This document shows positions 1-64,000 of a stretch of 64,000 bases of DNA, piece by piece (within the stretch, counting starts at the first letter, position 1; every line of letters begins with the position of its first letter). The stretch covers positions 248,001 to 312,000 of the forward strand of contig JAPEUI010000004.1 of the NCBI GenBank assembly GCA_026025075.1. The letters are read 5' to 3'. Both the position numbers and the translations under genes were made by a program. The DNA comes from Vezdaea acicularis (taxonomy: Eukaryota). Below the pieces are notes generated by a model. It was not told the origin of the DNA. It ran no database searches and saw only the letters and a list, made by a program, of their open reading frames with translations.

Positions 1-693
1 ATACAAATGCATATCTTTTACTCACAGCAAATTGGGGGCCGCTTTACTGATCAAATGGCCGTGTGACACCTATCGTGACCTAGTGAGCCTCCTTATGAAC
101 AAGCTTTCAATCAAGAAGTTTAATCGCTTGCGCGGATAACGTCTCGAGCAAAAGCGTCACCGAGCGTTTTAGCGCCGCGCTAACGTGGACCTCGCTTCTA
201 CCCGAGCTAACCCCTGTCGAGCCAACCTCGAAAATGCATGGAAGCCATCTGTTTCTTCTAGCCCTGCAACGACGCCAGCTTGATGATATCAATATCACAA
301 CGAATGAACACGCGAAGGTCTCAAGACTTGAGAACGTTCTGAGAGGATTTGCACCGAGCCAATGTCAAGGAAGCTTGGTTAAATTGATGTGGACGTCAAG
401 GGTAACATGGCTAAGATAATTTACCCATTTGTCTGTTCTTGGCGTGTTACCAAGGCACCAACTTCGGTCTTGGTCATCCACGCACCTGCTCACTCGCGCA
501 GGCCAATACATATCGATTGTTGTTCCTGCGTCTGGTGAAAGTCTAATAATGCATGATGGATAGCTGGGTATTTACACTCTTTATTCTCGTGTAAGCTAGG
601 TCATGCGCTTAAGAGATTGGCGAAGCACTTGGGTCGTAAAAGGGTTGTGCCCACGTTCAACGCGACATCACACCCGGACGACTGATTTCACCC

Positions 694-1701
694 ATGGCTG
701 CATTCTCCCGGGGATTACGTGTGCGCATGCCAGAAAATAATCTCTTTCTATATTACGGAGCACGAGACATGACGACGTCATTCCCCTCCCTTTCTGGCCA
801 TAATCGTTGGTCAAAGATCAAGCACGACAAGGGCAAGGCTGATGCGCAAAAAAATAGACTGCGCTCTGCATTGTCGAAAGAGCTGATTCAAGCCTCAAAA
901 TGTTGTCTTCACCCATTGGTACACCGTTAGTAAAGTATTTTGCCCCTCTAACTTGTTGTCACAGTATTAGGATCCGATCCAAAGGTCAATCCTCGTCTTG
1001 CCGCAGCAATTGCCAATGCTAGAAAAGGTAAGTGCGAATACGGATGCATCTGAACCTGAGTTTCTAATCTCACAGAGAAAGCTGGCTTCCCTAAATCTTC
1101 CATTGAGTCAGCTATTGCCCGCGGTCAGGGTGTTTCTGGAAATGGTTCACCACTAGAGAATGTTACACTTGAGGCACTCCTCCCGCAGGCAGTGGCTTTT
1201 GTAATCGATTGCCAGACCGATAATAAGACTAGGTGTCTTCAAGAACTGCGCCTCCTTGTGAAAAGTCATGGGGGTACTGTCACATCAACTGCCTATCTTT
1301 TTGAAAAGAGGGGCCGACTAGTATTCGAGAAAGCCGAAAAAGCCGTCGATGATATATTGGAAGTAATAGTTGAGGCTGACGTGCACGATATGGAGACGGA
1401 CGAGAGTGGTAATGTTCTAGTGTTTACACACCCAAGTGATACTGTCATGACTGGGGCAAAAATATCGGAAAGAACGGGTATTCGGATGCACAGCTCTAAC
1501 ATCATATATCATCCGATTGAAGATACCCGAGTCCCTATAGATACGAAAGCGAGCGTGGAGGCTTTAACAGCGTTCATCACGGACATACAGCAAGAGTCCG
1601 CTGTTCAGGGTATATACTTCAATGCGGCGCAAGGCAAGGTTGGTGATCAGGAATGGGTAGGGCTACAAAACAGCATAGATGGTTCAGGAAATAGCCTTTG
1701 A
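694..1701 (+). CDS. YebC/PmpR (TACO1/DPC29-like) mitochondrial translational activator; 3 exons
   Basis: SGHNRWSKIKHDKG motif. Introns ~902-964 and 1028-~1075/1081 give DPKVNPRLAAAIANARK..GFPKSSIESAIARG, joined to ORF 1192-1701 (IDCQTDNKTR, YLFEKRG). Confidence 0.9.
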
Positions 1702-1876
1702 CAGAATATTCCTTGGAGACCAAGAATTGGGGATAGCTTTGTAATTGAAGTCGTTGAAGATTGTCTGCGAATGGGAGCCTTGCGGCATTTGCAACTAATG
1801 GTGAATGCTATGAGGTTGTCATTCAAATAGGTAGGCCAATGATGAATGCGTAGGTTTTGCTAACCTAGATGTATGC

Positions 1877-2201
1877 TTATTCCTCCCCCACTTGCGAAAC
1901 GACAGTCTTGCTTTCCTCTAACCTCCGAGCCCGTCTGTCTAGCCGTCGCTTCCTCAATCTTTCTAATTCAGAAACTATGTCCTCCTTTTCAAATGGAATC
2001 TTGTGGGTGGTGCCGGGGGCGGGCCAGAAGTCCGGTACTGAAAAGCGTTTGTCGAGGTTTGTTCCAAAATAGTACATGATGCCGATAGGGAACATTATGT
2101 ACATGCCGAACTGCTCATCCTTTTAGTATCCATCTTTATCAGTTAGGAGGCATGAAATTGGTGTTCTTTACCTTGAAGACCTCAAGATTTGGGCCGGCCA
2201 T
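1877..2201 (-). CDS. PET100: Cytochrome c oxidase assembly factor Pet100
   Basis: MAGPNLEVFK|FGMYIMFPIGIMYYFGTNLDKRFSVPDFWP; intron 2112-2171. Confidence 0.88.
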
Positions 2202-2439
2202 TCTGAATTGGGTAGGTATCACCTTTGTCGGCTTAGGCGTTATGGGGTAAGGTGTGGTGCTGGATCAATCGACAAATATGCTTCTGGCATGCGCTAAGGG
2301 CCCGCATTGACAGCCGAGGCACGCCAGCTCCGTGAGACCTTTAAAGTTTCAAAGCCTACTTTCAAAGTTGAAAGAATTATAGTCTTGTCAAAATTAGAGA
2401 TTCAGACGGTGTTTTATTGTTTCTTGAAATAATATTGTC

Positions 2440-3301
2440 ATGGCTTCGTCAGAAATTATCCTCGAAACGCAGGGCAAGATTGCTATCATCACACTTAATG
2501 TCCCTCAGAAGCTTAATGCTCTGAGCCAAGATCTATACTATCAATTATCTTCTTTGATGCGGAAAGTCGCTACCCAAGAAGATATCTTCATCACTCTTCT
2601 GATAGGGAAAGGGCGATTCTTCTCAGCGTATGTGCCGTTTGCCTTGTCCTTTATTCTCTATCTAATGACCATGCAGCGGCGCGGATGTGGGAACAATTGT
2701 CGCCCCAGAGGAAGGTGACGAGCGGCGCTTTCACCTCCGCGGCTTTGTAGCCAACAACCTCGATATTACGAACGCTTTTTACACCCATCCCAAAATTTTA
2801 ATAACAGCATTGAATGGCCCTGCTGTGGGCCTATCTGCCGCGCTCCTGGGATTTTCCGACTTTGTATACGCAGCACCCCATGCTTACATACTTACACCAT
2901 TCACATCTCTGGGCCTCGTGGCCGAAGGTGGTGCAAGTGTAGCGTTCGTACAACGCCTTGGTATATCAAAAGCAAACGAGGCGCTTATCATGAGTAAGAG
3001 GATAATGGCTGAGGAACTGCTCGCAATTGGATTTGTGAATAAGATTTTTGACGTGGGTAACAAAGATGATGACATGAAATTTAGAGCGGAGGTATTGAAG
3101 GAGATCGATGAGCGACTCGGAGATCATTTGATTGATAGCAGTCTGCTAAAAGTCAAAGAACTAATAAGGAAGCCGGAAAGAGAATTACACGACAAGCAGG
3201 TCGTGGCAGAAGTCTTTGGAGGACTAGAACGATTTGTAGCCCGAATCCCCCAGGAGGAATTCCGAAAAATCGCTAGTGGACAGAAGAGACATAAGTTATA
3301 G
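2440..3301 (+). CDS. ECI1: Peroxisomal delta3,delta2-enoyl-CoA isomerase (crotonase family)
   Basis: ITLNVPQKLNAL, GKGRFFSA|GAD, ALNGPAVGLSAA, PFTSLGLVAEGG; intron ~2629-2676; PTS1-like C-terminus HKL. Confidence 0.9.
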
Positions 3302-3460
3302 AGTTGGGGGTGACCCTGGCGTATCTTGCTGCTCATATACAGAGGTGGCAGAACACGATGATTTGTATGTATAATGTAGAGTCAAATCTCTTGAATATCC
3401 GAGATATCTCAAGGGCATAATACCTCGGAACCGCCCCGTAATGCAACTGGCCAAAAAGCA

Positions 3461-4076
3461 TCAGGAGCTCCTCTCGTAATTATCTCCCCTTGACCCCTGA
3501 AAGTTGGCTTCTCTTTGCTTCTCATCTTGTCTCCTCCAATGGCTACCCTCTTCATAGTCAGCTGAAATGCCCAGGGCTTTCCGGACCTTTTCGCTCTCTT
3601 GAATCTTTGCTTGCGCTAGCTCGTGGACTTGGTGTCTCTTCAAACCTCTTGCATTCGATTCATTCGAAATGTCTGCCTCTGCCGCATACTCTGCAAGAAG
3701 CTTAGCACGTAGGGCACTTGTATATTCTTCAATCTCATCCTCGTCGCATCTTTTGATCACAAGTTAGTCTCGAGGGGATCCGCGAGATTTAGAAATGCGT
3801 CTGTTTGTCAAGGACAGTACATATGATGTGATGGAAACTAGCATACTCTTCGTCTTCCATCCGCACACGTGCCTCAAATACCTTGAGTTCCACCTTTCGT
3901 TTTCGATCATGATCTAGAATCTCTTTATCCGGCTGGCGTTGGTGATAGCCAGCAGACTCGAAATCCTTTGGATATGGTGCGGGGTTGTCCCTTGGTCGAA
4001 GATGCGAGATGTTTCGTTGAACGTAGCCTGAAGTGCCGCTGCCCCTGGGCGTCGACAAGCCTACATTTGAAGACAT
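3461..4076 (-). CDS. CWC21: Pre-mRNA splicing factor Cwc21
   Basis: MSSNVGLSTPRGSGTSGYVQRN and ILDHDRKRKVELKV; one intron ~3750-3847. Confidence 0.93.
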
Positions 4077-4363
4077 TCGAAACCTTATGGAATTATTAGG
4101 CCAAGTACTGCAAGTTTGGGGTTCTTCGAGCTTCTCCGGTAGCAGTAGGCACCGGGGACCTTGATGTGAGTAATAGGGAATGTGGAAGGTTGCCCAGCTG
4201 CGGAATTCCGCCGCAATGCGTCACATTTGCCCCACCATTATTTCGCCTTTCCCTCTACAAAAACACTTCCGCACCACAGAACTCCAACATCGCTAGCCTT
4301 AATGCCTTCCCATGCTGGTAGCTATTTCAGAACTCCCATGTTATTGTGAGCCGTTTTCACGAA

Positions 4364-5656
4364 ATGCTCTCCGTTGAGACACCAAGCTCTAAGGCTATGG
4401 CCGAACCCGCAGGCCCCTTGACTCGTCTACCATTTCCACCCATCACAAAGAGCCATATACTTAATTGTTCTTACCATTCGTGGCATCCAACGTAGGGCTC
4501 GATTGCGAGAGTATCCTCGAGCACAACAGAGCTAAAAAAACACTCTAGATACAAAACATCTACGCCCAAAGCCAGACTCATCCCTTTAACTCCCCCCTTT
4601 TTGGAATATTTGCGGGAAGATGGTATTGTCCTCCCTGCTGACGACTCTGACGCTGAAGCTACATGGAGCGACAAAGACAGTGGTGTATATTCAGTAGACA
4701 AGGAGGAATCGGACGACGATGATGGTTTTCTAGACCCATCGAGCCACTTTCTTGAGCTCCACAACAAGATCAAGGAGACAATAGCCGAGCTGGGGGGGAA
4801 AGTTACGCCGAAGCTGAACTGGTCGGCGCCGAAAGATGCAACATGGATAGCTGCAACGAACAGTATGGAGTGCAACACAGCTAGCGACGTATACTTGCTA
4901 TTAAAGAGCTCGGATTTCATCACGCATGATTTACAACATGCATTTGACGGGTGTATCGACGAGTTGTCGAGTCCTACGGACGGCGAGAGCTCTCTTCCTG
5001 AGACGTCGATATCTTTACGAGATATACCGTACCATCTAGTACTACGCAAGTATCTAAATATGAATCCTTCTCTTGAGTTCCGATGCTTCGTTCGGGACAG
5101 GAAGATCATCGGTATCACTCAGCGGGATCCGAACCATTTTGAGTTCCTCTTCCCCATGGTTGACAGCCTGAGGTCTCGAACCCAAGCTTTCTTCGATGAG
5201 AAACTGAAGAAAACCTTCCCGGATCCAAATTTCGTCTTTGACGTCTATATCCCGCCTCCTCATAAGCGGGTGTGGCTGATCGACGTGAACCCCTGGGCCC
5301 CTCGAACCGACCCTATCTTATTCTCCTGGCTTGAGCTGCTTGAGCTCGAAGTCCCTATGGAAAGCGGATCCGCTTCTCCAAGACCCTCTATTAGCGAAAA
5401 GTCACAAGGAGGTGAAGACTCTGAAGCAGAAAAGGAACTGCCTTTCGTCCCAGAATTTCGCCTGATACATAGGGACGATCCTGAAGCGTTCTGCTTCAAC
5501 ACACCGCAATATAGTGCTCACAAACTTCCAAGAGACGTGGTAGATGCATCCAAGGAGGGGTATGGAGGGATTCGAGAGTTTGCTGACCAGTGGAAGGAAA
5601 TCATAAGGCAGCAGGAGGTGGAAGAGCGAGAAAAGGGAGAGGAAGTTGGCGGGTGA
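4364..5656 (+). CDS. CDC123: Cdc123/D123 ATP-grasp eIF2 assembly factor (start 4364 or in-frame 4397)
   Basis: [11 protein letters not shown] exon, intron ~4492-4548, then [39 protein letters not shown]. Confidence 0.93.
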
Positions 5657-6319
5657 AGAAAGTAAAAGTAGCTGCGGCAACAATTTTCAAGGGTAGCCGT
5701 CTTGGTCGAAACTATTCGTAGGAGGATGAAGGATGCCTCTGGAATGAAGCTCAGCCCTGTGCTTAGGAATAGGGTATCCTCGCTCCTGTGCAGCGTGATG
5801 GCGAAGACTTCGTAGAATGAGCTCAACGTAGCTCTGATGTTATGCGGCTGCTTGTGTTTATATGTACCCAGTACATTGTATCATTACAAGTGAGAGGGAA
5901 GAGGGTCCGCAAAGGGCAGGGGAATCTATCATGATGGGCATTTTTGGGTGTAGGGGAGCTGTTTTCAAATACCGTGGAGTACATAGGACTAGAAATGGGC
6001 TGCCAATAGTCAATGAAACCCATAGACACGGAAGAAGCATGAAAGAGAGGAGACCTTCATGATATCGAGGAATTTCATAACTTCATGATTTTCCTCAGTT
6101 ACGGATGACTAGAAGCGATGACGACTTATAATCCCTTCAATTCTCAAGAGCCAGATATGCCACAACGCCCCCAGCATATGCTCGCATGCAAATAAACGAC
6201 ACCTCCTAATGCATGACCCATACCCTATGCAGAGAACAAATTCCCAGTCATATCTCTAACCAATAAAACATATCCACAGCGAAGAGAATTGAACCATTCT
6301 TTCATATACAGGCATCAGT

Positions 6320-7907
6320 CTAGAGTACCCACAAAGCACCCGCACCTACGGCCGCCAGCATCCCGAGCGGGACCTGCGTCTGGATTGCGCCGCCCTTCGA
6401 GGCGGAGGAGCCGGTCGGCGTCACGGTGATGGTGCTCTGCGGATTCGCGCCGAAGCCCACTCTTCCTCCGCCAGTGGCTGTAGCCTGGACTGTCACGGGG
6501 CTCGCGACGCCCGTCGCATCCGGCACGGCGTTCGAGCCCGTCCCGATCTGGACTACATGGTCCTGGCTCGAATTGAAGTTCGTCTGCGCCAGCGAGATCT
6601 GGTTATTGTCCAGATCATAGACAACATAGGCGGACCGCAAGAAGGTATCGCCAAGAATATTCGGATTGTTGCCCGCGGGCGCGACTCCGAAGATACACTG
6701 GCTGCCGGTGCCCTGGGTGGACCCGCCACCGGCGCTGGCGCTAAGGACGAGTTCGTTGAAAGGCACGGCGATGATGGGGCCGCTAAAGTTGAAGGTTAGG
6801 AAGGAGTTATTCTGCGCGAGAGAACAGTCGCAGAGGGCAACGCCGTCGTATTGCGAATACTGCGCGTTTACGGTTGTATAGATTACGTCGACAACGTCGT
6901 TAGGGAGGTAGGTGAGAGAGCTGCCGGAGTCAAGGAGAGCGGCGGCGGGGAGGCTGCTCGAGATGATGCTGGAATTGGCGTCGTCCACATCGAAGCCGAC
7001 GCCCGTTAGAGCGAGGAGGAACTCACTAGGGCTTTGGCCACGCCGGGTTTGAATTGGGAGCGTAGAGAGGGCCCCGTGGTATTTCTCGGTGTTTACGCCG
7101 CCAAAGAGAATCTCGCCCGTTGAAGAGGAGAGGTCGTTCAGCCAGAGACTGTAGGCGTTCGATTGGATGATGCCGTTCGCGACCATCAATTGTGGAAGGT
7201 TCTTGTACGTGCTGCCAGCGCCTACGCCGACAATGGCTTCATTGGCAGCGTAACCAATTCCTAGGATACCGTCGACGTTGCTTGATTGGTATCCAACCCC
7301 AAACTCTAAGCCATCGACGGTTGTTCCTCCGATAGTGATTGTGTCAGACACATAGTCTCCCGAAGCACCTGAGCCGTCTACGTAGGAAATCTGGAAGGCG
7401 CTATTGATCTGTTTATATGTGGTTGATTTCGTTGGGTCATCTGGGGTGAAGTTAGCGCTGTCAAGAGTACCTCGCCAAGAAGGAGATGGAACCTACAAGT
7501 CCCCGAGGATCTGCAATAGCCCCGCCGATCACTACATATCCTTGATGAGGGTGTGTTTGTCCACAAATCACTGCTGCCCGTGTCAAGATGAAGTCGTATA
7601 GATTGAGGTGGTGTCCCGATGGTAACGTTCGCATAATACAACGCTTGCTATTCGTCATGTCCTCAGCACCATGCCTTCTCAGTCAAAGCGTCCATTAGAT
7701 TGCTCTTACCTGCGATTGATCAACATCTACCAATACAGCGTCACGCTTCACCATCCGCTCGCGGTCGTGCGTCACTGGATCTAAGATCTGTGCGCGCTCC
7801 GTGCGCATTCTAAGGACAGCCGGGTTTTCGCGTTGCACGAGCTCAAGAGCCTGCGCTCCTGCCGATAGTAGCGCGCAGGTGTAGGCTACGCCCGCGACAC
7901 ACCTCAT
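6320..7907 (-). CDS. Secreted, probably GPI-anchored yapsin/OpsB-like aspartic protease (A1)
   Basis: Signal peptide MRCVAGVAYTCALLSAGAQA; catalytic DTGSSDLW and LDSGSSLTYLP; ILGDTFLRSAYVVYD; Ser/Thr tail and hydrophobic C-terminus; 2 introns. Confidence 0.9.
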
Positions 7908-9649
7908 GATGCGTAATTGCGTATGGAAAGTGAGATAGAGAATGATTTGGACAAGGCCGGAGAGCCCGTCAGCGGTTGCGATCCAAAGAAAAAAGGAAGC
8001 GAAAGAAGCGAAAGAAGCGTTTAAGGGTGGAAAGGAGAACTTCCAGCGAACGCAGATATCTGGTGCTGGCAAGAACGTCAAGAGACAGACAACAGAGTAG
8101 AAGGCAAGGAAATGAGCCACGAAGTAATAAGGAAGAAGAGAACTAAGCCGCAAAAAAAGAGTTACGGGATATGGAAGCGTCTCCTCAAAGCGGCAAGTCG
8201 TTGCCGCCGCCCTGGGGGCGAAGGGCGTTTGATGACGCGGACGAACTGCGATCCGTGCATTCGCCTCGCGCTAAACCAATTTCAGTTTCTCGGACCGCCC
8301 TCAGTGAATCATAATGGCGGCTGCGATGGGATGGCCAGGGCACCTCAAACAAGGGAGATGGCCAGCTGACTGCGCACCAGTCTGCAATGGCTGTTGCATC
8401 TCCAGAGTCGGCAGCAACGCATTGGCTTGGGGGAAGGGCCCTTTGTGCCTGCATTTTGATCTCGTTCACGGACGCCTTGTTCTCCCCTAGGGCTTCGCTA
8501 AATCCCCAGAAAAGCAGCGCCGATCTTCAAACGAAGATCTCCAAAGAGAACACGGGAGCAAAGAAAGACGCAAACGCGAGCACGCAGAACGGAGCAATAA
8601 AAATCTGGATGGAAAACAGCGTTTTCGAGTGTGAAGGTGAGAAAGAAAAGAAACCGAGATCCACCCGATCTCGCGCCGGCTGCACCGCCCCACCCCACGG
8701 CCGGCCAAGCTTTTTCAAGATGGCGGCCCCACAGTTGCCGCTAGCCGCTTGCCTCCTTCGGGACAGAAGCACAGGCCGCACGAAGCTCGCTTGGATGCCT
8801 GCACGGAAATATCCCCGAGGCTCTGCTGCTGCGCTGCATCCTGCGCGAGGGATACGAGATCCGATCTGTGTTGGTGTTGATAGCGGCTAATAATGGATGC
8901 GTCTGCTACTAAGCCTTCACGATTGGGGTACGAGGTGGTACTTGCTTAGAAAGGGAAACGGTCTGCGAAGCTGCCGCCTTCGAAGGAGGAAGAGAGATGG
9001 GAGCATGCACCGCCACAGCACTCTACCCAGCAATGCCCGCTGCTGAACTGCAGCCGGGCTCACGTGCAATTCCGAAGGTCGACAAATGCTTGCGTCAACA
9101 GTTTCACGCGCAGAGCTGGTTCGGCCAGTGAGTGTCGAGACGGAAGTCAAGGCCGGGCCCACAAGGAACATGGAGGTCCAGTCAATGTCATCATAGCTGA
9201 CGCGGTCTTCCACCTGCACCGGAACTGTCACGATCTGGTATCGCGTGCGCGAACGATGGACCGACGGCCTGGAGTCATCTCGAATATGCGATATTGCAGA
9301 GAAGCGCTGCTGGCCAACGGAGGTATAGGAGTCAGGCCCGATGGGCCGCCGTACGTTTGATACGTCGCTTCAAACCCATCACGAGCGCTCTTCCGAAACT
9401 CGTTGGGCGCCAACCACGGAAAATACGCGATTCGCCATTCGTCCGACCGTCTGTCCTTCTGTCCGCGACACAGGGGCCCAAAACTACTGTGCTCTGGTTC
9501 GAGAAAGCTTGACCTGGAGATGACAGGCAGCCCCGAATGCCCTCACGTCGCCGAAGGCATGCGACCAGTCCATCCCACAACGTTTGTTGCGGCGCCGAAC
9601 CGACTATTATTTCAAATTTCTATGTTACAAATTTGAGATGTCCAAGAGG

Positions 9650-12468
9650 TTACAGCTCGTCGTGGGATGACTGCGCCCCGTCCAGCGATGGCCACGCCAT
9701 CAATTTTACCACAAGGCTTGTCCAGCCCGTGAAATGCTGCGTACGCTGTCCGTGCCCGTCCTCGGGGTTATACTGCTCCCATGCAAATCCTGTCGCTCGC
9801 CATTGGTCGTAGACGTTGCGCACCACGTTGGCACGCAGTGCTTGGTACATCCGTTGAGCTTGGGCCTGATGAGGTCCAGCGACCTGTGCTAGATCCTATT
9901 GATGTATTAGCTCGAGTCCATGGGGCCTTGCATGCCAAATAGCTACTCACCAGTAAACGCCATATTACCAGATAATTCATGTTAACCCATACCGGACTCC
10001 TCCAGTAATTCTCTTCCGTTCCATAGAGTTCGTCTTTCTTGCTTAGGCTTCGAATGCCATACTCCGACCATAGTTCCTCCGGATTCTCAATCAGGTCCAA
10101 GACCGCCTTCAGACGTGGGCTGTCAGGCCCGACGAGCCCTACCATGAAGGGGAAGATGCTGACGTATCCTTTATGGCAGACGTGCACGCTTTCCTCGTAG
10201 GCATCGATCGTAGCGTCACAATAAGTTTGCGCTCTCTCGTCCCAATGCAGATCGTCAATGTTTCGAATTATGGCATTTTCGATGCTGCCATACTCGCTGG
10301 CGTCCTCATCCTCGCCAATTTTCTTTGCGATACGCTTCATGCTTCTCGACATCATGCCCATCCAGCTGATGAGGTCAACGTGAAGTTCTCCAGGGTGAGG
10401 AGGCTGCGGTCGGGGGTAATCATCTAGACCTGAGGTCAAAATATGTTGTGGAGTGCGTCCCCGCCAACGATACGCTTCCTTCGAAGAGAATGCTTCACGG
10501 TCATAGGTCTTGATATCACCCCGTTGTGTTCGTCGGAACCAAGCAAAGTGCTTCTTGAGCAAGGGGTAGAGCTGTTTGAGGTACTGAATTGCTAATCCTG
10601 GGTTGTCGAGGTGTGCGGAGCGCAAATTACGGCCTGCTATGTCTTCGTCAAGAGACCGCTCCGATGCCTTTTCACTACTATTTGCATTTTCCAACTTGTC
10701 GATGAATGTCTCTAAAACGAAAAAAAGAGTGGGAGGATTGGCGTAATGAGGGTATTGCGTTTGGAACTCCGCCGGAACTTTGCTGCGAGCTTCAGGTCCT
10801 AGAATCTGCTCCCGGCCAATCCAACCGTCTTCGTCCATGAGCATGAACCAGCTCTTAGTGATCTCCAGACTAAGAGTTTGTTAGCAAATGCTAGGTTCAG
10901 CTCGTCCTATTGCTCACGTCAAATCAATATCCCAGTCTGCAACAGGAAGCAAGTGAAACCCTTCGTCCCAAAGAAATCCTCTTGGAAAGAACGGCCTCGA
11001 AGGAATGCTGGTGAAGAGTTCTGAGGGGCCTTCGAGCTTCTCCGTGCCTCGGCTGCGTGCTTCAGCAGTCTCCTGCCAGAAACCCTCATTCTCTTCCTCG
11101 TATTCTGGCGCATATGATCGGTCGACCTTTGAGTCGCCATAGAAATAACCAATACCACCAATGAGGTTAGAGAAGAGTGATCTGGAGAAACCCTCAAACA
11201 CAGGGTCTTTGAACGGTGCTTGAGGTACGAATATCCGCGTAAATCGCGCCCTGAAAGAATCGGTTACACTTTTGATCTTGTCTGTTAATACTTCCGCTAA
11301 GTAAATGTTAGCTCGAAGCTAAGGAGGTCTCGATCTACACATATTCTTACTGTTAAGAGGGTTAGGGTCAGATCCGGATTTGAAGAGAACATCAAACTAG
11401 TTCAGTTATGAGCAGTGACTTCAAAAGAGACAGCAGCGAACATTCTTACTTCAAATGGGCCACGGAAAGTCTTCTGAACAAAGTGAAAGTTCCCTACACC
11501 TGGAGTGTGCCCAATGGTGAATGCCTGCCAAGGCGGTGGAGTGTTTTCTTCTCCATATTTCCCCACATACTTGTCAACCTCTTTTTTGAGCTCAGAATAC
11601 AAAACAGCTGTGACGCAAGATAACTGGTTAGTGCTCTGTAACCTTGATTCTGCGATGCAAGAACTCTACCTTTAGCTTGCCATAGAGCTTGGTCAGGCAA
11701 TTGAAGAGAGTCTACCCGAGTGCGATCGAGAGGTTTCTCTCTATGACTTGGATGAGCATGAATAGGATACTTGTTACTTTTCGACCCTGTTGTGATATCA
11801 ATCTTGAACTCCCCAAGCTCTGGGCTCTTCCCTTCAATTGTAACATCTCCTTCGAAGCCTAAGGCATCGTCCCCTTCCACGGACAAACTTCCAAGGCCTT
11901 CAATTGCAGCGTAGAAGACTACTGTGGTCTTCAAATCAGCTGAAGCGTCATCTCTTGGCGACCCTTTGATCCTGACTGCCCAGTTGCCCCCGTTTGTCCC
12001 GCCAGGTATTTTCACAAACTCAGTCGTGAGGTCGATTTTGTTGCCGCTGTCATGAACCACTTGACGACCTCCGGTTCGAGTGTCATATTCGTCCCATCCA
12101 TACCCCAGCATACCCTCGTTCTGCTCGCATGTGTGCCTGAAATCTGCGCGACAGACCGGAGTCAGCATGGCATTCGTCAAGTACTGAAGGTACAGGATAT
12201 AGCTCTAGCCCATACTACTCTGTACGCTCTGGAAGTCCTCAACCATGGACCAAAGCAGGCCTGTACTGAGAGACTTGGGGAGCCTTGGCCTGACTCCGAA
12301 ATAGAGATTGGGCCTGTAAGGGCCCCACAGTAGCGACTCATTGGACGCACGTCCAAGCTCGCCGGCTAAAACTGAAGCACCTTCCTCTAAGGCGTAAGTA
12401 CCGCCGATACATACTGATAAAACCGCAATTAATAAGGTGCAGAACTGAACAGTTGACCGCAGGCCCAT
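9650..12468 (-). CDS. CWH41: Mannosyl-oligosaccharide glucosidase I (GH63), multi-exon
   Basis: SLLWGPYRPNLYFG, PSRPFFPRGFLWDEGFH, LTSGLDDYPR, WEQYNPEDGHG..HFTGWT; C-terminal HDEL. Confidence 0.95.
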
Positions 12469-12864
12469 ATTCTAGTATATGAGCCACCTGTGGCTGCCTG
12501 TCAGTAGCTCTAAAATGAATTAATCCGATCTCGAAGGGACACATCTGATGTCGAAATTTCGCGATTCAAATCCTTCCGGCGGGAAAAACAGACCACCCGT
12601 GCAGTCCTTGAATTTATTGCAGCTATCACAGTTGTACTTCACAAGAAATGTGTTTTAAAACTATGTGCTTGGAAATACTGCGCCATACTCGTGACCATTC
12701 AAAGCTTCAGACAATGCATATCGAATGAAAAGATAAATCGTGCGGAAGATGATATTCAACGTGCTCTCATAATTATGCTTAGATGAGTTGCAGTATTAGC
12801 TACGACACCTATGCTGCTACGCCAGTCTTATGCCGTTACAGCTAATTGCGGGATCATGTTTGTG

Positions 12865-14982
12865 TCACCGAAACTCCTCAAAATGGTCATCCACATCATC
12901 GCCTAGCTCATCGCTGTCCCACTCGTCCTCCTCATCCCTTTCTACCATGTCTAAAAATCTCTGTAGCCCCTGATCAGGAAACTGGCGCCTCGGGATACCC
13001 GCTCCACCTAATTGAGGCTCGGCCCGCCGCCGGGCTGGAAGCTCTCTTTGAGGTCGGGCTGCTCTAAGTCGTCTCTGGGGGCCTTCTTCCGCGGCGACGG
13101 CGACGAAAGCGGCCTCTTGGGCATTAGCGATAACAGCTGCTACAGCCGCTGGTAGGTCAGCCGCTTCTGGCGGGGCTGGAGCTTCAGGAAGTAGCTGGTC
13201 AGCGCGAGCTAGGGCACCTTCGTTGGCTACAAGTTGGCGCCGAATATTGTACAGCTCAACCTGGAAGTCTTGAATTGCTGCACGCTGAGGATCATCTCGA
13301 GCTCCGTCAATTCGAAGCTCTAGATTCAAGACCCGATCACGTAGATCCTCCATTTGGCGGAGCAGTTGCAGCAGCTGACCCTCATAGATCTCGACTTCAT
13401 CAGGCGCTTGCTCCTCCAAGTAATTCATTCGGGCGACATGCCTTGCTGGTACTGCCGGGGCAGGAGCAGGAGCATTAGCATCAGCATTAAGTATTCCTAG
13501 TGGTGGGCCTGGTTGAGGCTGTAGCGCACGGATGGGCTGCTGACGAACAACCGCAGCTGGCTCATCTCCACCCTCAAGTTCCCACAAACGCATGTAACAT
13601 CCACCCCAGGCTTCGTTGAAGTGCCGATATGGGTTGTCCGCGCTAAGCCAAGCGGAGCATAAATAGCAAAAGTGCGTCTTGCAACGAAAACATAACATGT
13701 GATTGCATCCCTGAGTTTTCTGGCAACGAGCATCGCATGTAGGGCAAGGTGAAGTATGCCTTTCCAAGTAATCTTTAGATGCTTTCTCTTCTGCAGAGAG
13801 TTCGCTAGGGTTCCGTGCAAAACAAACCCCATACTCTCCATGCCAACCAGCTTCGCAGACACTGCAGAATGCGTACGAACAATCTTCGCAGACTGCCAAG
13901 CGCTCACTAGGGGGAGGCATCTTATCGTATGAATCTCCTGGTCGCCACGGTGCCGATTCGTCGTCCTCTGACCCTGAATCGCTACCAGGTACATCATCAG
14001 AGAGCATATCAGACGGCTTTGGATGCTTCTTGGAACGCGCCGCTCCCTGACACCATTTTCTTGGACAGTAGATAGTTGTTTTATCAGATTCAAGCTGTGC
14101 TTTTCGTTTCAATTCCACATATCTTCTAACTTTATCTTGCTCGATTGGGATCTGAAGGAGTTCGCTCGGCTGAAGAGTTCTGTCCGGTATCCTCCGTTTC
14201 TTGCCAGAGCGCGCCAACTTAGTCCTCGCCTTCTCCATCCCACAGTCAGGTGAGAGACACTTAACGGATGAGACGTCGCCTTCTATTATGCAATTATTGT
14301 AAAAGCTCTGCAGACATTCTATACAGAATACATGGCTGCAGGATTGAAGGCGGTGACAAGATACCCCCTTCTTCGGTTCTAAGCAGATACCACAATCGAA
14401 CGTTTCTTGCTCGAATAGCTTGCGCTTCTTCTTGCCGTCGAAATCAAGGAGGGCAATCTTCATTTGATATTCTACTTCCATTGTATCCCCACCCCCACAT
14501 ATAGAAACGAAACCTTGCTCGGCAAGTTGTTGCAGATGATCAATGTAGGTGAAGACCACTTGATCATGACCCAATTCTTTCCATAGCCTTGGCCCATCTG
14601 CTAAAAGTGTATCCATTATCTTCGGTGGGAGCCAAGACGGAGATGTTGAAAGTTTGAAGATCGGAGGCTCTCGAGACGGGTAAGCAGCAGGTAAGCTAAA
14701 TTGTAATATTAACGGCGGTAGATGTGCTAAGCTGTGAACATCAAGTACATTTCCAGCCACAGTCGTATTATTTGTGTCTTCAAGTCCTCTACTTGAGTCT
14801 GGCGGGGTCGGGAGCGAAACAGCGCTGCGTGATGGAGCTGTAAAGTTGATATTTAACGGCTTGATCGGGGAGACCTCCAGTTCTATCGAAGCTGCAAAAT
14901 CGTTCTCGGAGTCCACCAAAAGCTCGGGATATATGGCGGAAATGGCCGATAGCTCGACTGCCCGCTCGTCGTCTTCACTCAT
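12865..14982 (-). CDS. ITT1: RWD-domain RBR E3 ubiquitin ligase (Itt1/RNF14-like)
   Basis: N-terminal RWD (ELSAISAIYPE, LPAAYPSREPP), RING1 CGICLE..CSHVFCIEC, IBR, RING2 CPTC..GCNHMLC..HFCYLC. Confidence 0.9.
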   Translation of the reverse strand: MSEDDERAVELSAISAIYPELLVDSENDFAASIELEVSPIKPLNINFTAPSRSAVSLPTPPDSSRGLEDTNNTTVAGNVLDVHSLAHLPPLILQFSLPAAYPSREPPIFKLSTSPSWLPPKIMDTLLADGPRLWKELGHDQVVFTYIDHLQQLAEQGFVSICGGGDTMEVEYQMKIALLDFDGKKKRKLFEQETFDCGICLEPKKGVSCHRLQSCSHVFCIECLQSFYNNCIIEGDVSSVKCLSPDCGMEKARTKLARSGKKRRIPDRTLQPSELLQIPIEQDKVRRYVELKRKAQLESDKTTIYCPRKWCQGAARSKKHPKPSDMLSDDVPGSDSGSEDDESAPWRPGDSYDKMPPPSERLAVCEDCSYAFCSVCEAGWHGEYGVCFARNPSELSAEEKASKDYLERHTSPCPTCDARCQKTQGCNHMLCFRCKTHFCYLCSAWLSADNPYRHFNEAWGGCYMRLWELEGGDEPAAVVRQQPIRALQPQPGPPLGILNADANAPAPAPAVPARHVARMNYLEEQAPDEVEIYEGQLLQLLRQMEDLRDRVLNLELRIDGARDDPQRAAIQDFQVELYNIRRQLVANEGALARADQLLPEAPAPPEAADLPAAVAAVIANAQEAAFVAVAAEEGPQRRLRAARPQRELPARRRAEPQLGGAGIPRRQFPDQGLQRFLDMVERDEEDEWDSDELGDDVDDHFEEFR

Positions 14983-15733
14983 GTTGGTGTCTCCTGTAAG
15001 AGCTGATTAGCTGGAGTTTTCTTGAAAGAGGTCTTCTCTTGGAAGTATATAGCGCAAGACAAGTCTTGAGCAACGTGAATAACAGTGACTCATAAGGCGA
15101 TCTCCTGTGTTGGCGAGTATGGCTGCATGTGCTTTTCGTGTAGCATGCGGCGAAATAGAATAGAAGATTACTTACGAGTATTTGATGTGGGATTTGATAA
15201 GGTCAAGCTGTACGGCGTGAATTGGGATTCCTCCCAGAAGCGATGTGTTACCTCGGAATCATTGGAGATGTATAGCTGAAGCTAGACTTCTGGTAGATAG
15301 ATAATTGAGGGTAAGTGGGAATTGCAGAGCTTCTAACTCTCGAATTTTTTTCGGACGAGTCACCTCTAACTAAACTGCTTAGACAAGCAGGCGAAAAGCT
15401 CGCCCCAAACTTTATTTCTGGTGGCACAGCTCTACCCCACAGTTGCTGCAGGCACGCTGCAAGATCCTAGCTTGCTCATTGTGCAGCGAAGAATTAAAGT
15501 AGGGAGCCATACCACGTTTGCACCCTCATTGTTTGCATAAAGATCAGAGTTGCAAGTACATATTAGCTGTGAAATTTCTAACAAATCCAGGGCTCGGCGC
15601 TCTCCAATCAGGGTGCCATTGCACATTCACAATCCGTGCTCGTCGAGAGCCGCTTTAAGGCTTATCTCGTGCCATTCGTTGAGTGAGGCCTCTCACATGC
15701 CTAGAGGTAACAGGGTTTGAACGAAACTGCACC

Positions 15734-16580
15734 ATGTCAACACAACCAGACGCGCCTTTGGCGTCACTCTCCCTTACCCACGTTCATTATGTGAGTAGTC
15801 ACTGTAACGCTGATCGCTGGAGCCACTGTAGCTGATATGAAGCTTAGAATCCGTCGGATCCCTTATCCTATCTATGTGCCTGGCTTGCTCTCGTGCCCCA
15901 AGCTCTTTGCATTATTTATGCAACACTCATTTTTTCAAATCGGGAGTTCGAAGTCATATCTATGGGCGTGGGCCAGTTGGGATGCGAGGTATTCAATTTC
16001 TTATTGAAAAGATTGATCAAGGAGGAAAGACCGAAGCGTAAGTCCCGGAAATGTGATACTTTCTTTAGACTCCCAACCCTAGATATTAAAAGAGTGGCAT
16101 ATAGAGATGTACGGTAAAGGGTATGGGATGCCTTCATCACACGCGCAATTTGCTTGCTTCTTCTCAACCTCCCTTGCGCTTTTCTTACTCTTTCGGCATC
16201 AACCTATCCCTCATCCTAAGTCATCTTTCGGCTCACCACATCGACCCTTCTCATTCATTGAACGACTTGCACTCAGTGTATTAGTTACCCTATTTGCTGG
16301 ATGTGTAGCACTTTCGCGGATATATCTGAATTATCATACCCCGAAACAAGTAGCCGTTGGTTATGGCGCAGGCGCATGTTCAGCACTGGCTTGGTTTCTT
16401 GTCACGTCATGGCTTAGGAGAGCAGGGTGGGTTATCTGGATTCTAGACACAACTCTAGCAAAACTCCTAAGGCTTCGGGACTTGGTTGTTGAGGAGGACC
16501 TTGCGACAGCGGGTTGGTTACGTTGGGAGGACAAAAGAAGACAGACTCGGACCGCATTGGCTAGCCAAAAGCGGCAATGA
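15734..16580 (+). CDS. CAX4: Dolichyl pyrophosphate phosphatase (PAP2 family)
   Basis: MSTQPDAPLASLSLTHVHY first exon; KRLIKEERP, YGMPSSHAQF, SRIYLNYHTPKQV; 2 introns. Confidence 0.9.
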
Positions 16581-16768
16581 AATCAATGGTTCTCGTTGGC
16601 TTCAAATTTGAAACTGTACCTATGCAGGAGCATGGATCCTCAGCATCACCAAATGCGGTTCTATTCTACAGATTTTCTACTCAACAGATTAAGTATCAGC
16701 ATGAAAAAAAAGGGGTTAGAGGCGAATAACAGTCTCAAGCTGTATTGCGACCTACGGTTTGTTAAAAG

Positions 16769-18895
16769 TCAGAGGAAAAGTGGCCACCCGACCTTGAGCC
16801 CAGTTTCATTGCGGTTAACCTCATAGCTCAATGTCGTCCCATTCTGATACAGAAGTAAGATGCGATATCGTCGGGTTGACTCCACGCACCTCCAATTCTC
16901 TTGAACACTTATTTCTCTGCCCTGCATTGGGGCTGAAGCTAACCCTACCAAGGGAACGTTTCTAACATGCCTGGCTATGAACCATTCTTGATGAGCGAGA
17001 GGAAGAGTGAACTCTAATCTAAAGCCAAACTCCGGACCCTCCGTATGCAGTAACATGGTAAGGGTGAGTAATGCAACTCGACCGGCATTTGACGCCACAG
17101 CCACAATACCTAGCTCTTCGATCTTGGTCATCATATTCAGACGATCCCACGGATCAAGAGCTTGTGGGTCTGGCGCAAACTGCCATGGACACAAGGGAGA
17201 CCGTAGTCGTACAACTTCTCGAAAGTGACTTTCAGTCCCAACAAGCAGATGGATCGTTTTGGCTGAAGTATGAAGTATCACGAAGCTGTTTGGCGAGACA
17301 GTCTTCCATGATAACTCAGGATCAGGGACAACCGGCCAGACATCATCATGACCATCCTGCCCAGGAGTGGTAAATGAATATAGTCCATCAGCTATTAGTT
17401 TTGGTTGTATTGGCCTCCACTTGTTATTCTTTTCTAATTCTGTGAGTAAGGGATGAGGGACGTAACCCCCAGAGTCCCGTACTAAAGAACTGCTGCCACT
17501 AATGTCTTGCACACGCTGATGATCTCTGGCAAAGCACTGGTACCCAAACGTCTCTTGCGAGCTCAACGTTGGTCTGAAAGCACGTGAGTCCAGACATGAT
17601 ACGCTCCAGCCAATCATCGTGTTGTCGTGGCCATGGTGAGCTTCCGGGGCTGCACCTTCAGGGCCTCTAAAAGTTCCTAGCCGAACGACTTGCCTTGTCA
17701 AGACATCCCATAATGCTATCAAGCCGTTGAGGTCTGTACTGACAAGCCACCTACCGCTTACTTCAGCTTGCAGAAAGGAAATACTTGGGATGTTGGTTTT
17801 GTGACCATTAAGTGAGAGCTGCCTGTCCTTGTTTCGATAGTTACGTAAATAGTCTTCATGGCTTAAGGTGCTCGTAAAATCTTTCTCCAGGTATGATAGA
17901 GGGCTTGATTCTGCATTAGTTCTAGGACCTTCCATATCGTTGAGCACTGTCGTCATTGGTTCGGAACGAGTCGAGGTGCTTGCTGAAAAACGACACAAAT
18001 CGATGCCGAAGCTGAACACAGTGATGTTCCTGGAGTTCGAGCTAGCAGCGATTGACCTGCTCTCTTTGTGAACTGTGAGACCCCACGCAGAAGCGCCTAC
18101 ATTCTGATGGAAGAACGCTTTGGGCGACTCTTCCCTCCCCTTTGCACGATCCTCAAGTGCACGCAGGATTGATTGCAAATAGTAAGCATAGACATCCCCA
18201 TCGTCGCAAGCACAAACAACAATCTCCTCCAACCCCATATCGGCGACAATCAAATGATTGATCTCGTGGGGTTTACGACCATTAATGTGCCCTCTCAAGC
18301 CGGGTCTTGATGGAGGTGTGACAATTGCGAGTAGTGGATTTCCTAGATCTTGTTCCGGAAAAGTGGGCTTGTAAACCAGCACAGTCTCTCGCTTTGCAAG
18401 AAAGAGGAGATTCTCGACTTGGGACAAGGCTGCCTGCGAACCATACATCAGCTCGATGTCCCCAACACCACTTCAAGAATGTTTCTGCATTGTATTCAAG
18501 GAGTCGCAATCATGAAGGCCCCCCTGATATTAGTAAAAGGGTCGAGCTAAAATTTGTGCATGCCTCAAAACAGACATATAGAGAATACCATGTACCTCTC
18601 CGTGCATAAGAACCCTGATAAAGGAAGTAACATACGAGGTTATGACGCCATTGCGAATACTCGGTTTGTGGATCATGCCAATTCCAGCTAAAGGAAAGAT
18701 TAGAGAAGACGTGAGATACGGAGTATATGAAGGTACTGACTGTGTCTTATCAAGACGTTAGTAGCCCGGTAAGGTGAATATAAGTTATCTTACCCATCCA
18801 TTGTTATCTTCATGTATGCCCAGCACCAGCAAGTTCATTTCCTTGAAGCCTCGCGCATTAGCCGCCCCTTGCGGCTCAAAAGCGTTGGCTGACAT
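16769..18895 (-). CDS. CRT10: Crt10-like WD-repeat protein
   Basis: Spliced QWRHNL|AALSQVENLLFLA, PHEINHLIVADMGLEEIVVCACDDGDV, NVGASAWGL, GHKTNIPSISF. The 5' exons (18794-18895, 18741-18745, 18637-18687) are inferred by eye. Confidence 0.75.
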
Positions 18896-19669
18896 CCCTT
18901 GCTCTGATTCATGTGGAGAAAGCTTAAGAAAGTGGAGCCTAGCATATGCTAGCGGTAGAGTTAGAATGAGGACAGTTTCAATCTCTTGAAACTAAACTGT
19001 TCTTGGTACCAAGGATTTAAAGGTTAAGGGAGTACAGCATGGGTTGGGGCTATCTAGACGCGATACTGGGAGAAGGAAGGTGTCGCTAGGCTAAAGACGA
19101 GCTGCACAAATCCTTGAACTCCGCTAATGCGGGTGCGTCGAAAAGCAGAATTAGGTCTGAGATCGTATGGACGTGGGGAGATTCGTGTCAAGATATCAAT
19201 GACAAACATAAAGTACAACATCCTATTTCACGGAGCTGGCAATGAACCGTGATCCAAATCCTCTTGCCACTCTTAGGGAGTGCTGGCGCATTGATCTCGA
19301 ATGCTTCACCCAAAAGCGCCTGCCCAACACTGTACTGTACTGTACAAGATCATTTAGTACCGTACCAAATAGTATAGTACAAATAAGTAGGCCGTCATCT
19401 GTCCAGCACCTGAATTACCTATGACATGAAACCATTATGTATACATTTAGACAGCAAATCCTCGATGGGAGTTGTGTAAGATAGTCCATTCCTTGTACGC
19501 AATACCTCTCATACACCTACGTCACTGAGGGGGCGAGGATCAGGCTTCCCAAGCGATCGCGGATGCTATACCGTGATCTAGCTGCTATCCTTTGATCCAT
19601 TTGCCACGCTCTGCCCATGTGCTTGCACTCGTCCGAGGTCCTTCAGATATATTGTTATTCCCCAACAGA

Positions 19670-20968
19670 ATGTCCGAGGCACGGGATCAAAAAAATATAG
19701 TTGTTATAGGTCTGTCCTACATGTAAAGTAAGTAAACAAAGAGTCCACATTGACAGATACATCTAGGTGGAGGAATCATAGGATCGTCGGCCTGTTACTG
19801 GTTAACTCGTCACCCATTATACAATAGGGCTAGGCACACGATCACACTCGTCGAGGCCTCAAAGATTGCAGGCGGGGCAAGTGGAAAGGCAGGGGGCTTG
19901 CTCGCCCTATGGGCATATCCGAGTACCATTGTCCCTTTAAGCTATCGGTTGCATGCGGAATTGGCAAAGGAACACAACGGAGAAACGCGATGGGGCTATC
20001 GCCAAGTGCATTGTGGTCAGATCGAAGCGAACGGGAGGTCTCTTAATTCGAAACATGAAGCCAAAGAAACGCAGAATGGAGGATCAGTCTTGCTTCAGAA
20101 GCGCGACGATAAAGCTCTATCCAAACTCCGTGCAAGTGGCGTACCTCATGATCTGGACTGGGTCTACGGCTCATCCATCGTAGGCTACGAATCCATGGGT
20201 GACCTTTCGAACACGGCCCAAGTTCATCCCTATCTATTCACAACTTCTATGGCGACCTTGGCTGAAGAAGCTGGCGCGAAAATCGAGTTCGGATCGGTCA
20301 CTTCTATTGAACGTAATGCCAGTGGCGTTTCAGGGGTTACGTATACAGAGAAAGGGTCCTTGGAGACAAGAACAATACCAGCAACAGATGTTGTTATCAG
20401 CGCGGGCCCTTGGACAAACTCCATCTTTCCCTCGGTACCGATATCCGCGCTTCGAGCTCACAGCGTCACGATAAGGCCGTCTCGAGAAGTTTCGGCCTAT
20501 GCTTTGTTCACCGAAATATTACTTCCCCCAAATTTTAAACTTAATTCGCGAGCGAAAAAGCGTGTCACACCAGAGATCTATGCACGGCCTAACTGCGAAG
20601 TCTACGCATGCGGCGAAGGAGACCATCTCGTTGCTCTCCCACCAACAACTGAGGACGTCGTAGTTGATGAGAGTCGCTGTCAAGACATTGTAGACTATGT
20701 TGGGAGTATCAGCGATGAGCTGAGAGACGGGGAAGTTACTGCACGACAAGCTTGTTACCTACCTCAAGTAGAGGGCACCGATTCTGGTCCTTTGATTGGA
20801 GAGACTGGTATCAAAGGCCTACTCATGGCTGCAGGTCACACTTGCTGGGGTATTCAGAATGGGCCTGGCACTGGGAAACTAATCTCGGAGCTGGTCTTTG
20901 ATGGGCAAGCAAATAGTGCAGACATCAGCAGTTTAGACCCTAGGAGAGCTTATAGTATGAGGTTGTAA
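19670..20968 (+). CDS. FAD-dependent oxidoreductase, DAO family (Tda3/YHR009C-like)
   Basis: IVVI|GGGIIGSS Rossmann motif across intron ~19710-19766; IAGGASGKAGGLLA; AAGHTCWGIQNGPGTG. Confidence 0.88.
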
Positions 20969-21114
20969 AGACCAATCGGGCTCTCAATGCCAAGCTGCGC
21001 CAAATCGGCTAGATATGGTAAGGTGGTAGGAATCTGCTATGTGACTTCGTTTGCCGCAATGAATTTATTCATAGAGTTGAAACTCGTTCCATCATGTCGT
21101 CAGACAAATGTGGA

Positions 21115-22561
21115 TTAAGGTTTCTGGTCGTGGGCGTAATCTTCTAAGTACTCCGCAAGCTTCTGAGCACCTTGCGGCGATATTGAATTATCTTTGGATA
21201 TCTTCGTTAGTAGGGTTGCAAAACATTCGGAATTATAAAACCCACAGTTACTGCATCGAATACCGCCCACGCTTCGATGGCCCTTCAAACCCATGAGCCC
21301 CCTATTTTCAGCTTCTGCCAACCAATCCTTTTCCTTTTCACCCTTTCCCTCATATACTCTGAAGCAAATGTTCATTCTACTCCTTACAGTCTTGTCTGGA
21401 ACGATCTGGTAAATAGTGGGCCACTTTTCTAGCGCTCCATATATCAAATTTGCCTTCGAATTAGCCACTTCCTCCATTCCAGATACTTTCTTAGAGCCAA
21501 AGGTCTGGAGCAGCCCCCCCATGACTTGACCCGCGACCCATACATCAAAGATGCTGAGTGTATTATAGAGGGAGTTATTCTTTGAAATGGTCGGATAATC
21601 AAAGACCACGGGCCCTACCGGCAGCCCAAGGGAATGAAGAAGTGTCGAAGAGGGCACAGCCGTAGTTGGAGGAAGGAGTGATTTACGTATGATCACAAGA
21701 GTCAGTCCTGTGGTGCCTACATTTTTCTGTGCTCCTGCCTAGTAGAAGAGGATAGACATGAGTGGGGGGTTCGGCCCTTTAGGACTGAGCACTCACAAAT
21801 ATAAGGCCATACTTCTTAACATCAACACGACGACTCAAGATATTAGAGCTCATGTCTGCGACTACAAGGGGCTCGTCCTCTTCACTAGCGCCCTTGGGCT
21901 CTAAAATCTTTGGGAAGCTCGGAAATTCGACCCCGTCTACTGTTTCGTTATCACAGTAGTACACGAAAGCCGGCCCCTTCCCATCACCTTCCCTTGCAGA
22001 CGTCAACTTCCAGGTATCTTCAGTCGGCACTTTTCCAAATTTGCCTGAATTCACTTTCCGTGCGTCAAAAACCACGTTAACGTATTCTTCTCCAAGTAAC
22101 CGAGCTGCTTCTTGTGATGCTTTGAGGGACCAAGACCCACTAATAAGGTAGTCCAGCTTCAGCTCGGCTTGCTTTTCCAAGTGTAGACGCTCCAGGATCC
22201 TTTCCGATACTTCCTTCTCATTCAAATTTGGTGAAGTCATTTTAATGTCCCTCTCTGCTCGTCTCCTTCGCCGCTCTACCCAGACGGCTACTAGATTGTA
22301 CACCACAGCGCTGAACTCCCCACTTCCGCCTCCTTGCATAAACAGGATCTCGTAATCATCAGGTATATCGAGAAGAGACTTAAGATTGCTCTTGGTGTCA
22401 GCAAGGATTTGGTTCGCTAAAGCTGAGCGGTGAGAATGTTCCGTAAGACCAAGACCAGTAGAGTTGTAATTTAGGAGGGCTTTGGAGGCTGCTTCAAGCA
22501 CCGGTGTGGGCAATAGAGCAGGGCCAGCTCCGAAATAGGTGATGTCTGCACGAGAAGGCAT
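21115..22561 (-). CDS. SER1: Phosphoserine aminotransferase
   Basis: YFGAGPALLP, EHSHRS, CDNETVDGVEF, ADMSSNILSR, GAQKNVG, GLKGHRSVGGIR; 2 introns. Confidence 0.96.
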
Positions 22562-22998
22562 TATGAAGGTAGTGGGATTGTAATGAGTAGCAAATTGCGC
22601 GGGCGATCTGGGGAACGTGCTGTTGTGGGAATGGGAGATTTGAATGGCTTGATGGACAGATATGGTCTAGACTTTTCTTTCTCTGATACTTAGTTACATA
22701 AAAAAGGACTTTGGGCACCTAATTGCGAGGGTAATCCGTAAGGAGTCCTCACGACAAGAAATTGAAGAAAGTGTGTTAAGTTACAGGATAAGAACGACGA
22801 AGTGTCGGGCGTTAGGTCCCTTCCTCCGGCTTCGGCGAATCTCGGCTGTTCCCGTGTATATTGGCATTGACCGAAATTTTCAACTTTTGAAGGAAAATGA
22901 AGGCCAACGCCTTTGGTCTAGATAAAATGCACAGATGACGCCCGTAAGGTTCATACTTTCTCTCATATGATCTTAATTACTAATTCGAGTAGTCAAGG

Positions 22999-25425
22999 AT
23001 GAAGCCGCGCAATCTGCGACGGTTGATCTTGACTCCAATCCATCCACTTTCTGTGTCTCAGCGTATACGGTGTATAAGTTCGACGCCTCAAGAACGCGTT
23101 CAGGATATTTTTCACACACAAGCTGAAAAACCGACGTCTTCTGCGTTTATTCCCTCAGCTAGGAGCCGGCGACGAATACGTCAAACACTGACAGAAAAGA
23201 TTGTTCAGAGGTACACACGAGGCCTTGCCGAAGAGAAATTTGTGAAGGCCGGAGACTATGTCACCCTATCACCACATCACTGCATGACGCATGATAACTC
23301 ATGGCCTGTTGCTTTGAAGTTTATGTCGATCGGTGCCTCGAAAATTCATGACCGTAGCCAAATAGTTATGACACTAGATCATGATGTGCAAAATAAAAGC
23401 CAGTCTAATCTCAAAAAATATCGGCAAATAGAGGAGTTTGCGAAGAAACATGAAGTAGATTTCTATCCTGCCGGCCGGGGTATTGGTCACCAAATAATGG
23501 TGGAAGAAGGTTACGCGTGGCCAGGAACCCTCGCTGTGGCATCAGACAGCCATAGCAATATGTACGGTGGAGTAGGCTGTCTGGGAACACCAGTTGTAAG
23601 GACTGACGCTGCAAGCATATGGGCTACAGGGAGGACTTGGTGGCAGATTCCGCCAATTGCAAAGGTTACCTTTGTTGGGACTTTACCAAAGGGAGTTACA
23701 GGAAAGGATGTCATCGTGGCTCTTTGCGGACTTTTTAACAACGACGAAGTTCTTAATCACGCGATTGAGTTCACTGGATCGGATGAGACTATGCGTAGTC
23801 TTCCAATTGATGATAGGCTCGCAATAGCCAATATGACCACAGAATGGGGCGCCTTATCTGGCCTTTTCCCCATTGACTCTGTCTTACATGCATGGCTTCG
23901 ATACAAGGCAACAGCTTCCGCACTCCTTTCAGAAAATTCTGTACCGACGCGGTTTAGCCATGCTCGTGTTGACGCACTCATGGGTAGCCCCTTGTGTGTC
24001 GATGAAGGAGCTACCTATAATAAATATCTCTTCCTGGATCTATCCACGCTTTCTCCTTACGTGTCTGGCCCTAATTCTGTCAAAGTTGCTACTCCACTCA
24101 ACCAACTCGAGTCACAATCAATAAAACTCAATAAGGCTTATCTTGTCTCCTGCACAAACTCACGTGCATCTGACATTGCTTGCGCTGCTAGAGTGTTCAA
24201 GGCGGCCGCCAAAAGTACAGTAGATGGAAAGATCCCTAAAGTTGCTGAAGGCGTCAACTTTTATATAGCCGCAGCATCGAAGCCCGAACAGGAGATCGCC
24301 GAAGACGCTGGAGACTGGCAGGCACTGCTTGATGCTGGGGCAATACCTCTACCAGCTGGATGTGGACCTTGCATTGGTTTGGGAACTGGCTTGCTTGAGC
24401 CCGGCGAAGTAGGAATTAGCGCCAGTAATCGAAACTTCAAAGGAAGAATGGGCTCAACAGAAGCAAGGGCTTACTTGGCAAGTCCCGAAGTCGTTGCGGC
24501 TAGTGCATTGAGCGGCATTATCAGCGGTCCTGGCTTGTATGAAAAGCCAGACAACGTCAAGGGAGTTGTCCTAGGTGAAGGCGACAAAGTAAAAGAGGAA
24601 GATCGCATAATCAGTATCGCGGAGGCGCTTGAGAAGATAATCGCCGAGGCCGATACGCTTATTGAAGAAGGCGAAAATGAAGGCTTAGGGGGCGAGAATA
24701 AAAAGGTTTCAAGCAACGCCTCAATAAAAGAGGAGAGTCCTCTCGTTGAGGTCTTAGATGGCTTTCCTGAGAAGATAGAAGGGGAAATAGTGTTTTGTGA
24801 TGCTGATAACATCAATACGGATGGGATTTATCCAGGAAAGTACACATATCAAGATGATATTACCCTCGAGAAGATGTCTGAAGTTTGTATGTCAAACTAT
24901 GACCCAGAATTCACACGTATCGCTCGGTCTGGCGACATTCTCGTCGCAGGGTTCAATTTTGGATGTGGCAGCTCAAGGGAGCAAGCAGCGACTGCAATTC
25001 TAGCGAAAAAAATCCCAATGGTTGTAGCGGGAAGCTTTGGCAATATATTCTCCAGGAATAGTATCAATAATGCGTTGATGGGTTTGGAAGTTCCAAAACT
25101 AGTGCAACGACTAAGGGAGGCCTTTCCGTCCATCACAATAGCCAACGGAGAGAAAGGGGGTATTTCGGAGCCTCAGCGAAATAAGGACTCGCTTGACTCT
25201 CCACCTCCTGCTAACATCGTTCAAGCGCATCGAAGCCTACTAACTCGAAGAACGGGTTGGAAATTTCTGTGGGACGTAAAAAGAAGCCAAGTGACTATCA
25301 CAGAGGGTGAAGACGGAAAACGGTGGAAACAAAAAGTTGGTGACTTGTCCCCAAATGTGCAGGATATCGTGGCAAAAGGTGGGTTGGAGAAGTGGGTCAA
25401 ACACGAGATTGGGAATAAACCTTGA
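22999..25425 (+). CDS. LYS4: Mitochondrial homoaconitase
   Basis: [65 protein letters not shown]; intronless 808 aa. Confidence 0.97.
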
Positions 25426-25734
25426 AAGAAGGCCATAAATCAGAATGACCGGTTATCTTCAGAATTGTCACGAAACCAAACTCGACTCACTGCTTTAAAA
25501 AGTCGAGTTTGCCAAGGTGCTCGGGTGATATTACAAGGCACTACAATAGCAAATTCCATATCATTCTATGGTCCCAAGTCTCTGAAAAGCCTTCTTGGCA
25601 GCCAATGGCAATATTTAAATATGGGTATCTTCGGTGAAGTCAAGCTAAGCAAAAAGCACAATGCAAGCTGATGTACAGGACGACGCTATTCGGAAGGATC
25701 GAAGGATTGAGAAACCACATGGCTGAGAATGCTG

Positions 25735-27113
25735 TCAAGTAAAGATGACTGAAAGACCCTTAAGAGCAACTGTACCAGTATACATCCAACGCTTGGAGGG
25801 TAGATTCTGGTCATGTTCAAAACCATGGAAAGCGACCTTCAAGTTCCCATCGCGCGCACGCACTATGTCGAGGCCGCCAGGCGCAAGCAAGCCTTGTGGA
25901 GCAAGCTTCCTGTACATCTTGCTCTCTAGCAGCGGCGCATACTGAATGGGTGATTTTGCTTTGGTATAAGGCCCATGGAGACTCTTACCCAAAGCATAAG
26001 ATGTGTCATACGAGAGTGTATTAAAGCAATTACTGCTAAAGAATAGGACATAAGTACCATCGATCTTGATAATGCTTGGCGCTTCAACGAGGGGCCCGTC
26101 ACCATCGCCACGGTCCAGAATTTGAATAGGTTTGCCAATCATCGTGGTACCATCACTTGGGTCGACCTCTTGCAGCATGATTGGTGTAGGATGAATATTG
26201 TAAGGGTCGCCATTGCCGCATGGGCCCCCAGGATGACCGGCGTTTCCGTGACCAAGAGCATTGCCATCAATCTTATAGATAACATACAACCCGTCCTCGT
26301 CAGCAAAGACGTCCGCATCAATAGCTCCTCCTTCATTCGCCGGGCAAGCCCAAGATTCATCTTCAGCTTTGAAAGGCCCAAGAGGGTTATCAGCTATGGC
26401 AACTCCTAAGCAGTGAATGTTCTCGTTCTTCTTAGTAGCTGCGGAATAATACATGACGTAGCGGGAGGCAGACTATGGAGAATGTCAGAGTGAAAAAAGT
26501 CATGAAAGGCCCTGGATGGCTTACGATCTGATAGACGTCTGGGGCCCACACTTTGGGGTTTGACTTGTGAGCCCATGCGCCTAGTTTTGGCAGCATGTCC
26601 ATGCTTTCCACCCGTTCCCAGGCTTGAAAATCCCGAGACACCGCGATTTGCACGTTTACCTTTGGAGTCCCTCCGCGCTCTATGTTATTCGTACCATAGG
26701 CATACCAAGTCTTTCCAGCATACAGAAGACCAGGATCAGCAAACTCCTCCCGGAGTGCTAGCTTCGGGCTGCCATCATTTTTGAATGCTGGGAAGCAAAA
26801 CCAGCTGTCGCAGTACTGGCCCATGGACCAAGCAAGTGCCTTGAAGAACGCTAGGTCGCGCAGTATAGTCAGCATTCGTAAGTACGTAGCTTCAAAGAGG
26901 TCTGATGGATATTTTTGTGATTGTGAACCCGAGTACGGCAAGCTCTGAGAAGTATTGGCTGTGGATAGTGTCATGAATGCTCCAACCCTGTGCTACCGTG
27001 GCAGGAGTACCAGGAAGAAGCCTATGCTTACACAGAAAGGCCAAGAAGGCAAATGCACTCATCAAAAGAATGCGGCTGATGCGACGCCGGCGGCGAGTCT
27101 GGGCAAAGTCCAT
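25735..27113 (-). CDS. Glycoside hydrolase family 43 with basic+hydrophobic N-terminal anchor
   Basis: EEFADP, VWAPDV, GGAIDAD, PLVEAPS, LAPGG motifs. First exon MDFAQTRRRRRISRILLMSAFAFLAFL joins in frame via an intron ~26851-27031. Confidence 0.85.
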
Positions 27114-28000
27114 GATTTAGGAGGGTTCGAGGAATGCTGCAATAGAAGGATTCAACTTGATCGCAGGGACTTTATCCAGGAAAACAAAGTCAAACATTAC
27201 TTCTGGAAACGCACTTCAATCGAGGCCGAATAGGTCCGTCGCGATTGCTGGAATGCTGTGATTCCGTTGGACAGTTTTCCAATGCTATTTCACCATATCC
27301 TGTAAGACGAGATGTGATCCGTACTGTCATGTAGGGGCTCTATAATGTTATCGAATGGAGCCTCGTACATATGTAGGTAATTAGGTTTTATAACGTCTTT
27401 ACGCGAGTGGATAATTACTATGTTTGATTGACAAAACATGAGCGATGTAGGCTAAGACTTGTGGGTATACAATTTGAATTATTGCCATCGATTCAAAATT
27501 AATTTATGATGTTGAAGCTTCTGGGTTCGTAAAACACGCATTCGCAAGGCACATTATCAAGCTCCTGCGAAGTACTTGAGGGACACGAGTGAGCTGGATG
27601 TTCCCCATCGGGACCCAATACGGAGCTACCCAATTCTCAGCAACAGATGTCAATTAGATAAGATCAACTGGTTAGGTCAAGCTGCAGATGCCTATAGCCT
27701 AGGTTTCATCTACTTGAGTGGCCGAACATTTCTTGATTCGCGTATGCATACTCAACGGCTGACAGATTAAGCCTCTTCAGTATGGGCAATGATTAAAGCA
27801 GCTCTATTTGCTCTGAACGAGGGAAATCTCCTCTAGCTTGCTGTCGATCATTCACAGCGTGTACAGCGGCTTTTCCCTCTCATGACGGCAGCCCGCGGTA
27901 CACAAAGGACTTCTAAAAATCGCATCGATTCCTGGGTTATGCTCAATCCTGATACCGGAAAATCTGCGCGTAAAATCTCAGGATATATTGGCGTTGCAAA

Positions 28001-31000
28001 ATGGACGAGATTGAAGTGTCAGATAGGGCCGAAGCTATTGCTAACAGCTGGTCGACAAACCAGGTAGACAAACCCGACGTTGATATTACAGATATCGGGG
28101 TTGCACCAGCAGCTAGATCTGACGCCGTTACGGGTCCCGCGGCGGGTAATGGGGATGATAATAATGACTTCCCTATGACAAGCGTCACTCTCCCCACGAG
28201 GCCTCAATTTCGAAGAGACCAGGCGCACCCGCCACCACCACAACAGCCGCCACCTCCGCCAGCCCCACCACAGCAGCAACAACCGGGCAATCCAACCGAT
28301 TCGCTGTCCCTGATGCAACTGAAAAGGATTGTTACCGATATGCCACGCCTGGAGTCAACCGCATATGCCTTTACATACAAGGATGCATCTAGTTTCCCTG
28401 AAGAGCTCGAGGAATGGTTTTCATATAGCCAGGAGGAGCAAAACGGAATAGCCATGGCAAAGTTGACATTTGAGGAGCAATGGGATGCATATTGTCGAAG
28501 CGAATATCTAGATTCGCAGGCCGCCGCAACGTGGACTGGTATATCTGAGGATAGACGTAGGGCCTTCATCGGGCGAGAGGTCCAAGGACTTGACGCACAG
28601 GATATTTACGCTCGAGCCGCTAGCCTTGGTACATTACTCTACATCGCGTCCGGTGTTTGGGGCGAGACCGCTGGCCGACCTGATGAGAAAGAAGAAAGTA
28701 GTAATAACGGCGAGGACCCGGAAAGTCGGTATGAAAGGTCCGGGCTGCAGCTAAAATGGATCAAGAAAGGCGCGAATGGCATCTATGATGCGATGGGCGC
28801 CCAAGCTGTATTCGACGTCCTTCGTGGAGCTTGTGCTAGAGAGATGTTAGTGAACAACCTATCTTGCAATTAACACTACTCGGTAGCTAAAGACAGGGTT
28901 CTAGGGAAGAGCGTTCTAACCCTATAAGCTCAACACCAGATGAGGTTGAGAAACGAAGTCTGGAGACTCGAGAGCTAAACCACTCCTTGACACTGATGTA
29001 CCTGCTTGTAGAAGCTGGTAGACAAAGTTTGGAAGCTGCGAGTTCATCGGAAATAAGAGATGAAATTGGTATGCCTCAATAGACCCCCCCTCAAGCCCTT
29101 CTAACTTGACTGAGCAACGTTACAACCGTCATTTTTACTATTTCTACTTGAAATACTAGCCAAGCTGCGATGGAATGAGGTGAATAGTCTCCCACTGACT
29201 AAAGTAAGGCTCGGATGACCCCCCTAGACTACCTTTACTTACTCAATTATTCTGTAGCTGGTCCTACTTTTCTGGAAATCCCTGCTTTTGGTGTTTGGAG
29301 ATACGCACGAACTTGAAAGGACAAAAGCGGCCGTTAGAAAGTCCCTGGAACCAGTGCCTTCTGCTAACGGGCAGACGCTTATTACTGCTTCGCCTTTGGA
29401 CTACCATGTCTTTCGGCAAGAAATCACATCAAAGTACCCCGCATACAACCCTCCACCCCCTCTCATTCCTTTGGAGCTGGAGAATAACTCCATTCTTCCC
29501 CCGTTGCCTAACCATCCGAGCAGAGTGACTACATCCATTGGCCCAAATGCGGGCGTTGGATCAGGAAATGCCAACGGTAACGGTGGGTCCATACTTTATC
29601 AACCAGTACATATAGCTACGCCCGCACCATCTCCACCTCCATCTCCTGCAGGTCCAGGCGGCAAAGGAGGGAAGAAACAAAACTATCAAACAAATCAAAA
29701 CTTCCCATTTCTCTACCCACCTTTAGATGCTTCGAGTAACAGCGCTGGAGGTAAAGGGAATGCTGGGCTACAAGAATCGCTCGTTGGTAGAAAGTGGCAG
29801 GGGAGCGATATCCCAAAGTCTATCCTTGAGGCCGGAGACTTATTCTCTCAGAGAATGCGTATGAGTAGAGCCGTTAGGCAGCTCTGGGAAGAACGAGAGA
29901 GGTTTATGCGCTTCGAACGGGGATGGGAGAACTTTGCTGAGCCGGATGAAAAAACAAATGATGAAACATATCATCACATAGCTGTTGAGACAAGAGGGGA
30001 TTCAGGAGAAGAGGAGAATAAGTCTTCAGAAAAATCATCAAACTTTCGCAACGCAGGCCAAGATTCTGCTGGTAAGATCGACAACCGGCATGAATCTGCC
30101 CATAAGATATCTGAAAATGAGCTCACTAAGAGTCTTATTGCTGTGGAGGATTTCTACGTGAGTGGCTACGTAAGGAGGAAGATGGCCTATACTAACCAGC
30201 ATAAATTCAGCGATCTGGCCTTCCTTACCTACAGTCTCTTGTGATCGTACTCTTGAAGGAAGTTCTCTCGAATGTCACCCACTTAGTCACTCAACCAAAT
30301 TCGCTTGGGTATAATGGCCTTGGGCCTGGCTTCCAAGAGAACGGTCTCTCTAACGACCAGACTAAGTCGAGGATGAAGGACAGCTCCCGCAAATCCAATG
30401 GCGTTGGTGGCAACGCTTCAGATGCCCAGGAGGATGGAGATGAAGACTTAATAGAATTAGACGCATTTCGGGCGCGAGAGATAAGGGCTAAGGCTGTATC
30501 GGCGATTTTGGTTCTGTTACTGAAATGGTTTAAGATTTCTCGTAAGTACGTCTCCCTGCTGCCAGATATCCGTGATCTCTAACAGAAGTATGACTTCAGA
30601 CGTCCTGAAATATGAGTATCTTACGCAACTCCTCATTGACTCGAACTATTTGCCGCTGGTACTTAAATTGTTTGCCCACCAAGAAATTGATAGAGTAGTA
30701 GACTCAAAGTGTGATCGAGCACATTTAAGGTATTTGACTACATGCCGGTCTCCACTTGATTACTCACACCTGTTAGCTTTTTCAACTTCTGTCAGATGCA
30801 TTCTTCTAACCCGCTGCCGTCGACGAAACGCCTCGAAGCCGAATCAAGTGAGGATGAAGCACTGCCGCCTCCCATAAAGCTAAGACGTAATAATACGCAG
30901 CAACGCTTATCTCATAGTCGTTCTAATCCGCCCAATGTTCCTCCTAGGAGGCCAGAGGTTGACGAGCTAGGCTATCCGACGACAGATCTTCCAACCTCTC

Positions 31001-31536
31001 CCATCACCACGTACTCATGGCGAAACTTCTTTACATCCATCAATTGGCTGCGAATAATGCAAAAGATAGTCCGGCGTAAGACACATCGCAATCTACTCCT
31101 AGTCCAGTACAAATCATCCACTATACTTCGTAAATTCTTGAAGGTGCCACAGTCAGATATCCGCCTTTATACCTTGAAACTTTTCAAAGGTCAAGTGCCA
31201 TACTGCGGGCGGAAGTGGCGGCAGTCGAATATGCGAGTCATTACTGCAGTATATCTACACGTCTCACCCGAGCTGCGAGATGACTGGCTGGCTGGTGGAG
31301 ACGTTGATGCAGAAGTTGAAGAGGCGCTGCCACTGGAGCAAGCTCTTCGATCGTTGACTCATTGGTGGCATTGTGTCGAGTATCCCGAGCAGATGGGCGT
31401 CGGAAATGAGGTCTTGGAGAGTGAGTTGGACTTCTTTGCTAGAGAGTTAGACAAGATGGACTGGGGCATTGACGACAATGGAGATGAACTCAGACGTGAA
31501 GAATGGGAGGGCCCGGTACAAATGGAGGCATGGTGA
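28001..31536 (+). CDS. FAR11: STRIPAK component Far11/HAM-2/PRO22 (STRIP1 homolog), multi-exon
   Basis: DSLSLMQLK, ELEEWFSY, TASPLDYHVFRQEITSKYP, GKGGKKQNYQTNQNFPFLYPP, KGQVPYCGRKWRQSNMRVITAVYL. Confidence 0.95.
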
Positions 31537-33609
31537 TAGGACATTCATCCAGCGTTTTTAAGGGGCACGAGTTGTTAGCGATTGCATGAAGATCTGGACC
31601 AAGAGTTTATGAAGGTGGTTGTTCACGTAAGAGGAACGCCACATTGATGGCCTATTGAGCGGGATATGGCAACACACAATCCCGACCCAAGGTACGAGAC
31701 ACCAACTAAAGACGCTGGCTCTTAGTGAACTTTACGACCTGGTCGACAAACATAAGAAATCCAAAGTCAGCCTTGGCGGATAGATCGACTGATTTTGTTA
31801 CCCAACTCTCGCAGGAAGCGTTGAAGATGGTTGAGCCGGGTCTAGGACTTGCATCTCGAATGATACATGATTGAGACGCCTTGATATATGGCGGGATTGC
31901 ATTGTGGACTCAAATGTGTGTTGGCGGCAATTGCAGTGCGTAAATATGCATACTTAACGAAAGAACAAGAGCCATGGTCAAGACCTCCAGGTTCATTTCA
32001 TGGGGTTATACGAATCGCGAGAGAGAAGCGTCTTACTTACAACGTGAATCCAGCGTCGAGTCAGATAAGGATAAGTCAGCAGCCTCAGATTTGTGCATAA
32101 GGCAAGGGCAGGGCCCATCGGTCCCACTCCCCATTGATCAGCTGTAGAACATTTGGGGCACCGAGAGAAAGATTTCCTTCAATCAATCTTCAGATTTTCG
32201 CATTTCAGAAGTTATCTGAAGAATGCCTTGTTAGTTCGACCAGCACAGCGAGCAAATTCGATCGGGGCTTTCACTGTGAAGTCGGCGCTTCTGTTCCCTA
32301 AGACTATGCTATATGTGCTGCCTTGCCCGGACCATTATTGCAGGCATTAGGCGCGTTTGAGTTTCAATGCGCCATGCGCTGTGCATTATTGCGATGCTGA
32401 TTCGCTGAGGGGAAATTTCGGCGGCAACGGAGGCTTCGCTTTGCGCCCATGGCCTAAGCCGAGTAGCCATTGGAACTCGTCCAACGTCAATAGCCATGCA
32501 GTTGCGCCAACCCATCTGGCGACGCACTGTCTTCTCACGCCTTTGATCTGCGTGCATGCAGCTGCAATCGATCACCTGATCTGGTTGATACATGCGATGA
32601 GATTAACAAATATGTACCATAACCTTAGAGACATGCTCTTAGGCGTCTCAGACCGTCTTGTCTTTGATTCTGGGTACCTTCTGGTCAATGTTCTACAGCC
32701 ATTTCGGTGGTCTTTCCTCTGTTCAAGGCGGACACTGCGCCACATTTCTCTTGTCATGATCTCTTAAGCGCTTTCTTCTGAGGATTAAAATTCCTCGAAC
32801 GCTACTTACCTGACCGACTTGACGGGGGAATGCGAGGCACTTAGTTCTAGCGCCCAGCATTAAAATCACTTCCGTCATTACCCCTCAGCCTTCACACGAT
32901 ACTGCCTACGGCTATATGGTCCGCTCATCCGCCGTTAGCACACAGCCGTTGGGTGGGTCATTGTGATAGGGCTGCAGGTGGCACACCAACCCCTGCTCTT
33001 CTCGAAAGTCTTCTGAGTCTCGGAGTCTTGGTCCTGTCAGGCCTTAAGGTGCCGTACAAAGTAGTGGTCCAACATGGCATCGGCCTCATTCTGTCACCGC
33101 CACTTGAGGCCATGGTCTTCGCTTCAAGTCATGAAAACGCCTCGTGTAGCGGCGCAATGCCTTCCTAAAGCAGAAGATATTGACGGAAATTCTACCGGAT
33201 TGATGGTAGCATGGCCTCACGAAGCCTTGAGTAAATCCATGAAGATTGATGCTCCCCAGATCATCTCAATTGGCCATATGCACTACTCCTACCTGAATTG
33301 AATGAATGCTGCCTGGATGCTCGTCTGGAAAACCGGCATGATTTGCAATTAAGTCCACCGGCCTCGAAATGTTGACCCTTGAGTCACTGAATATAACCTT
33401 ATATTAAGGCACAAGTTTACCCTCCTGCCTTTAGCTTCTCCACCCTAAGGTTTATTCTAGCTAGACTCCCCATAAGTCTTACGCCACATCTTGCACCATT
33501 GCAGAGAACCTGTGTCTTATATCATCGTTACCGCTCACTAGGTCCAAACTAGTTGTTCTTTATCTTTAGCACCTCAAGCATCTAATACCAGGTACTTGTC
33601 TAGTTCAAG

Positions 33610-33881
33610 ATGTGTGAAACCAAAGTTGTCTATTATAGAGGATGCCAGGACAAAGTGAGGATATCATTCACGTAAGTTACAGCAGACTTCCCAGTATGAG
33701 CAGAACGCTGATTGTAGATTTTTCCAGTGAGTGCCAGGAAGTTCAATCAGGACGCGATTGTCCTGGCCGACGAACTATACAACAAGACCTGCCAGGAAAT
33801 TGCAATCGACCGGAATGTTCTTTGTATTCGGGCCGCTACAGGAGATGGGGAGTGCCCTATTCACCAACTCAGCGGGGCTAA
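33610..33881 (+). CDS. Small Cys-rich protein (71 aa), MC-starting putative zinc-binding family
   Basis: ttcaagATG context. Intron 33672-33727 (gtaagt..gctgat..ccag) gives MCETKVVYYRGCQDKVRISFTECQEVQSGRDCPGRRTIQQDLPGNCNRPECSLYSGRYRRWGVPYSPTQRG. Confidence 0.6.
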
Positions 33882-34558
33882 TAAGTCATCTTATGCTCTT
33901 TTGTCAAAACGACATTTGCCTCCCATCTCGCCGTGTAGACTTTCTGCAACAATTGGAGGTGATCGAACTTCAATTATCCGACATCCGCTATCCTCTGGCC
34001 AAACAACGACTTCAATCTTATCTACCTATCATCTATTCAGCAAACATAAAAGTTCTCGAAAGAAAAGAAAATCCAACGCGAATATCCCTGTTGTCCTCAG
34101 ATTGCTGCTTCCAGAACTTTTTCTCCGTGTCAGGGCAGAACGCTGCATAAGCTTCTGGGCATGACACGACCAACCAATCATTTTGTGGCTCCCTATTTCG
34201 TTTCCTTAAAGACATTCCGCTTCGTAGACATATATGTTTGACAATTTCTCAGCAACCTTCTTTCTTTTATTCAATTCTTCATGTATCTTTGATGGTTGGC
34301 AACTCACCCCCTTTTTTATTCTTCTATCGTCTCTTTTGCTTATCTTTAGACTGCATCTTGTCACGTTGTTGGATCGGGCTTTTGAGATTATGATTATGTT
34401 TGAGCAGTAAACTAGATCCTGTTGCAATTAGTTAGGTCCTTATATGTTGAAATGCCTGTGCGCGGAGAAGTTTGTATGACACTTATGTTGTGTTACACAG
34501 TTTGTCTCGAAGGGGCCCTGTCAACCACAATGCACCTAAGATCATCCCTGTTCACAAT

Positions 34559-35672
34559 TCAGATTTTACTGCCGCTGCCCACCGCCCAAAATACGAGCGC
34601 TCGGATTCGACCGTTGCCCTTAATCTTTACCATCGAACCCATCGAGTCAAAGTCGGTCTCGGTGGAAGACGGCCACTCCCGCCAAATTTCCCCCTGGTGT
34701 GAAGGCAGAAGACGCGCCGCCAAGCGCAAAATCCTAAGTGCCTGTAAAGTATCTCCGATCTCAAACAAAAGCAGTTTTGCTGCGACGAAAGAAGCCGCCT
34801 TCAAGGCAGCAAGGTAGAAGATGTCTTGCTTGTCTTCACCCTCAGGAACGAGCGCGTTCTTAGGCTCATAGTTACGTACTGATCGCTGCGTTTCAGCATT
34901 GTAAGCGCGTTCCGAAATGTAGGGTGGGTTCGATATGACTACGTCAAAAGTTCTCGTTGACTTCTCGAGGATTGTATTCAGCCCCGGCACTGCCTGTGGT
35001 CTGGTTTCTGCGTTCGTCTGGAGAACGTCACCCTGCTTAAAGACAACCTGTCTCGCCGCTGCAGAGCCAAGCACTTCATTCGCTACATGATTTCGTAGGT
35101 TCCGACGAGCTAGATCAACCGCTCTTCGGCTGATGTCCACCCCCAGGAAATCTAAGTCCGGGATCTGGCCCGACACTTGCTGATGAAGATGTAAGAGAAT
35201 GCATCCTGTGCCTGTACAAAGGTCTAAGACTCTTAAACTAAGCGTTCCGTTACGTGTTGGCAACTTCTCCTTTCTCGATAGTAGAAGCTGCGCCAAATAC
35301 GTGGTGTAAGCTTCTGTCTCAGGGCTATGCACCTGTCAGCACTACGGACCGTACCGAACCAATGTATTGGGTCGGTCGGGAGACAGACCGTGGAATAAAG
35401 ACACCAGGCCTACACAATACGTTTAACTCTCCGAAAGGCTGTGTGCCGAGGAGGTACTGCAATGGTCTCCCATTTGCGCGTGCTTCGCATGCATGTTGTA
35501 ACGTTCTCCGCTTATGTGCCACCTTTGAAGAGGCTAGCGCAGAGGCGTGCTCACGGAGCCATCGAAGTTCATTCTGTGCGGCATCTAGGTCGCGCGTTGC
35601 ACGAAGAAGGAGGGGAAGGTACGCGGAGCGTCTCCGTGCGCGATGGAGGAGTCGATGAGGTATCCGAGGCAT
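34559..35672 (-). CDS. MTQ1: Mitochondrial release-factor glutamine methyltransferase (HemK/PrmC)
   Basis: MPRIP.., PLQYLLGTQPFG, RPGVFIPR|PETE, VLDLCTGTGCI, VISNPPYIS; 1 intron. Confidence 0.92.
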
Positions 35673-36069
35673 GAAAAGATCATCGGCCGAAGGTTTCTGG
35701 AGAAATTGAACCACGGGCGTGCATGTGGCGCTAGGAGCGGGAGCTAAACTAGTCTCAGGGCGCGGCCCGCAATTGGTGGATCTTGCCTCACGTCAGTCCC
35801 CAAATCCTTGTGCAGATATCTGAGATCTCGCTTCATATGCCGCTCACCACAACTATCTCCGAGCCTCTCAGCCAGAGATCGCCAGCCACAACTGTTGTTT
35901 CCGAGGATCACACACTTGCACCGCCTTCGCTTGAAACCAGGCCTCCTCGACCGTGCTCTCTCATGGCCACATCCGAGATTTTGGTCACCGACCGTGGTGT
36001 GAACTCTATGACGCTGCCGCAGGATTCGCCCAACCGGCTCTCTTTGCACAGTAGAAGGCCAACAGATGA

Positions 36070-36869
36070 ATGCAATGGACGCAGAGGATGATGCTACAGT
36101 GGTCGGGGACGGGGGAGGAGAGCTACGAGATGTATGTTGCGGAATCAAAACAAGAATAAAGCCTACCTTGAGTATACGTTTGAAACGGTATTTTCAAGTG
36201 TATAGGGCATCATCCGGTCCTTATCAGCCATGCTTCCTTTCCGTAATCTAGCCCTAGAGCAGCCTTGGCGTTTCTTTTTCCCAGGTCCATATATCTGCCC
36301 ACTACGGGGCACTCATAGCGAGCTATGAGAGAGTTCGCACGAAGTTTTCTTCATTCGAGAAATCGACAAAGTAGTAGCATTTGAAGCTAAGAACGTAAAG
36401 CTGCGTCGAGGCCCACATCCTATGAGAAGGCTGAAGGTTTAATCGTGGAAGAAGTCGTCATGCTAATCTGCGGCCATGGAAATCGCAACGAACGATGTGG
36501 GAACATGGATCTTTTGTGTACTCAGATTTCATCAGCATACTCCAAAGAAATGGGCGCACAGTCCTTGAAGACCCCAAGGCACGTCTCTACTGAGAATGAG
36601 CGGCCCAGTCGAACAGCCTAATGCGCGTGGGCCTAGTTAGTCACATTGGAACTTGTAAGTTCGCCGGATAAGCTATCATCAACCTTCCAACATCACGCAC
36701 TATAAATACTGGACCTTTACATGATTCTGGAATCGTGCTGTGGAATGGGAGAGTTGAGACAAAGTATGGTGGAGACCTTGTAGAAGAGACAATCATGAAA
36801 GGTGTAGTAGCTGCGAGTTTCTTCAAGGACAGAGTAAAGCAAGCCGGGCTCAAGCTGGAGCTACACTAG
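36070..36869 (+). pseudogene. Degenerate Aim32/Apd1 (sucrase/ferredoxin-like) gene; remnants may extend to ~35810
   Basis: HPVLISHASFP*, AFLFPRSIYLP..*..MREFARSFLH, LICGHGNRNERCG (CX8C at 36469-36498), RVGLVSHIGTCKFAG*, LWNGRVETKY..VEETIMKG. Stops at 36591, 36597 and 36669 and a frameshift at ~36515. Confidence 0.8.
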
Positions 36870-37045
36870 ATACTATAGCCTTGAAGCATCAAGCTACAAC
36901 CAAGCAAAAATATCATATCCTTCTGCCATTAAAAGTAGGCAAATCCAACGATTCGCTGCCAACCGAGATTTCGCGAGGCTTCGCGCAGGCAACGATATCA
37001 AGTCTTCCTTGCAACATCGGAATAGCATCTCTACATCTATAACCC

Positions 37046-38299
37046 ATGAATCAACCCAGGATATATGTTAGATCAGCTCTACGGAGCTTGAACTCAAATT
37101 GCAGACGTACGCAGCTTCGCCCATGGGTACCACTCTCGCGCAATTGTCGGTTCTACCAGCAGCCGACATATTTCCCACCGCCCAAACCAGGCAGACCATG
37201 GCTCAGATATACGGCCATCGCTACAATATTTTACACTTTGGGTAGCTACCTACCAGTCTCCGACTTAGTGGCTTTAGCGACCGGTCTCGACGATGATGTC
37301 GAGATCATGGAGGATGGCGGTGTCGTCAACGTCTTCACGAGCTTCACCCTCAAGGAAAAGCAACAGATCTCGCCCACCAACGCCATCTTCACCTTCGAGG
37401 CCTCGTCCTTTCCAACACACAGTTTCGACACCTACGAGAGGCTGTGGCAGTCGGCCATATGGTCGATCCAGTTCAAGCAGCCGCAGCTGCAGATCGGGCG
37501 CTGTTACACCCCGCTTCCACCTTCGCCGGTGTCAACGCGTCAGAGCCCCGAGAGTAAGTTGCTGAGGTTTCTAATAAGGAAGGAAGAGGGCGGCGAGGTC
37601 TCGAGCTATATTCATTCGCTGCCGCTGGGGGCGGAGGTTGAGCTGAGAGGACCGAATGTCGAGACAATGTTCGGGTCCAGCACGCCGCCGGAGGACGTTG
37701 TCATTTTGGCCGGTGGGACCGGCGTCGCAACTGCGTTGCAGGCCATTCATGCTATTTTCAATGGTGACGGCGATCCACGAAGATGCAGAGTGACCCTGCT
37801 ATGGGCATGCAAGCGGAGGGAGGACTGTCGAGGGGCAGTCCTAGAAGGGGCGTCTCGAAGCACACCAGGATTGAGCCCAATTGTGAGGGAGCTAGAGGGT
37901 CTGAAGGAGGCGTACCGCGGGCATCTGGAAGTGAAATATTTCTGCGATGAGGACAGGGTCTTCATCAACAGCAACACCGTCAAAGAAATCCTGCAACGGC
38001 CGGATATGGAACGTGAGGAACGACCCTCATCGCTCCTGCTACCGGACAGCGAACCAAACGAAGTGGGCGTCACCACCTTCGGTTTCCCCAATCTAAGTCA
38101 TGGAGATATACCGCTCTCGATACTGCATACGCCGGTGATCTTCGATCGGAAGAAGCTCATCCTTGTTTCTGGGCCGGAAGGATTCATTTCACATTTTGCG
38201 GGTGCGAAGAACTACCTGGAGGGAAAGGAGGTGCAGGGTGGGCTTGGAGGCGTACTGAAGGGCACAGAACTCAGGGATTGGATGGTCTGGAAGTACTGA
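37046..38299 (+). CDS. CYC2: Cyc2-like mitochondrial FAD/NAD(P)H oxidoreductase (cytochrome b5 reductase fold)
   Basis: Arg-rich presequence and TM segment; WSIQFKQPQLQIGRCYTPLP, GEVSSYIH, LAGGTG, LVSGPEGFI..AG..QGGLGGVL. Confidence 0.82.
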   Translation: MNQPRIYVRSALRSLNSNCRRTQLRPWVPLSRNCRFYQQPTYFPPPKPGRPWLRYTAIATIFYTLGSYLPVSDLVALATGLDDDVEIMEDGGVVNVFTSFTLKEKQQISPTNAIFTFEASSFPTHSFDTYERLWQSAIWSIQFKQPQLQIGRCYTPLPPSPVSTRQSPESKLLRFLIRKEEGGEVSSYIHSLPLGAEVELRGPNVETMFGSSTPPEDVVILAGGTGVATALQAIHAIFNGDGDPRRCRVTLLWACKRREDCRGAVLEGASRSTPGLSPIVRELEGLKEAYRGHLEVKYFCDEDRVFINSNTVKEILQRPDMEREERPSSLLLPDSEPNEVGVTTFGFPNLSHGDIPLSILHTPVIFDRKKLILVSGPEGFISHFAGAKNYLEGKEVQGGLGGVLKGTELRDWMVWKY

Positions 38300-38577
38300 T
38301 GTCTAATTTTCAGACTTAGGTGTACCACTTGATATTAGAGTAAGCCTCTTCAATCACACAAGGCCTTCTCAGTAGCCAGGGCAAGTGCAATGACTGTAAT
38401 GTTGGGTGAATGTTGTAATGAAATTGCCACCGCCGAGGCTGCTCGTCCTTCACTGCTGACCGAAGATGTCTATTTAAGACTGTAATCCTTCATCAACAGC
38501 ATTCAATAATCGTCAAGGCTCCACAAGCCGAAGTTCTATCAACAAGTCCACACAGAGCACGCCCACTAACCTTCACA

Positions 38578-38832
38578 ATGTGCGAGAAACATTTGATATA
38601 TCACCCCCGCTACGAACATACATGGCAATCCGGGGTCCATCGATGCAACAAACGCGCCTGCAACGACCAGACATTGCTTACAACGACAGCCAGAGAGATC
38701 TGCCCTGACTGCCGAGGAAGGAACCAGCCGCAGCTAAGACTGGACCAGCTTCAATTAGTTGAGCCGTTCAACGACGATGAGGCATGCAGAACATGTTGGG
38801 CCGATAGCGAAAGCGATGGGGATTCCGATTAA
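38578..38832 (+). CDS. Small Cys/His protein (84 aa), MC-starting putative zinc-binding family
   Basis: ttcacaATG context; TATTTAA ~100 bp upstream; MCE..Y..H..C..C..CPDC..CRTC pattern with an acidic tail. Confidence 0.55.
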   Translation: MCEKHLIYHPRYEHTWQSGVHRCNKRACNDQTLLTTTAREICPDCRGRNQPQLRLDQLQLVEPFNDDEACRTCWADSESDGDSD

Positions 38833-38909
38833 ACGTGAGAACCGAATCAGCGTTAGCCTGATGCCAGAGGCCTGGTAGACTTGGAGCTGCGGTGGTGAGA
38901 AGGAATTCA

Positions 38910-40012
38910 TCATGTGAGGACGGCTTGGCTCTGAGGAACGTCGGTCTCGAGTTCGTATTCGATCTCCACGTGTGGCCCTTCGACAGAGAGTGTCAGTATA
39001 CGTGGTGGATGGGGAAGAAGAGTAATTTCTTACCTTTCTTCTTCGGCTTAGCCAACGGTTGTGAGCCCCTCTTCCGCTTCATTCCTGCAACAGTCTCCTT
39101 GAGATTTCCCTCGTCTTCTTCGTCTTCACTCCCGGTCCCACTTTCGCTGCCAGACCCATCTTCTTTGTCTTCGCCATTCTCATCGTCGTCGCTCTCGCCG
39201 CTGTTCTCCCCGAGCCATTCTTCCAAGTCTCCAAGGTCGTCGGCCGATTCGCCTTCCAAGTCACTGACGTACTCCACTTCTGCTTCCCCTTCAATTTCTT
39301 CCTCTTCTTCCTCAATACCGTCGTCCAAATCCTCATCACGCACACCTTCACCCTGCCTCTCCAACCCCTTGAGCACTTTCTTCCAAATATTTTCCTCCAC
39401 ATTCAGTGGATTGTCCCCATATGCCCCACTCCTCAGCCTTTCGATTAATTCCCTTTCGATCGCCCTCTCTACCTTCGCTGCCGCCTCCGCCTTCCTCTCC
39501 CTTGTTTCCTCCTTCCTTCTCAGCTTTGGCGCTAGCTTCGGCACCAGCTTCTCACCGAGCCTCTCCTCTTCCCTTGCCAGACGCCGCATCCTGATTGCCA
39601 CTTGCGTCAACCTCGTTAGCCGCTGCTTGCATTTATGGATCAAGAATTTCGGCCAGTATATCAGTCGCTCGTCAATCTGCTCTAGGGCTTTGGCATAGTT
39701 CTGATTAAGTTTGATTCGCTCCCATAGCTTCGAGGGCATGTGTGACCGTTCGATCGTTTTCATGTACAGGTAGAGCGTTGAGGAGCCGGGGTGCGAGCGG
39801 ATTGTGGCATAGCGGGAGTTGGCGAGGGGGCACGACTGTCTGTTACAGAGACCGGTGACATTGTACTCATTGCGGCAGAAATTCTTCTCCTTGGTTGTCC
39901 TGTAGGAGTGAGGTTAGTTGTGGCGGGGCAATGCACATTCGAGGACCTACTTGAGTTTGAAGGCACAAAACTGTTGATTTATTACCTGCCAGACTATTTC
40001 GTCGGAAGACAT
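38910..40012 (-). CDS. MAK16: Ribosome biogenesis protein Mak16
   Basis: [21 protein letters not shown]|..[31 protein letters not shown], acidic tail; last exon GPHVEIEYE..; introns ~39900-39949 and ~38978-39033. Confidence 0.95.
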
Positions 40013-40267
40013 AATTGCCTAAGCCTCTGCTGATACGGCAGTGAGAGCTGAGAGCGAGACGCCCGCAATGAGGGAGAAACTGAATTTGGTTGCAATCAAA
40101 CCTCTAGAGGTCTTAGTGGGCAGAACTTTTCGGACGGTGCCAAGATTTCGCTACGGTGAGGCAGGACGGCTGAAAGTGCAGCTACAAACCGGAAGAAGCT
40201 AACCAAAATAACTCGAATCCCGAGCTCAAGCAATCCATCATCCACGGATAATTGTACATTCCGATCG

Positions 40268-42307
40268 ATGAGACAAGTCCAACATGTTGTGCGCATATCA
40301 AGACCATCGGTATGCCATCTTGCATCCACTCGCAAATTCGGCTCCAACGCACTACAGCAATCCTGCGCCTTGAGGCAAACCTCTTCACCCCCGAGGCGCC
40401 TCTCTACTCTATACCCGGCAGTGCCAACACTTGCGAGATTATCCAATTACAGCAGCAATAAGAGCACAAGCGTCCGTGATGGGACCACTTCTGATGCCGT
40501 CGCAGCAGTAGAACCAACCATATATGCCCTCTCAACCGCCCCAGGTAGGGCAGCCATAGCCATCATCCGCATCTCAGGCCCCGCCTGCCTCTCGGTATCT
40601 CATCCCTACCCCAACATAACGCTATACTCCCCTCTCCAGTCCTCTGGCTAATTTTCCACCTAGATCTACAGAGCTCTCTGTCCCTCCCTCCCTCTCCTCT
40701 CTCCGCGCCGGGCTACATTGCGCACCCTCTACCAACCACACGAAACTCCTTCCGCAAGCACCATCCTCGACTCTGGGACCATCGTGCTCTATTTTCCCGC
40801 CCCAAACACCGTAACTGGCGACGATGTGCTCGAGCTGCATATCCATGGCGGTCCTGCAACCACAAAAGCCGTCTTACGCGCTATCTCCTTATGCAACGGC
40901 GGTTCCGGCTGCCGCTCCAGCGCCTTGCGCGCAAGCTACACAACCTCCCCTAGTTCTTCCACACCAAGCGCACGCAACCATGCTCCAACCCGCTCCGTCG
41001 AACCAAGTGGCGGGAGCACCAGTCCTCCATCTCCAATCCGCTACGCCGAGCCAGGCGAGTTCACCCGCCGCGCCTTCGAGCGCGGCCGCCTCTCCCTCCC
41101 GCAAATCGAGGCCTTAGGCCACGTCCTCGACGCCAGCACTGAGCGCCAACGCCAGCTCTCCGTGCTCGGCTCCTCGAACCGCCTCGCGGCGCGCTACGAG
41201 GACTGGCGCGCCCAACTCCAGCACGCCCGCGGCGAGCTCGAAGCCCTCATCGACTTTGCCGAAGACCAACAGTTCTCTGAAACGCCGCGGCAGCTGGTCG
41301 CTGGGGTCACGCGGAAAGTGGTCAGGCTGAGAGGCCAGATTAAAGCGCAGCGCGAGAATGCGGTGCGTGGAGAGCTGCTGAGGAGCGGTATCGCCGTTGC
41401 GTTGCTTGGCGCGCCAAATGCGGGGAAGAGCAGCTTATTGAACTGCATCGTCGGCCGCGACGCCGCTATCGTGAGTCCCGAGGCGGGAACTACGCGCGAT
41501 GTGATGGAGCTCGGGGTTGATCTGGATGGCTGGTTTGTGCGGTTCATGGACTGTGCGGGCTTGAGGGGCGGTGAGGGGGTTGGACTAGTGGAGCAGGAGG
41601 GAATGAGACGTGCGAGGGAGAGGGCCGTACAAGCGGATGTTGTCGTCCTACTACTTTCCGTTGCGCCCGGCGAGGATACAGACGCCCAGGCGGAAGTCCT
41701 GGAGCTGGCGAAGAGTCTGGACGATGCCAAGAAGAACATCGTCGTCGTCCTCAACAAAATCGATACCCTCCCGACCCCCAAGACCGTTTGCAAGACCGAC
41801 TTGGCGGAAACCCTACAAACTGCACTCCCGGGCCTAAGTCCCGAAAGGATCTTTACCGTATCGTGCAAAGCCGCAGCAGAAGAGCACCTCGAAAAAACGG
41901 ACCCAGGGGGCATCCAAACATTCCTAAAAGGCCTAACCGCGAAATTCCACGACCTCACCTCGCCGCTCTCGCTGGACGGCGGAGGATCGGAGGGAACCCT
42001 CGCAGACCCTTCAGTCTCGGAGGAGAGTCTAGGCGCCACAGAGCGTCAAAGACTGCTGCTCGACGAGTGTCTGGGATGTCTAGACGCCTTTCTTGAGGAA
42101 GTGGAGCAAGGAGCGGTCTCGGCGAACGAGGACGAGGACGAGGACATAGATGCGGAGAATGATGAGACGGAGCTCGATGTGGTTCTTGCGGCAGAGTGGC
42201 TTAGGGAAAGTGCGGATTGCCTCGCGAAGATCACGGGGCGGGGCGTGGCGGGCGATGTGGAGGAGGTGTTGGGGGTTGTGTTTGAGAAGTTCTGCGTGGG
42301 GAAGTGA
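40268..42307 (+). CDS. MSS1: Mitochondrial tRNA-modification GTPase MnmE/TrmE
   Basis: TIYALSTAPGRAAIAIIRISG, TGDDVLELHIHGG, AEPGEFTRRAF, GAPNAGKSS, GTTRD, NKID, terminal FCVGK; intron ~40596-40663. Confidence 0.95.
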
Positions 42308-42482
42308 AGGAGGAGGAGCTTGGAGGGAGTGGAGTGTCTGGCGGATGACTTCTTCTCGTACCACCGAATGCTGTAAAGTTTACAGTGTGCAATGTTGGTA
42401 GAGGCAGATCTGGATTACTATTAAAGTCACGGGACTACTATCGTACAATCTATGCGTCGATGGTGGTACAGTCTAAAAGCAA

Positions 42483-42876
42483 ATGCAAAACCTCCCTGAA
42501 AATGCTGAAAATGCCGAAATGCCCGAAATGTGGCCTCGCAAACGCCTGCTCCATGCTTTTTGGTGCCCTCCGCTAAACTCGAGGTTTAGCCCGAGTTTTG
42601 ATAGCTTTGCCTGAGGACGTCTATATGATGCTATGCCGAGTGTAAATGCTGAAGAAGGACGCCGATATGCCAAAGTAACCAATGCTGAAAATGAAGCTGA
42701 GAACAGAAAAATGCCGCTATGCCCGAGTGAAAATGCTGATGAGAAGAAAAAAACGCCGGTAAGTAAATGCCGCTATGCTGATGATTGGGAAGAGATGCTC
42801 CGATGAAAATGCTGATGAGACGCTCCGACGAAAATGCTGAGAAGTCGCTAATTGAAACGCTCAGAGGCTGTGATGC
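42483..42876 (-). repeat. Dispersed cluster of GCAU (plus GCGU) motifs in the putative 3'UTR of the GRGGYN ORF
   Basis: 19 ATGC tetramers on the + strand in ~395 bp (hand count), mostly in AAATGCTGA/AAATGCCG/TATGCC contexts, plus several ACGC variants. Confidence 0.85.
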
Positions 42877-42921
42877 TGACATAGGAAATCTGAGGGGATG
42901 AGCCCGGCTCGGAGAACGCTC

Positions 42922-43107
42922 TTAGTTGTAGCCACCGCGGCCCTCGTCGTCTTTGCGGTTGTAGCCTCCCCGTCCACCTAGGGTTGGTTTCTGGTTGTAG
43001 CCACCGCGACCGCCAAGGGTTGGCTTTGAATTATATCCACCGCGTCCAGCGAGGACCATTATGCTGGCAGAGGCAGAAGCCGAACGGTTGTATCCACCAC
43101 GGCCCAT
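42922..43107 (-). CDS. 61-aa micro-protein with five GRGGYN repeats
   Basis: ATG with A at -3 and G at +4; repeat copies differ only at third codon positions; TATATAA on the minus strand at ~43522-43528. Confidence 0.85.
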   Translation of the reverse strand: MGRGGYNRSASASASIMVLAGRGGYNSKPTLGGRGGYNQKPTLGGRGGYNRKDDEGRGGYN

Positions 43108-46077
43108 CGTGTTTGTGGGATTGAGAAGTTGATATTAGGGTTCTTGTTATGCTCAGGTAAACCTGTTGGCTTTAAGTCGTAGTGCGTACTTTTAGTAGCG
43201 ACGAGAACCGGGAATCGACAGGAAAGAGATAGAGATATGGAAGATTAAGAAATCTAAAGAAAGCGGGATGACGGATAGGAAAGGCTGATATAATTGGAAA
43301 TCGAAATATCAAGCGCGAGTTGAGAGAGTAGGAGAGAAGGAGAAAACCTTGACTTCTATGAGACAGTGTTAGGCAGAGGCGTATTAAGGTTCGTTGGTGG
43401 GGTTGAGTGAGGTGGAGCGGGTTCTAGTGAGGAAGGAGAACTGAAAAGGAAATACGAGTAAGGAGAATATTGCTGGATGGTAGATGTGGAATGACTCTGA
43501 ATCAGTGGAGGATCCGGTCGATTATATACAGCCTCCTCTCACTCTTCAGCGCGGGCGTCTCAGCGCACGGCCCAATTGGGTCATCTCTTCCGACAGCGTG
43601 ATAGCACACCGCGCGCCCCGGCCAGCAGAATGACAACGGTCATGCCAGAGGTCATCGGCGAGCGGTGGTTATTCGAGCGGTGGATATCGAGCAGTGCCTC
43701 ATTGTGACGGGACCAAGCGCGATGCAGCCTTACGAGGAACGCTTTTCACGGCGCTAGCGACGGCGACCCACTTGGTCGGTGACGAGGACGAGGGACAGTC
43801 AGACTAGGCTTACTCGAGAGCTGGTGCAGGCCAGGGCGCTGGCACGGGCAGGGAAGGGCGTGCAGCGGCCGTTGGTCGAATCAGAGCGGCCATGGGGAGT
43901 ATTCGCCGGTGCGGGCTCAGTGCTCACCGGAGGGGCCAACGGCAAGTCGGTGGGATGCGCAGGCGGTGCATTGCGATGCTGCCCCCATCGCGGTGATGGC
44001 ATTAGGGCATGCCATTGGAGACATTCTTTTGCGTGCAGAACGGTGATTGGAGTGTGGCGGGGATCCCCGCGACCCCTCACGGGCCGTCGCTTAACTTAGC
44101 TCGCCAAGCCGTCACGACACAGAATAGCAGTCACACCGCTCACCCAACACCCCCCCTCCTTGGTGGAGCGTGGGGCCACCGACAGCCGACTGCTGCGCCT
44201 CAGCCAACTTTGCCCGAACCGGTGGTGGGGCTTACCACTGACCCCTTCAACACCGTCTTTTCACCTATCGGTCAGGGAAACGCAAAGCTTCTAGCGCCTC
44301 ATCCATCCTTCCATTCGTTTTCCTAACGTGGTAAGGCCACGATAAGTCATCTCCTCGGACGAGAAAGTCTCCCTGTCCCCCTCCTCCTTCCCCTTGCACG
44401 CCCCAACGGACGTGGACTCCTCATGCAAGTATTGCTCCTCTCAATGATGATTGTTCCTGGGTCTCGCCGTCTGCGTTCTGCGACCAGCACGAGAGACAGA
44501 ATCCGAAACTGCAGGAGCACGTTGGACGAAGAGCAGGTTGTTGGACGCTTAGCCGCGTCGATCCCAGACCGCGCTGATGCTTCAGTGCTATTTTCGATGC
44601 TGTGACCGTTTTTCGCGTGGGCACGAGCGCTAGAAGGTCGAGAATAGAGTGCGAATCCTCCGATGCAGGCCTCGCCGCCACGGCAACAATCCGGCGCTGA
44701 GCATGCGGAAGGGCGTGGGATGATGCCTGCTTCGAATTGCTCGAAATGACAGCAGAGAACGGGCATGGACGGGGCAGAAGGGTGGGAGTCGGTCAGCGGT
44801 GTTCCTGGTCCTCCGTCGGTGTCGCATCGGATGGAAAAACTTAGACCCGCCTCTAACTTTGACGATATCCTTCGCCCGGCGTCTTGATTGGCCAACCGGA
44901 TAGAAAGGACAGGATTAGGTCATATCAGAAGATCCCATCGCAGCTCAAACCCGTCGTATTTCGGTACCACCCTCTCATTCCGCCTTGGTTGCAAGAGCCG
45001 CTAGGCAGGCTGTGCTGCGTCCGCCCTAAGCTTAGCCGAATCTTCTGGATATCGTGAAGAAGCCTCTATCGGCTATCGCTTCAACGGACGAGCACGATTT
45101 GGCAGCTCTATCCTGAAGCTACGCAATCGATATTGGATTGATACTGCATTGATTTTACGATACAGTGCCATGCTCGGGCTCATTCGGAATGCGTGTCTTG
45201 ATGAACCATGTCGATACGACAAGCGGGGGGCGACAGGTCGGTCGTAACGAATGCGTAATCTATCGACGACTGCCTCAGACCTTCGTGGACGGAGAGATCG
45301 CACAAACGGTTGCCCGAGACGACACGAGAGGTGACGTTTCTGCTTCGCGACAGCTCAAGAGTCATCGGTAAGCTGCGAGATGTCTAGAATATTGAGTGTG
45401 GACAGCATTAGGGGGGCATGATGCTGAAAGGGGTGGATACTGAGCGTAGCGGACAGAAAAATTTCATTGGACATTTTTGAAAAGGGGACGCCTTGAATTG
45501 GCCGTGGCTTGGTCTTGTGTGGGCCGACCATTTGCACCGCCTCAGCCCTAATGGTGATTGGACCGAAAAACAAAATATTTTGAGTTCGACGCAATCTTGA
45601 CTGAACACGATTGAGAATTAGAGCCATCGATGATACTGCGGCCTAAATCTCACTTGCGTGATGTGCTGATAATCCACTGCTTGCACCTATCGGTTTGCCA
45701 ACTCAGTTTAAGCACCATCACGTGAGGTTTGCGGAGAGCGCGAACAGACCAACCGATGACATGCGGGGTGAATGTTCCGAAGGATCATCACCATCAGACT
45801 TGTCTTGCACGATTAGTACAAGTAGCTAGTTTCACATGTTTCAGTATCTTCCATATGAGATTCTTCGCTTGCTTCTGCGTCCTTTTCTGGGTGCGTCTTC
45901 GGGCTCGGATGAGCTCGCCTATTCCACACCAACATCTTTAGTGATACGCTCTCCCGACACGTGATTCTCCTGACCCGCTGCATTCGTATCATCACAGAAC
46001 CGCCAGATGGAGTAGCGGCAACATTACCCCTTCATCAACTCAATATCTGCAAGCAGCAAGTTGCTTCCAAATGCAGC

Positions 46078-49000
46078 ATGCCGGCTTCGACTCCATCAGA
46101 TTCAAAGTCGCGTCAGTCATCCGGTGGCAAAGGCTTCTTTTCGCGGTCGAAGCTGCACAAGGACAAGCCCGGGGAAAGGAGAAACGCCGGCGATGATGCC
46201 AGTCTCTTGTTGGAGCCGACAACAACTTCCTCGAGCGCCGGATCGAGAAGCTCGAGGCATACGCAGCGTGGATCGGTCTCATCGAGAGTCGATCTTGATG
46301 GCGGTGGCACAGTGGAGGATGACCAGTCAGGTCTTGCCATGACAGCCGGGGTTATCACATCCATACCGTATGATAGCGTGCCAGCCGATTCCAAGTCACC
46401 AATACCCGTAGATTATCTGCCCAGGGCAGATCAGAAGCCCGTGCGGAGGGAACCTTTACCTCATCATCTGAATAAGGGGGGTGGGGATTTCCATCAATAC
46501 CCGGCCTTCGTACCCGGCTCTGCACCGCCCAATGGTGGCTCACATCCTTCGGGTCCTCGACCAGCGCCTTCATCCTCTTACGGTTCAGCCTCCTTGAACT
46601 CGAATCATGGGGATCGTACTACCTCTCTCGCATATGGACGCGCAGGCAGTACCGCAAGTACCTACGACAGCACTTCCAACGGCAACTATAATTCGTACTC
46701 CACGACAGACACAGACCCGAGGGCTTCTTCCGACCAACAAAGCATATATTCCAGTAATTCTGCCATCACAAGTCGTTCCAGCATTTTCTCATCAAACAAT
46801 TCTTCACATCCTTCAGTCTCTTCATATGATACCCTTAAACCAACCGCGCATCATTCTTCATCTCGCAAATCGCATCAGAGTGGCTTTCACATACATCAGC
46901 CAACGGGCTTTCGATCAACCGCTTCATTTTCGCCCGATGGTTTCAACTTACAACGTCCAACGGATGATAAGATCATTGAGCACCAATTTCTGGAGCTCAT
47001 GCACAAGCGAGGATGGCATAACCTTCCAGAACAGGCTCGCAGACAGATGCTGGCCTACCCTCCAGCAAAGAAATGGACCTTGATTCATCAGGATAAACTG
47101 ACGGAATGGGAAGGGGATCAGAAGCGCCGGAGGCAGACTGTCCTGAATTCTGACGGTGGACACACATCGATGCTGCGAGTTGAAGAGGAGGGCAGCCCGG
47201 AGTGGTTTGTAAAGAAAGTCTTAGACGACAGTATCACTGCAAAGCAGCTCCAGAGTCTGCAAGTCAGCCTTCGCACACAGCCCATAAGGTAAGGACATTC
47301 TCTTGATAATATGGTCTAGCTTAACAGCGTTTACTAACTTTGTTCAGCTGGGTCAAAGCCTTTGTCGAAGCTCAGGGGCAGGTCGCCCTTACTAACACAC
47401 TGGCTAAAATAAATCGACGCCAGGCATCTGGGCCTGCGCCAGCCTCAGGAGTCACCAGTGATACCGATCTGGACCGAGAATATGATATCATCAAATGTTT
47501 GAGATCATTGATGAATAACAAGTATGGTGCCGACGATGCTATGCTACACCAAGGCGTCATTGTCGCCCTAGCTACGTCTTTGATATCGCCTCGGTTGACG
47601 ACAAGAAAGCTGGTCAGCGAAGTTCTCACATTCCTATGCCATTGGGCAGAGGGGGAGGGGCACCTTAAGGTCCTCCAAGGGATGGACTATGTCAAGAGCA
47701 TGCAGGGAGAGAATGGCCGGTTCGATGCGTGGATGCGCATTTTAGAAGTCACTGTCGATGGCCGAGGCAAGATGGGGAGCCTGGTTGGCGCCAGTGAAGA
47801 ACTCCGCAGCGGTGGCATAGGGATGGAGAACCTGCTTATGGAGTACGCCCTAACGACCCTTTTTCTGGTCAACGCTGTGATCAGTGCACCGACCCGTGAC
47901 CTGCAGCTACGATGTCATATCCGCGCGCAATTCACATCGTGTGGATTCAAGCGTATCCTTACGAAGATGGAAGGTTTTCAATACACCGGTATTGATAAGC
48001 AGATAGAACTTTACAGGGCGAACGAAGCCATTGACTACGAAGATCTCCTGGAGCGCGAGAACAGCAGCATTAAGGATAGCATTGAAGGAGAGGTCAAGGA
48101 TCTTAATGATCCGAGCCAGATCGTCGATGCTATCATGACCAAGATTCAGGGCAGTCGAACACAAGATTACTTTGTTTCCGCCATGCAGCATCTCCTTCTC
48201 ATGCGGGATAACGATGGGGAAGATCGACTCAGAATGTTTCAACTTGTGGACTCCATGTTAAGCTATGTGGCCATGGACCGAAGGCTACCTGATATGGATT
48301 TAAAGCAGAGTCTCAACTTTACAGTCCAAAGTCTCATGGACAAGTTACATACAGACTCTGAAGCGCGGCAGGCACTTGACGAAGCGCTCGAAGCCCGCCA
48401 GCTCGCAGACTCGGCGATTGCCGAACGGGACGAGATGAGGGCTCAAGTTGAATTAGGGGCTGATGGCGTTGTTGCGAAGCTACAAAAGCAGCTTGAAGAG
48501 CAAGCAGCGGTCATAGAAGTGCAGCGCCGGCAAACGGACGGCTTGAAAGGGGAGATCGCCGACATGCAAAGAGTCCGAGCTCAAGAGTTGCAACGAAATG
48601 AGCTTGAGACAAGAGAATTATATCTCATGCTCAGGGACGCCCAAGACGTTGCGGCTTCTGTTGCTGCCAAGGGTGGTAAAGAAGCGCTCGGTGCTAACGA
48701 TCCTACCCAGATGAGGGGCATTCTCGACAGGGAGAAATTGATGGACCGCTTGGAGATGCAGCTCGAACGGCAGAAGACTCAATTCAAGCTCGAGGGTAAA
48801 GTCTGGGGCCAAGTCGGCCCATCTGACAAGCTTCGGGAGCTGCGAGAGAAGATGGACGGTGATACAGGCCAAAAAGAAGAGTTTGAGGAGACAACCAAGC
48901 GCAACTTCACCAATAGCACATTGGGTAGCGTTGCTCGAGGTAAGAGCACAATGCGAGGCGCTCGCAAACCTTCTGAGGTCTTGGCTGAAGAAGGAGGAGC

Positions 49001-51536
49001 GGACCATATGATCGAGGGCGAAGGGGAAAATGCAGTCATCTACGAGAAGCCAAGACTTGTGGAGATGAAGCGACCGAAAATGAACCCTAAACAAGCAACC
49101 GGTTTGCTTGGCGAGATCGCATCTAAAGTACGCAAGGACGATGGTAGCGACGACGAAGAAGATGATGATGATGGTGTGACCACTGGACCGTCGCATCCCA
49201 GCGTAGAGTCTGATTCGCCCACGACACCTAGCGATGAGGGAGTCTCTAAGTCTATGGATGGTTCGAACGCTATGAAAGCAGCCGGTTTTGGAGGCGCACC
49301 ACCCCCACCTCCACCACCAATGCCCGGCACACAGATCCTGCTACCGGGGTTCAATCAAGGGGCTCCTCCTCTGCCACCGCCGCCACCCCCACCCATGCCA
49401 GGCTTTGCAGGCGGCGCACCTCCTCCACCTCCTCCACCAATGCCTGGCTCGATCCCTGGAACTCTGCAAGCATCTATGCTACCTCCTTCGATACCTGGGG
49501 CACCTGCCTTACCAGGACCGAAGATAGGAGGATTCCTACCTCAACCCGAGTACACTGCGGTCCCCACAATCAGTCTACCTGTCGCCCGGCCGAAGAAGAA
49601 GCTCAAGAACCTGCATTGGGAGAAAGTCGATACCCCTCAAGTCACAATCTGGGCGGCGCATACGCCGACCCACGAAGCAAGAGAAGAAAAGTACAAAGAA
49701 TTATCGCGTAAGGGTGTTCTAGACGAAGTAGAGAAGCTGTTTTTGGCGAAAGAAATCAAGAAGATTGGCAAGTCAAGTGGAAAGAAAGGAGAAAAGAAGC
49801 AGATCATCTCCAGCGATTTAATGAGATCTTTCCGTAAGTGAACCAGTCATTGCTTAGGTGAGCATAGTTAACAAAATCCAGACATTTCTCTCGCCAAATT
49901 CTCTTCATACTCTGTCGATAAGGTCGTACAGATCATCATTCACTGCGACAAGGAAGTGCTTGACAATCCCGTCGTAATGGATTTCTTGCAGAAAAACGAC
50001 ATGTGCAACATTCCTGAAAATACGGCGAAGCTCATGGCGCCGTACAGCAAGGACTGGACAGGTCCTGATGGACAAAAGGCAGGCCGTGAGCAGGACCCAG
50101 CCGAGCTCACACGCGAAGATCAAATCTACCTTCAGACTGCCTTCGAGTTACATCATTACTGGAAGTCGCGTATGAGAGCTCTCGCTCTCACGAGAGATTT
50201 CGAGCCAGAATACGATCTGATCTCTGCTAAACTCAAGCAAGTCGTGGATGTTTCTGAATCACTTCGAGACTCGGTCACGCTCATGAACATTCTCGGTCTT
50301 ATCCTTGATCTCGGGAACTATATGAACGACAGCAACAAACAAGCCTCGGGGTTCAAGCTCAGCTCTCTTGCTCGCCTTGGTATGGTAAAGGACGATAAGA
50401 ATGAGCTTACTTTTGCCGACGTGGTAGAGAGGATCGTGCGAACTCAGTACCCCGAATGGGAAGGATTCGTCGAGGACATTGGAGGAGTTGTTGCGGCACA
50501 AAAGCTCAATGTCGAGCAGCTCCAAATTGATGCCAAGAAGTACATTGAAAACATTCGCAACGTACAGATGTCCCTTGACTCGGGTAATTTGAGCGATCCG
50601 AAGAAGTTTCACCCGCAGGATAGAGTTAGCCTGGTCGTCCAAAGATCCATGAAAGACGCCCGACGAAAGGCAGAGCAGATGGAACTGTATCTGGAAGACA
50701 TGATCAGGACCTATGACGATATCATGACCTTCTATGGCGAGGACCCAACAGATGACAACTCGAGAAGAGACTTCTTCTCCAAACTGGCCGTCTTCGTAAC
50801 GGAGTGGAAGAAGTCTAAGGAGAAGAATCTCGCATTAGAGGATCTTCACCGGCGCAACGAAGCCTCGATGCGTCGCAAGCACGGCAATGCACTCGCCAAT
50901 GCCTCCGGCGAAGCCGCCCCCGCTTCCCCAGCTAGTACCGGCGCGATGGACTCCCTCCTCGAGAAGCTCCGCGCAGCAGCGCCCCAGACCAAAGACCAAC
51001 GCGAACGCCGCCGCCGCGCAAGGCTCCAGAACCGCCATCAAGTCCGCGTCGCCTCCGGCCAAGAGATCCCCGACCTGCCCGACCCCAAAACCGACGACGA
51101 CTCTGGCCTCCTCAGCCCCGGCCTCAGCGCGTCCGGCGACACCGTCGGCGCCGGCGACGATGCAGACGCCAAGTCAGAGAGCGAGGACATCGCCGACCGC
51201 GCCGCGAGCATACTACAAGGCATTCGCGGCAAGGATGGCGACGAGACGGAACCGCCCGCGATCCGCGTGCGCAGACGCAGGGAGAGCGCTGACGATGAGA
51301 GGAAGGCTCGCCGAAGACGTCGTACCCAGGCCGGTAGCAGCAATACAGAGGGTGGCGCCGCGGGAGATGACGCCGCGGGCGTGAAGGAGACGATCCCGGA
51401 GGACCCGGCTGAGGATGGTAATGATAGCCAGAGGGACAGTAAGGAGTCGGATGGGATGGCGCCGCCGCGGACGGTCGTCTCGCCGCCGTCGCCGGATGGG
51501 AAGGAGAAGAGGGTCGTGGTGGAGCTTTCGGACTAA
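46078..51536 (+). CDS. sepA: Formin SepA/Bni1 (GBD-FH3, FH1, FH2, DAD)
   Basis: LQSLQVSLRTQPI|SWVKAF, REYDIIKCL..LMNNKYG, poly-Pro FH1, PKKKLKNLHWEK, GNYMND..GFKL, MDSLLEKLR; introns ~47290-47347 and ~49834-49881. Confidence 0.96.
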
Positions 51537-52221
51537 AGGGCGGGAGTTGAGTGACGGTCACATGACTGACTCACTAGTCAGCGGTTTGGAATTTTCTCAG
51601 GGATATCGCGCATCGGTACTGCGCGTCTCGTCGGCTGGTTGGTTCGTCCATCCATCTTTAGGGGGTTAGACCTTGTAATACCACTTTATCATTTCCCCCC
51701 TTTTTCTTCCTCCGTGTTTTGCGGTCCTCCGTCCATCTTCTCAGCATTGGCGTTTGATGGGCTGCTTTCTTTCTTAAAGTGCATAGCGGTTTCGGGGCGG
51801 CCCTGCTTTTCTCTCTCTTTCCCCCTTTTTTCTTCCCTTTTTTTTCCCCTCTTCTTCCTCATTTTTGTGTGGGCTGCTGTGGTTTAGGGACATTGTGCGT
51901 GGAGAGCTCGCGCTGGTACTGTACAGAGACTGAATGGAGAGCGTGCTGCCAGTCAGAAAGTGGCTGCGAGGAAATGGGTCGCTGGGGGCTGGTGCTGAGA
52001 TGGTTAGGTCGTTGAATCGAGAGGGGTTTCTCTGGTTCTCTATTTTGTCTTGGTTTTTCCTCGTTCAAGTGTCCGTTTCGTGCCTTGTGTCGATAATCGC
52101 TGACCCCCCCCCCCCCCCACCTCCGCCCTTCTCTTTCTTCCTAGCCCTTCTCGCTAAGTGTCAAGGATTTCGATTCGTCGTGGGCTCGCCATTACCCTAG
52201 CTAACCCCTCACCTGCCCGAG

Positions 52222-52590
52222 ACTTCTTCTCTTTCCAGGCTTCTTCTCCTTCCAGCTTCTTCTCCTTCCACACTTCTTCTCCTCCTACACTTCTTCGCCT
52301 TCCACACTTCTTCTTCCACACTTCTTCTCCTTCCACACTTCTTCTCCTTCCACACTACTTCTCCTTCCACACTTCTTCTCCTTCCAGCTTCTTCTCCCTC
52401 CAGCTTCTTCAACTTTCAGACTTCTTCTCCTTCCAGCTTCTTCTCCTTCCAGCTTCTTCTCCTCCCAGACTTCTTCTCCTTGCACACTTCTTCTCCTTCC
52501 ATACTTCTTCTCCTTCCACACTTCTTCTCCTTTCACACTTCCTCTCCCTCCACACTTCTTCTCCTTCCACACTTCTTCTCCTTCCATCTT
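52222..52590 (+). repeat. Polypyrimidine minisatellite, 16-17 bp unit CTTCTTCTCCTTCCA(CA/G), ~20 degenerate copies
   Basis: Tandem array visible directly; a C15 run at 52104-52118 lies just upstream. Confidence 0.92.
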
Positions 52591-52731
52591 TCTTTCCTTC
52601 CTTACTGAACTCGCACCTCATTGATACACTGACACAGCGGCCTCTTGCGCAGCTGGAGCTCGGTAAGCTGTGTGCTCTATATCAATTCAATCATTCTGCT
52701 TGAAACGGCGTACTTACTTCAAGCTTCGCTT

Positions 52732-53160
52732 TTCAGTCCATCTAAGGCACGGTAAGGAGGTCATTCTCTGTCCCTTTCGCTGTACTTCACTTCACTTCCA
52801 ATCGCTGCTGGCTGGAGCTCGGGAAGGGTTTAAGGTAGGTTGTTCGTGTTTCTTAGAGTCATCGCAGGTGGTTTCGGCTGTCATATCACTTTCTTTCTTC
52901 TTTCTCATACAGCAGATTCATGTTTAACTCAGCTCGTGTAGCTCTTCAAACAACGAACATCCTTACCTTCGGTCCACCTAAGGTACGGTAGGGAATTCAG
53001 TCTCTATCGCTTTCACTTCACTTCATTTCACTTCATTTCACTTTCAATCGCTGCTGGCAGGAGCTCGTGAAAGGGTTTGAGGTAGGTCGGTCGTGTTTCT
53101 TGCGCTTGTCGCAGGTGATTTCGGCTTGGGGGTTTTGGAGTTTTCATATCACTTTTCTTT
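52732..53160 (+). repeat. Diverged direct duplication (~52732-52897 vs ~52968-53160)
   Basis: Both copies share GTCCAYCTAAGGYACGGTA..., CAATCGCTGCTGGCWGGAGCTCG, AAGGGTTTRAGGTAGGT, TCGCAGGTGRTTTCGGCT and TCATATCACTTT. Confidence 0.88.
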
Positions 53161-53375
53161 CGCAAGGAGCACATTTGGCATGTTCGCGGGCTCATCGCTC
53201 GCTCGATCTCGAGTCTAACAGAGGAAAGACTTCATCTTTGAGCCAGTCTCATAGAAGATCTTTTCTTGTTAGAACTCTGCTAGAGATCTACATCTTTCAA
53301 GACTTGAGGTCACAGATAACTTGTTACGTGACCCATTGCTGACGGTTTTCATTCAGAATAAGCCTTTACTTCAAA

Positions 53376-54587
53376 ATGGCTATCCTCGAAGATGTCAGAG
53401 TGGAGATCGTGTCTACGAAAACTGGTCAGGTCTACCAGGAATACGAAGTCCCCGGATATGACCCTGCACATCTCTCAGGCAGAGCCAATAACTACATTGA
53501 AGTAGAGAGTGGTGATGAGTTTGGTATTTCCATCACTATAGGGAGATATTTTCCTTATGCAAACGCCACCGCGGCAAGAGCTACTTGGGAAATTGACAAC
53601 GGGTTGATTGGACGACATGACAATTGCGTGATCGCCAGACAAGCATCAAAACCACGACATCTCTTTCATTTCGTGGACCACACGGTGAGACAAACTAGTG
53701 GAGCTTGGGCAAAGTGGGGATTCTCCTTCCGTGATCTTTGGGCGGGTACTGGAACTCCCACCTCTACTTTTGCCTTTGGTATATTAATAGTTGCTAGACG
53801 AAGGTCTCGAGCATGCTTCTGATCAATTCTCCAAAAAAAAGCCAGATAGGCTAGGCTGCATCCGAGTCGTCATAGACAAAGGGTATATTCAGAGCGATGC
53901 CGGCCCAGTGGCGCTTCATGACACCCCATCCGAGATACTAGTGAAAAGCTCTAAAGAGTTAATCAAACAGCGACGTTTGGATTATGTAGGGGAGTTAGTA
54001 TGTCCGGTTCTATCATCTTATCAATTTGCTGACTAGGAATTTCATGTAAAAGTCTATTTGAGGGGGAGGCAGTTGATCCGCCAATTCCAAACATGGCTTC
54101 CAGCTTTCAGTATGAAGAATGGATAGCCGAGTTCAGCTTCCAATATAGGTCTCGCTGTAAGTAATTTGCTACTGAACTATTTGGCAAGAGATTGATCTTA
54201 GGCAGCCGCCTTGCAATCGCTTGGAATCATCCCCTTCTTACCAAAGACTATTTCATTGCGAGAACCTGCCACTACAAAGTTGACGTCAGCGGAGAAAGAT
54301 AAAGAACTAGAGAGACTTCGGGTAGGTTTAAAGCCCATGCACTTTGCTGGTTAATAATGGCTGACATGGCTACTGTAAAGACTACAGAAAAGCAACTAAC
54401 CCTTGAGATTGAACGCATTAAAATGAAGGGAGGGGCCGAGTATGAGACTCGAACGGAGATGAAGGAGGGATTAGGGGTAAAACGCATTCGACTTCATCTT
54501 GAGTTTGACTTGGATGAGCAGCCATCCCCAAAGAAGCGCAAGCTCGTCGTCGATTTGCCTGGAGATGATGAGAGAGACTCCTCATGA
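53376..54587 (+). CDS. Uncharacterised fungal protein, DUF7918-like, multi-exon
   Basis: MAILEDVRVEI..YQEYE..NYIEVESGDEFGI, LGCIRVVI and EFSFQYRSR|..ALQSLGIIP across predicted introns; C-terminal KKRK (NLS-like). Confidence 0.65.
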
Positions 54588-55084
54588 TTCATAGCATCTC
54601 AGGAAAGGCGGCATCTGCGAAATTTCAAGGCTGCCTGCTTTTGATTTATGGGGACTTGGATTCTGCACTCTGAGATGGAAGGGGAGGCACTGTTGACTTC
54701 GATGGATTCACACCAAAATGGGGGAGCGTGCACTAGGTTGAAAGCTGGCGGGGAATGATAATTGCGCGACCATTTCTCTGAAAAAATAGAAACATTCATT
54801 TAGCAGACTAGTCTGTGATATCCCGATGCTTGCATGCGAAGAACACGTTCTGAGACAAGCCATTTACCTGCCTGCACAGTCGAGATGTATTGCGCAACCT
54901 TTGACTTGCTCTTTTCACTGCCATATATTCTAGAATGCACCGACTGGCGCGCGCCATAGCCATACCACACAAAATCTAATCTTTCAGAAAATGACTTTCC
55001 ACCACCCTTAAAAGCAGTCACAGTTGGCAATGGAAAAAGAACTGCGAATCTCCGATCTTTGGTGTGCTATGCTCATGTTCCGCC

Positions 55085-55336
55085 CCCCACGAGTATAGAT
55101 GGTGGGGTTATCCCTGCGTGCCCCGCAATTCGGACAAGCGGCTTTCGGTAAGAGCACCCCGCCAAACCACCGATCATCGGCGGGGTCTGTTGACCACGAG
55201 ATGCCTCCTTACGCAACGCCGGACCACATCGAGAAACCAAAAAAGTCCATGGGATCAGACTTCTAAGCTATGTGTCTTCCTTCTCAGTAGGGTAATGGTT
55301 TGATGTCACCCGCCTGTAAGCTCGGTTGCATATAAA
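55085..55336 (+). promoter_or_regulatory. FDH upstream region: five SYGGRG (CreA-type) sites and a TATA box
   Basis: SYGGRG matches at 55085, 55102, 55121, 55157 and 55180; TATAAA at 55331-55336. Confidence 0.5.
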
Positions 55337-55695
55337 GAGGGGTCTTCCCAAGAAATGCACCGTTAGACCTGCTCGTCTCTTCCTCGTCCCAACACCACGA
55401 ATCTCTCTCTCTCTCTGATCAGATCTTTGATAAGAGGAATTCTTCTCCGAATCCTACCGCCCCAACTCCCGTTATCAGGAAGTATCAAGTAGCCTTAGCT
55501 TTGAGTCCCAGTGCGGAAATCCGTTCCCTGGTTGCGTATGACGCAAGTCCTAACTTCGGCAATAGACCCCGCGGGAAGCGAAAAGCCGGCCAAAGAGCTA
55601 CGTAAAGGGTCGAGCAAGTCGCGTCACTGCCCTTCCGGCTCTTGTGGAAGCTGAATTGGACTTGTTATCCACATTCTTAAAATTTTTCAATCAAA

Positions 55696-57163
55696 ATGGT
55701 ATTTACTCATTCTTTCTGCCGCTCTGTACGGCCCGCGTCTAGGCTCCTCTGGGCGCGGGCTGCAGCTCCTGCCCGAGCTTCTACTACTCCCTTTGTATCG
55801 CATGCGCTGTTCAAGCAAGGTCAGAGTAGGACACTAACCGCGACACATAACTTACAGTCGAAGGTCTTACTTGTACTTTATGATGTGAGTTTTTCCGAGC
55901 CCAATTGGGATATCAACCATCGCAATTGGGTTGCTATCACTTCATTACGGGCGCTAATTGGGGTTGTAGGGCCACGAACATGCCAAAGAGGTCCCCGAGC
56001 TCCTCGGGACCACCGAGAATGAGTTGGGGCTCCGCTCATGGCTTACGGAGCAGGGCCATACCTTGGTAACGACTTCCGACAAGGAAGGCGAGGCCTCGAC
56101 CTTTGATAAGGAGCTTGTTGACGCTGAAATTATCATCACTACGCCGTGAGCATTGGCCATCATTCCTCACGTTACTCTCCGGTCAGCGCAATATTAACGT
56201 ATAGTCTTTGACAGCTTCCATCCGGGCTATTTGACTGCTGAACGGCTCGCAAAGGCGAAGAAATTGAAACTAGCTATTACTGCCGGCATTGGCAGCGACC
56301 ATGTCGATCTCAATGCGGCGAACGAGCATAAAGTCACAGTAGCTGAAGTCACCGGCTCGAACGTCGTATCGGTCGCCGAGCACGTCGTGATGACAATTCT
56401 GGTCCTTGTTCGCAATTTTGTCCCAGCCCACGAGCAAATTGAAGCTGGCCGATGGAACGTTGCAGAGGTTGCCAAGAACGAGTACGATCTAGAAAACAAG
56501 GTTGTTGGCACTGTGGCCGTCGGGAGGATTGGCGAGAGAGTCTTGAGGAGATTGAAGCCATTCGACTGCAAGGAATTACTCTACTTCGACTACCAGCCAC
56601 TAAAGCCAGAGGTGGAAAAGGAGATTGGATGCCGACGTGTGGAGAGTCTAGAGGAAATGCTAGGCCAGTGCGACGTGGTCACAATCAACTGCCCACTGCA
56701 CGAAAAGACAAGGGGTTTGTTCAATAAAGAGCTCATCTCCAAGATGAAGCCTGGTAAGAAGCCTTCCCCTATTTTCACTCTTCCTCATCTGTACAGCCAT
56801 TAACCCTTCTCTTCAGGCTCTTGGCTCGTGAATACCGCCCGCGGCGCTATCGTTGTGAAAGAAGACGTCGCGGAAGCCCTCAAATCAGGTCACTTGCGCG
56901 GCTATGGTGGCGACGTATGGTTCCCACAACCAGCACCTCAGGAGCACCCTCTGCGCTATGCAAAGAATCCCTTCGGAGGCGGGAACGCTATGGTTCCGCA
57001 TATGTCCGGCACGAGCTTGGACGCGCAGAAGAGGTACGCGGAGGGCACGAAGTCCATCCTCGCCACGTACTTTAGTGGGAAGGATGATTACAGGCTACAA
57101 GATTTGATTGTGCATAAGGGCGAGTATGCTACGAAGGCTTATGGACAGCGGACGCAGAAGTGA
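55696..57163 (+). CDS. FDH1: NAD-dependent formate dehydrogenase
   Basis: [72 protein letters not shown]. Confidence 0.97.
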
Positions 57164-57257
57164 GGGAGTAGTTGGTTTGCGAGGGTGAGGAATGTATGTA
57201 GTTAGAAATTGATACAACTGGCCTGAAGTCGAGATTCGTCTTTGTATTGTTACACTA

Positions 57258-60127
57258 TCAGTACACGAAGTTCACCACCTTCCCCTTCTTGACCACAACC
57301 ACCCTCTTCCACCTCCCCCACTCCCTCCGCTCTCTCAACCACTTCCCCCCCCCCTCCGTCTCCCCTATCCGGCCCACCAGCCACTCCCTCAACGCCTCTT
57401 CCTCCATTCCATCCGGCACGCGCGGCAACTCAACCACAAACTTCACCGTCCCATCAATCTGCACCGCGCACTTCCCCCCCCTACTTCCCAGCACCCGCAA
57501 ACTCCCATCTAGCTCCGGCCACCAAGCATCAAGCACGCTCTCGCCCTCGTCTCCACCGTTGAGAACGGCCCAGCACTCTTCACTCAGCGCCGGCGTCACC
57601 GGCGCCATCATCTGTACCAGGTGGCGCGTCGCCTGAACTCTGACACCCTCGTGTAACCCCTTCTCGGCCTCGAGAATCGTGTTGGTCAACTCCATCAACG
57701 TGCTGACGACCGTATTCAGCGCATAGGACCGGTCAAACGCGTGGGTAACACTACCCAGCGCCTGCTGGACAGCAAGCCAGACGCGGGCATCGGCATCGCT
57801 GAACGTTTCAAGGGGCGGCAAAGGCGGGTCCGTGCTATGAGCATTCGAGGATGCAGCGGATAGATGTGTGAGTCGCCACACTTTTGCCAGCCATCGCTGC
57901 ACACCTACGATCTTCCCAGCGTCCCAGTCGAGCACCTCTCCTACCGGCGCCGCGAACAGCATGTGTGCGCGCGTGGCGCTCGCACCGTGCGCTGCGATCA
58001 CGGAGCTGGGGTCTACGCCGTTGTGTTTGCTCTTTGACATTTTCTCCCAGGAGAGGATGGCCGCTTCCCCTGTTGCTGCCACAGTGGGGATGGTAGCGCC
58101 TGGAGATGGCCAGCTCAGTTCGCCAGGGCGTAGGTAGCGGCCTGTACAGCCGCAGCGGTAGGTTGGCCCGTGGACCATGCCTTGCGCGAGGAGGCGCGTG
58201 AAGGGCTCACCCTTTTGCTGCGATAGAGGTGTTGGGGGGGAGGTGGGGGGAAGTAGGGAGGACAGGAATTTGGTCATGAAGCGCGCGTAGAGCAGGTGGA
58301 GGATTGCATGCTCGACGCCTCCGACGTAGAGGTCGACTGGCAAGGTAGAGAACGCTGCATGGGCGGAGAAGGGTGCGTGGTCGTTGTGCGGGTCGGAGAA
58401 GCGCAGGTGGTACCATGAGGAATCGACGAAGGTGTCCATCGTGTCGGTTTCGCGCTTTGCAGGCGTAGAGCAATGCGGGCAGGGGACGTGTAGCCAGGAC
58501 GAAGCGGACGCAAGAGGATTGCCTTTTGCGGGGTTGGCGGGGAGAGGCGGGAGGGTGACGGGGAGGGAGATGCGTGGGACAGGGACAGGACCACAGTTCG
58601 GGCAGTGGATTATAGGTATTGGTGTCCCCCAATAGCGTTGGCGGCTTATGAGCCAGTCGCGAAGGCGCCAGGTAGAGGTCTCTTCGGCATAGAAACCGGC
58701 GGCTTGGAGGGCGTTGAGGATTAAGGGCGTGGCTTCGCTGGATGGAAGGCCGGCAAAGGGGCCACAGTTGGTGTTGAGGATGCCAGCGGAGGTGTGGGGG
58801 TCTTGGACGGCACCGGCTTCGGCGGCTTCTTGTGTGGGGAGGATGACGGTGCGGGCTTCCTCTCCGCTATAATTCTCCTTAAAGAAGGCGGAGTCGCGGC
58901 TATCATGACCAGGAACGCCCATCACAGCTGCTCCTCCGTATTCGCCCAGTACATAGGGTGCCACGAATATAGGGAGCTTCTCGTTTTTTCCTTTTGGCGC
59001 CCCGTCGAGCGAGTATATCGGATTGTCGCCGTGAAGATCTGGCAAACGGTAACCGGCTTTAGAGTCATGGGGTAAGGCGGGAATCGAGTCCAAGAATGTT
59101 CGCAGAGCTGAGTCCGTCTTGGCAGCTTCCTGTACAAGTGGGTGGGATGAAGACAGTGCGAGGAACTGGACACCAAATAAGGTGTCAGGGCGGGTAGTGA
59201 AAACGTCCACCGGGTACGACTTCATACGAGGGCCGGAGATGTCGAATCCGATTTTTGCGCCTGCAGACCTACCCAGCCAGTTCTTCTGTTGGGAGACGAC
59301 TCTCTCAGGCCAATTCTGGTCAGTTTCGAGAATATCAAGATCATTCAGGAGTTCTTCTTTGTAGTGGGTGATTCGTAGAAACCACTGCTTGAGTTTCCTC
59401 TGCTCTACCTTCGCTCCTGATCGCCATGAATGCCCGTTTCCATCCACTTGCTCGTTTGCGAGGACTGTCTGATCTATTGGGTCGTAATTGACCATCGATT
59501 CCGCTTGGTATGCGAGGCCGCGTTCATATAGATCGAGAAAGATATGCTGTGTATGCTTGTAGAACTTTGGGTCACAGGTCATCAGCTCCTGGATACATTC
59601 TATTAGCTAGCGGAACTATGCGAAGTAGATACAAGCTTAGTAAAAGGTATGTCATGTACCCTATCCCAGTTCCAGCGCCCTCCCATGGCGACTAGCTGTT
59701 CCTTCATTTTCGCAATGTTCTCCATTGTCCATTTTTCCGGGTTTACCCCCCGCTCTATCGCCGCATTCTCAGCTGGAAGACCGAAAGCGTCCCATCCCAT
59801 TGGGTGTATTACGCTATATCCTTGCATATGCTTGAATCGAGCTATAACATCGGAGATCGTATATACCCTTAGGTGGCCCATATGGAGCGTCCCTGAAGGG
59901 TAAGGAAACATAGGCAGGACAAACGCCTTGCCCTTACTCCCCTGCCGTGGTGCCTGATTGGCCTCATTCTTTGCCCACTGAGTGTGCCGTTTCCTTTCAA
60001 TTGTCCGAATGTCTAAACGAGGTGTTGTTGCAGTTGAAGTAGCTCGCAATTGGAAGAAGAGAGGAAGTTGAAATTTTGACCTAGCACGGGGCCATGTACG
60101 GCCTGCACCAATCCAGTCAAGCCTCAT
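57258..60127 (-). CDS. NAM2: Mitochondrial leucyl-tRNA synthetase
   Basis: [65 protein letters not shown]; one intron ~59604-59658. Confidence 0.95.
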
Positions 60128-60429
60128 GCTGGATAAACGCAGCAAAGGCTGCAAATGAGTCCTGGTCTTATATGAGTTTGAAGATGGGTTCACCTACGAC
60201 TGGAAGCTATGGGCCACAAGGATTTTGGCTTTTGCCGATTGTGGTTAGACGAACCATGAACTTCCCCTTCAACGACTCGAACGCCCCCGTCGTGAAGTGC
60301 CATGTACCATCCGTAGGAACTCTATATCTTGTCCAGAGCTCCCAGCTAGCTTCTCAATTCCAATGAATTCCTCTAAGATGAACAGATAGCAATAACTGTT
60401 TACAATTTTCACCTAGCGCTTGAAGCGCA

Positions 60430-62304
60430 ATGTCCCGAGTAACCTACGCAAACCTGCAGCCAGGCACACGACCATCCAGAGACTCGCTCGAGTTAGCCTC
60501 CCTAGCATCTTCTTCTGCAGCTTCAAATCGGTCATCAATATCATCTTCTTCCCCTTCAGGGATTTCTTCTTCGCGGAAGCTGTCCTTAGAGAACGACGAC
60601 CCCCTCGATGCGAACAATCCCGCTGCATCTTCAAGCGATGGGAGGCCAGGCGCACATAATCGATCATATTCAGTATCTTCGGCCTTCGATTTCGCGTCGA
60701 ATCTATTTCCACTTTCTCAAACTGCCATTGGAGGGTATGCACCTATAGGGGCATCCACTTCGGCATCTTTAGAAGCAAATGGGCTCGGCGGCGGTTCTCT
60801 TGAGAAGCAGAAGTCTATCACATATCTGAATGGTCTCTCGCTAGTGATCGGTCTCATCATCGGCTCCGGAATCTTTTCATCACCCAGCCAAGTGAGTTCC
60901 AATGTTGGCTCGCCTGGAGCCTCCTTGATAGTATGGGCCGTTGCAGGGATCCTTGCCTGGACGGGTGCTGCAAGCTATGCGGAGCTCGGAGGCGCAATAC
61001 CTTTAAATGGAGGAGCACAAGTATACCTGTCTAAAATTTTCGGAGATCTAGCCGGCTTTCTTTTCACATGGTGCGCAGTTTGTGTGCTGAAACCTGGTGC
61101 AGCAGCTATAATAGCCATTATATTCGGCGAGTATGTTGTCCGAGCAGCTGTTGGAGCGGAGGTCGAGCATATCAGCGGCTGGATCAACAAAGGAGTGGCG
61201 TTACTCGGACTCTGCGTTGTTACTTTCATTAATTGCGTTTCAACGAAAGTAGCGACCCGACTAGGAGACATGTTATTGTTTCTCAAGTTCGTGGCTCTGC
61301 TTGGGATTACCGTGACGGGTATTGTTGTTGCGGTTACAGGATTTTCATGGAAAGGGGAAGCCAACGGGGACTGGAAGGACCGGGGATGGTTCGACGATAC
61401 TAACACCAACGTTTCTTCATGGGCTGTTGCTCTGTACGCCGGATTATGGGCCTTTGACGGTTGGGATAATGTTAATTATGTGGCCGGCGAGCTTCGAAAT
61501 CCGAGTCGAGACCTTCCAAAAGTCATTCATACTGCCATGCCTGCAGTGATTGTGGGCTATCTACTTGCGAACGTCGCCTACTACCTGGTTCTACCAAGTA
61601 GCGTTATTGACAGCAGCAATACTGTTGCGGTCCAATTTGGCTCAAAGGTCTTCGGGCCCATCGGAGCTCTTCTGCTGGCTCTCGTGGTTGGCGCTAGCTG
61701 TTTTGGTGCTTTGAATGCTACAGCCTTCACGAGTGCTCGACTTGTTTATGTTGCTGGTAAGGAAGGTTGGATTCCGAATATATTTGGCAGTATTGGGTTT
61801 CGAGGAAGTGCTGATAGCACTGCCAATCGTCTACAAACTCGTTCATGGATATCCAAGCAGATCGGTCGTCTTGTGGGAGATGATGGAAAACTATGGTTTA
61901 CTCCGATATACGCAATCATCCTAAATGCATGTCTCACGGCGGCTTACATTATTGTCGGCGAATTTGCAACACTAATCACCTTCTATGGAGTTGCCGGCTA
62001 CTCCTTCTATTTCCTCACAGTGCTTGGTGTTATCACCTTGCGGGTCAAGGAGCCGAACCTTGAGAGACCTTACAAGGCTTGGATCACTACGCCAATTATC
62101 TTTTGCTGCGTCAGCCTGTTCCTTATCAGTAGGGCAGTATTTGCGCATCCGCTACAAACGATAGTCGTTGCTGTGTTTGTACTTGCCGGGGTACCCGTAT
62201 ACTACTGGCGCGTTTTGGATCGTGATAGCGGTCGAAGAGGTAGACAAGGGGCGGATTCTGTCTCAACATGGAAGTTTTGGAGAAAGTTGGGCTGGGGCGG
62301 ATAG
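60430..62304 (+). CDS. APC superfamily L-type (LAT) amino acid transporter
   Basis: GLIIGSGIFSSP, YAELGGAIPLNGG, GLWAFDGWDN, LRVKEPNLERPYK; many hydrophobic segments; intronless. Confidence 0.93.
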   Translation: MSRVTYANLQPGTRPSRDSLELASLASSSAASNRSSISSSSPSGISSSRKLSLENDDPLDANNPAASSSDGRPGAHNRSYSVSSAFDFASNLFPLSQTAIGGYAPIGASTSASLEANGLGGGSLEKQKSITYLNGLSLVIGLIIGSGIFSSPSQVSSNVGSPGASLIVWAVAGILAWTGAASYAELGGAIPLNGGAQVYLSKIFGDLAGFLFTWCAVCVLKPGAAAIIAIIFGEYVVRAAVGAEVEHISGWINKGVALLGLCVVTFINCVSTKVATRLGDMLLFLKFVALLGITVTGIVVAVTGFSWKGEANGDWKDRGWFDDTNTNVSSWAVALYAGLWAFDGWDNVNYVAGELRNPSRDLPKVIHTAMPAVIVGYLLANVAYYLVLPSSVIDSSNTVAVQFGSKVFGPIGALLLALVVGASCFGALNATAFTSARLVYVAGKEGWIPNIFGSIGFRGSADSTANRLQTRSWISKQIGRLVGDDGKLWFTPIYAIILNACLTAAYIIVGEFATLITFYGVAGYSFYFLTVLGVITLRVKEPNLERPYKAWITTPIIFCCVSLFLISRAVFAHPLQTIVVAVFVLAGVPVYYWRVLDRDSGRRGRQGADSVSTWKFWRKLGWGG

Positions 62305-62911
62305 TCTGTAGTCCGATACGCTCGTTGTGTTTCAAGCATTGCGTTGGCGCAATTCTTTGGCTGTTTTGGGAAAGAGTACAAGTGTATAGGCAGCATTTAC
62401 ACATAGCGAGGTGTTATTGTGCTTGTCATAACGTTCGGATTCTCCTACTGCCAAAGTGCAAATAATGACGGAAAAGATGATATCCGCTCCTAGTATTAGA
62501 CTACATTTCAGGAAAACCATCCAAGTAGGGGACTATGATGCTGGGGGATACCTAGGGTTCCTTCGTCTGCGAGCGTCCATTCCATAAATTTTGAGGGCAA
62601 TCATGGTAAATCATGCTTTCACCTTTGCTCGCCTGTGATGCTTCCAACCTATCGAAGTCGACGAATGAATACCCCCCAACTCGCCCACATCACTCTATCC
62701 ATGTTTCTTACCTCATAAAGGGGCAAGAATGAAACTCAATCTTTTGAGTGTTAAAACTTAATCGGCAATAATCAGAGAAAAGACTTACCAAACTCGTCTT
62801 GGATCAAAGTGCCCATGATCTGTTAATGGCATTGGCGCCCCGCAATTGCCATCTTCTATGAGACTATTGTTTCACTAAAAGTCAGGATACATTGAAGACG
62901 CAGACCTAATA

Positions 62912-63868
62912 ATGTCTAGCTACTTTCAGTCCTTTGCGACTACAGCAGCATCGCGATACAAAGATATTAAACGAACACTACTATCCGACGAGACGGATGG
63001 CGACACAGAAGATGACTCTCATGTTTCGCGAGTTCTACGAAATTATTACATGGAAAAGGGAAGACCATTTCCCCCCTGGCTTCCTCCTGATCCCCGACAA
63101 GCTCAACAATCACAATCGAACCAATATCCTGCTTCAGGGCGCCATTCGGCAAGTAATAGTGGGGGCCGGGGTGGAGGTAGGGGAGGGGGGCTATTGAGCG
63201 ATCTCTGGGATGGACCGCAAGAGGAGCCACAACCACCTGCGCATGCAGGGCCACAATCACTGAGGAAAGGTGGTGGCCAAATGGCTTCAAGGCCTGGGCT
63301 ACGTCCAGGATTGAGTCAAGGCACTGCCAGCCCTTACGACAGGGCACCAGCACCTTTACCAAGTCAACGAGCTGGAAGTTACCAGACCTCGCTGCGCCAA
63401 AGCAATTACAGTCCGCCGCCAGGTAGCACGACTTCTAATCGTAGCGCGCAAGAACGTCTAAAGGCTCGATTCATGGGAGGAGGCAGATCAGCAAGTCCTT
63501 CAGATTCTCCACAGCCAAGTCCGGCTTTGTCAGCGACTCCTCAGAGGCCCTTGTATGATAGGGGCGATAGCGGAAGAAGTGCGGCTTCGGGCGGTCGTCC
63601 CGATTATAGGGATAAGAGTAGGAGTTATGATGACAGGAGGGTAGGCTACAACGACCGTAATGACCAAGGTAATGCTTACGGCGGCCAAATGGAAAGTTCC
63701 AGTGGTGGGTCTACTTATCAAGGTAATGGCAGGGAGCAGAGACCCTATGCTGGATCGTCTGCTCCTTGGTCCACGGGCGAAGTTGAGGATGGTGGCGGGG
63801 GGAGAGGGTACGGCGATTTGGGAAGGAGATATGGAGCGAGGGGACCTAATGGCTCGAGGCCGAGATGA
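62912..63868 (+). CDS. MSO1: Mso1-like Sec1-binding exocytosis protein
   Basis: N-terminal DGDTEDDSHVSRVLRNYYMEKGRPFPPWL motif followed by a low-complexity G/S/R/P tail. Confidence 0.82.
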   Translation: MSSYFQSFATTAASRYKDIKRTLLSDETDGDTEDDSHVSRVLRNYYMEKGRPFPPWLPPDPRQAQQSQSNQYPASGRHSASNSGGRGGGRGGGLLSDLWDGPQEEPQPPAHAGPQSLRKGGGQMASRPGLRPGLSQGTASPYDRAPAPLPSQRAGSYQTSLRQSNYSPPPGSTTSNRSAQERLKARFMGGGRSASPSDSPQPSPALSATPQRPLYDRGDSGRSAASGGRPDYRDKSRSYDDRRVGYNDRNDQGNAYGGQMESSSGGSTYQGNGREQRPYAGSSAPWSTGEVEDGGGGRGYGDLGRRYGARGPNGSRPR

Positions 63869-64000
63869 GCGATCCTTTCTGTACTTCGAGGATCTTTGCG
63901 GGAGTCCAATATACCAAATAAAGGGTTCGTCCACATTCTTGAGCGATGAACTTTCAATAGGCTCTAAAGAGTGCCTGTACGGGCTGAGGCTTATAGTGCT

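Follow-up and report, generated by a model that had tools for sequence, protein, structure and literature searches.

Results

Genes at the locus

The window, which is the whole 64,000-nt stretch of Vezdaea acicularis DNA analysed here, contains a dense array of the RNA word GCAU between the stop codon of a minus-strand ORF built of GRGGYN repeats and the stop codon of a convergent MnmE/MSS1-type gene (Table 1). The word appears as ATGC on the plus strand and is read as GCAU in the minus sense, which is the sense of the GRGGYN ORF. The MSS1-type gene has, in addition to the domains of its last exon, a TrmE_N domain in 40268-40648. The 3' ends of the two convergent transcripts are probably located in the intergenic stretch next to its stop, and the flank on the other side of the GRGGYN ORF is presumed to be its 5'UTR or promoter.

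Table 1. Positions of the features around the GCAU array in the window
Feature	Positions	Strand	Description
Last exon of the convergent MnmE/TrmE (MSS1-type) GTPase gene	41504..42307	+	MnmE_helical, MMR_HSR1
Distal intergenic stretch	42308..42482	-	Adjoins the MSS1 stop; GCAU at 42368 and 42452; sequence reading
Core GCAU array	42483..42920	-	19 GCAU, consensus UCAGCAUUUU / CGGCAUUU / GGCAUAGCG, and 6 GCGU
Tandem units of 8-9 nt	42496..42530	.	CYGAAAATG on +, within the array; repeat search
Tandem duplication	42792..42849	.	25-nt unit, 2.3 copies, 84-91% matches, within the array; repeat search
Weak Smaug/Vts1-type hairpin	42900..42910	-	GAG-CCGGG-CUC, 3-bp stem, CNGGN loop; 11 nt after the stop codon
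GRGGYN-repeat ORF	42922..43107	-	61 aa, 5 repeats, MGRGGYN start, EGRGGYN-stop end
Flank upstream of the GRGGYN ORF	43108..43407	-	Pyrimidine-rich (0.64, minus sense); composition

The GRGGYN ORF is a member of a conserved, uncharacterised fungal small-protein family, which was recovered by a profile search after a word-based protein search had scored none of 198 candidates. It matched no Pfam family, the public entries of the family, among them one from Aureobasidium, are all named 'hypothetical' or 'uncharacterized' proteins, and a literature search found no description of the gene. Its repeat units vary synonymously, CGN/AGR switches included. In 13 non-redundant orthologs there are two tiny ORFs per locus, which share the GRGGYN end motif, one of them with 7 codons (MGRGGYN) and the second with about 15-21 codons where inspected, and in other lineages the motif is found 4-6 times in a single ORF. 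The 7-codon ORF is interrupted by an intron in some lineages. RGG[YF] matches in the loci L033-L035 (SRGGYTGANERS...) had neither the MGRGGYN start nor the GRGGYN end and were not counted as the gene. As a lead only, the first match in the ESM Atlas was an Ascomycota 'hypothetical protein' cluster of 195 members (score 0.80).

Layout of the GCAU array

Nineteen copies of GCAU are located in 42483-42876 (394 nt), in agreement with the preliminary description of 19 in about 395 nt, and the GCGU variants mentioned there were counted as six (ACGC on the plus strand) in 42483-42920, where GCAT on the plus strand does not occur. With the two copies of the distal stretch there are 21 in the 614-nt intergenic stretch. 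The core array begins 45 nt after the GRGGYN stop, and at its other end 176 nt separate it from the MSS1 stop. The minus-sense contexts were found as previously described, with UCAGCAUUU five times, CGGCAUUU three times, and GGCAUAG and GCAUAGCGGCAUUU twice each, and so were the irregular spacing (5-75 nt) and the spread of the GCAU starts over three frames (9/7/3). At its peak the array has 15 ATGC per 300 nt, compared to 7 at the best other cluster in the whole window. The median across the window is 2 per 438 nt, and none of 5198 background segments of 500 nt, sampled in 44 fungal loci as well as in the window, contained at least 12.

Stop codons are present in every frame of both strands across the array, and the two ORFs found inside it (83 aa on the minus and 57 aa on the plus strand) had no Pfam family, so the array was rejected as coding sequence. 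The earlier claim of a nucleotide-level signal therefore stands, and the signal is strand-specific and non-coding. Rfam covariance models gave no match at E <= 1 on either strand of 41800-43800. The predicted fold of the flank was no better than that of its shuffles (z +1.5; 20 of 20 shuffles were at least as stable). The predicted unpaired probability in the window was 0.62 for GCAU and 0.48 for the rest, and pooled over 15 loci the values were 0.47 and 0.45, with no consistent excess.

Part of the array was made by recent tandem duplication. The TRF units of 9, 14 and 25 nt are confined to 42496-42530 and 42792-42849, repeat families of 14-34 nt are also present, and the tandem units account for about 90 of the 438 nt, leaving the other copies irregularly placed.

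Recurrence of the array in orthologous loci

A total of 44 fungal loci were fetched via the MSS1 protein (34-55% amino acid identity), and the GRGGYN gene was found in the same convergent position in 26 of them. Flank statistics were based on 22 non-redundant flanks between the two stops. In these GRGGYN 3' flanks, GCAU reached 16.5/kb in the sense orientation, compared to 2.5/kb antisense and a background of 4.3-4.8/kb, giving totals of 188 sense and 28 antisense copies. The sense to antisense counts of individual flanks include 21:0 (window), 14:0 (L009), 16:3 (L017), 16:1 (L032), 15:1 (L027), 12:2 (L024), 11:4 (L026), 10:2 (L015), 9:0 (L008), 9:1 (L020) and 8:0 (L007). The most enriched 4-mer of the 22 flanks was GCAT (188 observed, 83 in dinucleotide shuffles, z 13.7), and it was second when the window was left out (z 10.9). 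At least 10 GCAU per 400 nt were present in 7 flanks, and 15 flanks exceeded the maximum of 5 that was found among 228 control 3' flanks. The density of the array is strand-specific and stays with the GRGGYN gene even among lineages with flanks that can no longer be aligned.

The 11 loci with an MSS1 homologue and without a GRGGYN gene had 0-5 ATGC within 600 nt downstream of MSS1, which is the background level, and the earlier doubt of whether the array was part of the MSS1 3'UTR only is thereby answered in favour of the GRGGYN gene. Among the 15 lineages, GCAUUU and AGCAUU were each shared by 13 and AGCAUUU by 12. In the extended consensus, position +1 is U (52%) and position +2 is G or U, and the words AGCGA(G) and (A)UAGCG(A) were co-enriched (z 14-17), as was GCGUU. 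The array is absent from some orthologs, namely the L001-L006 clade, L002 and L036, whose flanks (253-650 nt) have only 1-4 GCAU. In certain orthologs the distance between the last GCAU and the MSS1 stop is 5-28 nt, and the two convergent transcripts may thus overlap. L032 has a second GCAT-rich spot at about 7700-8100, in which GCAT and ATGC are mixed and there is no clear gene.

Where flanks could be aligned, GCAU was conserved more often than other 4-mers: 12 of 16 compared to 195 of 466 between L017 and L032 (p 0.009), 8 of 12 compared to 147 of 547 between L024 and L026 (p 0.005), and 6 of 12 compared to 91 of 547 in an alignment of three (p 0.009). The search of orthologous loci that the preliminary description had proposed was therefore successful, with the array recurring in distant orthologs and its word preferentially conserved.

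Six sequencing runs, all of them DNA-type metagenomes, were listed for the sequence, and contigs were obtained from four. X5, a close relative with about 7% substitutions, carries 15 copies compared to 19 in the window, and 2 of its 24 array substitutions fall in GCAU where 4.2 would be expected (binomial p 0.19), so there is no detectable constraint on GCAU at that short distance. One 8-nt unit of 42496-42530 is missing in X5 and X6, and about one unit (27 nt) of 42792-42849 is missing in X5.

The preliminary description had also combined the array and the peptide with the head-to-head formin gene in one possible regulatory module. A tblastn search with the formin gave no match in the 44 loci, which extend at most 4 kb past MSS1, and the neighbour on the far side of the GRGGYN gene in L008, L039 and L043 is a homologue of the gene at 55.9-57.2 kb in the window. 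The formin gene itself has GCAU at the background level (5.3/kb). As the formin synteny is not conserved, this module is unsupported.

A hairpin next to the stop codon

The Smaug recognition element (SRE), which is the site of Vts1/Smaug, is defined as a hairpin in which a CNGG(N) loop is carried on a stem of 4 bp or longer (quoted in PMC3045596). In 16 of 22 orthologous 3'UTRs, a hairpin with a CNGG(N0-3) loop and such a stem is found ahead of the array, within 130 nt of the stop codon, and is a candidate Vts1/Smaug site; 500 dinucleotide shuffles gave 1.8 +/- 1.3 of 22, with a maximum of 7. These hairpins mostly have a G:C closing pair and include at least 6 different stem sequences. The window has only the 3-bp version, a putative site shorter than the definition, at the coinciding position. 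In X5, its sole change is at 42903, which is the fifth base of the loop. The hairpin accompanies the GCAU array and is not part of it.

Discussion

From the sequence comparisons, the array is a selected, RNA-level feature with the consensus (A/G)GCAUU(U), because GCAU is enriched in one orientation across the orthologs, exceeds the control flanks and is preferentially conserved in two clades. As the array has been kept in distant relatives, an RNA-binding protein that controls the GRGGYN message probably docks on it. We give an even chance to the full form of this explanation, in which the 3'UTR of a conserved micro-protein mRNA would be a selected, multivalent, single-stranded docking platform with about 15-21 (A/G)GCAUU(U) copies and a predicted reader.

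In the proposed mechanism, the GRGGYN mRNA would carry the stretch as its 3'UTR. We infer that the motifs are inside the mature transcript from their position after the stop codon, their strand bias and their co-occurrence with the gene. The copies could then be read by a sequence-specific RNA-binding protein, for which a Whi3-family RRM is the best candidate, and many bound copies may make the message less stable, reduce its translation or recruit it to granules, as has been reported for Whi3 and CLN3. The Smaug/Vts1-type hairpin just after the stop codon could act jointly with the array in most orthologs. Slippage and unequal exchange would shift the copy number rapidly, while selection would hold the total high.

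To our knowledge, the Whi3 family is alone among fungal proteins in having a selected (U)GCAU specificity. The candidacy of a Whi3-family RRM, which we put at close to an even chance, comes from a single line of evidence, the match to this published motif. According to PMC3875557, the binding of Whi3 to the CLN3 mRNA of S. cerevisiae depends on GCAU repeats, of which CLN3 has 12-14 (Colomina 2008), and the average Whi3 target has 3.6 GCAU/kb. GCAU-rich mRNAs are described as lowered in abundance and translation by Whi3, an effect proposed to scale with GCAU density, and the reader there is a single-strand-specific RRM (PMC3875557, PMC3045596, PMC3873981). A protein similar to Whi3, AN7700, is listed for A. 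nidulans in PMC8399174. The GRGGYN locus resembles CLN3 in having many GCAU on one mRNA, some of those in CLN3 being in its 3' part, and all copies here are on the RNA strand of the predicted transcript, with none on the complement. It is far denser, with 19 in 394 nt and 15 in 300 nt compared to the 12-14 over the whole CLN3 mRNA and the average given above. It differs in that all copies are in a putative micro-protein 3'UTR, that the preceding base is A or G rather than U, and that Whi3 binding is predicted only.

In Ashbya gossypii, Whi3 sites are reported on the CLN3 and BNI1 mRNAs, and RNA valency is described as tuning condensates and translation (PMC12992109). That system is similar in being from a filamentous ascomycete and in having the number of (U)GCAU sites as its functional variable. 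It is unlike the present one in that the adjacent BNI1-type formin gene is at background GCAU and is not a conserved neighbour, and the candidate target is another, undescribed gene.

Another, somewhat unlikely explanation is that the same selected RNA platform is read by a different fungal RNA-binding protein, which would recognise (A/G)GCAUU(U) and for which AGCGA/UAGCG is possibly a second word. The preliminary description had already stated that the 5' flank was mostly A or G instead of U, and this was found in 19 of the 21 copies, only one having U and thus the extended UGCAU form. In the 22 ortholog flanks, the preceding base was A in 70, G in 55, U in 47 and C in 16 of 188 copies. This would suit a reader other than Whi3, for which the SELEX consensus in S. 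cerevisiae is UGCAU (PMC3045596), as would the extended consensus, the sharing of AGCAUUU and the co-enriched words. However, the original Whi3 motif is GCAU without the U, mutation of GCAU is reported to abolish CLN3 binding (PMC3875557, PMC3873981), and a literature search found no other GCAU-specific fungal protein. The missing U is also weak evidence, as the consensus is that of S. cerevisiae and may not hold in Pezizomycotina.

Some RNAs with motif arrays act as decoys. The UNAAAC repeats of S. pombe meiRNA for Mmi1 and the GGA repeats of bacterial CsrB/RsmZ for CsrA are examples, and these RNAs are non-coding and have been shown to titrate their protein. It is improbable, but conceivable, that the GRGGYN transcript is likewise primarily a regulatory RNA, a high-valency decoy or condensate scaffold with 15-21 (A/G)GCAUUU and the Smaug-type hairpin, which would titrate or nucleate a Whi3-type protein in Pezizomycotina. 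The likeness is that a short single-stranded word, recognised by one candidate RNA-binding protein, is present many times on one transcript. Unlike those RNAs, the transcript here, which is predicted from sequence, has conserved small ORFs. If the decoy reading were true, meiRNA/Mmi1 and CsrB/CsrA would have a eukaryotic counterpart that is borne on an mRNA, in which the micro-ORFs could couple translation to stability or send GRGGYN-ended micropeptides to the same granules. With respect to these ORFs, Drosophila tarsal-less/polished rice is a polycistronic small-ORF gene, and the two tiny predicted ORFs with a shared GRGGYN end in 13 orthologs are similar; this likeness concerns the gene, not the array.

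It is very unlikely that the array is a neutral mini- or microsatellite, in which an AAATGCYGA unit was spread by slippage and unequal exchange and owes its orientation to tandem duplication. The tandem units and repeat families, the differences of X5 and X6 by whole units and the lack of a significant depletion of X5 substitutions in GCAU would fit such an origin. However, tandem units cover only a minor part of the array, the array recurs in 15 lineages, with the same word in the same orientation where flanks do not align and MSS1 proteins are only 34-55% identical, and neither the conservation of GCAU above other 4-mers in two clades nor the 228 control flanks, which never exceed 5, would be expected; the neutral explanation is largely refuted by the ortholog data.

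A DNA-level element, for example oriented transcription-factor or termination-factor sites, would explain the location exactly between two convergent genes, but it is highly improbable in view of the strict strand bias with the GRGGYN orientation, a site which is downstream of both genes and not at a promoter, and the low predicted structure, which suits a single-stranded RNA platform. Hardly credible is an array that belongs to the MSS1 mRNA 3'UTR as AUGC/AAAUGCUGA words, or acts only via MSS1 antisense overlap: two copies are less than 150 nt from the MSS1 stop and the last GCAU comes close to it in some orthologs, but the MSS1 loci without the GRGGYN gene are at background, the plus-sense stretch would contain 32 AUG, and the core array of the window is nearer to the GRGGYN stop.

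Many RNA-binding proteins choose their targets by clusters of short RNA words, and natural RNAs with about 20 copies are rare; a literature search did not find such a GCAU array described. The array accompanies a fungal micro-protein gene that is undescribed but conserved widely, and it adjoins a second conserved RNA element, the Smaug-type hairpin. An array of about 20 copies is a handle for finding the reader, for testing valency against repression or condensates, and for asking whether an mRNA doubles as a decoy. Should the reader turn out to be the Whi3 ortholog, no natural cluster of Whi3 sites among the published ones compared would come near this density, and the GRGGYN mRNA would be a first strong candidate for a Whi3 target in Pezizomycotina, a group in which such targets have been little studied.

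Results

On the plus strand, the 394 nt at 42483-42876 hold 19 copies of ATGC and none of GCAT, that is, 19 GCAU and no AUGC in the sense of the small ORF encoding GRGGYN repeats. Further copies at 42368 and 42452 bring the total to 21 in the 614 nt between the two stop codons. The contexts, in ORF sense, are UCAGCAUUU (five), CGGCAUUU (three), GGCAUAG (two) and GCAUAGCGGCAUUU (two), and the copies are 5-75 nt apart, with starts in all three frames (9/7/3). The array in the preliminary description was borne out in all parts. Its reading of the array as a nucleotide-level signal held as well, with stops in every frame of both strands and no Pfam family for the GRGGYN ORF or for two ORFs within the array; there was also no Rfam match to the array stretch. 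The window-wide median of ATGC is 2 per 438 nt and the next-best cluster in the 64 kb reaches 7 per 300 nt, against 15 at the array, so the GCAU count here is far beyond chance.

Features of the GCAU array locus in the window
Feature	Position	Strand	Remarks
GCAU array	42483-42920	- (sense)	between two convergent genes
MnmE/TrmE (MSS1-type) GTPase gene, last exon	ends 42307	+	Pfam MnmE_helical and MMR_HSR1; TrmE_N farther upstream
GRGGYN ORF, 61 codons	43107-42922	-	MGRGGYN...EGRGGYN-stop; five GRGGYN units
Co-enriched words, examples	42709-42722 and 42765-42778	+	AAATGCCGCTATGC
Hairpin GAG-CCGGG-CUC, only 3-bp version	42900-42910	-	stem below 4 bp
Diaphanous-type formin	46078 onward		beyond GRGGYN gene

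Between the GRGGYN stop and the nearest copy are 45 nt, and the far end of the core array is 176 nt short of the MSS1 stop. Read in the plus sense the array stretch contains 32 AUG, versus 2 in the minus sense. The flank between the two stops is predicted to fold at -138.1 kcal/mol, compared with -146.0 +/- 5.2 kcal/mol in shuffles, of which 20 of 20 fold at least as well. This slightly poorer predicted folding would fit an open platform; predicted accessibility of GCAU showed no consistent rise across loci.

With the last 267 residues of the MSS1-type protein as query, 44 fungal loci were obtained from metagenome contigs (34-55% amino acid identity). A gene starting MGRGGYN and ending GRGGYN-stop, in the convergent orientation to MSS1 that the window shows, was found in 26 of them, a few with the alternative ends GYNAPQQ, GYNTPAQ, GHNAPAR or GYNAPH. 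Another 14 loci had no GRGGYN gene in reach and four were not judgeable, L011, L030 and L014 stopping too early and L016 having the flank without the ORF. In L016 (2239-2700), MSS1 is near-identical to that of L013 and L019 and the GRGGYN 3' flank is kept with its CUGG-loop hairpin; upstream of about 2690 the ORF is absent, having been deleted or rearranged, or lost at a join in the assembly. The flank was delimited for 25 loci and the window (L040 was omitted, its gene end being unclear), and removing the near-copies L003, L019, L025 and L028 left 22 non-redundant flanks.

Counts of sense GCAU to antisense AUGC were high in the window (21:0), L009 (14:0), L017 (16:3), L032 (16:1), L027 (15:1), L024 (12:2), L026 (11:4), L015 (10:2), L008 (9:0), L020 (9:1) and L007 (8:0). 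Sense counts were intermediate in L010, L013, L023, L039 and L043 (5-7 each) and low, only 1-4, in the L001-L006 clade, L002 and L036. In an unbiased count of 4-, 5- and 6-mers over the 22 flanks, GCAU was the top 4-mer (188 vs 83 in dinucleotide shuffles, z 13.7), and the second when the window was removed (z 10.9). The most widely shared 6-mers were GCAUUU and AGCAUU (13 of 15 lineages each) and GGCAUU (12 of 15), and the 7-mer AGCAUUU was found in 12 of 15. GCAU density in the flanks was 16.5/kb in sense and 2.5/kb in antisense, compared with 4.3-4.8/kb in the other 293 kb of the loci and window. Among 5198 background windows of 500 nt none reached 12 GCAU and three reached 10; per 400 nt, at least 10 were found in 7 of the 22 GRGGYN flanks and at least 8 in 11.

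K-mer enrichment against all 3'UTRs and orthologous loci had been suggested as checks; the array came through the second, and through the first in a cruder form. For the first, all 3'UTRs were approximated by 228 stretches of 400 nt downstream of the stop codons of long open frames, with a mean of 1.65 sense GCAU and a maximum of 5, which 15 of the 22 GRGGYN flanks exceeded; in the orthologs, oriented arrays recur, with preferential conservation of GCAU in two clades (below). The assignment of the array to the GRGGYN gene, and not to the MSS1 3'UTR alone, was also upheld. In 11 loci with an MSS1 homologue and no GRGGYN gene (near-copies L022, L031 and L034 not counted apart), the 600 nt after MSS1 hold 0-5 ATGC and 0-3 GCAT, which is background, therefore the array travels with the GRGGYN gene rather than MSS1. 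The strand bias always matches the orientation of the GRGGYN gene, which argues for a putative role at the RNA level rather than the DNA level, and the array stretch would lie inside the GRGGYN transcript.

The flanks of different lineages are mostly unalignable (pairwise identity 45-53%, many gaps), and dense arrays are spread over at least three deep groups of the MSS1 tree: the window, alone on a long branch; L009/L014; and L007/L008/L027/L017/L032/L024/L020/L026. Two clades are alignable. Between L017 and L032, 12 of 16 GCAU were fully conserved, versus 195 of 466 other 4-mers of the flank (p 0.009). The corresponding values were 8 of 12 versus 147 of 547 for L024 and L026 (p 0.005), and 6 of 12 versus 91 of 547 for the trio L024/L020/L026 (p 0.009). 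No such excess conservation of GCAU was seen in L013/L019, a very close pair (3/5 vs 231/377).

Part of the array is young. TRF found 8-9-nt tandem units at 42496-42530 and a 25-nt unit (2.3 copies) at 42792-42849, and diverged longer repeat families of 14-34 nt are also present. Two relatives, X5 and X6, were obtained from contigs of public DNA-type metagenome runs matched to the array stretch. Over roughly 1.1 kb there are 76 letter differences and 51 gap letters between the X5 contig and the window; one 8-nt unit is absent from both relatives and about one 25-nt unit from X5. Rebuilding the X5 array by putting the listed differences on the window gave 15 GCAU in 393 nt and none of the complement, where 40 of 77 substitutions are listed, in order up to 42903, from which completeness for the array is taken. 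GCAU was not significantly spared, as 2 of 24 listed substitutions strike it (4.2 expected, p 0.19). Copies in the array are therefore gained and lost through slippage. A relative as close as X5 is uninformative on selection in either direction.

Of the 22 non-redundant orthologs, 16 have a CNGG(N)-loop hairpin, its stem 4 bp or longer, no more than 130 nt past the GRGGYN stop, compared with 1.8 +/- 1.3 in dinucleotide shuffles (maximum 7 in 500); stems of at least 5 bp occur in 14, versus 0.7 in shuffles. Its flank position is 74 in L001, 40 in L007, 73 in L017 and 90 in L024. The loop is kept while the stems vary, with at least six stem sequences by lineage (UCGAG/CUCGA, CAUUG/CAAUG, CCAAG/CUUGG, UGAUG/UAUCA, UGGC/GCCA and others) and a mostly G:C closing pair. 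The fifth loop base is the sole change between the hairpins of X5 and the window. Another conserved block, UGCCGGC(C)AAUGG, is found near the flank start in L007, where it is the perfect palindrome CCAUUGCCGGCAAUGG, and in L008, L015, L017, L020, L024, L026 and L032, and is kept across clades with otherwise diverged flanks. L026 has both this block and a CCAAG-CCGGUC-CUUGG hairpin.

The gene itself appears to be conserved as a peptide. Among 52 GRGGYN units there are 35 distinct DNA versions, including CGN/AGR arginine switches, and no version was found on the opposite strand, therefore the DNA variety points to selection at the peptide level. In 13 non-redundant loci (L007, L008, L010, L017, L020, L023, L024, L026, L032, L036, L039, L040 and L043) the first ORF is MGRGGYN-stop, of seven codons. 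An intron of about 50 nt splits the MGRGGYN ORF after ATGGGNCGN in L017, L020, L024, L026 and L032, and L027 has a matching intron with a single longer ORF. Most of the 13 loci have a second micro-ORF downstream, of about 15-21 codons in the loci read, ending DDGRG, intron, GYN-stop. In other lineages, including the window, 4-6 GRGGYN units are fused in one ORF. The product of the locus would thus be a single protein of 4-6 repeats or several tiny peptides that share their end, and the two-ORF form could possibly be a polycistronic micropeptide gene or an upstream ORF with a conserved peptide.

Searching 1.84 billion representatives with a profile from eight intron-less members gave 52 proteins (E <= 1e-3); the named cluster records examined were two annotated as 'hypothetical protein', from Aureobasidium subglaciale and Hypoxylon sp., and one from Aspergillus homomorphus annotated as 'uncharacterized protein'. 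Longer proteins with many GRGGYN units, among P0001, P0002 and P0006, include a Hypoxylon 'hypothetical protein' (505 aa, about 18 GRGGYNQPQD repeats) and an A. homomorphus protein (175 aa, signal-like start, Cys-rich EGRGGYNCVQC repeats). These may be relatives or convergent low-complexity proteins.

Discussion

To our knowledge, and in the literature found, Whi3 is the sole fungal protein with GCAU specificity. Over 164 ortholog sites, GCAU is preceded by A in 35%, G in 29%, U in 28% and C in 8%, and has U directly after it in 52%, with G or U next, giving the consensus (A/G/U)GCAUU(U/G). In the window A or G precedes GCAU at 19 of 21 sites and U at one, in line with the flank preference first described. 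An Rbfox-like word was ruled out as the target because GCAUG is rare.

According to PMC3875557, PMC3045596 and PMC3873981, Whi3 binding to CLN3 mRNA needs its GCAU repeats, of which there are 12-14, GCAU-rich mRNAs go up in whi3 mutants, and Whi3 is modelled to recruit Ccr4-Not and inhibit translation. Condensates and translation in Ashbya are tuned by how many Whi3 sites the CLN3 and BNI1 RNAs carry (PMC12992109), and AN7700 of A. nidulans is a protein similar to Whi3 (PMC8399174). Whi3/GCAU clusters are the closest described case. A Whi3 ortholog is the best candidate reader, proposed tentatively because the 5' U of UGCAU, the word from in vitro selection (PMC3045596), is missing before nearly all array copies and because Whi3 specificity in Pezizomycotina is an extrapolation. 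The absent 5' U favours reading by another RNA-binding protein, which we consider somewhat less likely.

Words enriched beside GCAU in the 22 flanks (z 10-17 vs dinucleotide shuffles) are AGCGA(G), (A)UAGCG(A), GCGUU and GCAUAGCG, the last present in the window, L001, L004-L006, L010, L027 and L036. The first three may belong to the reader of GCAU or to a second reader. Vts1 recruits Ccr4-Not. The post-stop hairpin, with its CNGG(N) loop, matches the Vts1-bound Smaug recognition element as defined in PMC3045596, and could be such an element.

Three findings, namely that arrays recur in flanks too diverged to align, that copy numbers stay steady alongside turnover and that GCAU is conserved in excess, are together what a selected multivalent site would predict, whereas a neutral satellite does not predict them.

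It was initially proposed that the peptide, the RNA and the formin form one module, which was not supported. A formin was sought in all 44 loci, which reach at most 4 kb past MSS1, and found in none; in L008, L039 and L043 the GRGGYN gene has beyond it a homologue of the gene at 55.9-57.2 kb of the window, and the formin has GCAU at background level (5.3/kb, at most 5 per 300 nt, one UGCAU in 3.8 kb). Positions 43500-46077, some 2.5 kb that separate the GRGGYN gene from the start of the formin, have only short ORFs (up to 139 aa) and would be either a long formin leader or promoter, or an unannotated RNA.

No description of the array or the GRGGYN gene was found in the literature searched (papers, their supplements excluded). 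The GCAU array is real and conserved, strand-specific and of high valency; it lies in the 3' flank of a conserved micro-protein gene that is itself undescribed, and in most relatives it is paired with a Smaug-type hairpin. It would fall in a known class, clusters of RNA-binding-protein words in 3'UTRs, and is more than a local oddity.

What the first reader, a model, noticed from the sequence alone, without database searches (positions are those of the whole stretch)
42922..43107. Micro-protein built from five invariant GRGGYN repeats under codon-level purifying selection
Seen: the ORF reads M-GRGGYN-RSASASASIMVLA-GRGGYN-SKPTLG-GRGGYN-QKPTLG-GRGGYN-RKDDE-GRGGYN-stop. The five cores are GGC CGT GGT GGA TAC AAC / GGA CGC GGT GGA TAT AAT / GGT CGC GGT GGC TAC AAC / GGA CGG GGA GGC TAC AAC / GGC CGC GGT GGC TAC AAC. 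Every difference is synonymous while the spacers vary, and the protein starts and ends exactly on a core. It has a good start context, an upstream TATA, no signal peptide and no KR Kex2 sites. Known: RGG motifs bind RNA, are methylated by PRMT1/Hmt1 and promote condensates; repeated cores are typical of fungal peptide precursors. Inference: a translated cytosolic multivalent peptide. It could be the precursor of an uncharacterised GRGGYN peptide matured by unlinked enzymes, or an RGG decoy/condensate modulator. I do not recognise a characterised family.
Basis: partly seen in the sequence, partly recalled or inferred. Interest (0 to 1): 0.9.

Follow-up and report, generated by a model that had tools for sequence, protein, structure and literature searches.

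The report
Conserved fungal GRGGYN-repeat microprotein gene
This is a real, evolutionarily conserved fungal gene for a tiny unstructured protein made almost only of five copies of the peptide GRGGYN; it belongs to a large family that databases hold only as "hypothetical protein", and its function is still unknown.

Summary
A 61-codon ORF on the minus strand (42922-43107) encodes M-(GRGGYN)x5 with variable spacers. All 33 pairwise nucleotide differences among the five cores are at third codon positions.

It is not a chance ORF. Searches found more than 100 small fungal proteins with 2-6 GRGGYN units. Of the 120 listed, 105 end exactly on the motif. In 16 of 17 fetched metagenome loci the gene lies tail-to-tail with the MSS1/MnmE gene, as it does here. 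Orthologue pairs give dN/dS of about 0.03-0.24.

The protein is predicted to be disordered. It has no signal peptide and no Pfam family, and I found no paper on it. The same hexapeptide recurs in secreted Kex2-type repeat proteins, in calpain-family proteases, in Ser/Pro-rich proteins and in some plant secreted proteins. Downstream of the ORF lies a conserved, strand-specific cluster of 8-12 GCATT.

Best reading (about 0.4): a cytosolic multivalent carrier of a short linear motif read by an unidentified partner. Main rival: a leaderless peptide precursor. Expression could not be tested. The scan's earlier notes hold nothing on GRGGYN.

The parts
42922..43107 (-). Coding sequence of the 61-aa GRGGYN-repeat microprotein (stop codon 42922-42924 included)
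   Evidence: Homologues. Purifying selection.
43087..43104 (-). GRGGYN core 1 (residues 2-7)
43030..43047 (-). GRGGYN core 2 (residues 21-26)
42994..43011 (-). GRGGYN core 3 (residues 33-38)
42958..42975 (-). GRGGYN core 4 (residues 45-50)
42925..42942 (-). GRGGYN core 5 (residues 56-61), followed directly by the stop codon
   Evidence: 105 of 120 listed homologues also end exactly on the motif.
43108..43581 (-). ATG-free, G-poor (12% G), C/T-rich stretch upstream of the start codon; probable promoter-proximal region and long 5' leader (inferred). A TATATAA sits at about 43522-43528.
   Evidence: ATG-free stretches of 119-503 nt also precede the start in the related loci with enough upstream DNA.
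42367..42837 (-). Cluster of 12 GCATT (21 GCAT) in the sense orientation of the small ORF, with none in the opposite orientation; starts 85 nt after the stop codon. Probable 3'-UTR cis-element cluster (inferred). Includes a 25-bp tandem duplication at 42792-42849.
   Evidence: The same one-orientation cluster (8-12 copies, first copy at +85 to +102) is in loci L001, L002, L003, L005, L006, L009 and L010.
40160..42307 (+). Convergent neighbour: MSS1/MnmE-type tRNA-modification GTPase (context; conserved microsynteny)
   Evidence: Pfam TrmE_N, MMR_HSR1 and MnmE_helical. Its homologue sits tail-to-tail downstream of the small ORF in 16 of 17 loci.

Best explanation
SHOWN. The ORF is a stand-alone, selectively conserved protein-coding gene of a filamentous ascomycete. 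It encodes an intrinsically disordered 61-residue protein that is little more than five copies of the near-invariant hexapeptide G-R-G-G-Y-N, joined by free-to-vary spacers. It starts on M-GRGGYN and stops right after the last GRGGYN. It is the local orthologue of a widespread, unnamed family that keeps its position tail-to-tail with MSS1 across very divergent lineages. INFERRED. The protein stays in the cytosol, because it has no leader. It acts through multivalent display of GRGGYN as a short linear motif that is recognised by a structured but still unidentified reader (a binding domain or a modifying enzyme). The same motif is iterated in larger intracellular fungal proteins: calpain-family proteases, Ser/Pro-rich proteins, and a family with a conserved N-terminal domain. 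Its dosage is probably set post-transcriptionally through the dense one-orientation GCAU(U) cluster behind the stop codon. That cluster resembles the GCAU/UGCAU clusters associated with the yeast RNA-binding protein Whi3.
For: Gene reality. All 33 pairwise core differences are synonymous. Between orthologues, dN/dS is 0.066/2.19 (L002 vs L003), 0.034/0.61 (L003 vs L009) and 0.083/0.40 (L011 vs L006), with 33 of 42, 16 of 20 and 14 of 22 differences at codon position 3. The ORF is 76-87% identical where the 200-nt flanks are 43-70% identical. Family. 18 of 21 hits in the all-against-all phmmer search carry the motif. In the profile search, 123 hits reached E<=1e-3; of the 120 listed, 119 have at least 2 motifs and 105 end exactly on the motif. 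Among 426 loose motif matches, G1, R2, G4, Y5 and N6 are each 421-425 of 426, and position 3 is G in 390. Synteny. The MnmE/MSS1 homologue is convergent and immediately downstream in 16 of 17 loci; the 17th, L012, ends 389 nt after the ORF. In L006 Mak16 follows as in the window. Specific recognition rather than bulk chemistry. Net charge ranges from -9 to +9 in 40 family members (window +7), while the hexapeptide does not vary. Disorder. AlphaFold2 with a 40-sequence alignment gives mean pLDDT 54.1, pTM 0.12 and no secondary structure. Intracellular use of the motif. 20 of 56 longer hits are Peptidase_C2 (calpain) proteins with 6-10 GRGGYN-type units in a disordered insert. Ser/Pro-rich proteins carry 7-8 units, and P0001/2/8 share an N-terminal domain plus repeats. 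No leader. 3' element. 12 GCATT in 614 nt against 0.68 expected (0 of 2000 shuffles reach it), 0 in the opposite orientation, and 21 GCAT (34 per kb). The same holds in 7 related loci, with the first copy always 85-102 nt after the small ORF's stop. Passages of PMC3875557 give GCAU/UGCAU as the Whi3-associated motif, at 3.1-3.6 per kb in yeast mRNAs.
Against: No reader is identified. The motif invariance is measured on sequences that were found through the motif, so it is partly circular. The same hexapeptide also occurs behind signal peptides, followed by KR/RR, in fungi, and in secreted plant proteins, where an intracellular reader cannot act. That fits a released-peptide function, or an intrinsic chemical property, at least as well. 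Ending exactly on the motif could also be a neutral ratchet, in which dispensable tails are lost by nonsense mutations, rather than a sign that the free C-terminus is read. Expression and translation are untested. The GCATT cluster lies between two convergent genes, so it could belong to the MSS1 transcript (as AAUGC). It is absent or weak in L011-L013 and L016/L017. The cited paper states that direct Whi3-UGCAU binding had not been demonstrated.
Confidence: 0.4

Rival explanations
1. Leaderless pro-peptide. The microprotein is cut (by a cytosolic or vacuolar protease) into short peptides that each end in ...GRGGYN-COOH. These are the active molecules, possibly exported by a non-classical route. 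It would be the leaderless counterpart of the secreted Kex2-type GRGGYN repeat proteins.
For: Proteins with a signal-peptide-like N-terminus carry the same unit followed directly by KR/RR and also end on the bare unit. Examples are P0006, P0085 (Phialocephala), P0090, P0115, P0048 and P0136. This is the layout of alpha-factor-type precursors, in which Kex2 and a carboxypeptidase would leave peptides ending in GRGGYN. 105 of 120 family members end exactly on the motif. An acidic run before the last unit is shared by leaderless forms (DDDEEEDGRGGYN*; KDDEGRGGYN* in the window) and secreted forms (EDGEDGRGGYN*). Spacers are free to vary, as in multi-copy precursors.
Against: The window protein has no signal peptide and only one RK pair. 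Residues after the motif are diverse (R 97, G 64, A 60, K 60 of 417), so there is no obvious common cleavage site. No maturation enzyme lies in the 64-kb window: there is no DUF3328/UstYa, P450, tyrosinase or prolyl oligopeptidase, only housekeeping genes. None lies in the flanks of related loci either. Large intracellular proteins use the motif internally.
Confidence: 0.25
2. Generic Arg/Tyr 'sticker-spacer' or hydrophilin-type protein. The repeats act through non-specific cation-pi and RNA/polyanion contacts, as a condensate modulator, RGG decoy for arginine methyltransferase or stress protectant, with no dedicated reader.
For: The protein is disordered, 28% Gly with GRAVY -1.07, and has five Arg and five Tyr in R-G-G-Y register. 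A bioRxiv preprint (10.1101/2020.07.30.229062, passages seen) reports that an RGGY-type peptide adopts polyproline-II helices stabilised by cation-pi contacts. The GCAU-rich 3' region suggests a link with a condensate-forming RNA-binding protein.
Against: Low-complexity stickers usually conserve composition, not an exact hexapeptide. Here five of six positions are practically invariant, including Asn, which has no role in cation-pi contacts. Net charge flips from +9 to -9 across the family, which argues against RNA or polyanion binding by bulk charge. The RGG triplets are 8-16 residues apart.
Confidence: 0.2
3. Not an independent gene: a chance ORF in a repeat, or an exon or UTR feature of a larger transcript.
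For: The ORF is very short, has no expression data, and no RNA run could be listed (see Tried and rejected). A few homologue gene models carry upstream extensions (for example P0031 and P0084).
Against: Synonymous-only divergence within the gene, low dN/dS between orthologues, and an ORF better conserved than its flanks. The start and stop positions are conserved, as is the synteny. The upstream extensions are not conserved in sequence between homologues.
Confidence: 0.03

Closest known systems
KEX2-processed repeat proteins (KEPs) and alpha-factor-type multi-copy peptide precursors of fungi (PMC6339444, PMC7329392, PMC9769878: abstracts and term searches seen)
   Same: Tandem copies of one short invariant core separated by variable spacers, with the last core at the very C-terminus. 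Proteins with the same GRGGYN core do have a signal peptide and KR/RR after each core.
   Different: The window protein has no signal peptide and no KR/RR sites, so the defining secretory-pathway processing cannot apply. GGYN was not found in the main text of the three papers, nor in the held supplements of two of them.
RGG/RG-motif disordered regions of RNA-binding proteins (FUS, Npl3, Scd6, Hrp1 and others)
   Same: Arg-Gly-Gly next to an aromatic residue, and disorder. The Hrp1 NLS even contains RGGYN (PMC2408616, passage seen).
   Different: There is no RNA-binding domain and the protein is tiny. The RGG triplets are 8-16 residues apart instead of clustered. An exact hexapeptide including Asn is conserved, and family net charge runs from -9 to +9. 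In Hrp1 the RGGYN-to-AAAAA mutant did not affect Kap104 binding, and the microprotein has no PY.
Hydrophilins and small disordered stress proteins (a descriptive class; criteria recalled, not from a call)
   Same: Small, Gly-rich (28%), strongly hydrophilic (GRAVY -1.07), predicted to be disordered.
   Different: This is a class defined by composition only. It does not explain an invariant repeated hexapeptide, and there are no stress-expression data here.
Calpain-family (Peptidase_C2) proteases of Pleosporales and relatives with an internal GRGGYN repeat insert (P0154, P0163, P0186 and others)
   Same: The identical hexapeptide is iterated 6-10 times with short spacers in a disordered segment.
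   Different: These are proteins of about 800-1100 residues with a catalytic domain, and the repeats are internal. No functional link to the microprotein is shown.
Plant secreted glycine-rich proteins (Pfam PF07172 GRP on the Hevea hit P0121; rice Q6Z713 = P0058; Leersia P0082; Jatropha P0081)
   Same: A signal peptide followed by 4-5 GR[GS]GYN units. The Hevea protein also ends on GRGGYN.
   Different: They are secreted, come from another kingdom, and have a different spacer (SVNPD, E.P.). Homology versus convergence was not resolved.

Membership tests
KEX2-processed repeat protein (KEP) | N-terminal signal peptide | tested here: not met
   Crude hydropathy scan: the highest 10-residue mean is 1.78, behind the first motif, and there is no n-region. 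Secreted-looking family members score 2.5-3.3. No dedicated signal-peptide predictor was available.
KEX2-processed repeat protein (KEP) | Repeated cores bounded by dibasic KR/RR (Kex2) sites | tested here: not met
   Only one dibasic pair, RK at residues 51-52.
KEX2-processed repeat protein (KEP) | Three or more near-identical short cores in tandem | tested here: met
   Five identical GRGGYN.
Dikaritin/ustiloxin-type fungal RiPP precursor | Clustered with DUF3328/UstYa oxidase and other tailoring enzymes | tested here: not met
   Pfam scan of 87 of the 103 ORFs of at least 110 aa in the window, plus the MSS1 and formin ORFs: only housekeeping families. Nothing in the flanks of related loci.
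RGG-box (di-/tri-RGG) RNA-binding motif | RGG triplets separated by 0-4 residues (definition recalled from the RGG-motif literature, not from a call) | tested here: not met
   RGG at residues 3, 22, 34, 46 and 57, so the gaps are 16, 9, 9 and 8 residues.
PY-NLS / Kap104 ligand (as in Hrp1) | C-terminal R/H/K-X2-5-P-Y | tested here: not met
   There is no PY in the sequence. RGGYN is dispensable for Kap104 binding of Hrp1 (PMC2408616 passage).
Hydrophilin (descriptive class) | Gly above 6% and high hydrophilicity (criteria recalled) | tested here: met
   Gly 28%, GRAVY -1.07. This is a class of composition, not a homology family.
Unnamed GRGGYN-repeat microprotein family (defined here) | 40-80 residues, 2-6 GRGGYN units, ends on the motif, no leader | tested here: met
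Unnamed GRGGYN-repeat microprotein family (defined here) | Gene convergent with MSS1/MnmE | tested here: met
   Window: stops at 42922 and 42307. 16 of 17 loci.
Any Pfam-A family | Score above the gathering threshold | tested here: not met
   Best hit is DUF7327 at E 6.7, 7.2 bits against a cut-off of 27. 0 families for 18 homologues.

The most novel reading that the evidence does not exclude
GRGGYN is a previously unrecognised, deeply conserved peptide 'word' of fungi, possibly shared with plants, and it has its own dedicated reader. Fungi deliver it in three ways: as internal repeats in intracellular proteins such as a calpain-type protease, as Kex2-released secreted peptides, and as this leaderless motif-only microprotein. 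The microprotein would be a dosage-controlled regulator (or a cytosolically processed precursor) of that pathway. Its mRNA would be governed by a Whi3-type GCAU(U) cluster that has been kept with the gene since the divergence of very distant ascomycete lineages.
Probability: 0.25. Interest if true: 0.85.

Novelty: new variant of a known kind. Interest (0 to 1): 0.66.

Why it matters
Microproteins are routinely missed or left as "hypothetical". Here one turns out to be the syntenic orthologue of a family spread over several fungal classes. It is held under strong purifying selection and built from a hexapeptide that barely varies and that reappears in secreted repeat proteins, in calpain-type proteases and in plant secreted proteins. 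An element this conserved implies a specific molecular partner that nobody has looked for. The family offers a very simple handle, a six-residue synthetic peptide, to fish that partner out. It may also connect cytosolic and secreted peptide biology in fungi. The conserved one-orientation GCAU(U) cluster behind the gene adds a clean, testable case of 3'-UTR control in filamentous fungi.

Tried and rejected
- **Own genome:** none is held for this window.
- **RNA evidence:** no RNA holder was listed for window:42600-43600, so read laying could not be used and expression is untested.
- **First word-indexed protein search with the single sequence:** none scored E<=0.01. The family appeared only with the exhaustive search and the profile search.
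- **Pfam:** nothing for the ORF or for 18 homologues.
- **ESM Atlas:** best score 0.82, to a 76-aa Ascomycota 'hypothetical protein' cluster of 195 members; a lead only.
- **Rfam on 42200-43700:** no match at E<=1.
- **The search for related loci with alignment A1:** I repeated it with the closer alignment A2.
- **Complex prediction, calpain core (P0163 residues 90-600) with the microprotein:** no verdict. Score 0.59, but a control with an unrelated partner scored 0.82. This is no evidence either way.
- **Literature:**
  - GRGGYN, GRGGY+fungi, GRSGYN/RGGYN/GRDGYN, six flank variants, six locus tags and a generic term set returned only NLS/RGG/PPII or unrelated papers.
  - The preprint hit for 'GRGGYN' is an artefact of '...RGGY-NH2'.
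  - KEP surveys: no GGYN in the main text of PMC7329392, PMC6339444 or PMC9769878, nor in the held supplements of the first two (3 and 2 files). The supplements of PMC9769878 were not examined, and held files may be cut.
- **Ideas dropped:**
  - Kap104/transportin decoy: there is no PY, and RGGYN is dispensable in Hrp1.
  - N-myristoylation of MG...: reasoned from the recalled consensus only; Arg at position 3 and Tyr at position 6 do not fit.
  - Asparaginyl-endopeptidase head-to-tail cyclisation of G...N units: recalled plant mechanism. It needs a tail after Asn, which the last unit lacks, and the protein has no secretory route.
  - An in-frame intron in the first spacer: the only GT...AG pair spans about 22 nt, read from the sequence.
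  - A biosynthetic gene cluster: none in the window.
  - A conserved upstream neighbour: none. The formin is not found in the loci, and no shared Pfam family lies upstream (65 of the 146 locus ORFs of at least 120 aa were scanned, leaving out those overlapping the small ORF, MSS1 or each other, and loci L009, L013 and L016).

Full report
**1. What is in the sequence**

On the minus strand, 43107 to 42922, there is an ATG-to-TAA frame of 61 codons. It reads MGRGGYNRSASASASIMVLAGRGGYNSKPTLGGRGGYNQKPTLGGRGGYNRKDDEGRGGYN.

- All 33 pairwise differences among the cores are at codon position 3, and none changes a residue.
- At least eight substitutions are needed to explain the five versions. Only 14-15 of the 54 possible single-base changes to a core are synonymous. 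Eight of eight synonymous is therefore expected at roughly 2e-5 under neutrality.
- The two longer units SKPTLGGRGGYN and QKPTLGGRGGYN differ at seven codons, six of them synonymously.
- No other GR.GYN exists in any frame of the 64-kb window.
- The start has A at -3 and G at +4.
- The 474 nt upstream hold no ATG on that strand, are 12% G, and contain a TATATAA 421 nt before the ATG.

The only addition is that the ORF lies on the minus strand.

**2. Surroundings**

The window looks like a filamentous ascomycete chromosome segment full of housekeeping genes. These include TACO1, D123, an aspartyl protease, GH63, an RBR ligase, aconitase, Far11-like N1221/DUF3402, Mak16, LeuRS and an amino-acid permease.

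- The small ORF converges on an MnmE/MSS1-type GTPase gene (40160-42307, + strand). The two stop codons are 615 nt apart.
- The next recognisable gene upstream is a formin starting at 45913.
- Nothing in the window resembles a peptide-maturation cluster.

**3. It belongs to a large, unnamed family**

A word-indexed search with the single sequence was blank. The exhaustive phmmer search of 1.84 billion representatives then gave 21 hits at E<=1e-3, and 18 of them carry GR.GYN repeats.

Several hits are prokaryote-style ORF calls whose last 59-61 residues are M-GRGGYN ... GRGGYN-stop with five units (P0005, P0013, P0016). A profile of six such sequences found 123 proteins of 32-128 residues at E<=1e-3. 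Of the 120 listed:

- 119 have at least two units.
- 69 have three units, 36 have four and 11 have five.
- 105 end exactly on the unit.

Named sources are all "hypothetical/uncharacterized protein". They come from Hyaloscypha, Glarea, Hymenoscyphus, Cadophora, Rhexocercosporidium, Hyphodiscus, Bisporella, Scytalidium and Exophiala mesophila.

Among 426 loose matches to the unit, G1, R2, G4, Y5 and N6 are each present in 421-425, and position 3 is G in 390. This invariance is partly circular, because the sequences were found through the motif. Even so, one-mismatch variants were allowed and are rare.

Pfam has no model for the ORF or for 18 homologues. The ESM Atlas points only to a 195-member Ascomycota "hypothetical" cluster, at score 0.82.

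**4. Orthology and selection**

A scan of metagenome contigs returned 17 loci from about eight distinct lineages; several loci are near-duplicates. Each has a small ORF with 2-4 GRGGYN. All but the L014/L015 pair end on the motif.

- In 16 of 17 loci a homologue of the window's MSS1 protein (34-64% identity over the aligned pieces) lies immediately downstream on the opposite strand, as in the window.
- The 17th locus, L012, ends 389 nt after the ORF.
- In L006 Mak16 follows MSS1, as in the window.
- The formin is not found upstream in any locus.

| Orthologue pair | dN | dS | Differences at codon position 3 |
|---|---|---|---|
| L002 vs L003 | 0.066 | 2.19 | 33 of 42 |
| L003 vs L009 | 0.034 | 0.61 | 16 of 20 |
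| L011 vs L006 | 0.083 | 0.40 | 14 of 22 |

The closely related L011/L012/L013 trio gives ratios of 0.05-0.24 on few changes. The ORF is 76-87% identical where the 200-nt flanks are 43-70% identical.

The family ranges from a 19-codon, two-unit version (L016/L017) to six units (P0003). Together this shows a stand-alone protein-coding gene that has kept its place next to MSS1 across deep divergence. It is neither a chance ORF nor an exon.

**5. Properties of the protein**

- AlphaFold2 with a 40-sequence alignment gives mean pLDDT 54.1, pTM 0.12 and no secondary structure.
- The window protein is 28% Gly, has GRAVY -1.07 and net charge +7.
- Across 40 family members the net charge runs from -9 to +9, with a median of -5. 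Many Helotiales forms carry DDDEEED before the last unit.
- There is no signal-peptide-like segment and only one RK pair.

What is conserved is therefore the hexapeptide itself and its multiplicity, not charge, spacer sequence or spacer length.

**6. The same hexapeptide in other contexts**

- **Secreted-looking proteins.** About 14 of the 120 short hits have a hydrophobic N-terminus by a crude hydropathy screen. Six of the 120 have KR/RR directly after two or more of their units (P0048, P0081, P0085 from Phialocephala, P0090, P0115, P0136 from Heliocybe). Suillus and Mycena proteins have REPGRGGYNRE and ARGRGGYNAPPK repeats. P0006, from the exhaustive search, has the same layout. Several of these also end on the bare unit. 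This is the layout of Kex2-processed repeat proteins.
- **Calpain-family proteases.** 20 of 56 longer hits are Peptidase_C2 proteins of about 780-1100 residues, from Alternaria, Parastagonospora, Phaeosphaeria and others. They carry 6-10 units (LQGRGGYNQNMPGE...) in a disordered insert.
- **Ser/Pro-rich proteins** with 7-8 units (P0007, P0014, P0148, P0155).
- **A family with a shared N-terminal domain** followed by DGRGGYNQPQ repeats (P0001, P0002, P0008).
- **Plant proteins.** Signal-peptide proteins with GR[GS]GYN repeats occur in rice, Leersia, Jatropha and Hevea. The Hevea protein ends on GRGGYN and carries Pfam GRP. One Drosera model also has the repeats.

I cannot tell whether the plant cases are homologous or convergent.

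**7. A conserved element behind the gene**

The 614 nt between the two stop codons hold 12 GCATT and 21 GCAT in the sense of the small ORF, and none in the opposite orientation. About 0.68 GCATT are expected, and 0 of 2000 shuffles reach 12. Seen on the + strand, all six exact AAATGCYGA matches in the 64-kb window lie in 42500-42840. Part of the cluster is a 25-bp tandem duplication.

The same one-orientation cluster of 8-12 copies is found in loci L001, L002, L003, L005, L006, L009 and L010, whose flanks are otherwise only about 50-65% identical. The first copy (YCAGCATTTYC) is always 85-102 nt after the small ORF's stop. The distance from the last copy to the MSS1 end varies from 28 to 183 nt. 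In L007, where MSS1 is 2 kb away, the first copy is again at +85. This favours assignment to the small gene's 3' UTR, but that is an inference without transcript data. L011-L013 and L016/L017 lack the cluster.

GCAU/UGCAU clusters are the motif associated with targets of the yeast RNA-binding protein Whi3, at 3.1-3.6 per kb in yeast mRNAs and 12 copies in CLN3. The same paper notes that direct binding had not been shown (PMC3875557, abstract and passages). Here the density is 34 per kb. Rfam has nothing for the region.

**8. Interpretation**

Shown: a real, conserved, leaderless, disordered microprotein gene of an undescribed family.

For the mechanism I favour, at about 0.4, multivalent display of a short linear motif to an unidentified structured reader. 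The grounds are:

- near-invariance of all six positions, including Asn;
- indifference to charge and spacers;
- use of the same motif as internal repeats in unrelated intracellular proteins.

A motif-only protein would then act as a multivalent ligand or competitor whose level is set through the 3' element.

The main rival, at about 0.25, is a leaderless peptide precursor. Its support is the Kex2-type relatives and the strict ending on the motif. Against it stand the absence of any common cleavage context (after Asn: R 97, G 64, A 60, K 60 of 417) and the absence of any maturation enzyme nearby.

A generic Arg/Tyr sticker or hydrophilin role, at about 0.2, fits the composition. It also fits a report that RGGY peptides form cation-pi-stabilised PPII helices (preprint passages). 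It does not explain the exact-sequence conservation or the charge reversal.

The strict ending on the motif might also be a neutral ratchet rather than evidence that the free C-terminus is read.

**9. Comparison with what is known, and novelty**

- The window protein fails the defining KEP features (signal peptide, dibasic sites).
- It fails the clustered RGG box (gaps of 8-16 residues).
- It fails the PY-NLS (no PY; RGGYN is dispensable for Kap104 binding of Hrp1, PMC2408616 passage).
- It fails the RiPP-cluster criterion.
- It meets only the compositional "hydrophilin" description.

Full-text searches for the motif and its variants, for flank variants, for six locus tags and for KEP papers found no description of the family. 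Supplements I could not see may hold it unnoticed.

I therefore rate it a new variant of known kinds (repeat-peptide proteins and RGG-type disordered proteins), carried by an undescribed family.

**10. Limits**

- There are no expression data: no genome or RNA run was available.
- No fungal genome collection could be searched, so the taxonomic range rests on protein databases and metagenome contigs.
- The signal-peptide calls are a crude hydropathy screen.
- The complex prediction with a calpain core gave no verdict.

Noticed in passing
window 42367-42837 (minus-strand sense); loci L001, L002, L003, L005, L006, L009, L010 downstream of the small ORF: One-orientation cluster of 8-12 GCATT (21 GCAT in the window, 34 per kb, none in the opposite orientation), starting 85-102 nt after the stop codon. 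It resembles the Whi3-associated GCAU clusters of yeast. Which of the two convergent transcripts carries it is not shown.
   Followed up: partly
proteins P0154, P0161-P0165, P0169-P0173, P0175, P0177, P0178, P0180-P0182, P0184, P0186, P0189: Calpain-family (Peptidase_C2) proteases of Pleosporales and relatives carry 6-10 GRGGYN-type units in a disordered insert between a Lys/Glu-rich helical stretch and the conserved C-terminal segment. P0183 shows the same in a more divergent lineage.
   Followed up: partly
proteins P0058 (rice Q6Z713), P0082 (Leersia), P0081 (Jatropha), P0121 (Hevea), P0150 (Drosera): Plant proteins, four of them with a signal-peptide-like N-terminus (the Drosera model is fused to an MBOAT domain), carry 4-8 GR[GS]GYN units. 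The Hevea one ends exactly on GRGGYN. Homology with the fungal family versus convergence is open.
   Followed up: no
proteins P0001, P0002, P0008: A fungal family (for example Hypoxylon sp.) with a shared N-terminal domain of unknown family (IPP..IPPEVL.MPF....E.FPWLPR.LQ.H..DYNPRYLY) followed by many DGRGGYNQP repeats. No Pfam hit at E<=0.1.
   Followed up: no
loci L016 327-383 and L017 6123-6179: A minimal 19-codon version of the gene, MGRGGYNGPRLQKGRGGYN-stop, still convergent with MSS1 but about 950 nt away and without the GCATT cluster.
   Followed up: partly
protein P0197: A 146-aa member of the Cadophora malorum cluster is labelled in NCBI as coming from a Deltaproteobacteria metagenome-assembled genome. 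This is probably a fungal contig binned wrongly.
   Followed up: no
window 43108-45912: About 2.8 kb between the small ORF and the formin gene has no Pfam-recognisable ORF, although it is GC-rich (0.64) around 43600-44200 and holds a 190-codon open frame at 44350-44919 (minus). Related loci likewise show several kb without Pfam hits upstream of the small gene.
   Followed up: partly
window 42792-42849: A 25-bp unit (GAGACGCTCCGACGAAAATGCTGAT) in about 2.3 tandem copies, which locally duplicates two of the GCATT sites.
   Followed up: partly
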